DNA of 46,525 nucleotides. Source: Hausera hauseri (taxonomy: Eukaryota). The DNA is taken from contig JBJURY010333269.1 of NCBI GenBank assembly GCA_046269625.1, forward strand, positions 1 to 46,525. The letters are read 5' to 3'. Shown piece after piece: positions 1 through 46,525 of the stretch. Numbering within the stretch: position 1 is the first letter of the stretch; every line of letters starts with the position of its first letter. Under the pieces are notes generated by a model that worked only from the letters and a program-made list of their open reading frames with translations, did not search any database and was not told where the DNA came from. A program made the position numbers and the translations under genes.

Positions 1-1649
1 GCCCCAGGAGAGTAGGTGATTCCTTTATGCAACTGGCAACCATTAATAACATTCAATGCGCTATTTGCTGTAAAGATAAAATCTGCTGTATTGGCAACAT
101 AAGCTATAAATTTACATCCGGAGAATAAAGCACCATATCCCTGAGAAGTAGCTGGATTAACATAAACTGCACAATTCAGAGATGTATTAACTCCACAGTT
201 ATTGAAATTACAACCAGTGAAATTGAAATCAGCATATTGTGTTTCAATAAAAACACCTGGCCCAGTCATAGCAGTGAAGCGACACCCGATAAAATTCCAA
301 TCAGCGTATAGACCATTGTTTGTGAAACGAATACCTGCTTGATTAGCAACACTGCCACCATATCCACCAGCCGTAGCAAACCAGCATCCAGTAAATTGCA
401 TACGAAGCTTACTACCTGCACCTTGTACAAGAACGTTTTCTCCATTCACTGTTGCATCAAATGATGTTCCTGTGAAAAAACAATTCGCTGTAGAAAACTG
501 AGGTTCAATAACCATCGCTTGAGATGCTAAAGCCCCAAAATCAGTGTTGATACAATAAACCGCTTCTACATCTCGAATACGAAGGCCAACATTACCAATT
601 GCTGCAGAAGCTCCATTAGCTTCATCGTTCCCTCTCACAAAACAATTCAAAATTGTGAGATTGGCCCCTTGATTACTTGCAGCATTCTGACCTGCAATAA
701 TCCCTGTACCAGCACCTGTTGGTGTAGTGATTACGGATTCAACGATTGAACATACCACGAACTGAGGAAGATTAATACCATCATAATGCTTATTAATCTT
801 AACGCGATGAAACAATCCCTTGTTCCAGAACCCTGTGCATTTAAACATTGCTCCTGCACTACGAGTGACAGAACTGGTTAACGTAAGATTATCAATTGTT
901 TGGTAATAATCTCCTGCTGCAACGATAAAGTCTACTGTTGCATGATTGATCTGGAGAATAGTGGCATCAATACCATCTCCAGTGATACGTAGATTATTTG
1001 CTCCACTGATATTAATAGAGGAAGCAAAGTTATACGTACCACGAGGAATGAATAGTGTCAGACCACCTTGAGCAATAGCATAAGCAACAGCAAGAGCCAT
1101 AGCTGTGTTATTCTGAGCACCACTATTAGATGGATGTAAGCCAAAGTCTCTAGCACTAATACTGTCCTGAAGTTTATCAGATAGGAGACGTCCTACCGCT
1201 CCAGTGAAGCTAGGGATATACCCGATTAACGATGTTCCTTTAGCAGAATTAACTGAGCTAAGAACATCAGCCTTATACGCATCTAGGTTAGCCTGGACAG
1301 CAATAGCTCCAGAATTAGCTTCTGCATACGTCTCTTCAATAGCTCCTTGCACTGTCGTAGCACTAATATTGACAGTTGGAGAGAATGGAATGAGAGAAGC
1401 ATTAAGCAATCCACTCACTGCATCCTGAACATCTTGTAGACGAGCAGCTTCATTCATAGCTACTGGAGCAGGGAGGTTTATTACACGTTGTCCATTCATG
1501 TCCAACGTGCTCAACATTGTGTTAGTTTCGCCTACAGGATTATCGCGATACAACACCTTATCCTGCAGCTCTGCTGTAATACGAGAGAAGTTCTCGTTCA
1601 GTGTAGCAATTGCATCGCTAGCTGCTACTGTAAGCAAATTTAGTTTCAT
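1..1649 (-). CDS. Tailspike/tail fibre with parallel beta-helix (pectate lyase-like) domain; 3' end outside window
   Basis: Missing from the ORF track (no stop in window). My translation from ATG at 1649 gives MKLNLLTVAASDAIATLNENFSRITAELQDKVLYRDNP..LDMNGQRVINLPAP (podovirus anchor). This is followed by SARDFG..NNTAMALAVAYAIAQGGLTLFIPRGTYNF..LRITGDGIDATIL, a typical beta-helix start. Preceded by GAGAG. Confidence 0.85.
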   Translation of the reverse strand, partial: MKLNLLTVAASDAIATLNENFSRITAELQDKVLYRDNPVGETNTMLSTLDMNGQRVINLPAPVAMNEAARLQDVQDAVSGLLNASLIPFSPTVNISATTVQGAIEETYAEANSGAIAVQANLDAYKADVLSSVNSAKGTSLIGYIPSFTGAVGRLLSDKLQDSISARDFGLHPSNSGAQNNTAMALAVAYAIAQGGLTLFIPRGTYNFASSINISGANNLRITGDGIDATILQINHATVDFIVAAGDYYQTIDNLTLTSSVTRSAGAMFKCTGFWNKGLFHRVKINKHYDGINLPQFVVCSIVESVITTPTGAGTGIIAGQNAASNQGANLTILNCFVRGNDEANGASAAIGNVGLRIRDVEAVYCINTDFGALASQAMVIEPQFSTANCFFTGTSFDATVNGENVLVQGAGSKLRMQFTGCWFATAGGYGGSVANQAGIRFTNNGLYADWNFIGCRFTAMTGPGVFIETQYADFNFTGCNFNNCGVNTSLNCAVYVNPATSQGYGALFSGCKFIAYVANTADFIFTANSALNVINGCQLHKGITYSPG

Positions 1650-1973
1650 TATTCTCTCTATAGAATATATTAGTATATCCTAGATTATGCCAGCGTATTG
1701 TCGTCAATGTTAAATAATTCAATCTTCGATAGAAAGGACGACATATGCGCGTCGCGCTATGCGCTGGCTTATATAGGTATTATAGTAGGACCAGTTAACG
1801 ATCTTAGTTTACTATATCGTCCGAAGGACCAATAGTCTACATTTTTCTACAAAAATAATTTTTATGAATTAATAGCGTCTCCCTTCGGACCTCATCGGTC
1901 CTCATGTTCGACAAGGAATGTTGGCTGTTCATTATAGCGTAAACTAATTTATTTGTCGAAGACGTTATAATTT

Positions 1974-2345
1974 ATCCCCGGACATATTCCTCAGTATATG
2001 AAAGGGAGACTCTGGACATTTTCTGGAGAAATTTAGAAGGTGCAATGCATCCTAGAGCATACCCCCGTACACCCCCGGCATACCCCTAGGCTCATCCAGG
2101 AATATTCCCCGGGCATAATCCAGGCATGTAAGTGGGCACACACATCAAATAACTTTCGCACACTCGTGCTAAACATATTCCCCGGATAGAATTAATATAT
2201 CTCCTAGGCATATGCCCCGGCATGTATCATAACAATTCTGTATTTGTGCCTCAGGCACGTAACAGCTATAGTGCGCGTGCTATGGGCAGAATGCCAGAGG
2301 GCACGCAATGTTAGGGTTTCTCCTAGTTGCATATCCCCCGGCAAT
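1974..2345. repeat. Cluster of short CC(C)NGG / CCCCGG(CA) repeats alternating with AT tracts; probable genome-terminus/packaging region
   Basis: C-runs begin at about 1976, 2051, 2062, 2072, 2083, 2096, 2107, 2120, 2180, 2203, 2215 and 2335. The region is non-coding and lies between the divergent arms. Confidence 0.55.
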
Positions 2346-2355
2346 GTGCTACATT
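2327..2355 (+). promoter_or_regulatory. sigma70-type early promoter P1
   Basis: TTGCAT-17 bp-TACATT with TGn extended -10. Confidence 0.6.
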
Positions 2356-2426
2356 ACTGAACATGCGCTAGGCTACGTGAGCTGATCTCAGCGAACTATC
2401 GAGCTGGTGTATAGCCCGCAAGGGCA

Positions 2427-2440
2427 CGCTCATTAACAAT
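2427..2440 (+). promoter_or_regulatory. boxA-like antitermination element 1
   Basis: CGCTCATTAACAAT (rrn boxA is TGCTCTTTAACAAT), preceded by the hairpin GCCC-GCAA-GGGC. Confidence 0.65.
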
Positions 2441-2532
2441 ACGTGTATATGTGCCTAGGCGGGCAGCTAACGACGTGGTAGTCGTCTCCGCCATCAATAG
2501 CACACTAGAATAGTCAGGCAATTAATACGCTC

Positions 2533-2561
2533 TTGACAGACGCTAGATACACACGTATAGT
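2533..2561 (+). promoter_or_regulatory. sigma70-type early promoter P2
   Basis: TTGACA-17 bp-TATAGT, near consensus. Confidence 0.85.
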
Positions 2562-2607
2562 TGAGCACATGTTCCAGGCATCGTCCTAGAACAAGGCTAG
2601 TAATAGC

Positions 2608-2621
2608 CGCTCATTAACAAT
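2608..2621 (+). promoter_or_regulatory. boxA-like antitermination element 2
   Basis: Identical CGCTCATTAACAAT, preceded by the hairpin GGCTA-GTAA-TAGCC. Confidence 0.65.
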
Positions 2622-2869
2622 TAGCATGGGTGAAATAGGAGAGCATAAGTGAATGCTCACTATCCCTAATCCTTGGTCAGTAGCATGACTTAGTTCTATG
2701 TGTGTGTGACATACATATATAGAGGCGAGTATCTCTACCCTAGGGCGTTAGACAAGATAGTGAGAGAACGTTTCACATATGTAAGGCAGCACTGGCAATG
2801 CTCGTCCCCTCAGCCTATTAGAAGCTAGTGGCATCGTCCTAACTAGCCTAATTACAGCCCGTGCTAATT

Positions 2870-2883
2870 CGTTCATTAACAAT
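2870..2883 (+). promoter_or_regulatory. boxA-like antitermination element 3
   Basis: CGTTCATTAACAAT, one mismatch to copies 1 and 2. Confidence 0.6.
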
Positions 2884-3189
2884 TCAATTAATCACTACAT
2901 GTAGGAGCGAGCGAGCATTAGCTGTCCTACTAAACGGTTTCTCCCTAAGTCACTAAAGAAATCGTGATAGCACACAGCGGGCTTATGCCTTGTGGCGTAC
3001 ATGTATGTTGTCTAGAGCTATAGCTAGATGAGGGCATTCCTGGGTCTATCCTTGAAACGCATTAAGTTGCAGTGGGATAGTCTTAGGTCTAAGCTATTGA
3101 CGCATTGATTACGGTTAGTGCGTCTATGGATTAGCAATGCCGCTAATTAACCAGCCCGGTTAGGGCGTATTTGCTTAGGAGAATCTATT

Positions 3190-3744
3190 ATGGCGTTCCA
3201 ATTGAATGTGTTTGAAAAAGCTTTCAATGCTTCTATCAAGAAGCTGGCCAAGAGTGAAGGGGTTACCAAAGAAGAACTCAAGATTCAGTCTCGTGCAGTG
3301 CTGGAGGCAGTGCATTCCACTGGGAACATTGGCTATGTGAATCAACTTATTGCCATTCTGTCCCCGGTGAACAAGCGTGTTGCTCGTCTGTTCTTTAAGG
3401 AATTCTCTGGATTCCAATACGATGAGCAAACGCTGATGTTCACTAAGAAGAGTGCGAAGAAGTATGAGGCAGCGCACAAGCGTGCTATCACGTTCCTCGA
3501 AGACCCGAATAACAATATTTGGAGCTGGTCCGAGCGCAATGTAGAAGTGGAGAAAAAGGCATTCTCTCTGGATGATGTCACTAAGGCATTCGGCCAATGG
3601 GTGAAAAAGGCAGAGAATGAAGGACTCACGCAGAGGGATGTGCTTCAAGCCATTATGAAGGATGGTGTTGACACTTACACTGTTATCGCCATCCTGCAGG
3701 CTATGGGCAATGTTGACCTTAAGGTTGTGGAGGAACAAGAGTAA
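3190..3744 (+). CDS. First early protein, helical, function unknown (184 aa)
   Basis: Strong RBS (AGGAG), phage-typical codon usage, first ORF after the early promoters. Confidence 0.85.
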   Translation: MAFQLNVFEKAFNASIKKLAKSEGVTKEELKIQSRAVLEAVHSTGNIGYVNQLIAILSPVNKRVARLFFKEFSGFQYDEQTLMFTKKSAKKYEAAHKRAITFLEDPNNNIWSWSERNVEVEKKAFSLDDVTKAFGQWVKKAENEGLTQRDVLQAIMKDGVDTYTVIAILQAMGNVDLKVVEEQE

Positions 3745-3818
3745 TGTTCTTTGTATGCCTTGCGAGTCAGGGCATATGAGGCAATGTTGCCTGTAAGGGT
3801 GTTTAAGGATATAAACAC

Positions 3819-4034
3819 ATGAACAAACATTCCCTGTTTATTGTAGCTCTACAAAATCTCGCCAATGCTCTCTATCAATGGGAACATATGGGAGTTAGCG
3901 AGAGATATGGGCGAGCTATCACGAAAAAAGCCCATGAAGAATTGATGGACACACAGCCAGACGAAGAAGAATTTGATGAATGGTATGGGGTGTATGTCTT
4001 GCTTCATTCTCAAGCTATGGAGATGCTGAAATGA
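3819..4034 (+). CDS. Hypothetical early protein (71 aa)
   Basis: AAGGA RBS; ATGA overlap with the next ORF. Confidence 0.7.
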   Translation: MNKHSLFIVALQNLANALYQWEHMGVSERYGRAITKKAHEELMDTQPDEEEFDEWYGVYVLLHSQAMEMLK

Positions 4035-4144
4035 GTGTCATCAACTGGCTCATTGCCTTCGTTGTCCTAGGAGCCTGCATTATTGTAGGTGGGTTTATTC
4101 TTTGGGGAATGATTGACGTTATAATTGGAGCTAATCGTGACTGA
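4031..4144 (+). CDS. Small single-pass membrane protein (37 aa)
   Basis: MSVINWLIAFVVLGACIIVGGFILWGMIDVIIGANRD; GGAG RBS; coupled to neighbours. Confidence 0.6.
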   Translation: MSVINWLIAFVVLGACIIVGGFILWGMIDVIIGANRD

Positions 4145-4295
4145 ATTCAAATCGTACAAGGAAACTTGTCCCAGTCTCACACAAGAAGCTGTATATGAAT
4201 GTATTGCGTGGGATGTTCAGGCATTGCTTGATCCACGTAATGAATCGGAATATCGTAAAGAGTTCCTTTCCCTTCAATTGGAGGAGATGGAATGA
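4137..4295 (+). CDS. Hypothetical protein (52 aa)
   Basis: GTG start after GGAG; MTEFKSYKETCPSLTQEAVYECIAWDV...; coupled to the next ORF. Confidence 0.6.
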   Translation: MTEFKSYKETCPSLTQEAVYECIAWDVQALLDPRNESEYRKEFLSLQLEEME

Positions 4296-4462
4296 ACGAT
4301 AGTGATTATCAAGATGGCTACATGGCTGCTGTTCAAGGATGGCCCTATAGCTATAAGGCTAGTGAAGATTGGCAACAAGGGTGGGCCGATGGTACGGAAG
4401 ATACGTACATGATTGAGGAATGTAATATCCGTGTACGTTCTCTTAAAGAGGATAATGAGTGA
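4292..4462 (+). CDS. Small protein with RMF-like GY..A..G..PY....W..GW pattern (56 aa)
   Basis: MNDSDYQDGYMAAVQGWPYSYKASEDWQQGWADGTED...; GGAGG RBS. Confidence 0.6.
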   Translation: MNDSDYQDGYMAAVQGWPYSYKASEDWQQGWADGTEDTYMIEECNIRVRSLKEDNE

Positions 4463-4625
4463 TGTATTTCCTCTTCCGCCTCTTTTGCGCTATCACGTTT
4501 TCTAGCTTAGTATTCTGTGTGCTCCTAGGTATTCAACTATTACTAGGAATTCCATTCCATCCCTGGATTAGCATCTTTAGTCTAGGTGTATCTATGTGGT
4601 GTGGTTATTGGTCTATGGAGGATGT

Positions 4626-4946
4626 ATGAATAATTTCTGTGATGAATGTGAGACTTGTGCTCATTGTCTGAAGGAACACAAGTGTGTGTTCGCTCCTAAG
4701 CAGGCCGATGCAGTGAGCGAAAAAATTATGTGCGTTAAGGGCGTTTCTGTTGCCTGCATCAAAGCCATCGACGGTGGCTGTCGGCCCGGCGAGTGTGTGA
4801 CTGGGGCCGAAGGCGTCTTCATTGAAGGTGAGTCAGATCGCGTTTCGATCCCGCTTCAATGGTTCAAAGAACTGATGAACCTTTGCGGTCCCGAGGATCA
4901 CGAGTTGCGTTATCGCGTTACTCAGAGCGCCCGTTACGGCAAATAA
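4626..4946 (+). CDS. Cys-rich hypothetical protein, probably chimeric
   Basis: GGAGG RBS before ATG 4626; base composition shifts to GC-rich mid-gene. Confidence 0.65.
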   Translation: MNNFCDECETCAHCLKEHKCVFAPKQADAVSEKIMCVKGVSVACIKAIDGGCRPGECVTGAEGVFIEGESDRVSIPLQWFKELMNLCGPEDHELRYRVTQSARYGK

Positions 4947-4962
4947 AGCCAAGGAGAAGGAA

Positions 4963-5154
4963 ATGGCAAGTTCTTGGAAAGTAGTTCCTGCGGACGGCAC
5001 CCCCTTCCGCTTTCAAGTGGTGCGCCACAACGCATCCATCGTTGAGTACCTGCGCAACTACTGGGAGCGCGACAGCAAGGGCCGTTCGCTGTTCCGCTCG
5101 GAAGCAGACGCTCTCTCAGCTATCGCCAAGGCCCATGGAGTGCGCCATGAGTGA
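4963..5154 (+). CDS. Hypothetical protein in GC-rich patch (63 aa)
   Basis: AAGGAG RBS; GC3-rich codons. Confidence 0.7.
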   Translation: MASSWKVVPADGTPFRFQVVRHNASIVEYLRNYWERDSKGRSLFRSEADALSAIAKAHGVRHE

Positions 5155-5593
5155 AGTCACCGTCACCATCAGCGGGCCGGTCGGCTCTGGCAAGTCGGCC
5201 ATCGCCGGCGAGATTGAAATTCTGTGCAAGGCGCTGGGCCTGCGCGTTGAATGGGACAACAGCCAGCCCGAAAAGAACATGACTCACGCCGACTGGACCG
5301 GCGCGCTTGAGATGTACAAGCCCAGCGTGCGAATTGTTGAAACGATCTCCACCAAGGCGGCCTACCGTCGCTGCGGCCAAGACCTTGCAAGACTGCGCGC
5401 CATGTTGGACGCCCAGCCAGCCGCAGCCCAAGCGCCAGCGCAGCAATGCGACGCTTGTGGAGAAGGCCGCACCTACCGGATGCAACTGCACTGCTGCACA
5501 AATTGCGGCATTCAATACGCCGATGCCGACGATATGAAGGCCAACAAGTTCGCCCACGGCATCGCCGCTGCCAGCGAGAAGGACAAGGAATGA
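5147..5593 (+). CDS. Hypothetical protein with N-terminal P-loop-like motif and C-terminal Zn ribbon
   Basis: GGAG RBS before ATG 5147; ISGPVGSGKS; CDAC...CTNC. Confidence 0.7.
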   Translation: MSEVTVTISGPVGSGKSAIAGEIEILCKALGLRVEWDNSQPEKNMTHADWTGALEMYKPSVRIVETISTKAAYRRCGQDLARLRAMLDAQPAAAQAPAQQCDACGEGRTYRMQLHCCTNCGIQYADADDMKANKFAHGIAAASEKDKE

Positions 5594-5769
5594 TCTACAT
5601 CAAACGCCTAGGAAATCTTCTCTTCTTCTGCTTCTGGATGTTCATGGGACTGGTGTCCTGTGTAGCAGCTATTGAGGCTAAGCCCACTCGTATTGACGAC
5701 AGTGTAGGCTGTTCTCAATTCAGGGATGTAGACATTCATCCTTGCATCCTTAGGGACGATAATATCTAG
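5590..5769 (+). CDS. Small membrane/secreted protein
   Basis: ATGA overlap; hydrophobic LLFFCFWMFMGLVSCVAA. Confidence 0.55.
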   Translation: MIYIKRLGNLLFFCFWMFMGLVSCVAAIEAKPTRIDDSVGCSQFRDVDIHPCILRDDNI

Positions 5770-5842
5770 GGATGCTACCCTGGTATTACCTAGTGTGTTT
5801 TAATCGCTCCTAGAAGCTTCTAGGAGCCTTGCTGGAGGTGTT

Positions 5843-6016
5843 ATGCTGAAAGATGTTCTCATTGGTTTGTTCTCTGCTCTGTTCTGGTGGTTTAGTATTG
5901 GTTTCATAACGTTAGAGTGGGACCCGTCCTTTTGGGATAAGTTTGACCGATTCCTGTTGATGTATCTGGGTGTGTTTACACCAGTGATGCTTTGCTGGCT
6001 TAGGAGAATCAAATGA
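5843..6016 (+). CDS. Small two-TM membrane protein (57 aa)
   Basis: GGAGGTG RBS; MLKDVLIGLFSALFWWFSIGFITLEWDPSFWDKFDRFLLMYLGVFTPVMLCWLRRIK. Confidence 0.7.
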   Translation: MLKDVLIGLFSALFWWFSIGFITLEWDPSFWDKFDRFLLMYLGVFTPVMLCWLRRIK

Positions 6017-6201
6017 CTATCTACGTTGTATGGGAAGAGGATGACGACAGATTGATGAAGGCTTTTGAGACTCCTGAGGCTGCTCAAGAGTTTGTGAGAG
6101 TGTCTTCATTTCATCATCCTCATCTGTCTGTGTATGAGTATGAAAGAGTGAGCTATCACGCTTCTCCCCTAGACATTGTTAGTGCTGCTAGGATGCAATA
6201 A
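6013..6201 (+). CDS. Hypothetical protein (62 aa)
   Basis: AGGAG RBS; IYVVWE..AFETPEAAQEF motif common in small phage proteins. Confidence 0.75.
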   Translation: MTIYVVWEEDDDRLMKAFETPEAAQEFVRVSSFHHPHLSVYEYERVSYHASPLDIVSAARMQ

Positions 6202-6317
6202 CACTGCGGAGAATATCCTAGATTATTAATACATTCATAATACTAATATATACTAGATATATGTTAGAATAATCGGCCTTCGTCCTTAATATCGTCGTAA
6301 CAAAGGAAAATCGACAC

Positions 6318-7151
6318 ATGGCTCAAAAGAAATTGCTTGATGATAAGCGTAGTCTTCATCATATTGTAGATGAAGCAGCTAACAATACGAGTGATAAGGA
6401 TTGTGCAAAATCAGATAATCGCTGCTTCTTCGGAATGCGTAAGGGTGTAGAGAAGGATGATATTTACGCTCCTCATTGGTGCTTCGCTCCATTCAATTAT
6501 GGGGGTCTAGATGCTTATAGCGATATTTACATCAATCTGGAGCGTTTCTATCGTATCTCCAAGAATAAAAAGGGCTATCGAGCCTGGGTGAACTACGTCA
6601 CTAAGCGTTCCCCTGTTAAAGATGTGTTTATCAAGAACACTAAGCGTAATGCTTATGATGGTGGTGTTTATGTGGATGTGAATTGCCACTACAAGAAGCT
6701 GCTTGCAGCGACCATTGCCCTACGTCAGTGTTCTGAATTCCCTGAATGTCTTGATGTGTTTATGCGTCTTCGTCGTCGTATGGATGAAGATGCAGCATTC
6801 TTTATTGCTTGTATTATTCAATCAATTGGTAAAGATCAATACAAGCTATGGGTTGATGGTGGACATTCTGTATATAGTGGAAACTATCGTCTAATTGATA
6901 CGCTTAAGGTGTTTAATGGTGTACGAGTAGATAATCCAGCATATGGATTTGAATTCTGGGGTGGACATAAGCTTAAGCGTAATTATGAAGAGGAGAAAGG
7001 CTCAGTAAATGAAGTGTTTGCTAGCTTGGTGAAACAAGTGGAAGTTGGTGAAGGGTGGAATAAGCGTAAGAAAACCACTTGGAAATCTCTTCAACCGTTT
7101 ATTCAGTACGTTAGTACGACTCTCAAACTGATTAAGGAGAATCATGCCTAA
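6318..7151 (+). CDS. Hypothetical protein heading the ligase cluster (277 aa)
   Basis: Long ORF, AAGGA RBS, overlaps the next gene. Confidence 0.85.
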   Translation: MAQKKLLDDKRSLHHIVDEAANNTSDKDCAKSDNRCFFGMRKGVEKDDIYAPHWCFAPFNYGGLDAYSDIYINLERFYRISKNKKGYRAWVNYVTKRSPVKDVFIKNTKRNAYDGGVYVDVNCHYKKLLAATIALRQCSEFPECLDVFMRLRRRMDEDAAFFIACIIQSIGKDQYKLWVDGGHSVYSGNYRLIDTLKVFNGVRVDNPAYGFEFWGGHKLKRNYEEEKGSVNEVFASLVKQVEVGEGWNKRKKTTWKSLQPFIQYVSTTLKLIKENHA

Positions 7152-7773
7152 AGTGTTTATCGTTGATGGTAATTATGAATATGCTGCAATGTTCCGTCGT
7201 AATGCATGGGAGATTGTGGATAGCGTAGAAGAAGCTGATCTAGTACAATTTACTGGCGGTGAGGATGTGTGGCCTGGAATGTATGGGGATAATGCACATC
7301 CTGCTTCTTCCTTCAATGTTCAACGAGATATGACAGAATTGGGTGTATTCAATCATGCACATTCTCTTGGGATTCCTGTTGCTGGCATTTGTCGTGGTGG
7401 CCAGTTTCTTAACGTCTGCTGTGGCGGTCGAATGTATCAGCACGTTGAATTGCATGCTACTGGAATGGGCCATCACATCCTTGATGTGAAGACAGGGGAA
7501 CACATCTACGTCAGTAGTACACACCATCAGATGATGCTACCTGGACCTAATGCTGAACTAGTGGCTACGTCTAGACTTGGTGGTAAGCGTGAATGGTTTA
7601 CTAACGAAGTGTATGAGACAGATTTCTCTGATGAGGATATTGAGGTGGTGTTCTATAAAGATATGAAAGCATTGTGTTTCCAGCCTCATCCTGAATTTAA
7701 TAAGCCGGAATATGAGCGTATGACGCAATATTATTTTGAGCTTATTCAATATTATTTTGGCCTTAAGGCGTAA
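7144..7773 (+). CDS. Class I glutamine amidotransferase-like / peptidase C26 (gamma-glutamyl hydrolase) family
   Basis: FTGGEDV, GICRGGQFLNV (catalytic Cys), STHHQ, QPHPE (His-Glu). Confidence 0.92.
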   Translation: MPKVFIVDGNYEYAAMFRRNAWEIVDSVEEADLVQFTGGEDVWPGMYGDNAHPASSFNVQRDMTELGVFNHAHSLGIPVAGICRGGQFLNVCCGGRMYQHVELHATGMGHHILDVKTGEHIYVSSTHHQMMLPGPNAELVATSRLGGKREWFTNEVYETDFSDEDIEVVFYKDMKALCFQPHPEFNKPEYERMTQYYFELIQYYFGLKA

Positions 7774-7780
7774 TTAATAA

Positions 7781-7864
7781 GAGCCTGTGGTGGAATAGGT
7801 AGACACAGCAGACTTAAAATCTGCCGCCATAAGCGTGAGGGTCCGAGTCCCTCCAGGCTCACCA
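7781..7864 (+). tRNA. tRNA-Leu(UAA)
   Basis: Acceptor GAGCCTG/CAGGCTC, anticodon arm GCAGA-CTTAAAA-TCTGC, long variable arm, encoded CCA. T-loop reads TCCGAGT instead of TTCGA. Confidence 0.93.
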
Positions 7865-7883
7865 ATATAAGGAGCTATCACGA

Positions 7884-8123
7884 ATGAAAGTGTATAAATG
7901 TATTAGATCATTCCCTCAGAATGATGATGGATTTATGCGACTTGGTTTTCATACATCATTATTGAAAGCTAAGCGCGCTGCTATTGCAGAGATGAATTTC
8001 AGGAAAGAACCAGAAGACAAGATGCTGAAGGTTGTTGATTGGAAGGAATACATTCCAGGAATGTGGTCTCATACTGATAAATATGATGTCCAATATTACA
8101 TTGAAGAAATCGAGGTGGAATAG
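7884..8123 (+). CDS. Hypothetical protein (79 aa)
   Basis: AAGGAG RBS; abuts the next gene. Confidence 0.8.
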   Translation: MKVYKCIRSFPQNDDGFMRLGFHTSLLKAKRAAIAEMNFRKEPEDKMLKVVDWKEYIPGMWSHTDKYDVQYYIEEIEVE

Positions 8124-8831
8124 ATGAAAATTGCAATTCTCAGTAGCGTAGCAGGGAAGAGCAGCAAGCGTCTCGCTAATGCTCTCAAGTTCAACAAGAT
8201 TGACGCTGTTGTGGTTAAGCCTAATGATGGCGACAATATTCCTGAAGATGCTACACACGTCTTCAGCTATGGTTGTTCTACACGTAGCCATAAGCTTCCT
8301 CGTCTGAATGCTGTTGAAGCTATTCGCACTTGTGTAGATAAACCTAAGACCTTTGATGCGTGTAAGCGTGCTGGTGTTAGTCATGTGGAATACACCCTGG
8401 ATAAACAGGATATTCCTCGTCATTGGGACTGGGTGGTTATCCGTGATAAGCAAGATGGTCGTAAGGCGGAAGGACTTGCTTATGCTGAAAACATTCCGAA
8501 TGAAATTCCTGATGGTGTGCTCTTCACTGAGTATTATGAACACCGATATGAATATCGCATTGTTGTGTTTCGTGGTAAGGTGGTAGGACGCTATTACAAG
8601 CGTGAAGATGCTGGTGACTGGTATTTCAACAATCAACCTGCTAAGGGCTTTGAATTGATGGATAAGCATTGCATCAAGGCTGCTAAGGAGATTGGTATTG
8701 ATTATGTAGGCTTTGATGTTGTAGCCAAGGACAAGAAGACGTTCAAGATTCTTGAGGCTAATAGCGCAGCACTTCTCACTGACGAAGGTGAGAATGCTAT
8801 TGTGGAATACTATCTTAATCTGGAGGGTTAA
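8124..8831 (+). CDS. ATP-grasp ligase (RimK/glutathione synthetase-like)
   Basis: CVDKPKTF, EYRIVVF, GIDYVGFDVV, ILEANSA. Confidence 0.88.
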   Translation: MKIAILSSVAGKSSKRLANALKFNKIDAVVVKPNDGDNIPEDATHVFSYGCSTRSHKLPRLNAVEAIRTCVDKPKTFDACKRAGVSHVEYTLDKQDIPRHWDWVVIRDKQDGRKAEGLAYAENIPNEIPDGVLFTEYYEHRYEYRIVVFRGKVVGRYYKREDAGDWYFNNQPAKGFELMDKHCIKAAKEIGIDYVGFDVVAKDKKTFKILEANSAALLTDEGENAIVEYYLNLEG

Positions 8832-8834
8832 TCT

Positions 8835-10178
8835 GTGTGCGGTATTGTTGGTGTGGCCGGTTTCATCGGTCTTAAACAAGACAAGATGATGGAAAAACTC
8901 CTGATTCTTGATTCTATGCGTGGTCTTCACTCTACCGGTATTGTTGCTGTCCCTAAGTTTGGTGATCCTACTATTGCTAAAGCTGTTGGCAATCCCTTCG
9001 AGCTGTTTAATACGGTTACGTATGACAAGGCTATGAAGAAGAGTAATTGTGTCATTATTGGACACAATCGCTATGCCACCCAAGGGCAAGTGAATCGTAA
9101 GAATGCCCATCCATTTAATGCTGGTGGCTTGTATGGTGTACATAATGGTACGCTGAAGAATAAGTATAAGCTTCTCGATCAGCAATTCTTCGATGTAGAT
9201 AGTGAGAATCTCTACCATCATATGTACCATAATGGTATTGATGATTTGCTTGCCACTATTGATGGTGCATGGGCACTGGTCTGGTGGGACAATGAAGAAA
9301 GTAGTCTAAATTTCCTTCGTAATAAGGAACGTCCTCTGTTCCTGGCTGAAGATTTGAAGACTGATACTCTCTACTGGGCCAGTGAGAAGTGGATGCTAGA
9401 AGTAGCTGCTGCATATTGTGATGTTGAATTCCGTCTGATTGAAAGTATGAAGGAAGATATGCATCTCAATATTGTAATTGACGAGAAGGGCCATATGGCT
9501 AAGCCTGTAGTCACTCATCGTCCTTCTACGTATGTCAATCCTCATGTTATCCAACATTCCACTGGCAATTGGAAGCAGGATATGGCTACAGCCTTTGGTA
9601 TGACTGCGGAGGAAGTGGAAAATTTTACGGCCAAGGAGGTAGCTGCCCCTTCTGATAAAGGTCAAACCAAGGCGGTGCTCACCCTTCGTAAGACAGCTAC
9701 TAAAGATGATCTATATGCTGTGGGAGAAGTACTTACGTTGGAATGTCTTGGGACCGGTAGGGACAGCTTTGGTGGCCGTTATCTGTCTTTCTTTGATAAG
9801 GCTAATGATGAGGCTGACATCCGCCTTTACATCAAGCAACGTAATGATGAGTTTGAAGACCTTGGTGGGCACATGGTTGAAGTGTGTATTAAGGAAGTAG
9901 CTAGTAGCTTTGGTAAGAAGCATTACAAGCTGGACGGTTGGAAGGTTAAGGATTTGGGTGAAGTGGAATCTATTACCATTCCTCCTGAAAAAGAAATCCT
10001 AGACTTTAAGGGCAAACCAATCACTGAGGAAAACTTTACTACCAAGTATGGTGTGTGTGCTCATTGTGATGGTTATGTCAATCCAAAGCTCGATTTCCGC
10101 TATACGACTGGAGGTGAAACTATTTGTCACGAATGTGTAACCACGATTTATGGTAATAACGTTGTTCAATTGCAATGA
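8835..10178 (+). CDS. Class II (Ntn) glutamine amidotransferase with extra C-terminal domain and Zn finger
   Basis: MCGIVG, RG, GHNRYAT, NAHPF, HNGT, VDSE; terminal CAHC..CHEC. Confidence 0.92.
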   Translation: MCGIVGVAGFIGLKQDKMMEKLLILDSMRGLHSTGIVAVPKFGDPTIAKAVGNPFELFNTVTYDKAMKKSNCVIIGHNRYATQGQVNRKNAHPFNAGGLYGVHNGTLKNKYKLLDQQFFDVDSENLYHHMYHNGIDDLLATIDGAWALVWWDNEESSLNFLRNKERPLFLAEDLKTDTLYWASEKWMLEVAAAYCDVEFRLIESMKEDMHLNIVIDEKGHMAKPVVTHRPSTYVNPHVIQHSTGNWKQDMATAFGMTAEEVENFTAKEVAAPSDKGQTKAVLTLRKTATKDDLYAVGEVLTLECLGTGRDSFGGRYLSFFDKANDEADIRLYIKQRNDEFEDLGGHMVEVCIKEVASSFGKKHYKLDGWKVKDLGEVESITIPPEKEILDFKGKPITEENFTTKYGVCAHCDGYVNPKLDFRYTTGGETICHECVTTIYGNNVVQLQ

Positions 10179-10621
10179 GAATTGGTGAACTAGATTATGA
10201 TGTAGATGCGTTAGGACGTATTCTTAAGAAGAAAGGGAAAGGTGAACGTAAAACTTTTCCGGATAAGGATGGTTATTTAAAGTATTCATTACAACAAAAC
10301 GGAAAGACATTGAACTTTTTTGTACATCGTTTTGTTTATCAGTATTTTAAAGGACCTATTCCCGATACCATGACGGTAGATCATATTGATGGAGATAAAT
10401 TAAATAATCAAATTGATAACTTACAATTACTTAATGCAAAAGAGAATGCAATCAAAGGTAACGCTAGAACTTGGATTGTGTTTCGACCCAACCACTCTTC
10501 ATTAGTTGTCTATAATATGGAAGAATTCTGTCGTAAGAATGATCTCCACCCTGGACACATGAGAGCTACAGCAAAACTCAATAGTAAACATAAAGGATGG
10601 TATTGTTATGAGCGCAATTAA
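10175..10621 (+). CDS. HNH homing endonuclease
   Basis: VHRFVY..VDHIDGDKLNNQIDNL; AT-rich. Confidence 0.9.
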   Translation: MRIGELDYDVDALGRILKKKGKGERKTFPDKDGYLKYSLQQNGKTLNFFVHRFVYQYFKGPIPDTMTVDHIDGDKLNNQIDNLQLLNAKENAIKGNARTWIVFRPNHSSLVVYNMEEFCRKNDLHPGHMRATAKLNSKHKGWYCYERN

Positions 10622-11408
10622 TTTCATGGTAGGGGCCGATCCCGAACTGTTCATCCGTCAAAATGGTGTATTTAAGAGTGCCTTCGGGTTGATTCCTGGC
10701 ACCAAACAACAACCACATAAGGTGAATAAGGGGGCAGTGCAGATTGATGGTATGGCGCTGGAATTCAATATTGATCCAGCTAAGAGCGAAGATGAATTTA
10801 GTGTGAATGTCCAAACGGTGATGGCATGCTTGCAAAGCATGGTCCCTGGATATGAGATGGTCGCATCTCCAGTCGCCCACTTCGATCTTGAATACTTCAA
10901 GCAGCAGCCTGATGCAGCTAAGGAACTTGGTTGCGATCCTGATTTCAATGCATGGGAAGATGGTAAGGAGAACAAGAAGCCGGATGGTGATCGTCCTTTC
11001 CGCACTGCCTCTGGTCATGTGCATATTGGATGGACCGCTGACAAGAATGTTAGTGATCCTAATCATCAATACCAGGGAAATTTGATTGTTAAGAACTGTG
11101 ATTTCTTCCTGGGCCTCATGTCTCTCATGTATGACGACGATACTGAGCGACGTAGCCTTTACGGCAAGGCTGGAGCATGCCGCTATAAGCCATATGGGGT
11201 TGAGTACCGCACCCTAAGCAATCGTTGGACGGATAGTGAACAACTTATGCGGTTGGTCTATCGCAATACTATCGCAGCAGCGCAGGCGACGGTCAGCGGT
11301 AATTTCCTGTGGGAGCGTCACGGAGACATCCAACACATCATCAACACATCGGATGTAGACGATGCTCGTCGCATCCTTGACATCGAAGGCATTGAATATT
11401 ATGGATGA
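10608..11408 (+). CDS. phiEco32-like COOH-NH2 ligase type 2
   Basis: GADPELF, IPGTK..P, DGMALEFNI, GCDPDFNAW, RTASGHVHIG, YGKAGACRYKPYGVEYRTLSN. Confidence 0.9.
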   Translation: MSAINFMVGADPELFIRQNGVFKSAFGLIPGTKQQPHKVNKGAVQIDGMALEFNIDPAKSEDEFSVNVQTVMACLQSMVPGYEMVASPVAHFDLEYFKQQPDAAKELGCDPDFNAWEDGKENKKPDGDRPFRTASGHVHIGWTADKNVSDPNHQYQGNLIVKNCDFFLGLMSLMYDDDTERRSLYGKAGACRYKPYGVEYRTLSNRWTDSEQLMRLVYRNTIAAAQATVSGNFLWERHGDIQHIINTSDVDDARRILDIEGIEYYG

Positions 11409-12039
11409 GTTGTCGATTAATGATGCCCAACAGCAATATAGTGATTCTTTGGTGATGGTGTCTAATCGTCCTGCTCACATCCAACGTGTGTGGCAGGATG
11501 GGAAGAAGATCAAGATGATGATTGTCTTCCTCGAAGATTTCTCCATGGCCGTTGCTGAATGGGGCAAGTATGCCATCTCTGCACCAGACAAACGTCTAGG
11601 CATGGTTAACCACGTAGACACTGCTGTATGGATGACTCGTCGTCCTGTACGACGCTATAAGGTGGGCTTTGCTAAGGAAAACATCAAGGCTAACATCGTG
11701 CAAGGATTCATGGGTGACGAGAATGCACGTAATGCTGTGGTGTATTTCAATAGTCCAGGGCTACACAACGCTATCATGAATATTTATCCAGATATTCAAG
11801 CAGCCTACGATTGGGCTAGGGAATGCCAAGGTTGTTGGGCATTCGATAAACAATTTGCTATTGACCATCAGGGTCAGGTCTATTACAAAGACCAGCATAT
11901 TGTCGGGTATCTCACAGAGAAGAAAAAGAATAAGGTTGAGAACATTAAGTGGTCTATTGGTAATGAACATCTTTCTATTCTCCTAGGAGGTAATTGTGAG
12001 AACACTTTCCGCGCTCTTGAACAGTCCGAAGAAGCTTAA
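11401..12039 (+). CDS. Hypothetical protein within the ligase cluster
   Basis: ATG 11401 overlaps the previous stop; phage-typical codon usage. Confidence 0.8.
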   Translation: MDELSINDAQQQYSDSLVMVSNRPAHIQRVWQDGKKIKMMIVFLEDFSMAVAEWGKYAISAPDKRLGMVNHVDTAVWMTRRPVRRYKVGFAKENIKANIVQGFMGDENARNAVVYFNSPGLHNAIMNIYPDIQAAYDWARECQGCWAFDKQFAIDHQGQVYYKDQHIVGYLTEKKKNKVENIKWSIGNEHLSILLGGNCENTFRALEQSEEA

Positions 12040-13270
12040 AGATGGTGATGTAGGTATTGAGATTGAGATGGAGGGTAAGCAACTGTATGCTGCCCGTACA
12101 TTTGAAGCTGTTAGCCATCTGTGGAATATTGAGGACGATGGAAGCCTTCGTGGACGATATCCGGATTCCAAGTGTGAATACGTGCTGAAGAATCCTCTGT
12201 CTGTAGAGGCTTCTAAAGAAGCTTTGGCTAAGATGGAAGAAATGTTGGCTGGTAACGAGGCTGTTGTCAACGACAGTCCTCGTACAAGCGTTCATATCCA
12301 CATGAACGTTCAACGTATGACACATTCTCAGTATTGCAATCTGGTATACACCTATCTTCTTCTAGAGAATGCTCTGGCTACGAAGTGGGGAGAACGTCGT
12401 ATCGCCAATCGCTTCTGCCTTCGTCTTCGTGATGCTGAAGATGCGATTGACCATCTGAAGAAGGTGTTCAATAATGATTATTGGCTATTGGAATTGAGTG
12501 AAGAGAATATTCGATATGCTGCCATCAACCTAGCTTGCTTCAAGAAGTATGGCTCTATTGAATTCCGTGGAATGCGTGGTACTACTGACAAGGCTGTGAT
12601 TGGTGAATGGATTGACATTCTGTTCCAGCTTAAGGACTATGCCTGCTCTGTTAAGGATGTTCATGAGGTTCGTAATGATCTAATGACTATCGGGGCTAGC
12701 AAATGGGCCAAGAAGGCCCTTGGAAACTTCTACAACAGCTTTAATAAGGATGTTGTATACCAGAGTGTGGTCGAAGCCTATTCGCTCTCTATGGACCTTC
12801 CTATGGCCTATGTCTGTCAACGTTATCAATATGAAGATTATGTGGAACAGCCTAAGGTAGAAGTGAAAGCAGCTAAGAAGGAGGTGGTTGATAAGGCACC
12901 TATTTGGCCTAATGCTGATCAGTGGGATGCTGATCAAAGGGCAGAATGGATTGACAAAGAAGCTTCTATTATCTGGCATGATTCAGATGAGTATAATGAA
13001 GATGGGGATGTGCCTGTTTGGTGTTATGACATGGCTATTAATCATCTGGATAAATATGCTAAGGAAGCGGCTGAATATCGTGCTAGGCAAGCTAATGCTC
13101 CTGTGAATTTTATTCGTGAAGCTGCTCCTATTCGTTGGCAGGACTTCGTAGCAGAGCAACCTATTATTGCCCCTGGTGCAGAAGCTATTGAACAAGCTGT
13201 TCAACAAATGGAGCAATTCTTGGCAGATAGACAACATCCTCAAGAATGGGAAGAAGATGACATGTTCTGA
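11996..13270 (+). CDS. Putative amidoligase (glutamine synthetase-fold) with acidic C-terminal extension
   Basis: VGIEIEMEG, DGSLR, EYV, TSVHIHMNV, RYAAIN, GSIEFR; GGAGG RBS. Confidence 0.88.
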   Translation: MRTLSALLNSPKKLKDGDVGIEIEMEGKQLYAARTFEAVSHLWNIEDDGSLRGRYPDSKCEYVLKNPLSVEASKEALAKMEEMLAGNEAVVNDSPRTSVHIHMNVQRMTHSQYCNLVYTYLLLENALATKWGERRIANRFCLRLRDAEDAIDHLKKVFNNDYWLLELSEENIRYAAINLACFKKYGSIEFRGMRGTTDKAVIGEWIDILFQLKDYACSVKDVHEVRNDLMTIGASKWAKKALGNFYNSFNKDVVYQSVVEAYSLSMDLPMAYVCQRYQYEDYVEQPKVEVKAAKKEVVDKAPIWPNADQWDADQRAEWIDKEASIIWHDSDEYNEDGDVPVWCYDMAINHLDKYAKEAAEYRARQANAPVNFIREAAPIRWQDFVAEQPIIAPGAEAIEQAVQQMEQFLADRQHPQEWEEDDMF

Positions 13271-13448
13271 TGTTTCGTGGTTGATGGATGTAGATGTTGA
13301 AGCTATGAAAGACTGCCGAATTGTACTAGAACAACATCACTACATCCGAAATTATGAATTGGAACATTTCAACTACCTAGTTAGTAAGGTAGAAGAATAT
13401 CAACAGTCTCAAAAGAAACAAACAGCAGCGTTGCTGAGGAAGGATTGA
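13257..13448 (+). CDS. Hypothetical protein
   Basis: Fills the gap, coupled to the primase; start uncertain. Confidence 0.55.
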   Translation: MTCSDVSWLMDVDVEAMKDCRIVLEQHHYIRNYELEHFNYLVSKVEEYQQSQKKQTAALLRKD

Positions 13449-15076
13449 TGGCTAAATGCGTTGAGAAGATTGGAAGTATTCAGGTATTCCTGGCTGATGA
13501 TGGGACGTATAATGCCTATGATTTCAAGAATGGGTTGTACATTGCTGATCCATACAAGGACAAACCTCCTGATTACAAGCCAGTAATTAAGAGTAAGAGT
13601 CCTGCTGAGATTGAAGAAGAGTTGGCTGAAATCAAGACGTATCAGACTCTAACTCTTCCAGATCGTAAGCTCAAGAAAGAATATCTAGAATACTTTGGTA
13701 TCAAGATTGGAGTAAGTGAAGAGGATGGTACTACACCTCGTCTTCACTACTATCCATATTACAAGGGACGTGATCTTATTGGTTATAAGGTGCGTCTAAT
13801 CGAGAATAAGCAAATGTGGGCGGTTGGTAGCACTAAGGGTTGTGATCTGTTCGGCTGGAACAAGGCAATCCTTTCTGGTGCTAAGCGTCTTTATATTACA
13901 GAAGGAGAATTGGATGCTGTCAGCCTCTATCAAATTTTTAAAGACCAGTCTAAAGGCACCGCTTACAGTGAATTTAGCCCTGCTATTGTCAGCCTTGCTC
14001 ATGGTGCCGGCAGCGCTGCTAGGGATCTTGGTAAATATCTACCAGACATTCGTAGGCAGTTTAAAGAAATTGCTCTCGTATTTGACCAAGATGCTCCCGG
14101 TAAAGAAGCAGTAGAGCGTGTCCTTCAAGTAATTCCTGATGCTCTTGTCGTAGAACTTCCTGACAAGGATGCTAATGAATGCTTGAAGAATGGGAAGGGA
14201 AAGGCAGCTCATGCTGCTTGTCAATTTAAGGCTGTAAAGCCTAAGAATACTCGTATTGTTTCTGGTAATGATCTTCATGAATCTGCTAAGGAGCAAGCTA
14301 AACATGGTGTATCCTGGCCTTGGGATCATGTGACTAAAGCAACTCGTGGTATCCGTACTGGTGAAACGATTTATATCGGTGCAGCCCCTAAACTTGGTAA
14401 GAGTGAGATGGTGAATGCTATCACAGCTCATCTTATTAAAGAACACAACTGGAAAGTTTTCCTTGTAAAACCTGAAGAAGCTAATAAAAAGACATACAAG
14501 CTAGTAGCAGGAAAGCTAGTAGGAAAAGTATTTCATGATCCAAATCGTGAGTTTGATATGTCTGCCTATGAAAAGGCAGGGGAGATTATGAAAGATCATC
14601 TTTTCATGCTTAATCTTTATCAACATGTGGGATGGGATAGTTTGAAGGCGGATATTAGACAAGCTGCTAATGAAGGATGTAAGGCTGTAGTAATCGATCC
14701 GATTACTAATTTAACAAACGGTATGTCCGCAGCAGACGCTAATGTTAAGTTGCAAGAAATTGCTCAAGAATTGTCTGCTATGGCCCTGGATCTTGATATT
14801 GTTATCTTTATTTTCTGCCACCTTCGCAATCCGGAAAGCGGTTTAGATCATCAACGAGGTGGTATTGTCCTGTCTTCACAGTTTGCCGGTTCTAGAAGCA
14901 TGGAGAGATCATGCAATTATATGTTTGGTATCCAAGGAAATCGTGATCCGGGTTTATCTGTAGAAGAGCGTAACATCCGTACATTAGTCCTACTGAGTGA
15001 TCGAGAATTTGGTGAAGTCGGTGAATACAAACTTTATTGGGACACTCACACTCAGCTTTTTAACGAAATTCCATAA
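13445..15076 (+). CDS. Primase-helicase (T7 gp4-like TOPRIM + SF4 helicase)
   Basis: ITEGELDA, FDQDAPG, KDANE; Walker A GAAPKLGKS; VIDPIT. Confidence 0.95.
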   Translation: MMAKCVEKIGSIQVFLADDGTYNAYDFKNGLYIADPYKDKPPDYKPVIKSKSPAEIEEELAEIKTYQTLTLPDRKLKKEYLEYFGIKIGVSEEDGTTPRLHYYPYYKGRDLIGYKVRLIENKQMWAVGSTKGCDLFGWNKAILSGAKRLYITEGELDAVSLYQIFKDQSKGTAYSEFSPAIVSLAHGAGSAARDLGKYLPDIRRQFKEIALVFDQDAPGKEAVERVLQVIPDALVVELPDKDANECLKNGKGKAAHAACQFKAVKPKNTRIVSGNDLHESAKEQAKHGVSWPWDHVTKATRGIRTGETIYIGAAPKLGKSEMVNAITAHLIKEHNWKVFLVKPEEANKKTYKLVAGKLVGKVFHDPNREFDMSAYEKAGEIMKDHLFMLNLYQHVGWDSLKADIRQAANEGCKAVVIDPITNLTNGMSAADANVKLQEIAQELSAMALDLDIVIFIFCHLRNPESGLDHQRGGIVLSSQFAGSRSMERSCNYMFGIQGNRDPGLSVEERNIRTLVLLSDREFGEVGEYKLYWDTHTQLFNEIP

Positions 15077-15137
15077 CCTATTTGTCGAGAACATACAAAT
15101 CAGACGATATATTAGTGTATAAAGTTATGGAGAAACA

Positions 15138-15650
15138 ATGAAGATTACACAAGAGCGTCTGATGGAGGTTTTAAACTACAACCCTGAAACAGGAATTTTC
15201 ACTTGGAAGATTCATAAGAAGGGTTCAAAAGGTAAAGGACAAGAAGCCGGCACTATTGCACACAACGGATACATTGATGTGTGTATTGACTATAAGAAAT
15301 ATGGACTCCATCGTCTAGCCTTCTTATATATGACAGGACAAGTCCCTGACAACGTCGATCACAAAAATGGTATCAAATCTGATAATAAATGGAAAAATCT
15401 ACGTCCCGCTACGGTGCGTGAAAATTCGTTTAATTATAAAGGTAAAAGTACGAAATCAGGGTATAGAAACGTGTATTATGACAAGCGCGGAAAATCACAT
15501 TGGAATGTGACTATTCATTTACCGGACGGTACACGTAAATGTATTGGATATTTTAAAACTCCAGAGGAGGCCAACCAAGCTGCCATTGATGCAAGGATGA
15601 AGTATCACGGTGAATATGCTTGGGATCATAATGAGCTACGAAGCAATTAA
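15138..15650 (+). CDS. HNH-AP2 homing endonuclease
   Basis: LNYNPETGIFTW, HRLAFLYMTG, DHKNGIKSDNKWKNLR, AP2-like IGYFKTPEEA. Confidence 0.92.
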   Translation: MKITQERLMEVLNYNPETGIFTWKIHKKGSKGKGQEAGTIAHNGYIDVCIDYKKYGLHRLAFLYMTGQVPDNVDHKNGIKSDNKWKNLRPATVRENSFNYKGKSTKSGYRNVYYDKRGKSHWNVTIHLPDGTRKCIGYFKTPEEANQAAIDARMKYHGEYAWDHNELRSN

Positions 15651-16113
15651 TAATTATTATGTCAGTCAACGGGGGGCGTTAGTTAAGCGTTATACATTTC
15701 GTACAGGTTCTGAGGCTATGGCTGAGGACATTGTTCAGGAAGCGTTCACTCGTGCTCTCAAATATGTGGACAGCTATAATCCTGATAAGTTGATTGACCA
15801 ATGGATGAGTACCATTCTAAATAATGCTTTCAAACATTACATGAATCAAGAACGGGGGTATGTTCCTGTTTATGAGGATGGTGATGAGGAAGTCGAAGAT
15901 GAAGAAGGGTATGAAGAAGGCGCAGTATATCTTATCAGTGAAGTGCTGGAATATATTTCCACTAAACCTCCTGCTCACCAGGAGGTTCTAAATCTCTATT
16001 TTAAACAGATGTATTCTCCACGAGACATCTCAGAGATTACCGAGCACAAATACAAATCAGTGCATCAGATTATTCGAAGATTTCTGAAGGAGTTGAAAGG
16101 CCGTTACGGCTGA
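15631..16113 (+). CDS. Phage ECF-like RNA polymerase sigma factor
   Basis: Region 2 AEDIVQEAFTRALKY..WMSTILNN; region 4 HTH YSPRDISEIT..SVHQIIRRF. Confidence 0.85.
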   Translation: MSYEAINNYYVSQRGALVKRYTFRTGSEAMAEDIVQEAFTRALKYVDSYNPDKLIDQWMSTILNNAFKHYMNQERGYVPVYEDGDEEVEDEEGYEEGAVYLISEVLEYISTKPPAHQEVLNLYFKQMYSPRDISEITEHKYKSVHQIIRRFLKELKGRYG

Positions 16114-16123
16114 AAGATATAAA

Positions 16124-16594
16124 ATGGAATTGACACAAGCTCAATTAAAAGAGAAGTTCACATACGATGAACACTCAGGTATATTTACTAATAATAAAAC
16201 AGGCGGAGAGTATCGTGCAATCGATGAACGAGGTTATATTCGTATATCGATTAGAGGTAAGAGATACAGAGCACACAGGCTTGCTTTTCTATACATGACA
16301 GGCAGATTTCCTAAGAATATCGATCACATCAATAGTGTTGGTAATGATAATCGATGGTGCAACCTAAGGGAGTGTGAACAAGCCGAAAATTGTAGGAATA
16401 GAAAAACACCTATTAATTCTTCATCCGGTATTAAGAACGTTGTATGGGATGAGGCATCTAAGAGATGGAGTGTTGTAATCCGAGTTGATGGTGAACGATA
16501 TGATTACGGATATTTTTATGATTTAGAAATTGCTGAATTAGTTGCTATTGGTGCTCGTGTAAAACATCACGGAGGCTTTGCTAAGATTGAATAG
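16124..16594 (+). CDS. HNH-AP2 homing endonuclease
   Basis: HRLAFLYMTG, DHINSVGNDNRWCNLR, SSGIKNVVW, GYFYDLEIA. Confidence 0.92.
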   Translation: MELTQAQLKEKFTYDEHSGIFTNNKTGGEYRAIDERGYIRISIRGKRYRAHRLAFLYMTGRFPKNIDHINSVGNDNRWCNLRECEQAENCRNRKTPINSSSGIKNVVWDEASKRWSVVIRVDGERYDYGYFYDLEIAELVAIGARVKHHGGFAKIE

Positions 16595-18476
16595 GAAAAA
16601 TGTATGGACATTTGATCTGGAAGCTGATGGTCTTTTAGAAGAGGCTGCTGTGTGTTGGTGTGGAACTTTTAAGAATAAATTTTCTAAAGAATTAAAATCT
16701 TTTAGGCCACATCAAATCCAAGATATGCTTTCTTTTATGGATACATGTGATGTCCTTATAGGACATAATGTAATTGGATATGATTTCCCTTTATTGCAAA
16801 AATTGTATAAATACAAGTTTAAAGGGAAGAAAGTAGATACTCTTATTATCTCACGTCTTCTTGATCCTCAACGAAAGCCGCCGCCGAATTGCCCTAATAG
16901 AAGTATTGGAGGTAATTCTGTTGAAGCGTGGGGATGGAGAGTAGGACGAGGAAAGGTTGAGCACGAAGACTGGTCGCAATTCACAGAAGCGATGATGCAT
17001 CGCAACGTAGAGGATGTTGAAATTCAAGAACTAATCTACGATGCACTCATGCAGGAAGCTAAGGGTGGAAATTGGCGCGAAGCCTTCTTACTCACTTTTG
17101 AGCTATTTGAAAACCTCCAGAAACAAGAAGAATATGGATGGTTGGTGGATCAGCCACACATGGATAGGTGTATTAGTCAACTATCCCACTGGATTAGGAA
17201 GATTGATTTGGCAGTGGTGCCTAGGCTTCCTTATGTATTAGAAGTAGAAGAAAATAAACAGAAGGGAGAATATGGATTTCTCAAAAAACCTTTCCTCAAA
17301 TCGGGAGCTTATTCCCAAGCCGTTAGTGATTGGATGCTTAGTGTTGGTCTTGATCCTGACCTTCGTCCCGTGTCTGGTCCCTTTAGTCGAATTCTTTACA
17401 GGCCGGTAGACCTTAATAGCAATGACGAAACTAAAAACCTCCTTCTCTCTATGGGCTGGGAGCCGCAGGAATGGAACACAAACGACGAGGGGCAGCGTAC
17501 TAGTCCTAAGATGTCTAAGACTGAAGAGTTTGAAGGCGTCGAAGGAAAGGTTGGGAAGCTAATTGCTAGAAGGGTGCAAGCACGGCATCGTAGAAGCCAG
17601 ATTGAGGGGCTTAAAGATTTAATTCGTCCTGATGGTAGAGTGGCCAGTGTAGTGAACACCTTAGCTGTAACTGGCCGAGCTACACACAGGAACATTGTTA
17701 ACATCCCGAAAGAGTCTAGCTTCTATGGTCATCAGATGCGATCAATCTTCACAACTCGTGAAGGATATGTACTTGTAGGTACAGATAGCGATTCGTGTCA
17801 ACTACGAATGTTAGCTGGACGTATGGGTAGTCAGGCATATATTGATGCTATTCTTACTGGTGACAAGGCTAAAGGAACAGATAATCACAGTCTCACTAAG
17901 AAGGCGGCTGATCTAGAATCTAGAGATATTGCCAAGAATGTGATGTATTGTTTATTGTTTGGTGGCGGAGATGTGAAACTTGGTAAGACTGCGCTCAAGC
18001 CTGGAAAGGGAGCAGAAGTCCGTAAAGCTTTGTATAAGGGCTTGGATGGTTTGGAAGATTTGGTTGGGCGATTGACTAAAGAGTGGAAAGCTACAGCAAA
18101 GAAGCGATTTAATCCAAAATTCAATCGTATGGAATATTACGACGGAATGATTACAGGGTTAGATGGAAGGCCTATCAAAGTACCTTCTGAGCACATGCTT
18201 CTTGTTTATTTGCTTCAATCTGATGAATCCATCATGATGACTAAGGCATACAATCTAGCTAATGAAAGATTGAGTGAACGGTTCAAGTATGGCGAAGATT
18301 TTGGATTCGTTGTATGGATGCACGATGAGTACCAGGTCGAATGTCGAGTTTCTATCGCAGATGAGGTATGTAGTATATGTGAACAGGCCATCGTAGATGC
18401 TGGCAAGTTCTTTAATATCCTGTGTCCACATAAAGGTGATTCAAATGTTGGTAGAAACTGGGCTGAAACGCATTAA
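16587..18476 (+). CDS. Family A DNA polymerase with 3'-5' exonuclease
   Basis: FDLEADG, GHNVIGYDFP, TGR, motif A VGTDSDSCQLR, motif B RDIAKNVMY, motif C HDEYQ. Start is TTG at 16578 or 16587. Confidence 0.95.
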   Translation: MNRKNVWTFDLEADGLLEEAAVCWCGTFKNKFSKELKSFRPHQIQDMLSFMDTCDVLIGHNVIGYDFPLLQKLYKYKFKGKKVDTLIISRLLDPQRKPPPNCPNRSIGGNSVEAWGWRVGRGKVEHEDWSQFTEAMMHRNVEDVEIQELIYDALMQEAKGGNWREAFLLTFELFENLQKQEEYGWLVDQPHMDRCISQLSHWIRKIDLAVVPRLPYVLEVEENKQKGEYGFLKKPFLKSGAYSQAVSDWMLSVGLDPDLRPVSGPFSRILYRPVDLNSNDETKNLLLSMGWEPQEWNTNDEGQRTSPKMSKTEEFEGVEGKVGKLIARRVQARHRRSQIEGLKDLIRPDGRVASVVNTLAVTGRATHRNIVNIPKESSFYGHQMRSIFTTREGYVLVGTDSDSCQLRMLAGRMGSQAYIDAILTGDKAKGTDNHSLTKKAADLESRDIAKNVMYCLLFGGGDVKLGKTALKPGKGAEVRKALYKGLDGLEDLVGRLTKEWKATAKKRFNPKFNRMEYYDGMITGLDGRPIKVPSEHMLLVYLLQSDESIMMTKAYNLANERLSERFKYGEDFGFVVWMHDEYQVECRVSIADEVCSICEQAIVDAGKFFNILCPHKGDSNVGRNWAETH

Positions 18477-18897
18477 TCCTAAGAAAGGTAAACAACTTGT
18501 ATTAGAGATGTCAGTTAATGGGTGTATTATTTGTACATCCCACGCTCCAAATAAAGACGGCTATATTCGTATCTATGTTGATAAGGTGTCCGCACCTAGG
18601 ATGCAAATGCTACATCGTTTAACATGGAAATCAGCAGGTCAACAAATACCTGATGGATATGAATTAGATCATAAATGTAGGAATCGCGCATGTTGTAACC
18701 CAGAGCATTTACAACTATTAACTATTCGTGACCATAAAATTAAAACGAATAAAGAACGATATTTAGAACGAACTGAATTGATTGAGATGAATATTAGAAA
18801 TGGTATTAAAAATTCATTGATTGCTGCATCACACGGTGTTGGTATTCATACAGTTCGTCGTATTCAAAAACTTATGAAGGAGAAATATGAAGATTAG
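18445..18897 (+). CDS. HNH homing endonuclease
   Basis: HRLTW..ELDHKCRNRACCNPEHL plus C-terminal HTH; 5' end overlaps the end of the polymerase; start uncertain. Confidence 0.88.
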   Translation: MLVETGLKRINPKKGKQLVLEMSVNGCIICTSHAPNKDGYIRIYVDKVSAPRMQMLHRLTWKSAGQQIPDGYELDHKCRNRACCNPEHLQLLTIRDHKIKTNKERYLERTELIEMNIRNGIKNSLIAASHGVGIHTVRRIQKLMKEKYED

Positions 18898-19123
18898 TAT
18901 TCTGTTTGAAGATTTGTTTGACCCGGAGGTGGGCACTATTGCTGGTGATCTGTTGGAGTTTGATGGTGTGATTGCTTACGCTTTCCACAAAGCCACTGAT
19001 AACGAAGCACTGTTTGAAGTGCAATTTGCTGACGGCTTGGCTCGTATGTTTAAGCTGTCTAAGATTGCAGAGTTCTCTATTCAACAAACTAAGGAAGAAA
19101 AGGAAATTACTGATGGCGCTTAA
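18887..19123 (+). CDS. Hypothetical protein (78 aa)
   Basis: AAGGAG RBS. Confidence 0.75.
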   Translation: MKISILFEDLFDPEVGTIAGDLLEFDGVIAYAFHKATDNEALFEVQFADGLARMFKLSKIAEFSIQQTKEEKEITDGA

Positions 19124-19799
19124 TCTCAATCGACTCCCCAAGGCTAATTCAGATATGGCTCCTCAGGAGCTTCTGGATATTGGTAACTACCCTGGCCGAG
19201 TGGTGCAGATTATTGATCTTGGTCTGCAAGCTCAACGTCCTTTCAAGGGTAAAGAAAAGCCTCCAGCATACGAAGTGAATATGACGTATGAACTAGCTGA
19301 TGAATTCATGAAGGATAAGGAAGGGAATGAACTGGAGGATAAGCCTCGTTGGTTGTCTGAACGATTCCCTGTCTACAGTCTACAAGCTGAGAATAGTAAG
19401 AGCACCAAGCGTTATCTAGCTCTTGATCCTAAGCAAGATCATGGTGGTGATTTGACGGCTCTTATTGAATGCCCTTGTAATGTCACTGTGGTGCATAACG
19501 AGAGCGGTGGTAAAACTTACGCTAACGTTGGTGGCATCTCCGCTATGCGAGCTAAGGATGCTGAGAAGGCTCCGCCTCTGAAGAATGAGGCTAAGGTGTT
19601 CACTCTGGATGATCCTGATATGGAGGTTTACAACAGTCTTCCTGAATATCTGCGGAAGATTATTGAGGCTAATCTGGAATTCGAGGGCTCTAAGCTTCAG
19701 AAACTGCTCGGTGGCAAGGTTGCTCCTAAGGAAGAGCAGAAGGCTAAGCCTGCTCAGGAAGAAGAAGAAGAAGAGAATTCCGGACAGAATCCTTGGTAA
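19113..19799 (+). CDS. Putative single-stranded DNA-binding protein
   Basis: Start MALNLN after AAGGA; beta-rich core; acidic tail ending in an aromatic residue (EEEEENSGQNPW); lies between polymerase and exonuclease. Confidence 0.7.
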   Translation: MALNLNRLPKANSDMAPQELLDIGNYPGRVVQIIDLGLQAQRPFKGKEKPPAYEVNMTYELADEFMKDKEGNELEDKPRWLSERFPVYSLQAENSKSTKRYLALDPKQDHGGDLTALIECPCNVTVVHNESGGKTYANVGGISAMRAKDAEKAPPLKNEAKVFTLDDPDMEVYNSLPEYLRKIIEANLEFEGSKLQKLLGGKVAPKEEQKAKPAQEEEEEENSGQNPW

Positions 19800-20245
19800 T
19801 GGAATTAGACGATCAGAACTCCAAAGTTTGTAGACTGTGTTCTGAACGGAAACACGTATCTGAATACCACCCTAATAAACAATGCAAACTTGGTGTCGTA
19901 GGTACGTGTAAAATCTGTTCAACTATTCGTGTACAAAAATGGTATTCAGATAATCGATCACGGCGACAAGACTATTCGAATACTAAAAATCGATCTAGGA
20001 AAGATCAAATAATTGACCACTTTGGAAACAAATGTTTAGATTGCCAACAATCATATCCTAGATGTGTCTATCAATTCCACCATCTTGATCCGACTAAAAA
20101 GGATATGAATCCTAGTGCTGCAATCACTATGGGTGCTGAAAAGATGTGGAAAGAATTAGAAAAGTGTGTAATGCTGTGTGCGAATTGTCATATGATTCGC
20201 CACCATATTGGAAAGGAGGGCGTCGATGAAGCAAGCACTTATTGA
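19799..20245 (+). CDS. HNH homing endonuclease (Zn-binding)
   Basis: CRLC..CKIC; CLDC..FHHLDP..CVMLCANCH; TAATG coupling. Confidence 0.88.
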   Translation: MELDDQNSKVCRLCSERKHVSEYHPNKQCKLGVVGTCKICSTIRVQKWYSDNRSRRQDYSNTKNRSRKDQIIDHFGNKCLDCQQSYPRCVYQFHHLDPTKKDMNPSAAITMGAEKMWKELEKCVMLCANCHMIRHHIGKEGVDEASTY

Positions 20246-21028
20246 CGCAGATTAGGTATTCTCCTCTATGAAGTAGGGTTTGGTGTTGAGGCAGCATGGA
20301 AGGGGGAGGGCAAGGAAGGCCCCCCTCCCTTCGATAAGGCTGCTGAGATGTTAGAAAATCGCATTTCACATATTCTGGCAATGTCTGAATCTTCTGATCC
20401 TATTTGTTTCTTCACTGGTAAGACAAATTTCAGATATGACATTGCAGTGACACAACCTTACAAGGAGCGTCCAGGGAATAAGCCATTCCATTTCAAGAAT
20501 ATTAGAGCGTATATTCAAGGAAAATATGAATCAATCGTCACCGTGGGAATGGAGGCAGATGACGCTATCTCTCTGGCCCAGACCGCTAGGCCATCAGAGA
20601 CCATTATTTGTACAAGAGACAAGGACCTTCGATCTGTACCTGGGTGGCATTATGGTTGGGAGTTGGGAAATCAAGCCCAATTCGGACCAGAAATTATTGA
20701 TGAGATTGGGAGCATCAAACTATCAGATAAGCGAAACAAGCTCATCGGTACGGGCGGACTCTTCTTTTATTCACAACTACTCGTGGGAGACGGAGTGGAT
20801 AGCATCCCAGGTTTGGGAGGCAAATGCGGACCTGTTAGGGCCGCAGAAATACTTGAGGGGGTCACAGACCTACGTTCTGCATTTGAGCGCGTCAGAGAAG
20901 CCTACAGGGGTCTTTACGGGGATGTGGAAGGCGATAAAAGGATGCTGGAGCAAGGCAGGCTCTTGCACATGACTAGATATTTGGATGAATGGGGTAATCC
21001 TGTGTTGTGGGAATTCCCTTATGAGTGA
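20226..21028 (+). CDS. 5'-3' exonuclease (T7 gp6/FEN-like); frame interrupted by 5 nt (TAGGT, 20253-20257) after codon 9
   Basis: AGGAGG RBS, then MKQALIDAD-stop. ILLYEVGF... resumes at 20258 in frame with the 20348 ORF, which has YK..R, MEADD, RDKDL, GDGVDSIPG. Confidence 0.85.
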
Positions 21029-21416
21029 GAGAAAGGTATGGAACAATGGAGACTGGACAGAATCAAGATTCAATAGCTTTGTCAAGGGAGGATTGCGAAG
21101 CGTTAGTCAACGCTGGCCTCCAAAATATAGTGTCCTTGCTGCAGCGTGCATCGGAACCCAGCTCAATCCAGAGTCCGGACGAATGGCTAAGTTCTATGTA
21201 TGCAGCGAGTGTAAAGGTTCATACACTGCTAAGAATGTCCAAGTCGACCACATCGAACCAATCGTTCCAACTGAAGGCTTTTCCTCCTGGGACGACCTCA
21301 TTAATCGACTCTTCTGTGAGGCGGAGGGTCTTCAAGTAGTGTGCAAAGGCTGCCACTCTTCTAAAACACAACAAGAAAATAAAGAACGAAGGGAATATAA
21401 AAAGAATGCAAAATGA
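21021..21416 (+). CDS. HNH-fold endonuclease (probably a resident replication-module nuclease)
   Basis: CSEC..VQVDHIEP..LQVVCKGCH; composition matches the phage backbone. Confidence 0.85.
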   Translation: MSERKVWNNGDWTESRFNSFVKGGLRSVSQRWPPKYSVLAAACIGTQLNPESGRMAKFYVCSECKGSYTAKNVQVDHIEPIVPTEGFSSWDDLINRLFCEAEGLQVVCKGCHSSKTQQENKERREYKKNAK

Positions 21417-21651
21417 ATTTCTAGGCTTTAGTTTGTTTAATGACATTGAAGATGAACAGCTTCGTGCTCGTAATCGAGGGGTGGTTATGACAAACATGTA
21501 CGAAGATCATTGTGATAAGGAGACGGCTAAGCTCACCCCCCAATGGACTGCTAAGCTTCTTAAATACTTCAATTACATTCCTGAAGCTGAACGTGCTCTG
21601 GCTATGGGGTGTTTTTCTAATAGTATGTCACAGAGAGGATTTAAGGTATGA
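21406..21651 (+). CDS. Hypothetical protein (81 aa)
   Basis: Coupled ORF. Confidence 0.75.
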   Translation: MQNEFLGFSLFNDIEDEQLRARNRGVVMTNMYEDHCDKETAKLTPQWTAKLLKYFNYIPEAERALAMGCFSNSMSQRGFKV

Positions 21652-21968
21652 CGGAAGGAACTAAATATGACCAAGATAAGCCACCAATGGACCTCATCGA
21701 TCCGGAATACTTGGAAGGAACTGCACGAGTCCTGGGATTTGGTGCAAAGAAGTATGCCCGCCATAATTGGCGTAATGGTATTTCTTATTCTCGTCTTATT
21801 GCTGCGGCTTATCGTCACCTAGGAGAAATCAATAAGGGTGTGGATATTGATCCTGAAACTGGAGAGCTTCATGCTTATCATCTGAGCTGTTGCACCATGT
21901 TTCTTGCGTCAATGATGAATCACCGTCCTGATATGGATGATCGTTATAAGGAGAATAAAAATGTCTGA
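21648..21968 (+). CDS. dATP/dGTP diphosphohydrolase domain protein (DUF5664-like)
   Basis: GTKYDQDKPPMDLI, VLGFGAKKYARHNWRNG, DPETGELHAYH. Confidence 0.85.
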   Translation: MTEGTKYDQDKPPMDLIDPEYLEGTARVLGFGAKKYARHNWRNGISYSRLIAAAYRHLGEINKGVDIDPETGELHAYHLSCCTMFLASMMNHRPDMDDRYKENKNV

Positions 21969-22125
21969 ACGAGAAGAACAGCTATATAAACTGTTGAAAG
22001 ATATGGTCAATGATTGTTACTTTCATGAGCGTATTGAATTGCTGACACTTCTTTCTCATATGCATACTAGTACTAACATCCTCAAGCGCCTTCAGAATGT
22101 GGAGGAGATTAATGCGAACGTGTGA
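21961..22125 (+). CDS. Hypothetical protein (54 aa)
   Basis: AAGGAG RBS before ATG 21961. Confidence 0.65.
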   Translation: MSEREEQLYKLLKDMVNDCYFHERIELLTLLSHMHTSTNILKRLQNVEEINANV

Positions 22126-22180
22126 TTGTGTGTAGAAAAATCACAAGTATAAGAATATATAAGGCATCAACCAAGGAGTA

Positions 22181-22618
22181 TTGATGCCAAAAGTGAAAAA
22201 TAGAGATCGTGAATGTGCTAATTGCGGTAAACCATTTTCGTTAGATGACGAGGGCGCAAGAAAGAAATATTGTTGTGCCCGATGTATGAATCAAAACGGA
22301 TGGTTAAAAGGCGGTACAAAATATCGTAACTCAGAAAAAGGTAAGCAATCAATGTTTGCTTGGAGATTACGAAAGAATTTCAATCTAACTGTTGAAGAGT
22401 ACAATAACATGTTAGAAAATCAGAATCACAAATGTAAAATCTGTGAAATTGATGAGCCGATGGGTTATGGTTGGCATGTAGACCACTGCCATAACACTAA
22501 AAAAGTCCGTGGAATCTTGTGCCAACAGTGTAATCAAGGTCTCGGTTTATTCACTGATGATGTCAATAAATTACAGAAAGCTATTAAATATCTTGAAAAC
22601 AGCAGAAATTCAAGTTGA
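22181..22618 (+). CDS. Endonuclease VII-type (His-Me) homing endonuclease
   Basis: QNHKCKIC, HVDHCH, VRGILCQQCNQGLG; AT-rich. Confidence 0.9.
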   Translation: MMPKVKNRDRECANCGKPFSLDDEGARKKYCCARCMNQNGWLKGGTKYRNSEKGKQSMFAWRLRKNFNLTVEEYNNMLENQNHKCKICEIDEPMGYGWHVDHCHNTKKVRGILCQQCNQGLGLFTDDVNKLQKAIKYLENSRNSS

Positions 22619-23261
22619 CTTGATTGGTAGTTATGGTTCTGACGAAACGGTTGTAAACGCCGCACGAGTTAGTTTTCATAAAGATGCCGCTCAATATACA
22701 GAAGATCAGAATCATAAACTAATTAAATATCTAGCCAAGAATAAACATTTTAGTCCATTTAATCATTCGTTTCTGAGTTTTAAAATCAAAGCCCCAGTTT
22801 TTGTAAGTCGTCAATTAGTCAAACATCGCTTCATGCCTTGGAATGAGGTGAGTAGGCGATATGTGGATGAGGAGCCTGAGTTTTATATTCCTGAGTTCCG
22901 TATGAAGGCTGAGAACGTTAAGCAAGGAAGTAGTGAAGAGGTTCTTAAGAATGTATTCTGGCGATCAGCAGATAACTGGTACTCTCCTGAATCCCGTCTT
23001 GAAGAGATTCTCGCTGAATCTGTTGAGGCATATGAGGATATGTTAAATGCAGGTATGGCCCCTGAAGTGGCACGAGCTGTTCTCCCTCAGAACATGATGA
23101 CTGAATGGTGGTGGAGTGGTACTCTAGGGGCATTCGCTGACATGCTCCGCCTACGCCTTGATCCGCATGCGCAGAAGGAAAGCCGGATTGTAGCGGAGAA
23201 GGTTTACGCTGAAGTAGAAAAACTGTTCCCGGTTAGTATTAAAGCTTTGTTGGAGGTGTGA
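22593..23261 (+). CDS. thyX: Flavin-dependent thymidylate synthase
   Basis: VNAARVSF, HFSPF, RQLVKHR..WNEVSRRY, ARAVLP, HAQKE. Probable TTG start at 22593. Confidence 0.93.
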   Translation: MKTAEIQVDLIGSYGSDETVVNAARVSFHKDAAQYTEDQNHKLIKYLAKNKHFSPFNHSFLSFKIKAPVFVSRQLVKHRFMPWNEVSRRYVDEEPEFYIPEFRMKAENVKQGSSEEVLKNVFWRSADNWYSPESRLEEILAESVEAYEDMLNAGMAPEVARAVLPQNMMTEWWWSGTLGAFADMLRLRLDPHAQKESRIVAEKVYAEVEKLFPVSIKALLEV

Positions 23262-23416
23262 TGGAAGAAGAAACTATTACAATCACTAAGAAATTGTATC
23301 TATCCCTCGTGGATGACATGCGTTGGCGTGTAGCATTAGAGAATGCTGGTGTAGATAATTGGACTTGGTATGATGTGGCTATGGAAGAATATAACAAGGA
23401 GGATGATGACGAATGA
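23261..23416 (+). CDS. Small acidic phage protein (51 aa)
   Basis: MEEETITITKK..LENAGVDNWTWYD; GGAGG RBS. Confidence 0.75.
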   Translation: MEEETITITKKLYLSLVDDMRWRVALENAGVDNWTWYDVAMEEYNKEDDDE

Positions 23417-24156
23417 AAGTATTGCTACTAGACATCGAAACCGCACCTAATCTAGTCCATGTGTGGGGATTGTGGAATCAGAACGTTGCCATTAATCAAA
23501 TCATTGATGCTGGCTATGTTATGACCTGGGCTGCTAAGTGGCTTGATGAAGATGAGATTATGTTTGACTCTCTTAACAAGTCTGGTGCTAAGAAGATGAT
23601 TAGTCGCATTCACGCTCTTATTGATGAAGCTGATGCTGTTATTCATTACAACGGGAGTAAGTTTGACATCCCTACGCTTAACAAAGAATTTCTTCTCCAC
23701 GGTCTCAACCCGCCTGCCCCTCCTAAGCAGATTGATCTGTTGAAGGTCGCTCGTGCTCAATTCAAGTTTCCTTCTAATAAGCTTGATTATGTGGCCAAGG
23801 CCCTAGGTGTTGGTGGTAAGCTGAAGCATGCCGGTCATGCTCTCTGGATTCAGTGCATGAATAATGAGGAGGCTGCTTGGCGAGAGATGGAGGAATACAA
23901 CGTTAATGATGTTGTAATTCTTGAGAAGGTTTATTACAAGCTTCGCCCTTGGATTAAGAATCATCCAATTGCCGGCCTGTACAATAATGATGATAATGCT
24001 TGCCCTAATTGTGGGGGCCATCATCTGGAACGGCGAGGGTTCTCGTATACGGCAGCAGGTAAGTTCCAACGATTCCAGTGTAAAGATTGTGGAACGTGGA
24101 GCAGGAATAAGATTAATGAAGCGGTAAAGAAAATTCTTGCACAAGATAAAGGTTGA
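23413..24156 (+). CDS. DnaQ/RNase H-like 3'-5' exonuclease with C-terminal Zn ribbon
   Basis: LDIET, YNGSKFD, SNKLD, YNVND, CPNCG..CKDCG. Confidence 0.88.
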   Translation: MKVLLLDIETAPNLVHVWGLWNQNVAINQIIDAGYVMTWAAKWLDEDEIMFDSLNKSGAKKMISRIHALIDEADAVIHYNGSKFDIPTLNKEFLLHGLNPPAPPKQIDLLKVARAQFKFPSNKLDYVAKALGVGGKLKHAGHALWIQCMNNEEAAWREMEEYNVNDVVILEKVYYKLRPWIKNHPIAGLYNNDDNACPNCGGHHLERRGFSYTAAGKFQRFQCKDCGTWSRNKINEAVKKILAQDKG

Positions 24157-24500
24157 TGAGGATTATGGACGATAAAACGAATACTACATATTCCCTCAAC
24201 GATTACCAGGTGGATGCTATGAGTGTCCGCCTTGAGAGTGCTAATGGTGATTACGCTCTCTTAATGCTTCCAGGTGAGGTCGGTGAGATTTGTAGCCTCA
24301 AAGCTAAGAGCATCCGAGATGGTCGATCATTTGATTATGACCAGAAGATGAAGAAAGAACTCGGTGATGCTTTGTGGGGTATTGCAGCAATTGCAGAAGA
24401 TCATGGATTCACGCTGGAAGATATTGCTATCACGAATATTAATAAGCTGTTTGGTCGAAAGGAACGAGGGACTCTCGGTGGCAGCGGTGACGAACGTTAA
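24153..24500 (+). CDS. MazG-like nucleotide pyrophosphohydrolase
   Basis: LPGEVGE, KKELGDALW, NINKL..R..RGTLGGSGDER. Confidence 0.88.
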   Translation: MMRIMDDKTNTTYSLNDYQVDAMSVRLESANGDYALLMLPGEVGEICSLKAKSIRDGRSFDYDQKMKKELGDALWGIAAIAEDHGFTLEDIAITNINKLFGRKERGTLGGSGDER

Positions 24501-24507
24501 GGAATAA

Positions 24508-25877
24508 ATGGAACAAAGCATTCGTAGTAAACTAATTTATCAGCGTACTTACTCTCGGCCTCTCAATGATGAGGCTACAGTATTTGAAACATATGAACAA
24601 ACCATTGATCGAGTTATTGGACACCAACAATGGCTCTGGGAGCGAGCACAAGGACGAAGCCTCGACTGGGCTCAAGCAGCAGAGCTCGATGAACTGCGCC
24701 AGCTCATGGTCGAACGAAAGCTTCTTATGTCAGGCCGAACTCTCTGGCTCGGAGGTACTGAAGTTGCTAAGCGACGGGAAGCGAGTCAATTTAACTGTAG
24801 CTTCACAAACGTGGAATCAGTATATGACGTTGTTGACGTCCTTTGGCTACTCATGCAGGGTTGTGGAGTTGGGTTCCGACCTATTGTGGGTCAGCTTACA
24901 GGCTTCCAAAAGCCCATCAAAGAACTAGAGATTGTACGTAGTGAACGAACCGAAAAGGGAGGAGACCAAGAGAACAAAGAATTCTTTGAAGATGGTGTCT
25001 GGACAATCCAAGTTGGAGACAGTGCAGAAGCCTGGAGCAAGAGCATCGGTAAGCTGGTCGCTCATAAGTTTCCCGCCAGTAAACTTGTACTCGATTTCTC
25101 GCAGATTCGTCCAGCAGGAGAAAGGCTGAAGGGATATGGTTGGATTAGTAGCGGAGACGCAGCAATTGCTAAGGCTTACACTGCAATCTTTAACATCCTT
25201 AATAAGCGTGCTGGTAGCCTTCTTACTCGTATCGATATTCTCGATGTTGTTAACTGGCTGGGTACTATCCTTAGCTCTAGGCGCTCTGCTGAAATCGCTC
25301 TGTTTGAATATGGGGAAGATGAGTGGCAAGAATTTGTCGTAGCTAAGAATAATTGGTGGGAGAATAATGTTCAGCGTGCTCAAAGCAATAATTCCCTCCT
25401 CTTCAAACATAAGCCTACAATTGGAGAGCTTAAACACATCTTCGATCTTATGGTTGCTAGCGGTGGTAGTGAGCCCGGATTTATTAATGCTGAAGCTGCT
25501 ACTCGACGAGCACCGTGGTTTAAAGGTGCCAACCCTTGTGTGGAAATTCTCCTAGGTAATAAGAGTTTCTGCAATCTTTCGGAGGTGGACATTGGAAAGT
25601 TCTATGGTGATTCTTACGGCCTCCGCAGGGCTATTGAGCTGGCAGCGAGAGCTAATTACCGGCAAACATGCGTTAACCTTCTTGACGGTATTCTTCAAGA
25701 AGCATGGCATCTCAACAATGAGTTCCTCCGACTCTGTGGTGTTGGACTTACAGGAATCGTCACTAGGCCCGATCTTAAGTCTTACGACTACAGCGAGCTT
25801 CAGCGAGTTGCTACTTCAGGAGCTTACGGAATGGCTGACGAACTCCGGCTTCAACGTCCAAAGAACGTCACCTGCGT
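24508..25877 (+). CDS. nrdJ: Class II (B12-dependent) ribonucleotide reductase, exon 1
   Basis: RTYSR, GRTLW, FNC, GCGVGF, RRSAEI, NPCVEI, CNL; ends in KNVTCV. Confidence 0.9.
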
Positions 25878-26671
25878 CAATTGGCGCCTTGCTTAAGTAA
25901 TTAAGCAATGAAAACTGCGTGAATTGCTGGAAAGCTAAGGAGAAATCTAAGCCAATCAGCAGCCAAGCCTGATGCGTTTTGTAGATAAACCTATAGGAAC
26001 AAGATATAAGCATTAGGAAGGTTCAGAGACTATCCCGTGGTGGGAGTAGGTGTCAAGTGGCATCGAAGCGCGCAGCAACCTACTAGGTTGATGATATAGT
26101 CCGATCTTCTTGGAAACAGGAAGAAGTATGAAATTATATGAGATAAGAAATTCAGAGAATGATGTAGTATATGTAGGTGTTACAAGGTCTACATTAGCAG
26201 CTCGTTTTCGCGGTCACAAGTTCTATGCTAAAACAAAGACAACACCATTGTATAATGCAATGCGTAAATATGGATTTGAAAACTTCTATATACAACTTGT
26301 GTCAGAATTTGAAACAGAAGAAGAAATGCTTGCAGCAGAGATAGAGAAGATCAAATTCTATCGTGATTCAGGTGTTAAATGTTATAACGTGTCTAACGGT
26401 GGTGAAGCACATTTCGAGGTGGTTGATAAGCCAGCTTGGATTGAGAAACTAAAAAATGCACGTAAGGGTAGAAAACCGGCTCAAGGAATGAGCCATACAG
26501 ACGAGAATAAGAAGTTATTCTCTGAATATGGTAAAGCTCGCTGGGATAAATACGGACGATACCCTGATGATATTATTCTTCTGAAATTTACTGAAGCCAA
26601 AGAGAAATATGGTATTAGTAAAACTCATTATTACAGACTGGTTAAGGCTAACGACCTTAATTGAACTTTTG
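25878..26671 (+). mobile_element. Group I self-splicing intron (IA2-like), 794 nt
   Basis: P1 gcgU/caatt/Ggcgc with a U.G splice pair; P2 TTGCTTAA-GTAA-TTAAGCAA; P3 CTGCGT/GCGCAG. P AATTGCTGGAAA, Q AATCAGCAGC, R GTTCAGAGACTA, S GATATAGTCC; P7.1/P7.2 hairpins; terminal G 26671. Splicing restores TCVKPSGT in frame. Confidence 0.95.
26128..26664 (+). CDS. Intron-encoded GIY-YIG homing endonuclease with NUMOD3-like motif
   Basis: LYEI..VYVGVT..RF..H, E, YN; GMSHTDENKK. Confidence 0.9.
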   Translation: MKLYEIRNSENDVVYVGVTRSTLAARFRGHKFYAKTKTTPLYNAMRKYGFENFYIQLVSEFETEEEMLAAEIEKIKFYRDSGVKCYNVSNGGEAHFEVVDKPAWIEKLKNARKGRKPAQGMSHTDENKKLFSEYGKARWDKYGRYPDDIILLKFTEAKEKYGISKTHYYRLVKANDLN

Positions 26672-27257
26672 CAAACCCAGCGGAACCCTCAGTAAAGTCA
26701 TGGACACGACTGAGGGCGTACACAAGCCCCTGGGACGATACATCTTCAATAACGTTAACTTCGGAAAGCATGACCCGCTTGTTTCTCTCTGCCGAGAAGC
26801 TGGATATAAAGTAGTTCCTAATCCTTCTGATCCAGAAGCTGTGTTGATTACTTTCCCTGTCAAGTGGGACACTGTGAAGTTTGACACTGTTGATGGTGTG
26901 GATGTTAATATCGAATCTGCTATTAGCCAGCTTGAACGCTATAAGATGTTGATGGAGAATTGGTGTCAACAGAATGTCAGTATGACTGTTAGTTATTCAG
27001 TGGAGGAAGTAGATGGGATTGTGGAATGGCTACATGCTAATTGGGATTATTATGTTGGAGTATCTTTCCTGTTTCGGACTGACCCAACCAAGACAGCAGA
27101 AGACCTTGGATACAAGTACCTTCCACAAGCAGTCGTAACCAAGAAAGAATACGAAGAATATGTAGAGGGTTTACTCCCAGTTAATCTAAATACAGAATTT
27201 GATATGGATGAAGAATTGGAACCAGATTGTTCCACCGGCGCGTGTCCCATCAGGTAG
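26672..27257 (+). CDS. nrdJ: Class II ribonucleotide reductase, exon 2
   Basis: KPSGTLSK..EGVH; C-terminal redox pair CSTGACPIR. Spliced product is 651 aa. Confidence 0.9.
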
Positions 27258-27321
27258 GTCTGTAGATTTTTAAACAATTCCTAGGTTTGCTAAGAGAAGC
27301 AATAAAATATTTGGAGAAATA

Positions 27322-27555
27322 ATGGAAACGCGAATTCAAGGAGGTTGTGTAGCTACTGGCCCAGGCTCATATGTCTACAAGTATTTCACTGAAGAAGGGG
27401 ATCATACGGTAGAATTCATTTCTGCTACAGTTCCTAAGATTGGTGATTTGATTGTGAATGGTGTTCTTCAACCTCTGGAAGAACCTCTCACTAATCAAGA
27501 TCATTCTCGATGGATTAAGCAACCACGAGATACATGGCCTGAGAATAAGTTTTAG
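27322..27555 (+). CDS. Hypothetical protein (77 aa)
   Basis: GGAG RBS; last gene of the plus arm. Confidence 0.7.
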   Translation: METRIQGGCVATGPGSYVYKYFTEEGDHTVEFISATVPKIGDLIVNGVLQPLEEPLTNQDHSRWIKQPRDTWPENKF

Positions 27556-27556
27556 A

Positions 27557-27604
27557 CAAAAATAAACCCCCTAGGGCTCAACACCTTAGGGGGTTTTGTC
27601 GTTT
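27557..27604. terminator. Bidirectional rho-independent terminator between the converging arms
   Basis: AAACCCCCTAGGG-loop-CCTTAGGGGGTTT, with an A-tract on the left and a T-tract on the right. Confidence 0.88.
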
Positions 27605-27860
27605 ATGGGGCTAACCAATAAGCTAGCTCCAAATCATTAATATCTTCAAATGCAAATCCAAGAGACTTGAAGTAGTCTCGCTTAATATCATTTAAGCTCC
27701 CTACACCTGTAGGATACAAGAACAACCACAGATCACGTTCCTTAGCTGTACGACTGGATGTAGTAGCCTGAATGAACGCTAGAAAACGATCATCAATACT
27801 TCCTGTATACCCTAGCGTGCCTAGCTTATTGTACTTGGCATCGTTTAATACACCATTCAT
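27603..27860 (-). CDS. Hypothetical late protein (85 aa)
   Basis: AAGGA RBS. Confidence 0.75.
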   Translation of the reverse strand: MNGVLNDAKYNKLGTLGYTGSIDDRFLAFIQATTSSRTAKERDLWLFLYPTGVGSLNDIKRDYFKSLGFAFEDINDLELAYWLAP

Positions 27861-27868
27861 ATATTTCC

Positions 27869-28261
27869 TTAAAATACAGCCACATCTACAACAGCAGCAT
27901 TAACTAACACTGTAGCGGCTAGAAGAACGTCAATTCCTAGAAGACTGACAGCATTAGTTTGATAGACCGTCACTGTAAGCCCTGTCAAGCTATTAGCCGT
28001 AACTAATACACGTTGACTAGGAAGGCCACCAATAATCTGTGCCTGAATATTTGGTAGGACAAAGAATGGTGTAGGATAAACCACTGACGCTACACCAGAA
28101 GCATTCGTGGTTAGCCTATAAACAAGCTTAGGAGCAGATGCTCCAGCAGGGCCTGTAGCTCCTTGAATACCTACACCATCAGCTCCTGCTGCTCCTTGAG
28201 GCCCCTGCGGGCCAGGAACTTGAGGAACATACACCCAATATGGTCTATTTTGATTTGCCAC
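27869..28261 (-). CDS. Collagen-repeat virion fibre/decoration protein
   Basis: Probable GTG start at 28261 after GGAG; GPQGPQGAAGADG..GATGPAGA followed by a beta-rich domain. Confidence 0.7.
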   Translation of the reverse strand: MANQNRPYWVYVPQVPGPQGPQGAAGADGVGIQGATGPAGASAPKLVYRLTTNASGVASVVYPTPFFVLPNIQAQIIGGLPSQRVLVTANSLTGLTVTVYQTNAVSLLGIDVLLAATVLVNAAVVDVAVF

Positions 28262-28385
28262 GATGCTTAAAATACTCCACTTGTTGTAGACGCTTCTTAG
28301 CTTGTGCTTTGGAGAGGTTAGGCTTAGACATATTCTTACCACTCTCACTCTTCACCTGATACCCTTTAGACGTTTTCTTGATCAT
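28245..28385 (-). CDS. Small basic phage protein (46 aa), below the ORF-track cut-off
   Basis: MIKKTSKGYQVKSESGKNMSKPNLSKAQAKKRLQQVEYFKHRGKSK; GGAG RBS. Confidence 0.7.
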   Translation of the reverse strand: MIKKTSKGYQVKSESGKNMSKPNLSKAQAKKRLQQVEYFKHRGKSK

Positions 28386-28566
28386 TTATCACTCCCTTCT
28401 GAGCAACATTCGCAACGCTATAGACAGTAAGAGCCCCGCCTACAAGACCTGCATAGATAGTTGCTGTGATGAAGCCTAGCACCAGAAGACCTGATGCTAA
28501 TAGGATTACAAGAAGAGATAGAATGAATTTACGACTAAGGTATTTACTTTCGCTTTCGTTTGTCAT
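28366..28566 (-). CDS. Holin-like two-TM protein
   Basis: YLSRKFILSLLVIL...; two hydrophobic segments. Confidence 0.6.
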   Translation of the reverse strand: MTNESESKYLSRKFILSLLVILLASGLLVLGFITATIYAGLVGGALTVYSVANVAQKGVINDQENV

Positions 28567-28816
28567 ATTGATTCATAGCCCTGTTCTTCCCAGCAGATAA
28601 CACTTGCGTATTACCTTTCTTATTGTTGCGAGGGTTGGAGTCTTTATGATCAATATCCTTCCCATCACCCTTTTTAACTCGTCCGTCCTTCATAGCTTCA
28701 GCACGGGCTTGATTACGAGAGGCTCGATCCTTCTTGCTAGAAGGTTTAGAATTGTATTTACGCTGACGGATAGAATCTGCCGTAGCTGTCTTTGAGTATT
28801 CACCTTTTTTCGGCAT
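28544..28816 (-). CDS. Small basic HNH-motif protein
   Basis: KGDGKDIDHKDSNPRNNKKGN..NR; AAGGAG RBS. Confidence 0.75.
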   Translation of the reverse strand: MPKKGEYSKTATADSIRQRKYNSKPSSKKDRASRNQARAEAMKDGRVKKGDGKDIDHKDSNPRNNKKGNTQVLSAGKNRAMNQYDKRKRK

Positions 28817-28826
28817 ATTCTACTCC

Positions 28827-29498
28827 TTAAAACTTAGAAGCAAATCGCTGCTTCACTTCGTCTACAGTACGGGCAACACCCTTATTGTAGAACACGCTTC
28901 TGTTTGATCTAGCGGCAGCATCAGAAACGTGATCGATAGCCTTGGCATTGCCAGGAGCCTTGATAAAATCTCCAGCCGCATTCTTTCCTAGGAAGTGATA
29001 CAGATACAATTCGGTCTCAGTAGGACTACGGCCTAAATCAGCCTTAGCCTTAGCCTCATTACCTTTAGTGAGGAATTTAAACACTTCCCTACTCTTCTCT
29101 ACGTCCTTGCGATCTGCTAGAGAATAGTTCTTCCCCATTTGATTAACAGCTTCTCTCCATGTACTAGCGGTAAATTGATGCAGTCCAGTAGCTGTACTAT
29201 TAGGATTCTTAGCCTCAGGATTGTATCCGCTCTCCACTCCCTCAAGCTTAGTCATGAAGGAATCGGCCACTGTGGTAGGTGTAACCACCTTTCCCTGAGC
29301 TGTAGGATTAGAACGAGGCTTCTCCTTCCAATCCATCTCCCAAGGCATTTTAAGGCCCTTTACAGCGTTAATCACAGTGGAGACAATACCTCCACCACCT
29401 GAAGTCTCAGGAGAAGCTTGTGAGGGCTTTAAATCCCACTTCTCCTGCCAAGGCATAATCTCAGGAGCAGCTTCCGCTGGCTTATTTTCCTGCGCCAT
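28827..29498 (-). CDS. Lytic transglycosylase (SLT-like), probably virion-associated
   Basis: VESGYNPEAKNPNSTATGLHQFTASTW, LYLYHFLG. Confidence 0.88.
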   Translation of the reverse strand: MAQENKPAEAAPEIMPWQEKWDLKPSQASPETSGGGGIVSTVINAVKGLKMPWEMDWKEKPRSNPTAQGKVVTPTTVADSFMTKLEGVESGYNPEAKNPNSTATGLHQFTASTWREAVNQMGKNYSLADRKDVEKSREVFKFLTKGNEAKAKADLGRSPTETELYLYHFLGKNAAGDFIKAPGNAKAIDHVSDAAARSNRSVFYNKGVARTVDEVKQRFASKF

Positions 29499-31350
29499 TC
29501 ACCTTCTCCCAGCTAGATTGCTTATTAGCATCGCCACCCATATAGCGCATACCATTCTTAATAGCCCCAATCTCTAGGTTAGAATACTTAGAGAAGAGCG
29601 TTGGGAAGTAGATGTGCTTATTGTTCTCCCAATACTTCTGATAATCAGTAGTACCTTCCATGTGAGCACCAATGTGAATCAATTGGTTAATAGCTTGTGT
29701 GGAAGTTTGGAGAGTAGCAATCTTAGTAGCTTGATCTTGACGTTCTGTAGGATCAAGAGTGGCAGTGTTCTTAGGAACAAACTTAATACCACTACCAGAG
29801 AATTGCACTTCTAGATTATCACCAAGAGCCTTAGGCTGATATTCTTTACCCACTTGTTTATTAGTGGTATAGAGATAGTCATCCAGCTTCTGTTGAACGC
29901 CTTGAATAACAGCAGGTTCATACTTAAGCTGGAACACCTTAGAGGCAGCCTGAGCAGCTTGAGGCTCCATAGCACCGCTGGTGGCGAGCTTGCCATATTC
30001 AGGACTAGCGAAGAAGCTAGCCATCGTAGACAAGTCCTTAGGAGATGGGCCTTTATCAATCAAGTCTCCAACCTGCTTCAGAATGACGTTAGCACTATTA
30101 GTAGTTTCAATCTGAGTACGGTTCCACTGCGGCAGATTCTTATCCTCCAGCTTACGCACAGAAGCTTTCAGGAGGTCCGTAGCACTCTTTTCCACATCTC
30201 CTTGACCCACCACCTGAGGCGTAGTAAAATTAGCACCGCCAGGAGGAATAGTAGCAATAGTCGCTAGGATGTTAGCCACTTGAGGCTGCATACCAAGAGC
30301 CACTTGAGGATTATTACCAAACAGATTGCTAGTAGCCACAAGAGCGGCCGTCTTAGGATCAGCCACAATCGTAAGCTTAGCACGAGTAATAACGTTCTGA
30401 AGCTCGCTCTGAAGATTCTCAGAACGTGTCTTAGGATCGAGCTGACGCTTATACAGATCATTCATCTCACTGAACAAGCTACGATAACTAGAGGCAAGCT
30501 CTGGATTCATAGCAGCAGCAGATTGAATGCCTGCATTGATACGAGTGAATTGAGAAGCAAGCTGAATCTGAGCCTTCTCAGGAGTGGTTTTACCAGCATC
30601 AAGCTGTGCCACCAAGTCAGAACCCATAGCACCGAAAGCATCAACGTTAGCACCAGCAAGCTCATTAATCAGGAGAACACTTTGTTGCTTCTGAGCCCTA
30701 TCTTGCAGGGAATTGTTGAAATTAATCTGATCACGAGCAGCAGAGCCTTGAGCCCTAATCTCACTATTCTGAGCACGAGCCTCAGTGTTCTGACGCACCA
30801 TACGTCCAAAGGCATCATCCATACGCCGACTAGCTTGAAAGGCTTCTAGCTGAGCTTGCTGAGCAGCAGGGCTCATATTATCATCAATGACATAGCCAGC
30901 AGCTTGAGCATCCTTCTTCAGAGTGTTAGTGCGTTCAGCCTGTGCCTTCACTTGATCCTGTACAGCTTCCTGAGAACCATATCCTCGGAGGGCTTCTCCA
31001 GCCTGCTTAATCTTTTGAATGTAAGCAGGATTGGAGGCAGCATAGCTGGAGAAATTAGCACGAGAACGTGTAGCAGCTTCTGAGGCAGAAATCTGGCCTG
31101 TCTTAGCAGCGTCAGCAATTTCATTCTCACGCTTAACATATTGACCTACCACTTCTGCTTCAGCAGCATCCTTAGAGTTTTGTTGGCCCTTATTAATAGC
31201 GGTGGAGAGGATATCGCTAACCCCCCCAAGCGCGGTAACAAAGGCACCATTAGTATCAACAAAAGCTTTCTGGACAGGGCTAGTAGCTTGTGTGCCTGTC
31301 AGGTCGGCAGGACCGAGTGCTGTAACATCGGCACCAAATTGTGTAGCCAT
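29482..31350 (-). CDS. Internal virion (ejection) protein, 622 aa
   Basis: A/Q-rich helical protein; position in the podovirus ejection module. Confidence 0.7.
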   Translation of the reverse strand: MATQFGADVTALGPADLTGTQATSPVQKAFVDTNGAFVTALGGVSDILSTAINKGQQNSKDAAEAEVVGQYVKRENEIADAAKTGQISASEAATRSRANFSSYAASNPAYIQKIKQAGEALRGYGSQEAVQDQVKAQAERTNTLKKDAQAAGYVIDDNMSPAAQQAQLEAFQASRRMDDAFGRMVRQNTEARAQNSEIRAQGSAARDQINFNNSLQDRAQKQQSVLLINELAGANVDAFGAMGSDLVAQLDAGKTTPEKAQIQLASQFTRINAGIQSAAAMNPELASSYRSLFSEMNDLYKRQLDPKTRSENLQSELQNVITRAKLTIVADPKTAALVATSNLFGNNPQVALGMQPQVANILATIATIPPGGANFTTPQVVGQGDVEKSATDLLKASVRKLEDKNLPQWNRTQIETTNSANVILKQVGDLIDKGPSPKDLSTMASFFASPEYGKLATSGAMEPQAAQAASKVFQLKYEPAVIQGVQQKLDDYLYTTNKQVGKEYQPKALGDNLEVQFSGSGIKFVPKNTATLDPTERQDQATKIATLQTSTQAINQLIHIGAHMEGTTDYQKYWENNKHIYFPTLFSKYSNLEIGAIKNGMRYMGGDANKQSSWEKVNGAGK

Positions 31351-31353
31351 CTT

Positions 31354-34300
31354 TTATTTCTTTCCAGGGTTAATAGCCGCACGGGCCTTATTCATATCTT
31401 CAATACGCTGCATAAGCATGCTCTTCTGTGCATCATCAATAGGGGCTTGGAGAATCAAATCCTTCAACCCTTGTTGACCCTTGATACCAGAAGCATCAAA
31501 CATTTGCTTCAGAAGCTGTGTGTCTGTACTAAGCATGTCCTTAGCCCATTGATCATAAATGATTTGTTGAGCCTGCGGATCATCAGCATACGCCTTCAAA
31601 GCCCAGCCTGTAACGCCTGTAATGTAACGAGGATCAGCGTTAGTAGTCTCAAACTTCTCTTGGTAATATCGCTTGATATCGTTATAATTCTTCAACACTT
31701 CATCTTTGTATGCTTTAGAATTCTTGCGAAGTTCTTGGCTAATCTCATAGAGCTTCTTCTCATCCTGTGTACTGAAACCAAGAGCTTGAGCGAATGCTTC
31801 TACAGACGTAACAGAATTGTCTGTCACTCGTCCATATTGATCCACCTTCTTCTTAGTTTCCAGCATCAGTCTAGCCTTGACAGCGTTATTCCATCCAGAG
31901 CTAATCTTAGCCACATCATTCAGCATGCCAAGGAACTCCTCTGGCTCTTGATCAATAGGATCAATAATAGAGAAATAGCGCCCCATAGATTGCAGAGCAA
32001 CAGGAATACGACCACCATCCTTGAGGAACAGTTGACCAGCAGGGCTATTAAGACCCATCTTAATCAAGCCACCTTCTAACAGAGCATGGTACATCTTAGA
32101 CCAGCCTGTCAGATCGTATGGAGCCATAGACGAGAAATCTACCTTACTACGCTCATCACCCGGCTGAGTGAACATAAGGTTGAGAGTTTCATTAAGAGCT
32201 AGGCTTTGATAACCATCCACCACCACTTCACGTAGCTTAGGATTGTCAGGCAGCACATCAGCACCAAGGAAGTAGCCGGCAGCAGCAGCGCCAGGAACTC
32301 CCCACAGAACAATATCAGCAGCCATCATACGAGCACGTACAGCCCTAGGAATCATTCGATTCGTAGACTGTAGATAAGCCTTCTGAGGAACTTGCATGAA
32401 TTGCAGGAAGATGGCAGGGCTAGTCTGGTTATACGGCATATCTCCAGCATAGTTCTGACCATACGTGATAGCTCGCAATTCAGCGGTCATCTGATCTTGA
32501 ATGTCCTTAGCTGCAATGTTGTAGCCAGCACGCTCATAACGATCAAATACAGCAGCAGCATGACCAAGCAAGTTTCCCATTTCACCAGCATTGAAGCCGA
32601 TTTGCTGAGGAGCATGTAGAGCCTGACGAGCAATCTGTCCAGCATGGCTAGTAGCATTAGCAGCTTCCATCAAGCTTCCACGAACCAGATTATGCTGGTC
32701 CACGTTAGACAGGAAGCCAGCTTTATTCACCCAGTTAGTGAAGGCAGTCTGTTTACCATTCTGCATAACCGAGTTCATATACTCAACCATCTTACCAGGG
32801 ATAGACCCAGTAATCCACCCTTGAGGGTTGTAGGCGAATGTACGAGTTACTTGATTCATCTGCACAATGATTTGACGCAGAGGGTTAGCAGCTAGATAGG
32901 CAGTGAACACACCCTTCTTCATAGATGCTGTGACATTGACATCAGCAACACGAGCCAGACCTCGTTCTAGCACAGCCTTATCAAGAGCTGTTCCAGTCTC
33001 ACCAACCCATTCACTCATTCCTTGGAAGAAGTTCTTAAACATGGTATCCATGCTATTGATGTATCCATTCTCCATATAGCCGACATATTCGTATGTTGTA
33101 CGAGCATCAGCAATTTCCTTGGAGCTGTATACACCCTTCTCACCAATCTCAGAGATGCTATTAGGCCAACGAGGGTTACCAAATTGATCCTTAGGGAACA
33201 CATCACCATACTGACGTACAGCACGAGTCTTAGTAGCTTCTAACCATGGACGACCAATCGTGCGAGCAGACACACTACGAGCAGAGGTAATAGCACTTTC
33301 GATAGGGTGGCGAATGAAATCTCCATCACCAATATGGTTAAGGCCAGAAGCATCTTCTAATTGTTGTCCACGAATACGTTGAGCAATACGGCCTTGTCCA
33401 GAAGACAAATCCCAATGTGTATCACTGTCACGAGCAGCTTGACGTACATCTCCACGAATCTTGAAATCATTAGGATTAAGCCCTTGGCTAGTCACCATAC
33501 GATCTATGAATCGCTGAGCTTGATCAGTATTACCAGCCACAGCCACAGCACGAGTATAAAGCTCTCGGCCAGCAGGATCACGGACCACTTGGTCCACAAA
33601 ACGAGGAGACTGATACGTAACCGTGTAATAACCATTTCGATAATTGAGAACACTGTCTGTATCCCTAATCTTACGGAAATATTCCTGAGCATTCTCACGA
33701 CTAATCATATACTCAACAGTCGTGCCATTTACATTGATAGGACGACGAAGCTTAGCATATGTACCACCAGCAGCATAGAGAGCATCTCCATCTGCCTTAG
33801 CATGAAGCACTACACCACCAGTAGATGGATCGAATAGCGTAACAATATTCTGGTCTTTAGCAACGGGACGAGCATAGAGCGTAGTGCCTGCATTATCCAT
33901 CACTTGGTAGCCATCGTGGTTCAGGCTACGAACCATATCATTGTTCTCTAGATAGAACTGACCATCCCAATACTTCTTCCAGCTACGCAGAGCACCAATC
34001 TCTTCAGCATTGAATCCACGAGCAGTTAAATCAGTAACATCAAAAGGAATATTATTGAAGTTGGCTTCTTTAATATAGTCATCAATCATAGCCTTAGAGG
34101 GCTTAGGAAGACGAACATATTGATTAGAGAATTCAGAAGCTTGCTCAAGCAACAGCTTACCGAAGCTAGCTGTACGATCAATCATAGAGAATGCACTACC
34201 AGCAATTGTAGGGTCAAGCATAGATGCTGGATCAAAAATCCAACGAGACAAGCTTCCCTTATCATTGCTCATAGTAGAAGCAAAGCGATCAAACCAATTA

Positions 34301-36192
34301 CGCTTTACATTCAGAACACTCCACTCCGGCACATCAGCAGCAGTAATTTCACTAGCAACATCAACACGAACAAGATAATTACCCGGTGCGTCACCAATCT
34401 GCGCCACATCTACTGGAACATATTCAAGCCCTTCATTACGCAGAACTGTAATATCTTCATCCTTAATCCCTTGACTACGAAGATTAAACTTAGCTTGCTC
34501 CATAGCCTGACGAGCGTTAGTAAACGGCCCATCGTCATTACCATAGACAGCACTGATCTTCATCCGCTGTCCGTCCATAGTGAACTGAGACATAGCAGGA
34601 TTAATTGTCAAGTTATTAGCGGCAGTGTAGCTATTAACAACAGCAGCACGACCAGCATGACGTTCTGCAGGAGTGAAATATGTCAGACCAGAATTATTCA
34701 TCTGTTCCATAATAGCAGGAGGAACATCAAGTTGTTCACGAGCTGCCTTATCAATATCACTCACCTTACCTTCAACATATCCAAGCCCTGTACCGATCTT
34801 AGGGAATAAATCCTTACCCAGAGCATCCACCTTATTAGTGCCATAAGCAGCTTCAGCCATCTCCTCCGTAGGAGAATTGAGCACCATAGCGTGAATCTCA
34901 CGAGCACGTTCAGGATTCGCTGACGCGACGATAGCAGCAGGAGAAGCAGGATTATCCTCACCACTAATAGCGTTCTTTTCTACACGCTCCATACGATCAT
35001 AGGTGAGACGGCGATTCTGACTCACCTTAGCTTCTACATCAGTTACATCACCAATCTGTGGTTGAGCAGGTCCACCAATGCGACGCTCTTCAGGGATAAT
35101 AGGATACACCTCATCATACCCCTTCGTAGCAGGCACACCAGCCTTTACCTTAGGCTCTACGTCACTTACCCCTTGACCAGCCCCACGAGCCCGCTGAGAG
35201 GCCATAAAGGCCGCTTCTGAACGACTAGCTGTAGAGGCTTCCTCAAAGGCCATGCCAGCTACTTTAGCAGCTTTACCGCCACCTCTAGTAAGCTGTCCAA
35301 TGCCAATAATGTCCAGTAGGGGACTAATATTTTCAATAAATTCTTGTGTACCACTGTAACCACCTTGGGCAAAGATGCTACTAGCTTTTTCAAATTGCGC
35401 ATATTGATTGTCTGTAGAAAAGATAATACCGCTATTCTGTCTGATTGAGTCAACAATCTGTTGCGCAAATTCAACACGTTTCTCCGGAGGAATAGCGGCC
35501 AATTTCTCCGACAATCCAGCAGAAGCACTTCCACCGAATACATAATTCTTAAGCTTCTTCCAGAAGCTGGCACCACCAGTCTTCTCATCCACACCTGTAG
35601 CTACTTGCCCTGCCAAGATATTATTAGCAAATGGGAACAGATTGCTCTCCACTGCTTCAGCTACTGTACGCACATCACCATCACGAAGACTAGCAGCATG
35701 TGCATTAACAATCCCTTGAATATCCCTACGACTACGATAGATGTTATTCACAGCATCAGCCGTAGAGATACGAGCATCCTCATGCTCAATCGTTTCACCC
35801 TTGCTAGGGCTCTCCAGATTCTTAGAGAAGAGGGTCATGCCTAGATCGCTAGCAATAGGGTTGTTAGCAATCCCTTGAACAGCAGCCCTCTTTTGTTCAT
35901 AAGAATATCGAGGATCAGACAAGATCATCATTGTGGTCTTCATGTCTGTCTGCTTGGAATTATCCAGAGCAAGCTTCTGTCCAGCCTTAATCATGCTGTC
36001 GTCTCCGCCCTGAGCTTGCATTACCATAAGCTGGTAATCTTCCACAGGATTAGGAGAAGTCATCGCAACTTGAGCAGCACGATTCTTAATAGATTTTTCA
36101 GGATAGGAAGGGAGAGGAGTAGCCTCTACCACCGACCCTAGATCAACAGGCTGGCTTTCAGCCCCGAACATCTCATCAACAAAGTTTGTCAT
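31354..36192 (-). CDS. Large internal virion (ejection) protein, 1612 aa
   Basis: Size and synteny. Confidence 0.75.
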   Translation of the reverse strand: MTNFVDEMFGAESQPVDLGSVVEATPLPSYPEKSIKNRAAQVAMTSPNPVEDYQLMVMQAQGGDDSMIKAGQKLALDNSKQTDMKTTMMILSDPRYSYEQKRAAVQGIANNPIASDLGMTLFSKNLESPSKGETIEHEDARISTADAVNNIYRSRRDIQGIVNAHAASLRDGDVRTVAEAVESNLFPFANNILAGQVATGVDEKTGGASFWKKLKNYVFGGSASAGLSEKLAAIPPEKRVEFAQQIVDSIRQNSGIIFSTDNQYAQFEKASSIFAQGGYSGTQEFIENISPLLDIIGIGQLTRGGGKAAKVAGMAFEEASTASRSEAAFMASQRARGAGQGVSDVEPKVKAGVPATKGYDEVYPIIPEERRIGGPAQPQIGDVTDVEAKVSQNRRLTYDRMERVEKNAISGEDNPASPAAIVASANPERAREIHAMVLNSPTEEMAEAAYGTNKVDALGKDLFPKIGTGLGYVEGKVSDIDKAAREQLDVPPAIMEQMNNSGLTYFTPAERHAGRAAVVNSYTAANNLTINPAMSQFTMDGQRMKISAVYGNDDGPFTNARQAMEQAKFNLRSQGIKDEDITVLRNEGLEYVPVDVAQIGDAPGNYLVRVDVASEITAADVPEWSVLNVKRNWFDRFASTMSNDKGSLSRWIFDPASMLDPTIAGSAFSMIDRTASFGKLLLEQASEFSNQYVRLPKPSKAMIDDYIKEANFNNIPFDVTDLTARGFNAEEIGALRSWKKYWDGQFYLENNDMVRSLNHDGYQVMDNAGTTLYARPVAKDQNIVTLFDPSTGGVVLHAKADGDALYAAGGTYAKLRRPINVNGTTVEYMISRENAQEYFRKIRDTDSVLNYRNGYYTVTYQSPRFVDQVVRDPAGRELYTRAVAVAGNTDQAQRFIDRMVTSQGLNPNDFKIRGDVRQAARDSDTHWDLSSGQGRIAQRIRGQQLEDASGLNHIGDGDFIRHPIESAITSARSVSARTIGRPWLEATKTRAVRQYGDVFPKDQFGNPRWPNSISEIGEKGVYSSKEIADARTTYEYVGYMENGYINSMDTMFKNFFQGMSEWVGETGTALDKAVLERGLARVADVNVTASMKKGVFTAYLAANPLRQIIVQMNQVTRTFAYNPQGWITGSIPGKMVEYMNSVMQNGKQTAFTNWVNKAGFLSNVDQHNLVRGSLMEAANATSHAGQIARQALHAPQQIGFNAGEMGNLLGHAAAVFDRYERAGYNIAAKDIQDQMTAELRAITYGQNYAGDMPYNQTSPAIFLQFMQVPQKAYLQSTNRMIPRAVRARMMAADIVLWGVPGAAAAGYFLGADVLPDNPKLREVVVDGYQSLALNETLNLMFTQPGDERSKVDFSSMAPYDLTGWSKMYHALLEGGLIKMGLNSPAGQLFLKDGGRIPVALQSMGRYFSIIDPIDQEPEEFLGMLNDVAKISSGWNNAVKARLMLETKKKVDQYGRVTDNSVTSVEAFAQALGFSTQDEKKLYEISQELRKNSKAYKDEVLKNYNDIKRYYQEKFETTNADPRYITGVTGWALKAYADDPQAQQIIYDQWAKDMLSTDTQLLKQMFDASGIKGQQGLKDLILQAPIDDAQKSMLMQRIEDMNKARAAINPGKK

Positions 36193-36200
36193 TCTAGACC

Positions 36201-36707
36201 CTAAAATGCAGCCGCCTTAAAAATACTAAAGCCCGCTTGACCAACCTGTCCATACAGATTAGCTTGTGACAAGCTCTTTTGACGACTATAATCCGCATTA
36301 GCTGCGTCTTGTAAATATTGTGTTTGCTTCTGACCAGACAAGGCTGCATTAGCAGCTTGCCCTTGTTGTTGAGCAAAATTAGTAGACAAAGCGCCTAATG
36401 CGCCAGCTTCACCAGAACTATCGCTAGCGCCAGCATTCTCAGACATTTGAAGAACACGGGCACGACGTACACGCTCTTCTCGAATCTCTCGTCTACGAGC
36501 ATCAGCTTGCTGTTGAGCAGCCTGAGCCCTTTGTTCTTCTTTAGAAAGTTTCTCTCGATTAGAGGCTTCCTCTGCACTACGTTGAGCGGAACGCTGAGTC
36601 TTGTATTGCATGTATGTTCCAGCAGCACCAATAACGGCGCTGGCGGCAGCAATGTAACCAGCATTAGCACTTGCCCAAGCAGCAATAGCACTACCTGAAA
36701 CAGCCAT
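36201..36707 (-). CDS. Small internal virion protein
   Basis: Ala/Gly-rich hydrophobic N-terminus plus coiled coil; synteny. Confidence 0.7.
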   Translation of the reverse strand: MAVSGSAIAAWASANAGYIAAASAVIGAAGTYMQYKTQRSAQRSAEEASNREKLSKEEQRAQAAQQQADARRREIREERVRRARVLQMSENAGASDSSGEAGALGALSTNFAQQQGQAANAALSGQKQTQYLQDAANADYSRQKSLSQANLYGQVGQAGFSIFKAAAF

Positions 36708-36708
36708 A

Positions 36709-37176
36709 CTATTCCTTCAATTCTTTGCTATAGATAATATCTTGTACGCCATAACTTTTCCTCTCAAGAATCTTAGCAAATGCACTATTTTCTTTAGCGT
36801 GCCAGAGCATAAGTCTAGCACCTTCGTTATAGCATACTTTCTCAGTTTCTTTAATTAGACGTAAGCCTAAAGGTCCTTGTCTATAATCCTTGTGAAGAAA
36901 GATCACATCATTATATGCTGTAGTAAGTTCAGCGTAATGAAGATGAGGAGTGAGAATATTTGCACTATATCCAACTACTTGCCCCTCACTCTCAGCAAAG
37001 AGACATACAAGAATACCTTGCTTTTCAAGATTATCATATGTCTCCCGCATAGGAGCTAATTGCATTAATTGTTTGTTCTTCGCAATTTCATCCCAGTGTT
37101 CTTTGAACAGATGTTCCAGTTTATCCCAGTAGTTATAGCAAAGACCTTGAACAATATTAAGTGACTTGGTTTCCAT
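36709..37176 (-). CDS. GNAT-family acetyltransferase-like protein in the tail module
   Basis: VVGYS, DVIFLHKDYRQGPLGLRLIKETE (acetyl-CoA motif A). Confidence 0.82.
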   Translation of the reverse strand: METKSLNIVQGLCYNYWDKLEHLFKEHWDEIAKNKQLMQLAPMRETYDNLEKQGILVCLFAESEGQVVGYSANILTPHLHYAELTTAYNDVIFLHKDYRQGPLGLRLIKETEKVCYNEGARLMLWHAKENSAFAKILERKSYGVQDIIYSKELKE

Positions 37177-39517
37177 TTAGTGCAATATTCCAGCCTACCA
37201 GACGTAAGTCTTTAAGTGGCTCGGACTCCATATAAAGGCTAAAACTCTTACCACGTCCACGAAGTTTATTCTTAGTGGTGATAAGCTCAAAGCCATTGTC
37301 ATAAGTTGGGCTAGTAATTAAGAAGCTGTTATGGTAACGATATGCCTGGAATAAGCTTCCCCATTTATTAGATGTAGCCGTATTAGAGAAATCCCATTGA
37401 CTACGGATTAAGCAGCCAGAAGGATTAGCAGGATTACCGTCTTCGTCATATCCATTTTCAGTACGACGGAAGTGAACAGTGAGATAAGGAGCTTGCTTAG
37501 CTACGCTACTATCTCCAGCAGTTTGATAACCTGTAATTAGATAAGCCTTAGCATCTACACCAACACCATTAAACTCAGACCAATCTAGGAAATTCGTGTT
37601 GTTAAATGAAGAGAATGTATGCTTCAGATAAGTTTCACCAACATCTAGAATAGTTAGGTATTTAATAGATTGTAAGCTACTAAGACGTTCTTGCAATGTA
37701 ACATCTACAAGACCATCAGCTCCAGCTACTACAGGATCACCATTTACGACAACATCAGTAGTAACGAAGCCGGTACGGAATGGAGCAGTAGCAAAAAGGC
37801 TTACAGCCTGTACTGTATTTCCTTCCAGATCAGCAATACGATTAAGATAGAATGCTCCTAACACGGTATCTAGAATAAGCTCTTTTTGTAAGCTTGTACT
37901 AGTGAAGGCAATACCCTCATTATAAATCCATCGTACCTTCTTAGAATACAGGTCATAAACACCAATAGCTCGTTCTTTAGTAACAGTAGAAAGACTATCG
38001 TAATACGACTGAATAGTAGTTTGAGTAATGCTTTCGACAGACTGTTGACCTAATTGATCGTTAGCAATAACGTAGATGCCATCGAGAGCCCAGAAGAATA
38101 TACGACCCTTCTCCTCAACAATAGAGCCTTCAGTAAAGGCGCCTACTTGACTCATCTTACTAACTTTATAGTTAGAAGCGCTAAAGCCATAATCACTACC
38201 GCCATCAATACGCCAGATGCCATTAGTAGCAAAGACGATTAGAGCAGTGCCTAATGGCCTCATAGCTACAATCTTAGCAGCACCAGAGATACGAATATAA
38301 CCGCCGTCAGTGTCTACAATATCAGCATCATCACGAGAGGTAGGATCACCAGCTTGATAACACTTTGTAATCTCAAGGTTATTCTTTACAAGCTGACTAA
38401 ATACAACGAAGCTTTCTAGAGAAGGGCTACGACTATCCTTATCTACGATTTCACCACTGAAACCAGCATAGAAGATACGACCAGAGAATCCTACAGCACA
38501 AGTGGCCCCACCAGGGCTATAATCAGCATTAGTAGTACCTAAATTATGAGGAGAACCAAACGTGTTATTGTGATCTGCTTGAGCTTGAATACGGCTCTGT
38601 CCACGACGAAGTAAGTCAATAATATAATGCCCCTTTGCAGCAGGGACACCAGCAGTGCGGCTTTCATTATACAAAGCCGAAATCACTTGCTCATTAGGGC
38701 GATTCACAACGTTAGGAATAGCAGGTTGGAATTGCAAACCTAGGTTAATAGATTCCGTATTAGCAGGATAACCACCAAGCTTACTATTGAAATAGTTCGG
38801 TACATCAACAACACCAGGATTGAATGTAATAGCAGCTAATCCAGTACCACCAATGATATATTCTACTTCACCCTGACGAGGAATACCCCAACCTTGATTC
38901 TGAAGGTTCCACAAGTGACGATTAATAGTAGAAGATGTAGCAGGAACTCGTAGATCAATCTGAGATTCATAGGGCTCTTCTTCTTGCAAGCCCCAGAAAT
39001 CTCTCACCTTAATATTACTATAACTAATACTAAACCCTTCAAGAGTATAGTTGATAATAGCAATATCTGGACTTCCAGCAACAACTACTAGTGTGCCGTT
39101 AGCAACACCAAAAGAGAACTTAGCGAATGGAGAAAAATTAATCACAGGCATTTCAAACAGAAAGCCTTCGGCAGACATCGACTCTTCTTGATTACTATAG
39201 AAGAGAAGGGTATTCCCTAATTGAACAACTAGAAACTCTTTGTCAGTAAAGCCGCCAGGGGATTTCCATACGTAAGTAGCAATACCTGCACTTGCATAGG
39301 CAGCCGGAATAATATTGCCACCCGTATTGTATGAAAAAGGTGTTTCAAATCCAATCCCCCTTCGACGGTCTCGTGTACCATCTCGATTAAGTTCAAAATT
39401 CTCTTCAGCAAAAGAAGCATCTTGAGGGAAATTAAGAGGGCTAGCCTCTGTAATAAGTCCCTTTACAAATGTACTAACCTCGGCCTTTACGGCTTGTTTT
39501 GGTGGGCTGATCGCCAT
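37157..39517 (-). CDS. Tail nozzle / tail tubular protein B-like
   Basis: 786 aa, beta-rich; TFVKGLITEASPLNFP; follows the adaptor. Confidence 0.78.
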   Translation of the reverse strand: MAISPPKQAVKAEVSTFVKGLITEASPLNFPQDASFAEENFELNRDGTRDRRRGIGFETPFSYNTGGNIIPAAYASAGIATYVWKSPGGFTDKEFLVVQLGNTLLFYSNQEESMSAEGFLFEMPVINFSPFAKFSFGVANGTLVVVAGSPDIAIINYTLEGFSISYSNIKVRDFWGLQEEEPYESQIDLRVPATSSTINRHLWNLQNQGWGIPRQGEVEYIIGGTGLAAITFNPGVVDVPNYFNSKLGGYPANTESINLGLQFQPAIPNVVNRPNEQVISALYNESRTAGVPAAKGHYIIDLLRRGQSRIQAQADHNNTFGSPHNLGTTNADYSPGGATCAVGFSGRIFYAGFSGEIVDKDSRSPSLESFVVFSQLVKNNLEITKCYQAGDPTSRDDADIVDTDGGYIRISGAAKIVAMRPLGTALIVFATNGIWRIDGGSDYGFSASNYKVSKMSQVGAFTEGSIVEEKGRIFFWALDGIYVIANDQLGQQSVESITQTTIQSYYDSLSTVTKERAIGVYDLYSKKVRWIYNEGIAFTSTSLQKELILDTVLGAFYLNRIADLEGNTVQAVSLFATAPFRTGFVTTDVVVNGDPVVAGADGLVDVTLQERLSSLQSIKYLTILDVGETYLKHTFSSFNNTNFLDWSEFNGVGVDAKAYLITGYQTAGDSSVAKQAPYLTVHFRRTENGYDEDGNPANPSGCLIRSQWDFSNTATSNKWGSLFQAYRYHNSFLITSPTYDNGFELITTKNKLRGRGKSFSLYMESEPLKDLRLVGWNIALNGNQVT

Positions 39518-39701
39518 CTTCAGATTCCTTTACTTCTTCTGCCGGAGGCTTGTATTGGTCAATGGCCTTAATAGCCTCACTATACGATGTAAACAATCCA
39601 TCTAGAACCGCTGGCACACGCCCTGGTTCAATACTTGTCACACGAACAAGAGAAGGGGATTGAGGGTAAGGCTTAATATAATAGCCACTGTGAGTTTTCA
39701 T
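39474..39701 (-). CDS. Hypothetical protein (75 aa)
   Basis: Coupled between the adaptor and nozzle genes. Confidence 0.7.
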   Translation of the reverse strand: MKTHSGYYIKPYPQSPSLVRVTSIEPGRVPAVLDGLFTSYSEAIKAIDQYKPPAEEVKESEDGDQPTKTSRKGRG

Positions 39702-40460
39702 TTACTTACGAGATACTCGTCCAAAGTTAGCGTATCGCACACCACCCTTAGCAGCCCAAGCTTTACGAGAGAGCCATGCTTGCTGTTTAACAGATGCTTG
39801 TTCAGCCTTGCTGTTAACCATCTGTTTGAGGGTGAGGAATGCAACACTTTTAGCTTCCTCTTCTAGAGCAGGAAATGCTTCAGAGGGAAGGTTAGGAATA
39901 GCTTCATTAGTGTGTTCCCATGTTGGTTCCATGTAAGCTACACACTGATTCTTAGCCTGCTTAAGAGTGTCATCTACTGATGAATCATAACTGTCAAAGA
40001 CCAGATGAACGTCGTCAAAGCTTGTCCAAAACTGAGGAGCCTTATCGTTGATAACCAACAATTTAGTTCCACTGAAATCAGTAATTGTCTCCACATTATC
40101 ATTATCGCTCCTACGACTCAAAGTCATCCGAAGGAATTCATCTGGATAACGATATTTAACTTCTGTATACTTTAGAACATCTTCTCCAGTCTTTACAGCA
40201 TCATAGGAGACATACAACAGTTCTTTAGTATAGTTAGGAAGCTTAAGATATGTAGGCTTGTCAGGATCATTCAAAGCATCAAGTTGAATTAGCTGCTTAA
40301 GATGCGGCCAATTCCTGTTACCAATCATCTTGAAATAACAGCTCTTGATGATGGAAGCTACTTGCTGTGCCTCAATAGTATCGTCAATACTATTCACCTC
40401 ATCACTATCCATCTCGTTGAGGATGTTCTGAGTCATTTCAAGAAGGGTACGCTTACTCAT
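39702..40460 (-). CDS. Head-tail adaptor / tail tubular protein A-like
   Basis: TLLEMTQNILNEMDSDEVNSIDDTIEA; synteny. Confidence 0.78.
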   Translation of the reverse strand: MSKRTLLEMTQNILNEMDSDEVNSIDDTIEAQQVASIIKSCYFKMIGNRNWPHLKQLIQLDALNDPDKPTYLKLPNYTKELLYVSYDAVKTGEDVLKYTEVKYRYPDEFLRMTLSRRSDNDNVETITDFSGTKLLVINDKAPQFWTSFDDVHLVFDSYDSSVDDTLKQAKNQCVAYMEPTWEHTNEAIPNLPSEAFPALEEEAKSVAFLTLKQMVNSKAEQASVKQQAWLSRKAWAAKGGVRYANFGRVSRK

Positions 40461-41140
40461 TATGCACCTCGAAGAAGAATTACAGCAGCATTCATATCCT
40501 GAATAATCAGGTTACCGGTGGCGGTAGAAGCAAAATAGAGCTGGATATAATCACCAGCAGTGAGAGGAACGATACCAAAACCTGTCAGGTTACCATTATC
40601 ACCAGCACTATTACTCTTAACAATAGGACGACGAGCTGAGAATGTAGTGCCATTTAAGCGATACTTCATGGCAATCTTAGTTGTATTAGTTGGGAACGAA
40701 CCAATCGTTGCCCAGGCCAGCACTTCGTAGATACCAGTTTCAGTAATCGTAATACGATCAGTTAGGACACCAACGTTAAAGTTGTTAGGATCGGCTACCC
40801 AAGGGGCGCCTGTACCTGTGAACAGAACGAAATCAGAATTTGTACCAAGTGTAGGATCAACAGCCGCAGTCATTGCAAAGTTGGCTGTATTTCCTGTAAT
40901 AGTCATGCCACCAAAAGCAGCACGAGTTTTTAATGTAAAGCCGTTACTACCATCAGTAACAAGAAGCTTATTAGTATTACCGCCATCCCCTGTTAAGCCT
41001 TTAAGCGTAGTAGAATCAGGACGCTTCCATGTACCGCTGCCTGATCCGTTAGATACATAACCTGTATTAGCGGCAGCAGAGGCGATTCCTTTAGGCTCAT
41101 GAATCTCGGGATCGGTAATATTGCGGTGTTCGATTGACAA
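40460..41140 (-). CDS. Virion fibre/structural protein (226 aa)
   Basis: EIHEPKG N-terminus, G/T-rich beta domain. Confidence 0.65.
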   Translation of the reverse strand: MSIEHRNITDPEIHEPKGIASAAANTGYVSNGSGSGTWKRPDSTTLKGLTGDGGNTNKLLVTDGSNGFTLKTRAAFGGMTITGNTANFAMTAAVDPTLGTNSDFVLFTGTGAPWVADPNNFNVGVLTDRITITETGIYEVLAWATIGSFPTNTTKIAMKYRLNGTTFSARRPIVKSNSAGDNGNLTGFGIVPLTAGDYIQLYFASTATGNLIIQDMNAAVILLRGA

Positions 41141-41151
41141 TTCAATTCTCC

Positions 41152-41187
41152 AATAAAAAAGGGGCTCACTCCGAAGAGCAGCCCCTT
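41152..41187 (-). terminator. Rho-independent terminator after the capsid genes
   Basis: AAGGGGCT/AGCCCCTT stem followed by a T-run on the minus strand. Confidence 0.85.
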
Positions 41188-41194
41188 AGTAGGA

Positions 41195-41677
41195 TTAAAC
41201 CTTAGTCTTGAATTCGTACTCAGCGATGAGACGAATCTTACCAGCACCGGCTGTCACAGCGGGGGTAGTACCGCCGAGCTGGAACTTAACCTTTTCAGCA
41301 GCAGTAGTGCCAGTAGCAGAAGTCGTAGACCACGTACCTGTACCGGTAGAAGCAGGAATCTTAGTACCAACAGCACCAACTTCGGCTTGTGTCAGCACAA
41401 CACCGTTAGTAGCAGGAGCAGTACCACCGATAAGCACCGTAGGTGTCGTACCAGTGAGAACCAGAGCTTCATCAACGCGAAGGATGAATCGCAGGAAGTG
41501 AGCACCTCGCGGCAGCACAAAGTTGGGAACAAAGCCGTCAGTAAAATTCTGCCAGACCAGCTCCACACCCATTTGATGCGTCGAATCCATCGAACGCTCA
41601 ACACCAACCGAACCACCCACAGTACGCACACCGTACTGATTCAGGACGTTAAGACCTGTATTACTTTCGTAGGGCAT
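41195..41677 (-). CDS. Capsid decoration / minor capsid protein
   Basis: Directly after the MCP, with the same high-expression codon bias and an AGGAG RBS. Confidence 0.7.
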   Translation of the reverse strand: MPYESNTGLNVLNQYGVRTVGGSVGVERSMDSTHQMGVELVWQNFTDGFVPNFVLPRGAHFLRFILRVDEALVLTGTTPTVLIGGTAPATNGVVLTQAEVGAVGTKIPASTGTGTWSTTSATGTTAAEKVKFQLGGTTPAVTAGAGKIRLIAEYEFKTKV

Positions 41678-41690
41678 CTATATCTCCTAA

Positions 41691-42644
41691 TTAGAACTTG
41701 GTGGCAGAGGTAATCAGAATACCCAGCGAGTCAACGCGCTGAGCACCCATGCCCCAACGGCAAGACGTAACGAATTCGTCACGACGCAGGTCCTTATTGC
41801 GCTCACCTTCCACCTTAGGCATACGACGCCATGCAGCCATAATCGGCTTGATGTTGTCATCAGCAACGTTCATGAACACGTTAGCCACAGCACCAGTCAC
41901 AGCCGTAGTACCATCGGTGAAGTCACCCTTGGCAAGACGGTTAGAAGTGATGATGTTCCAGCCATACAGATTCATCAGGAACGTATGATCGCGATCAAAA
42001 CCATTCAACAGAATCTTCTCACCGAACGGGGTGACATCGCGGCCGATGCTCACCAGACGGTCCAGAGTAGAAGCGCAAACCGGGTCGATAATAGCGACGC
42101 GGCCACCCATAGGAACGTTAGCCTTGTCAAAGGCCAGCTTCATGCGAATGAAGTGATCCAGAGTGATTGTGTTTTCAGAACCCACTGTAGCCACAGTAGA
42201 CGAGATACGATGCGGAAAACCGTTGATCGTATTAGCCGTAGCTTGGTTCTGAGCAGTGTTACAACGAGCGAGGAAGCGAGATTCAAACGTCTCTTGAATA
42301 GCACGAGTCGATTCCGAAGAACGACCAGCCATCAGAGCCTCAACCTGAGCACCGTCTTCACGCAGTTCATCAGTGACGTACCAAGCATCGCCAACATAGT
42401 CGGTGATGGTCAGAGTCACTTCACCCGAATCAATCGGGGTATAATCGAACGGGACATCTTCAGCACCGTCTTGAATAGTGACAGTACCGATAGTCTTGAT
42501 GTGAAGCGTAGTACCGCTACCGAAATCACTGACGTTACGATAGAACGTCTCCGGAAGCATACCATCGTGCAGATTGCGAAGAATGAACGCGCTATACTGC
42601 TCGGCTTCAATAAATGCTGTGCTATTTGCACGATTTTGACTCAT
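41691..42644 (-). CDS. Major capsid protein
   Basis: 317 aa; AFIEAEQYSAFILRNLHDGMLP..RNVSDFGSGTTLHIKTIG resembles LUZ24/PaP3-type MCP; follows the scaffold. Confidence 0.92.
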   Translation of the reverse strand: MSQNRANSTAFIEAEQYSAFILRNLHDGMLPETFYRNVSDFGSGTTLHIKTIGTVTIQDGAEDVPFDYTPIDSGEVTLTITDYVGDAWYVTDELREDGAQVEALMAGRSSESTRAIQETFESRFLARCNTAQNQATANTINGFPHRISSTVATVGSENTITLDHFIRMKLAFDKANVPMGGRVAIIDPVCASTLDRLVSIGRDVTPFGEKILLNGFDRDHTFLMNLYGWNIITSNRLAKGDFTDGTTAVTGAVANVFMNVADDNIKPIMAAWRRMPKVEGERNKDLRRDEFVTSCRWGMGAQRVDSLGILITSATKF

Positions 42645-43093
42645 AAGTCAATTTCCTTAAATTTATTGGTGAGAATTCCTTTAGCCACCCTTTGTACTGT
42701 AGAGCGCCCAAACCCAGTTTGGCGACCGATTTCACGAAGAGATAGATGAGGATGTGAGTTAATAAACGAACTTAATTGGTTAAAATCTGATTCAGTCAAC
42801 GTACTATATCGTCCCGCCGGTCGTCCTTTACTCTTACGATCCTCTACATTATCTGTATTAGTCCCTAAGAATAAGTGGTCAGGATTCACACAAGCTGGTG
42901 TATCACATTTATGTAACACATGCAACTCGCCGGGATCAATGTTGTGGTATAAAATATACGAAACACGAGAGGCTGTCGTTGCTTTACCATTATACGAGAA
43001 TACACCGTATCCACTAGAACGACGTGCGGCATTCCAAAGCCAGCAGCCTGACTCGTGCTTTGAAAACTTCTCTTCAAAGCGATTTTGAGCCAT
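42641..43093 (-). CDS. HNH homing endonuclease
   Basis: GCWLW..GYG..VLHKCDTPACVNPDHLFLGTNTDN..KGR plus HTH. Confidence 0.92.
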   Translation of the reverse strand: MAQNRFEEKFSKHESGCWLWNAARRSSGYGVFSYNGKATTASRVSYILYHNIDPGELHVLHKCDTPACVNPDHLFLGTNTDNVEDRKSKGRPAGRYSTLTESDFNQLSSFINSHPHLSLREIGRQTGFGRSTVQRVAKGILTNKFKEIDL

Positions 43094-43109
43094 ATTTTAT
43101 CCTATTTAA

Positions 43110-43919
43110 TTAACCAAAGAATTTACTATATACCTTAGGATCAGTAAGATCGTTGATGCTCATACCCTTCGCTTCAAGTTCTGCGATCATATCTTGACCG
43201 TTCTTCATCTCTTGTTGCATATCTTTCCGGGTAGCGCCCATCAAAGCACTGGTCTGATTCCGCCGAATATTAGTATCTTGCGGAGGCCGAAGAGCATCAG
43301 TATTAATCGTTGAATTAGGAGGCGTAAACACAGAAGCCTTAGGCGTGACATTAAAATATGTCAATACAGCCTTAGGACTCTTAGCAGCCAACACATTCAA
43401 TTCAGCAACACTAATACCTAATTCAGCAGCTTTGTCATTATATTTCTTCTCAGCTTCAGCGCCAAATGCATCCTTAAGAGCATTAGCTACAGCTTCAGTA
43501 TTTTGTTTAACTGTCTGTTGCTGTTCACGTTGATTAATATTCTGACTGACTAGATCAGCAATTTGTTCAGGAGTGAGGGAGCTACCGGTTTGTGGAGCGG
43601 GCTTGTTTACTTCCTGAGTGAGAGACTGAAGAGTACGTTCAAGTTCTGCAATTCGATCTGCTTCGGTCTTGGACCTTGCTAAATCAGCTTCTAATTGAGA
43701 CTTTGAATTCGTCAGATTTGCAATATGATCTTGCGAGTGACGAAGCGCAATCAAAGCAGAATTAATATCCTTGTACTTTTGCTCTCCACGTTCATTCTTA
43801 ATTTCGCTTAGAAGGGTAATCAAAGCTGGATCAGGTTGAACGGTTGATCCCTGCTGGGGATCGGGATTTGGCTGGGTAGCCGGATTTTGATTTCCGAAAA
43901 TCGAGGACTGGTCGGTCAT
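43110..43919 (-). CDS. Capsid scaffolding protein
   Basis: True start MTDQ at 43919 (AAGGA RBS); coiled coil; lies between portal and MCP. Confidence 0.8.
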   Translation of the reverse strand: MTDQSSIFGNQNPATQPNPDPQQGSTVQPDPALITLLSEIKNERGEQKYKDINSALIALRHSQDHIANLTNSKSQLEADLARSKTEADRIAELERTLQSLTQEVNKPAPQTGSSLTPEQIADLVSQNINQREQQQTVKQNTEAVANALKDAFGAEAEKKYNDKAAELGISVAELNVLAAKSPKAVLTYFNVTPKASVFTPPNSTINTDALRPPQDTNIRRNQTSALMGATRKDMQQEMKNGQDMIAELEAKGMSINDLTDPKVYSKFFG

Positions 43920-43944
43920 TCGATATATTCCTTTAAGATTATTC

Positions 43945-44020
43945 TGGTGCCTCATGTTAGACTCGAACTAACAACCTACTGCTTACAAGACAGTTGCTCT
44001 TCCAATTGAGCTAACAAGGC
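43945..44020 (-). tRNA. tRNA-Thr(UGU)
   Basis: GCCTTGTTAGCTCAATTGGAAGAGCA-ACTGT-CTTGTAA-GCAGT..GTTCGAGT..GAGGCACCA, 76 nt. Confidence 0.93.
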
Positions 44021-44060
44021 TTATTTAATACTTCTATATATCTATATTAATATATAAAAT

Positions 44061-44300
44061 CTACATAAGAAGAGAAATAATTTCATCCATAGCCTTCTCA
44101 TATCCTAAAATAGAGGCAGCTTGCAGATGCCACGAAGCTTTTTCAAAGGCTTCATCACCTTTAAGGAGCTTTCGTTTAGTCTCAATCTTATCTTTAATAT
44201 GTTCAATGAGCTGTTTACGGAACAAAGCAGAAGCTTTGAAATTTAATTCTAGCTCCTTGCTTTGATCATCATTTAGCCCCTTTTTAAGAGAAGTTTTCAT
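44061..44300 (-). CDS. Hypothetical protein after the portal (79 aa)
   Basis: ATGA coupling to the portal. Confidence 0.75.
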   Translation of the reverse strand: MKTSLKKGLNDDQSKELELNFKASALFRKQLIEHIKDKIETKRKLLKGDEAFEKASWHLQAASILGYEKAMDEIISLLM

Positions 44301-46057
44301 TTAGGAAAATCCGCTGGATCAATTGATTGTTCGGACATCAAATCCTCAGTAGCTTGGCTAGAGAGGCGAGCCGTCTCTTGTTGCTCAAACACAGCAGCGT
44401 TAGGAGCAAACAGAGTATATCGGCGGAGATTCAGAACATCCTCAATAAGCTTAGCAAGCTGCTTACCAGAAGTATGTGGAGCAATCATTTGAGGTAGATT
44501 AGGACCAAAGACACCAGACAGATTCTGCATAAGCTGAGCTTGAGCAGCGAAGTGACGAGCGCCAATAGGACGAATCACACCAGCAGCAGTGATGTCTTCA
44601 CGAGTAATTGTGCGGAAAGATGTAACGCCAAGATCATCATCAATTACACGAACAACGTCCTCATTATCGAGATTACGACGTGCTGTTTCAAGCATAGCAT
44701 TTAACAGACGTTCAAGCAATTCAGTTTCAAATGTAGTGATCTTCTCTTGGAAAATACGACCACCAGCATTTTGTAATTGTTGCACCTCAAATGCTGTCTT
44801 TTCACCAGGACTCCGAATACCCATAGCCTCACGCGGAGCACCAGCAAACATTTCCATTCGCTGCTCTAAAAGACTAATAGCATTATCGGCTTGAATCACC
44901 CATTGGACATTACGTGCCAATTCAGTAACTGTACCACCTTCATCAATATGAATCTCAGCACCAGGGCTGTATTGGAATTCCTCCACATCACCGGCAATAA
45001 CTAGCGGAGGAAGAACAGCCAAGTCCATAGCATCGGCCTTAAGGTTTTCCAAATGGTCGATACGATATTGCATTCCAACAAGATTATCGAGAGGACCCAT
45101 ACCCCAAAGGTTATCAGGCCGTTTACGCCAAGTAGTAGCGTAAATAGGGGCGCTACCAAACCAAGAAGGAATAGGCTCATTACGAATAACCCACATCCGG
45201 TCAACAATAGTAATAATACGACCTGTTTGATATTTCTTATTAACATCGTCATAAATATCACCATAGAATGTCAGGAATTCACAATATCCAGACTGCAGAT
45301 ATTCTTGATAATTACCAAAGCCATCCATCTGAAAACCATCATCTTTTTCGAGGTCTTCAAGGCCATAAGCACCCATGTGCGTATACAAAGCTTGACGCTG
45401 TTCTAACACCTTCTTCAAATAGGCATTATCCGGGTCAGTCTCTGCCATGCTGTACAATTCTCCGATGTTTTTGACAGCCCGGATAATTTTAAAACTATCT
45501 TTAAAGGAAGCAGCTACCGGATTAAAGACAATATCGAGAGGGCTAATACGTCGAACTCGGGGGCCAATGTAGTCGGGAATCTTATTACCGTATACATCAT
45601 CTCGATAAGAGGCTTCATAATCCACTGTACCAATCGCAATACCATAGTCAATATAGTCATATAGTAGTTGGCTTAGTTCAGACCTAAAATATCCCTCTCG
45701 ACACTTATTAGAAATGTATGCTTCAATTGCGGATACCTTATCCTTAGCAGCATCATTCTTAGAATAAGCTTCCCACTTCACCCATTCATCATTAGGAAAA
45801 AGAGCAGAGATATAATTGGAATGTAGGTTGTCACGAATCTGACAAAGTTTTGGGAGCGTTGTCGTGTTCTTCCATGGAAGACCTCGGTTACTTGTAGTAG
45901 AGGTGTCAGTTGCAAACAAATAGTTTCTTAACTCACGCCACTCTGCAATTTTACCAGTCATTTGTGACCGATAATTGAACCAAGTATTAGAAATAGTTTT
46001 AGCAAGATCATCTCCAGCGAATGCACTTCGGAGGACGAGCGGGGTCTTTCCTGCCAT
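44297..46057 (-). CDS. Portal protein
   Basis: 586 aa; WKNTTTLPKLCQIRDNLHSNY, GMQYRIDHLEN, GIRSPGEKTAFEVQQL; synteny. Confidence 0.9.
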   Translation of the reverse strand: MAGKTPLVLRSAFAGDDLAKTISNTWFNYRSQMTGKIAEWRELRNYLFATDTSTTSNRGLPWKNTTTLPKLCQIRDNLHSNYISALFPNDEWVKWEAYSKNDAAKDKVSAIEAYISNKCREGYFRSELSQLLYDYIDYGIAIGTVDYEASYRDDVYGNKIPDYIGPRVRRISPLDIVFNPVAASFKDSFKIIRAVKNIGELYSMAETDPDNAYLKKVLEQRQALYTHMGAYGLEDLEKDDGFQMDGFGNYQEYLQSGYCEFLTFYGDIYDDVNKKYQTGRIITIVDRMWVIRNEPIPSWFGSAPIYATTWRKRPDNLWGMGPLDNLVGMQYRIDHLENLKADAMDLAVLPPLVIAGDVEEFQYSPGAEIHIDEGGTVTELARNVQWVIQADNAISLLEQRMEMFAGAPREAMGIRSPGEKTAFEVQQLQNAGGRIFQEKITTFETELLERLLNAMLETARRNLDNEDVVRVIDDDLGVTSFRTITREDITAAGVIRPIGARHFAAQAQLMQNLSGVFGPNLPQMIAPHTSGKQLAKLIEDVLNLRRYTLFAPNAAVFEQQETARLSSQATEDLMSEQSIDPADFPK

Positions 46058-46525
46058 TATTTATCCTTATTAAATAACATAGTTTGTTGACACAGCTTCA
46101 GAAAAGCATCCAATCCAAAATTTAGAATTGCTGCATTAACATGCCATGTAACTAATCGGATATTACCTTTAACATAACCAAGCTCTGGGATAATCTTATC
46201 CAGAGACGGTGCATCTTTATTCTGATATGTTTCAGATGCTGACAAATCAAAAGGTCTACCAGAAATGAGACAACAAGCATTCTGATTGTTCCACATCTTT
46301 AAGACATATTCTTTATCTAAATCAAATGGTAAGTTATATTTTACAGAACGAGCTTTAGCACCTTTAATCAGTTGAGTAACTCGAAAATCAACAGACTCTT
46401 TCAATCTATGATGCCGCTCTTTCTGATATGATACTCCCTTTTCGCGCAAACGATCCTTATTAGCGGCATACCATTCTCTAGCTCGTTCTTTAACTTTCTC
46501 TTTATTCTGTTCGTAGTATTGGTTA
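46057..46525 (-). CDS. HNH-like homing endonuclease; 5' end outside window
   Basis: Frame is open to the window edge (..YYEQNKEKVKERAREWYAANK..); CLISG..PSLDKIIPELGYVKGNIRLVTWHVN. Confidence 0.8.
   Translation of the reverse strand, partial: NQYYEQNKEKVKERAREWYAANKDRLREKGVSYQKERHHRLKESVDFRVTQLIKGAKARSVKYNLPFDLDKEYVLKMWNNQNACCLISGRPFDLSASETYQNKDAPSLDKIIPELGYVKGNIRLVTWHVNAAILNFGLDAFLKLCQQTMLFNKDK

Follow-up and report, generated by a model that had tools for sequence, protein, structure and literature searches.

The window, that is, the whole 46,525-nt stretch of DNA analysed here, carries on its forward strand an HNH endonuclease gene and, overlapping its end, a flap exonuclease gene whose first nine codons are separated from the remainder by five nucleotides that include a stop codon. 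The features of the locus are the following (positions in the window):

19113..19799, +: conserved upstream gene of phrog_862 (profile match), function not assigned by the family, acidic tail
19799..20245, +: HNH endonuclease gene, phrog_2255 (E 1.6e-31), 148 aa
20214..20219, +: strong Shine-Dalgarno (SD) sequence AGGAGG, part of the cassette
20220..20248, +: start-codon RNA hairpin, arms 20220-29 and 20239-48
20226..20252, +: replacement 5' end of the exonuclease (mini-ORF), ATG at 20226, nine codons (MKQALIDAD) with the DxD motif at their end
20250-52, +: putative take-off codon, GAT, the last codon of the mini-ORF
20253..20257, +: 5-nt coding gap with a TAG stop at 20253-55; right boundary of the mobile cassette
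20255-57, +: putative, near-matched landing triplet GGT
20258..21028, +: flap/5'-3' exonuclease body, phrog_107 (E 2e-51), 256 codons with all invariant residues
20298..20332, +: G/C-rich 3' hairpin, present, not a conserved part of the element

The stop codon of the phrog_862 gene, whose product we infer to be SSB-like, overlaps the start of the HNH gene, and the identical overlap opens the exonuclease in empty alleles. The HNH gene, which likely encodes a homing endonuclease, sits at the place where the exonuclease originally started, the first codons of that start being eroded in the window, and its ORF overlaps the mini-ORF starting at 20226. The body frame resumes at ATT 20258 and is open to TGA 21026-28. 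In the gapless relative L024, LVDGD runs directly into ILLYEVGF, and the window therefore has exactly five extra bases. The SD, ATG 20226, the nine codons, TAG 20253 and the body frame all lie where the sequence-only reading of this DNA had placed them. The gap is not an assembly slip: a single Logan contig of depth 10.1 is identical over 19700-21100 (one run, contigs only, possibly the window's own sample), and a 5-nt gap at the same codon was found in six further distinct junctions. The run search for the locus listed one sequencing run and none on record as RNA.

The window covers one entire contig from a large mixed assembly. It encodes a primase-helicase, a family A polymerase, thyX, a ribonucleotide reductase and tail and head proteins of the podovirus kind, and the best relatives with a name are CVT22, CW02 and PA11, whose records are classed as Zobellviridae; judging by this gene content and these relatives, it is a Zobellviridae-like phage. 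The contig is rich in endonucleases, with 10 of the 48 scanned ORFs matching HNH, endonuclease VII or GIY-YIG. Elsewhere in the window, the ribonucleotide reductase gene is in two parts (24508-25896 and 26661-27257), separated by a group I intron at 25868-26664 (Rfam RF00028, 116.6 bits) that contains a GIY-YIG endonuclease ORF. An endonuclease VII-type gene (22181-22618) overlaps the 5' end of thyX (22560-22620), which has no ATG near the start of homology and likely starts at TTG. Another HNH gene (16124-16594) overlaps the start of the DNA polymerase (16560-16600), which appears to begin at a TTG behind GGAGG. A cluster of glutamine amidotransferase, ATP-grasp, COOH-NH2 ligase and amidoligase genes occupies 7144-13270, as in PA11/phiEco32-like phages, and tRNA genes are present at 7781-7864 (tRNA-Leu(TAA)) and 43945-44020 (tRNA-Thr).

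Recurrence of the gap and its link to the HNH gene

Related loci were gathered in three ways: by exonuclease similarity (80 of 260 confirmed matches kept), by HNH similarity and by junction patterns, the pattern scans yielding exonuclease loci in 16/46, 3/29 (one a distant partial match), 1/19, 1/16 and 4/47 cases (the last none new). After duplicate removal, 87 distinct junctions could be scored. Nine loci with the N-terminus absent or unmatched by the profile and five without the YE anchor were left out; L014, L074 and the five loci without the anchor read gapless in their translations, and phage VPp1, also gapless, stands outside the count. A gap of 1, 4, 5, 6, 7 or 8 nt is present in 24 of the 87 junctions, always within three codons of DxD, so that the stop-containing gap, which had been suggested for comparison across relatives, does recur in related phage exonuclease genes. 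The gap classes are:

5 nt after Asp: the window, L001, L018, L019, L035, L043, L082
4 nt after Asp: L084, which occurs in several assemblies
8 nt after Ile: L054
6 nt, in frame, Leu-stop-Leu: L060, L089, L140, L168, L177, L231
7 nt after Leu: L145, which is phage Phriendly (MN062185)
5 nt after Leu, no stop: L101
4 nt after Arg CGA: L135, L178, L179, L333
1 nt: L037, L045, L123

Phriendly, a cultured phage infecting Vibrio natriegens, carries the 7-nt gap; it was plaque-purified and sequenced at 66.7-fold coverage (PMC6776788), and the main text of that paper is silent on the gap. Its record annotates the internal exonuclease ORF alone, and the exonucleases of both Phriendly and PQ867848 are annotated from internal starts, i.e., annotation truncates exonucleases of this gap-bearing kind. 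The frame of the Phriendly HNH gene (L145:1420-1911) is open for about 165 codons and is annotated as 44 aa. In L179 (1759-1800), the 4-nt gap is followed five codons on by a second, compensating 1-nt frameshift, which is either an error or a mark of a decaying allele.

The gap also tracks with the HNH gene, a point that had been suggested for checking: an HNH ORF lies directly upstream of 19 of the 24 gap junctions and 8 of the 63 gapless ones (Fisher p 7e-9, a value that overstates the link, the rows being related and not independent). In the set collected by exonuclease similarity only, the proportions are 6/9 and 1/52. Five gap loci lack a complete HNH gene. In L019 (2920-3000), it is deleted down to a 20-codon remnant ORF of its last codons and the gap is kept; L060, at a contig end, has upstream a helix-turn-helix-like tail without a family match; and L045, L101 and L168 have no HNH upstream. 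The remnant ORF of L019 still spans the SD and the hairpin; upstream translation may be needed to open the latter. Conversely, seven gapless loci of distant exonuclease lineages (including Bas93, ECBP2 and PKM.Hi.22.6) have the same HNH family, so the gap is not obligatory. All seven are outside the 73-row clade of the window (SH-aLRT 97), inside which 15 of the 15 tree rows with this HNH family have the gap. An HNH search of the genome contigs gave eight distant loci, none beside an exonuclease.

Other endonucleases also occur at this place. L018 has an unrelated HNH gene (phrog_99) before the same tail and gap. In L047 (2940-3010), a different HNH gene (phrog_59) precedes a gapless exonuclease that has GGAGG and no ATG or GTG start, which suggests an ATT start as another way to damp expression. 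Upstream of the gapless VPp1 exonuclease (L319:820-1200, KJ936628) there is an unannotated remnant of another HNH gene and a terminator-like hairpin.

An exonuclease-like N-terminus opens 52 of the 87 HNH homologues and keeps DxD in 12 of those 52, while the downstream replacement copy keeps DxD in 24/24 gap loci; the latter count is partly circular because the scoring script and patterns required DxD, and no HNH- or exonuclease-selected locus was lost for want of it. Since the HNH N-termini carry exonuclease remnants and the DxD downstream is intact, the element entered the gene at the DxD codons. Sequence comparison thus describes an HNH cassette inserted into the 5' end of the exonuclease, bringing with it the SD, a replacement nine-codon start and the 5-nt gap. 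The sequence-only reading missed that the HNH gene sits inside the exonuclease 5' end and that the mini-ORF is a replacement copy. Sister pairs place the right boundary of the cassette at the gap: L060 and L059 show 98.3% identity from the junction onward and differ upstream of it, and L018 differs from L012 by a 486-nt insert ending at the gap. On a quick IQ-TREE exonuclease tree with 22 gap rows (L179 was omitted as truncated and L333 was found later), the gap label changes 16 times, at least 8 of them forced, a scatter that would be expected for homing.

Several other arrangements were rejected. A read-through fusion of HNH and exonuclease would be without DxD, and the frames agree in the 5-nt class only and differ in L037, L084, L123 and L135. 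An intron with an intact 5' exon does not fit an upstream copy that loses DxD in 40 of 52 cases, and for a self-splicing group I intron at the junction, the Rfam intron in the window lies solely at 25868-26123.

Start-codon hairpin and integrity of the exonuclease

The stem formed by 20220-29 and 20239-48 in the window has a free energy of -12.0 kcal/mol (z -3.61; 0/200 shuffles as good); an inner stem had been drawn here before, and it is real and slightly longer than thought. The start codon is buried in this hairpin, whose end lies 1 nt short of the putative take-off codon. In eight Asp-class loci, 72 of 72 cells are paired (0/500 shuffles as high), and two of the nine pairs are changed on both sides, as DAD turns to DGD; slid controls are at most 60% paired, a control favourable by construction since the structure was drawn from the same sequences. 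Over a fixed span of 54 nt, the mean z is -1.92 for 23 gap loci, -0.39 for the 7 gapless HNH loci and 0.02 for 56 other gapless loci. A start-codon helix of at least 8 pairs ending near DxD occurs in 16/24 gap and 6/63 gapless loci, and Phriendly has a 10-bp hairpin and the gapless VPp1 none. The 3' end of the hairpin is within 1 nt of the putative take-off codon in 12 of 21 loci (1/10000 permutations, a figure inflated by related loci), the take-off position moving over four codons while the hairpin end follows. These comparisons show that the start-codon hairpin is kept by base pairing and that its 3' end follows the take-off codon. A hairpin abutting the take-off codon is the key signal that the sequence-only reading overlooked.

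The two other RNA structures proposed earlier did not stand out. Pairing of the SD with CTCCT behind the gap can be drawn and is not beyond chance (z -1.38), with no enrichment against gapless loci (p 0.62); in eight loci, SD pairing with post-gap bases holds for 82.5% of cells without any two-sided change. The 3' G/C hairpin is present at z -1.48, likewise not beyond chance, and gap loci show no enrichment for it (3' folding averages -19.1 in gap and -20.5 in gapless loci). No promoter or terminator above chance was found at the junction.

The gene, for which recent decay to a pseudogene had been named as the alternative, is not a pseudogene. Positions invariant in 63/63 gapless bodies (FR, YK.R, EADD, DKD, GD..D) are also invariant in 22/22 gap bodies, pN is far below pS in 12/12 pairs, which indicates purifying selection, and the L333 body is open over 261 codons. 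Neither the 48 window ORFs scanned nor a search of the source assembly gave a second flap exonuclease. These facts bear on the idea that the gap is a scar of endonuclease cutting whose main effect is to silence or damp a nuclease that is dispensable or toxic, with little or no need for the full-length enzyme. The burial of the start codon in the hairpin and the second frameshift of L179 would agree with it, and the missing ATG/GTG start of the HNH-bearing gapless L047 hints at favoured low expression; nevertheless, we regard it as very unlikely in view of the 22/22 intact bodies with their invariant residues under strong purifying selection, the persistence of the gap in L019 after HNH deletion and the failure to find another flap exonuclease in the ORFs and the assembly searched.

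The role of the separated N-terminus can be judged from the model of an intact relative, L023 (pLDDT 92), with a strand at residues 2-6 and a helix at residues 7-21. It resembles T5 D15 (Foldseek E 1.5e-9; with 5hp4, Z 17.0 and rmsd 2.9 over 214 residues) and folds like T5 D15, T4 RNase H and ExoIX at an identity of about 17%, the family here being phrog_107. With its first-strand Asp, EADD, DKD and GD..D, the exonuclease is by this model a predicted member of the flap endonuclease/5'-3' exonuclease superfamily. The aligned range begins at residue 21 of T5 D15 and residue 14 of T4 RNase H, by which Asp6 of L023 would fall on T5 D26 and T4 RNase H D19, which we take to be metal ligands; a D19N mutant is among the PDB titles. 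A PDB search with a single sequence gave 0 matches, and the profile and fold searches did match. The internal start at 20348 had been said to cost a catalytic Asp, and it would indeed leave out the first strand, which bears the conserved Asp pair, along with helix 7-21.

This also weakens the possibility of a split protein, in which the body is initiated on its own and joins in trans with the nine-residue peptide (or the HNH N-terminus), as in the MobE-split nrdA. Split ORFs that reassemble are known for MobA and MobE insertions (available text of Manning and Atkins, 10.1101/2022.08.31.505936), and ATG 20348 is in frame in the window. Still, a start codon with a fair SD occurs in the first 60 body codons of 2/24 gap loci, three have no start there at all, the 20348 start drops helix 1, which neither piece supplies, no dimerisation tails are added, and the HNH-fused copy decays; we consider such an assembly highly improbable. 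The internal start was rejected as not conserved among gap loci.

Codon signals and the proposed hop

An in-frame stop lies inside the junction in 21 of the 24 gap loci; L333 has the rare AGG instead, and L084 and L101 have no stop at the junction. Among the 21 gaps longer than 1 nt, the landing triplet matches the take-off codon at two or three positions in 15, and both encode the same amino acid in 11. In the 5-nt Asp class, the codons are exactly matched (GAT/GAT) in three of seven loci; the landing is mismatched in the other four, including the window, where GAT/GGT is a two-of-three match and GGT is not an Asp codon, and in six other long gaps. In the Leu class, the repeated triplets are in frame and differ at the wobble position (CTG/CTA, CTT/CTC), and in L018, the third base of the landing triplet changes together with that of the take-off codon. 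A part of this matching may come from an origin by duplication. The stops and the in-frame, wobble-varying matches are translation signals.

Upstream hairpins adjacent to the E site favour forward shifts of 70S ribosomes in vitro and reduce -1 shifts, according to the available part of PMC6321510, with the effect seen only without RF2. For gene 60 bypassing of phage T4, pairing of the mRNA leaving the ribosome is proposed as a driver (available part of 10.1101/2024.12.09.627546). Together with the translation signals, the forward push from an upstream hairpin and this pairing proposal point to a forward GAT to GGT hop. We suggest, with a probability of about 0.65, that ribosomes hop forward at the stop, aided by the 5' hairpin, and that the gap likely shields the endonuclease target. 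The ribosome would pause while peptidyl-tRNA-Asp sits on GAT and the A site holds TAG; the 5' end that it has just translated would refold behind it and favour forward movement, with the SD, brought close by the folding, perhaps also helping. The tRNA would then re-pair at GGT, 5 nt further along (three relatives have GAT there), and decoding would resume at 20258, giving a product whose length is exactly the ancestral one. On the model of T4 mobA, the gap would break the endonuclease target in the conserved DxD coding stretch and leave the protein unchanged. For MobA, it was the insert, not the polymorphisms, that blocked nicking (Manning and Atkins, 10.1101/2022.08.31.505936, available text), and from that case protection against self-cleavage may be supposed here, the gapless HNH loci of distant lineages showing that other solutions exist. 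A second possible benefit is damping of a nuclease placed under a strong SD. The hop may have low efficiency, and the 1-nt and some of the 4-nt relatives may be plain +1 shifts using the same hairpin and stop.

Three points count against the hop: the landing in the window is mismatched, the nascent chain is very short and the hairpin spacing is tight. Only 8-17 codons precede the take-off, so that peptidyl-tRNA drop-off could be high and a nascent-peptide signal would not be possible, and the 3' arm of the hairpin would lie inside the ribosome at take-off.

The alternative of ordinary recoding, which adds residues to the product, supposes a -1 or +2 shift at the 5-nt gaps, read-through at the 6-nt gaps and +1 shifts at the 1-, 4- and 7-nt gaps. 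It is the sole reading of the 1-nt class (L037, L045, L123), which can only be a +1 shift; CTT TGA C of Phriendly is the RF2 shift site named in the available text of PMC6321510, and the landing triplets are poorly matched in the R4 and D4 classes. Against it, the window lacks a slippery heptamer, and at neither -1 nor +2 is there a codon with which tRNA-Asp could pair; an upstream hairpin damps -1 shifts (same source, PMC6321510); the added residues would hit the first turn of helix 7-21, right behind the Asp pair; and none of the 87 junctions has a sense-codon insertion at this site. We therefore hold it unlikely. Its -1 variant (DAD-LG-ILLY), offered earlier beside the hop, is not supported: it has no slippery heptamer, and six relatives have in-frame gaps; a programmed -1 frameshift was rejected on the lack of an X XXY YYZ heptamer at any 5-nt junction.

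The hairpin might instead act on the RNA polymerase, melting the hybrid so that the polymerase slips forward and some transcripts lack the gap and are translated normally. In the Roseiflexus IS630 element, one base is lost through the action of a stem-loop in the nascent RNA directly 5' of the slip site (available text of PMC5009743), and the hairpin abuts the gap here too. Yet the junctions have no homopolymer motif and gaps of 4-8 nt, in-frame TAG/TGA stops or the rare AGG follow the take-off codon in 22/24, and the in-frame repeated triplets with wobble drift (CTG/CTA, CTT/CTC) follow the logic of tRNA; such transcriptional realignment seems quite unlikely. Of the mechanisms weighed, the 5-nt hop, first put forward from the sequence-only reading, is the best, with exact GAT/GAT codons in three of the seven loci of its class.

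Comparison with known systems

The likeness to T4 mobA/gene 60 holds for the architecture of the cassette. In both cases, an endonuclease cassette with a homologous replacement of the target gene ends at or near the landing codon; for MobA, a replacement region is followed by the bypass cassette and the insert's end lies at the landing codon (available text of 10.1101/2022.08.31.505936). A stop or hungry codon follows the take-off codon, Asp take-off codons occur, and the gap survives endonuclease loss. The endonuclease is swapped for unrelated families, as MobA is for other nucleases in T4-type cassettes (Manning and Atkins, 10.1101/2022.08.31.505936, available text). A 5' stem-loop refolding behind the ribosome would be common to both, analogous and not homologous: its distance to the take-off codon is 0-1 nt here and 9 nt in gene 60, and here it includes the start codon.

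The analogy fails for the target gene, the take-off stem-loop, the mini-SD and the peptide signal. The target here is the phrog_107 flap exonuclease instead of the large topoisomerase subunit, and the HNH family is another. The gaps have 1-8 nt, in contrast to 20-50 in T4-type cassettes, and the take-off follows 8-17 codons instead of 45-46. The T4 take-off stem-loop, whose 5' arm contains the take-off codon, is absent, the conserved stem here ending before the take-off codon. The nascent-peptide signal (residues 13-29) and the mini-SD 6 nt before the landing are absent as well, because nine codons before a 5-nt gap leave no room for them. T4-type take-off and landing pairs are always tRNA-compatible in the available text of 10.1101/2022.08.31.505936, whereas here the landing is often mismatched. 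Thus, the system works like T4 mobA/gene 60 but is not a member of it.

The nearest known system in size is the UUA bypass in the terminase gene of the Streptomyces phage Hau3 (Antonov 2023, PMC10732093; this and what follows from its available text). It shares short gaps (10 nt, and 7 nt in one prophage), a proposed 5' stem-loop with a flanking SD and a slow A-site codon, and its junction peptide was shown by mass spectrometry in E. coli. It differs in its trigger, a rare UUA tied to host development, in its mid-gene gaps and in that no homing endonuclease is reported in that text. Synthetic +5 and +6 stop-hops (Weiss 1987, via the available text of PMC5009743) have matched codons flanking a stop, as do the 5-nt Asp and 6-nt Leu-stop-Leu classes, but were constructs and not natural; a natural in-frame stop-hop was not known according to this 2016 review (PMC5009743, same portion). 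The Magnusiomyces mitochondrial byps are likewise mobile inserts skipped by ribosomes, tolerating imperfect take-off and landing pairs; they differ in having 27-55 nt, mitochondrial ribosomes, an unused codon instead of a stop and no endonuclease cassette. We found no reports of the exonuclease gap system in the open-access literature (listings and abstracts, with subscription papers and preprint supplements outside this scope).

Natural bypassing is known from T4 gene 60 and its kin, the Hau3 terminase and yeast mitochondrial byps, and the gene 60 cassette has been called unique and its origin a puzzle (available text of Manning and Atkins, 10.1101/2022.08.31.505936). The loci described here would add an independent, endonuclease-linked case with a natural series of gaps from 1 to 8 nt, in which one site joins +1 frameshifting, stop-hopping and bypassing. 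The wider proposal, to which we give slightly less than even odds, is that they represent a distinct, minimal class of bypass: a module of about 45 nt with a 4-8-nt hop and no peptide signal, having many origins or retunings at four take-off codons, including the first natural in-frame stop-hops and offering homing endonucleases a general route into essential phage genes. This module would consist of the SD, the start-codon hairpin, the take-off codon, the stop and the landing triplet, the hopper being a newly initiated ribosome, and the six Leu-stop-Leu loci would be the natural in-frame stop-hops. If true, homing endonucleases would have, besides introns and inteins, a third means of residing inside essential phage genes. 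A short cassette and a cultured phage on a harmless and fast-growing host would make it a testbed for the push by hairpin refolding and for gaps as a form of immunity to endonucleases.

Follow-up and report, generated by a model that had tools for sequence, protein, structure and literature searches.

The T4-type free-standing endonucleases MobE, MobC and SegD (beside capsid gene 23) are encoded by intron-less genes that overlap the start or stop codons of their neighbours and are patchily distributed, as described in PMC2988022 and PMC2790892. The account of free-standing endonuclease genes of T4 in PMC2988022 describes them as intergenic and the initiation region of most as poor or absent. 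Both MobA in T4-like topoisomerase genes and MobE of Aeh1 in nrdA are described as HNH genes inserted without splicing into an essential open reading frame (ORF), where the MobA cassette supplies a new N-terminus together with a homologous copy of host sequence (homR), and where repeated independent insertions, exchange for other nucleases and progressive loss are reported (10.1101/2022.08.31.505936). In those cases the host protein is split in two, and terminal extensions and ribosomal bypass are needed (10.1101/2022.08.31.505936). Among fungal mitochondrial mobile ORFs (Allomyces atp6; Glomus atp6, atp9, cox2 and nad3), an organellar endonuclease element of the LAGLIDADG or GIY-YIG type duplicates the end of the host gene, that is its C-terminus, and the gene is restored without splicing (PMC3630166).

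The arrangement described here, in which an HNH gene appears to have captured the start of a phage major capsid protein (MCP) gene, is a variant of these ways in which homing endonucleases insert without splicing (T4 MobA, mitochondrial mobile ORFs). Like the free-standing HNH genes of T4, the nuclease gene is intron-less, adjoins a conserved essential gene with a stop/start overlap, and is patchy in occurrence; unlike them, the element seems to lie inside the first codons of its neighbour, whose native ribosome-binding site (RBS) and ATG it takes. With MobA it shares the lack of splicing, the intragenic position (seen in the pairs of relatives L210/L382 and L200/L015, see below) and a replacement copy of host coding sequence, but with a break so near the start the MCP is not divided, and the nuclease has the displaced piece as its N-terminus. 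It mirrors the mitochondrial mobile ORFs at the 5' end of the host gene, and it differs from them in belonging to a phage, in having HNH enzymes and in duplicating only a few codons. Fungal rps3 is an N-terminal case of mobile-ORF duplication. A full-text literature search, in which older T4/T7 work is thinly covered, returned no case of start capture for a phage capsid gene or for Zobellviridae, and the excerpts of PMC5626475, PMC7344957 and PMC10448857 contain none.

The window (the whole stretch of 46,525 nt that was analysed) comes from a Zobellviridae-like phage. Its MCP is 70% identical to the annotated MCP of Salinivibrio phage CW02 and 66% to that of Klebsiella phage Klyazma, both Zobellviridae, and the scaffold and MCP genes are adjacent in both of these phages. 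On the minus strand of the window the order is portal, small ORF, tRNA-Thr, scaffold, HNH and MCP (Table 1). The start of the scaffold gene is likely the one given there, because a longer frame from 43955 overlaps the tRNA-Thr gene. The window MCP is full-length, can be aligned to its relatives from residue 1, and is not split.

Table 1. Features of the scaffold/HNH/MCP region, in window coordinates.
Feature	Position	Strand	Remarks
Capsid scaffold protein gene	43110..43919	-	33% identical to annotated scaffold of Salinivibrio phage CW02, E 2e-37
Shine-Dalgarno-like AGGA	43100..43103	-	3' of scaffold stop (43110-43112); here serves HNH
Capsid start, upstream copy (first 14 nt of HNH, MAQNR)	43080..43093	-	12/14 nt identical to own MCP start
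Free-standing HNH (His-Me finger) endonuclease gene, C-terminal helix-turn-helix, 150 aa (predicted)	42641..43093	-	Pfam/PHROG
Replacement RBS AAGGA for MCP	42654..42658	-	within HNH frame, last codons (K-E)
Capsid start, downstream copy (MSQNR)	42631..42644	-	ATG overlaps HNH stop (ATGA, 42641-42644)
MCP gene, 317 aa, Zobellviridae-type	41691..42644	-	phrog_267, E 9e-48

A scan for promoters and terminators gave matches at chance level, searches with the MCP and HNH profiles matched no PDB sequence, and one sequencing run covering the stretch, probably its source, contained no variant and no HNH-less joint in its reads; no RNA run was listed as containing the stretch. As to tRNA genes, tRNA-Thr(TGT) (43945-44020, minus strand) lies just 5' of the scaffold gene, and tRNA-Leu(TAA) (7781-7864, plus strand) lies in the early region.

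The original prediction had the HNH gene and the MCP gene opening alike, with the MCP RBS embedded in the 3' end of the HNH gene, and all of this is confirmed from the sequence: HNH opens ATG GCT CAA AAT CG (MAQNRF; ATG at 43093) and MCP opens ATG AGT CAA AAT CG (MSQNR). The 9-mer TCAAAATCG is common to both starts and has no third copy on either strand of the window. When the 57 ATG starts of window ORFs of at least 100 aa were compared with one another, the 12/14 match was reached by 1 of the 1596 pairs, and 11/14 by 7 pairs; as a caveat, part of the match (Arg5) is also a conserved residue of the HNH family itself. The resemblance extends to relatives in which the scaffold gene is directly followed by the MCP gene (empty junctions): the first 15 nt of HNH match 62 of 121 such MCP starts at 12-14 positions. 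The AGGA at 43100-43103 lies where empty relatives have their capsid RBS, and the 16 nt that separate the scaffold gene from the HNH start fall inside the range of empty junctions. As for the 8 other endonuclease genes of the window, several of them with only roughly placed starts, no in-register shared word pointed to start capture, the longest words being 6-9 nt.

We predict from its sequence that the gene between the two starts is a free-standing HNH homing endonuclease cassette. It combines a nuclease domain with a DNA-binding module, lies outside any intron or intein, and is found patchily beside a conserved gene. The protein matches Pfam HNH_3 at E 4e-5 (23.6 bits, just under the curated cut-off of 24.8) and PHROG HNH families down to E 2e-27, with weak helix-turn-helix matches; its putative catalytic and zinc residues (H61, N70, H73, N82 and three Cys) are invariant across 33 aligned homologues. 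The best fold matches of its structure model (pLDDT 87) are weak ones to I-HmuI and I-PpoI (E ~0.008, ~20% identity), which are intron-encoded, whereas here the ORF occupies the entire interval between the two starts, out of frame with MCP and with its own stop. The GC3 of HNH is 0.34, versus 0.51 for MCP. Among the 16 closest HNH homologues, 15 have a K[EDG] dipeptide within their last 7 residues, just as the window HNH has its RBS-coding K-E, and several close homologues are on contigs of 36-52 kb; both observations fit, without proving, an insertion of these homologues at the same site. A group I intron carrying the HNH ORF was also considered and excluded by the lack of non-coding room in the insert and of any Rfam match to an intron, the tRNA being the sole match over 41500-44100 at E<=0.1. 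Group I introns are preceded by U and end in G; against this splice rule, no placement of the 523-nt insert of L210 (see below) ends in G.

The empty state is the norm among relatives. From 292 loci retrieved via the capsid gene we obtained 143 distinct scaffold/MCP junctions, 138 of them empty (137 called by script and one, L032, by eye) and 5 with an HNH gene or a remnant of one; inspection by eye confirmed L387 and L464 as empty. In an earlier tally of 127 empty junctions, which left out L065 and L455 since their MCP start lies beyond the contig edge, 71 MCPs open M[SA]QNR and the majority of the remainder MQ[LVI]T, so that the window MCP carries a normal start for its family. The HNH-less relatives thus look as had been expected of them, with a scaffold gene directly followed by an MCP opening M[SA]QNR.

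Three divergent HNH lineages occupy this one site, each opening with the capsid start of its host clade (MAQNR, M[AS]Q, MQLT), and the filled sites are scattered over 4 places of the QNR-type capsid tree (FastTree, local supports). In L022 and L040, the HNH proteins are 43% and 35% identical to that of the window, both open MAQ, and both MCPs restart at TTG. Only the tail of such an HNH is visible in L010, at a contig edge, before an MCP starting with GTG. L200 has a 34-codon HNH remnant opening MSQK and an MCP that starts with TTG, P0175 being a full-length parent of the remnant. L210 belongs to the MQLT capsid clade; its HNH is of the NUMOD4 type, opens MQLTP and has no BLAST match to the window protein at E<=10, and the sole plausible MCP start behind it is ATC. 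In the L200 remnant, the HNH gene has lost by deletion the part between two of its short direct repeats (at its start and in its C-terminal part), and both starts are kept.

Other searches, for the loci of close homologues of the window HNH and for filled sites, gave nothing further. A viral scan with the window HNH protein returned 69 distant loci, none beside an MCP, and a metagenome scan with the HNH alignment found no MCP among the 80 loci of the matches listed. A family-specific pattern for the window HNH matched no viral contig, and an HNH-plus-MCP pattern gave 27 matches, 25 without MCP and 2 already known. A pattern for non-ATG starts gave 15 matches and no new filled site; since this search selects for non-ATG starts, its loci were kept out of the tallies. 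Against named phages, tblastn with the L210 and L040 HNHs gave distant matches only (best 15 of 68 and of 224, respectively). We also considered MCPs opening QNRF as scars of repeated HNH loss and rejected the idea, 2 changes on the tree being sufficient; the non-ATG empty sites need 4 changes on the tree, and their origin as scars of loss is not borne out.

The breakpoints are visible in two near-isogenic pairs of filled and empty relatives, which show directly the original start on the nuclease and an element-supplied RBS and MCP start. L210 (filled) and L382 (empty) have no mismatch over 783 nt of left flank and one over 1390 nt of right flank. The 523-nt insert of L210 follows the same RBS and first 8 coding nt as in L382, which here head the HNH gene, and behind the insert the MCP starts again with these 8 nt repeated, except that ATC stands in place of ATG. 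In the second pair, L200 and its empty sister L015 differ at one position over 1377 nt, through the original RBS and the first 11 coding nt, and this original start now heads the HNH remnant. On the capsid side they differ at 7 of 218 nt, 5 of these differences being in the first 21 nt; these 21 nt (MCP codons 1-7 of L200) agree with the carrier L010 from codon 2 on. Judging from their sequences, either pair could reflect gain or precise loss of the cassette.

No close empty relative of the window phage was found, and with its best MCP relative at 84% amino acid identity, it is the start repeat that suggests an insertion inside the MCP ORF in the window as well. The original prediction placed this insertion about 5 codons into the MCP gene, with the original start and RBS kept and a rebuilt MCP 5' end. 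The architecture is upheld by the two near-isogenic pairs, but codon 5 is not: the insertion point can be fixed to within codons 1-6 and no finer, because the RF at positions 5-6 is native to HNH. That the arrangement would make precise loss difficult is contradicted, since an intact MCP start is formed again if the two starts recombine, as seen when the sequence between them is deleted in silico from the window; the repeat allows precise loss and does not hinder it.

The N-termini of the HNH homologues are of several kinds. Of the 30 closest to the window HNH (53-73% identity), 13 open M[AS]QNR, 4 open M[AS]Q and continue otherwise, and 13 have MALERF- or MVLDRF-like starts. More distant homologues never open x[AS]Q (0/90), and many have L[DE]RF-like motifs, which indicates that RF is native to HNH and QN capsid-like. 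The expectation that HNH homologues lack QNR holds for the 69 distant homologue loci, none with an N-terminal QNR, and is weakened by the closest homologues, with 13 of 30. As 17 of these 30, known as proteins alone, open M[AS]Q, the capture seen in the window may be inherited and not fresh. On an HNH tree built without the first six residues, the start changes between capsid-like and native 7-8 times, at least 3 of these changes being forced by well-supported branches; capsid-like starts are also clustered on this tree (2 of 500 label shuffles are as low). In the L022/L040 family (35-43% identical to the window protein), 7 of 8 members open M[AS]Q, and MQLTP is the usual N-terminus in the NUMOD4-type family of L210, where 14 of 20 close homologues open MQLT.

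The capsid start behind the element also differs from that of empty junctions. It is non-ATG (TTG, GTG or ATC) in 5/5 filled relatives, versus 7/138 empty junctions, in which the other 131 starts are ATG and these 7 are GTG or TTG. With the window included, 5/6 filled and 5/127 empty sites have a non-ATG start (Fisher p 5e-6, the rows not being independent); counted by lineage, the proportion is 2/3 (p 0.007). The window MCP, unlike the 5 filled relatives, retains ATG. At all 5 filled sites where both are visible, the anti-SD pairing of the element-supplied Shine-Dalgarno (SD) sequence is stronger than that of the captured SD. The original prediction would put the nuclease under a strong late initiation site; the captured window start has an open fold but a weak-to-average SD, below the median, and we saw no hairpin over the HNH start (opening 2.9 kcal/mol, versus a 5-95% range of 2.2-8.1 among 129 empty starts). 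Around the window MCP start, a perfect 6-bp stem (42646-42651 with 42636-42641, minus strand) encloses a 4-nt loop that contains the capsid ATG and the HNH stop; its opening of 6.1 is inside the empty-site range, and although we claim no function for it, such a stem could tie capsid translation to ribosomes finishing HNH. In L210 (1317-1325), the MCP has no in-frame ATG, GTG or TTG and an apparent ATC start behind a strong SD, in a single contig where an error is possible.

On the whole, we regard HNH as probably a free-standing homing-endonuclease cassette that inserts at the MCP translation start and goes through a cycle of gain and loss. It would extend from a point among the first few capsid codons as far as their second copy. 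Where the site is filled, HNH would be read from the RBS and ATG that the host had used for MCP, with the first capsid codons at its front. The 3' end of the cassette would provide MCP with a new RBS, a copy of the first capsid codons and a start codon, which in the window is an ATG coupled to the HNH stop and in relatives TTG, GTG or ATC, so that a full-length capsid protein is made without splicing or a split protein. By analogy with known free-standing homing endonucleases, as described in PMC2988022 and PMC2790892, the nuclease would, in a mixed infection, nick or cut an empty allele in or close to the 5' end of the capsid gene, and recombinational repair would copy the cassette into it. 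The left crossover may fall inside the shared start, which would yield capsid-like (M[AS]QNRF), hybrid (M[AS]QERF) or native (M[AV]L[DE]RF) HNH N-termini; since scaffold genes diverge fast (36-48% amino acid identity), the shared start offers a short left homology, and this would explain the hybrid N-termini. The same repeat would permit precise excision and thereby close the gain-loss cycle.

That L210 and L382 have near-identical flanks, and that the downstream start codons are changed, hints at, but does not prove, a target extending across the start itself. A stronger version, which we regard as possible rather than probable, is that the homing site is the capsid initiation region and that the nuclease recognises RBS, ATG and first codons, its own genome being protected by the split site, the changed start and the stronger SD. 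This target would be one that the host cannot easily change, and the downstream copy would have been altered to TTG, GTG or ATC, or, in the window, have kept ATG with a recoded Ser codon. Another account is that each lineage captured the start once, in the distant past, and has since homed as an ordinary intergenic element, with a distant cut in MCP or scaffold, crossovers in the flanking genes and the repeat as a fossil. The clustering of capsid-like starts on the HNH tree agrees with it, as do the MQLT start common to 14 of 20 proteins of the L210 family and the finding reported in PMC2790892 that MobE nicks nrdB at nt 122-126, away from its own insertion site. We think it improbable nonetheless: on supported branches the start changes state no fewer than 3 times, with position 2 toggling between S and A as in capsid genes; the upstream start of L200 is that of its empty sister while the downstream copy differs at codons 1-2; and L210 and L382, differing at 1 of 2173 flanking nt, leave little room for a distant immunity polymorphism.

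Two further explanations seem to us very unlikely, and about equally so. One would reduce the match to coincidence and selection for good initiation, AT-rich Ala/Ser-Gln starts being common and the RF motif of HNH adding the rest; MAQ indeed opens 2 other window genes, and the 7 start pairs reaching 11/14 and the native RF speak for it as well. Yet x[AS]Q is absent from the 90 distant homologues, the match varies with the host clade (being MQLT in the MQLT clade), and the near-isogenic pairs display the breakpoints, L210/L382 largely refuting coincidence for the class. The other would make HNH a domesticated head-morphogenesis gene, comparable to terminase-associated HNH proteins and placed under capsid-level translation for a need of the phage, in keeping with its place in the head operon, intact frame and conserved catalytic residues; a gene of this sort would hardly be absent at 138 of 143 junctions, swapped for an unrelated HNH in L210, decayed to a remnant in L200, and one of 10 such endonuclease genes in the window.

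Through a cassette of the kind we favour, a selfish nuclease would be able to reside within a phage gene that is both essential and highly expressed, by taking its start and supplying a new one. Thanks to a near-isogenic pair and three independent nuclease lineages, one can directly test where the target and the crossovers lie and what a non-AUG capsid start costs. If the initiation region is indeed the target, start capture would be a general third route into essential genes, beside introns and inteins, reached independently by three HNH lineages at the price of making the most abundant protein from a non-AUG codon. For annotation, many free-standing endonucleases recorded as intergenic may be intragenic, and capsid starts behind them can be missed.

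The window carries an unusually heavy load of homing-endonuclease-like genes for 46.5 kb, with ten (HNH, endonuclease VII-like and GIY-YIG) between 10175 and 46525. One of them (46057-46525, minus strand; phrog_3322), whose 5' end is beyond the window, directly precedes the portal gene, with the portal RBS in its tail and a stop/start overlap. A ribonucleotide reductase gene (24508-27257, plus strand) is in two pieces around a GIY-YIG ORF (26128-26664) with ~230 nt of non-coding DNA before it; the interruption is probably a group I intron. Another capsid gene, in L078 (2116-2998), is broken after codon 16 by an insert of ~880 nt in which Rfam found nothing at E<=0.1 and whose ORF we take to be LAGLIDADG-like; its removal restores the frame, with U before it and G at its end, so that it is probably a group I intron as well. 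Elsewhere in the window (7144-13270, plus strand), glutamine amidotransferase, ATP-grasp-like, COOH.NH2 ligase and amidoligase genes form a cluster.
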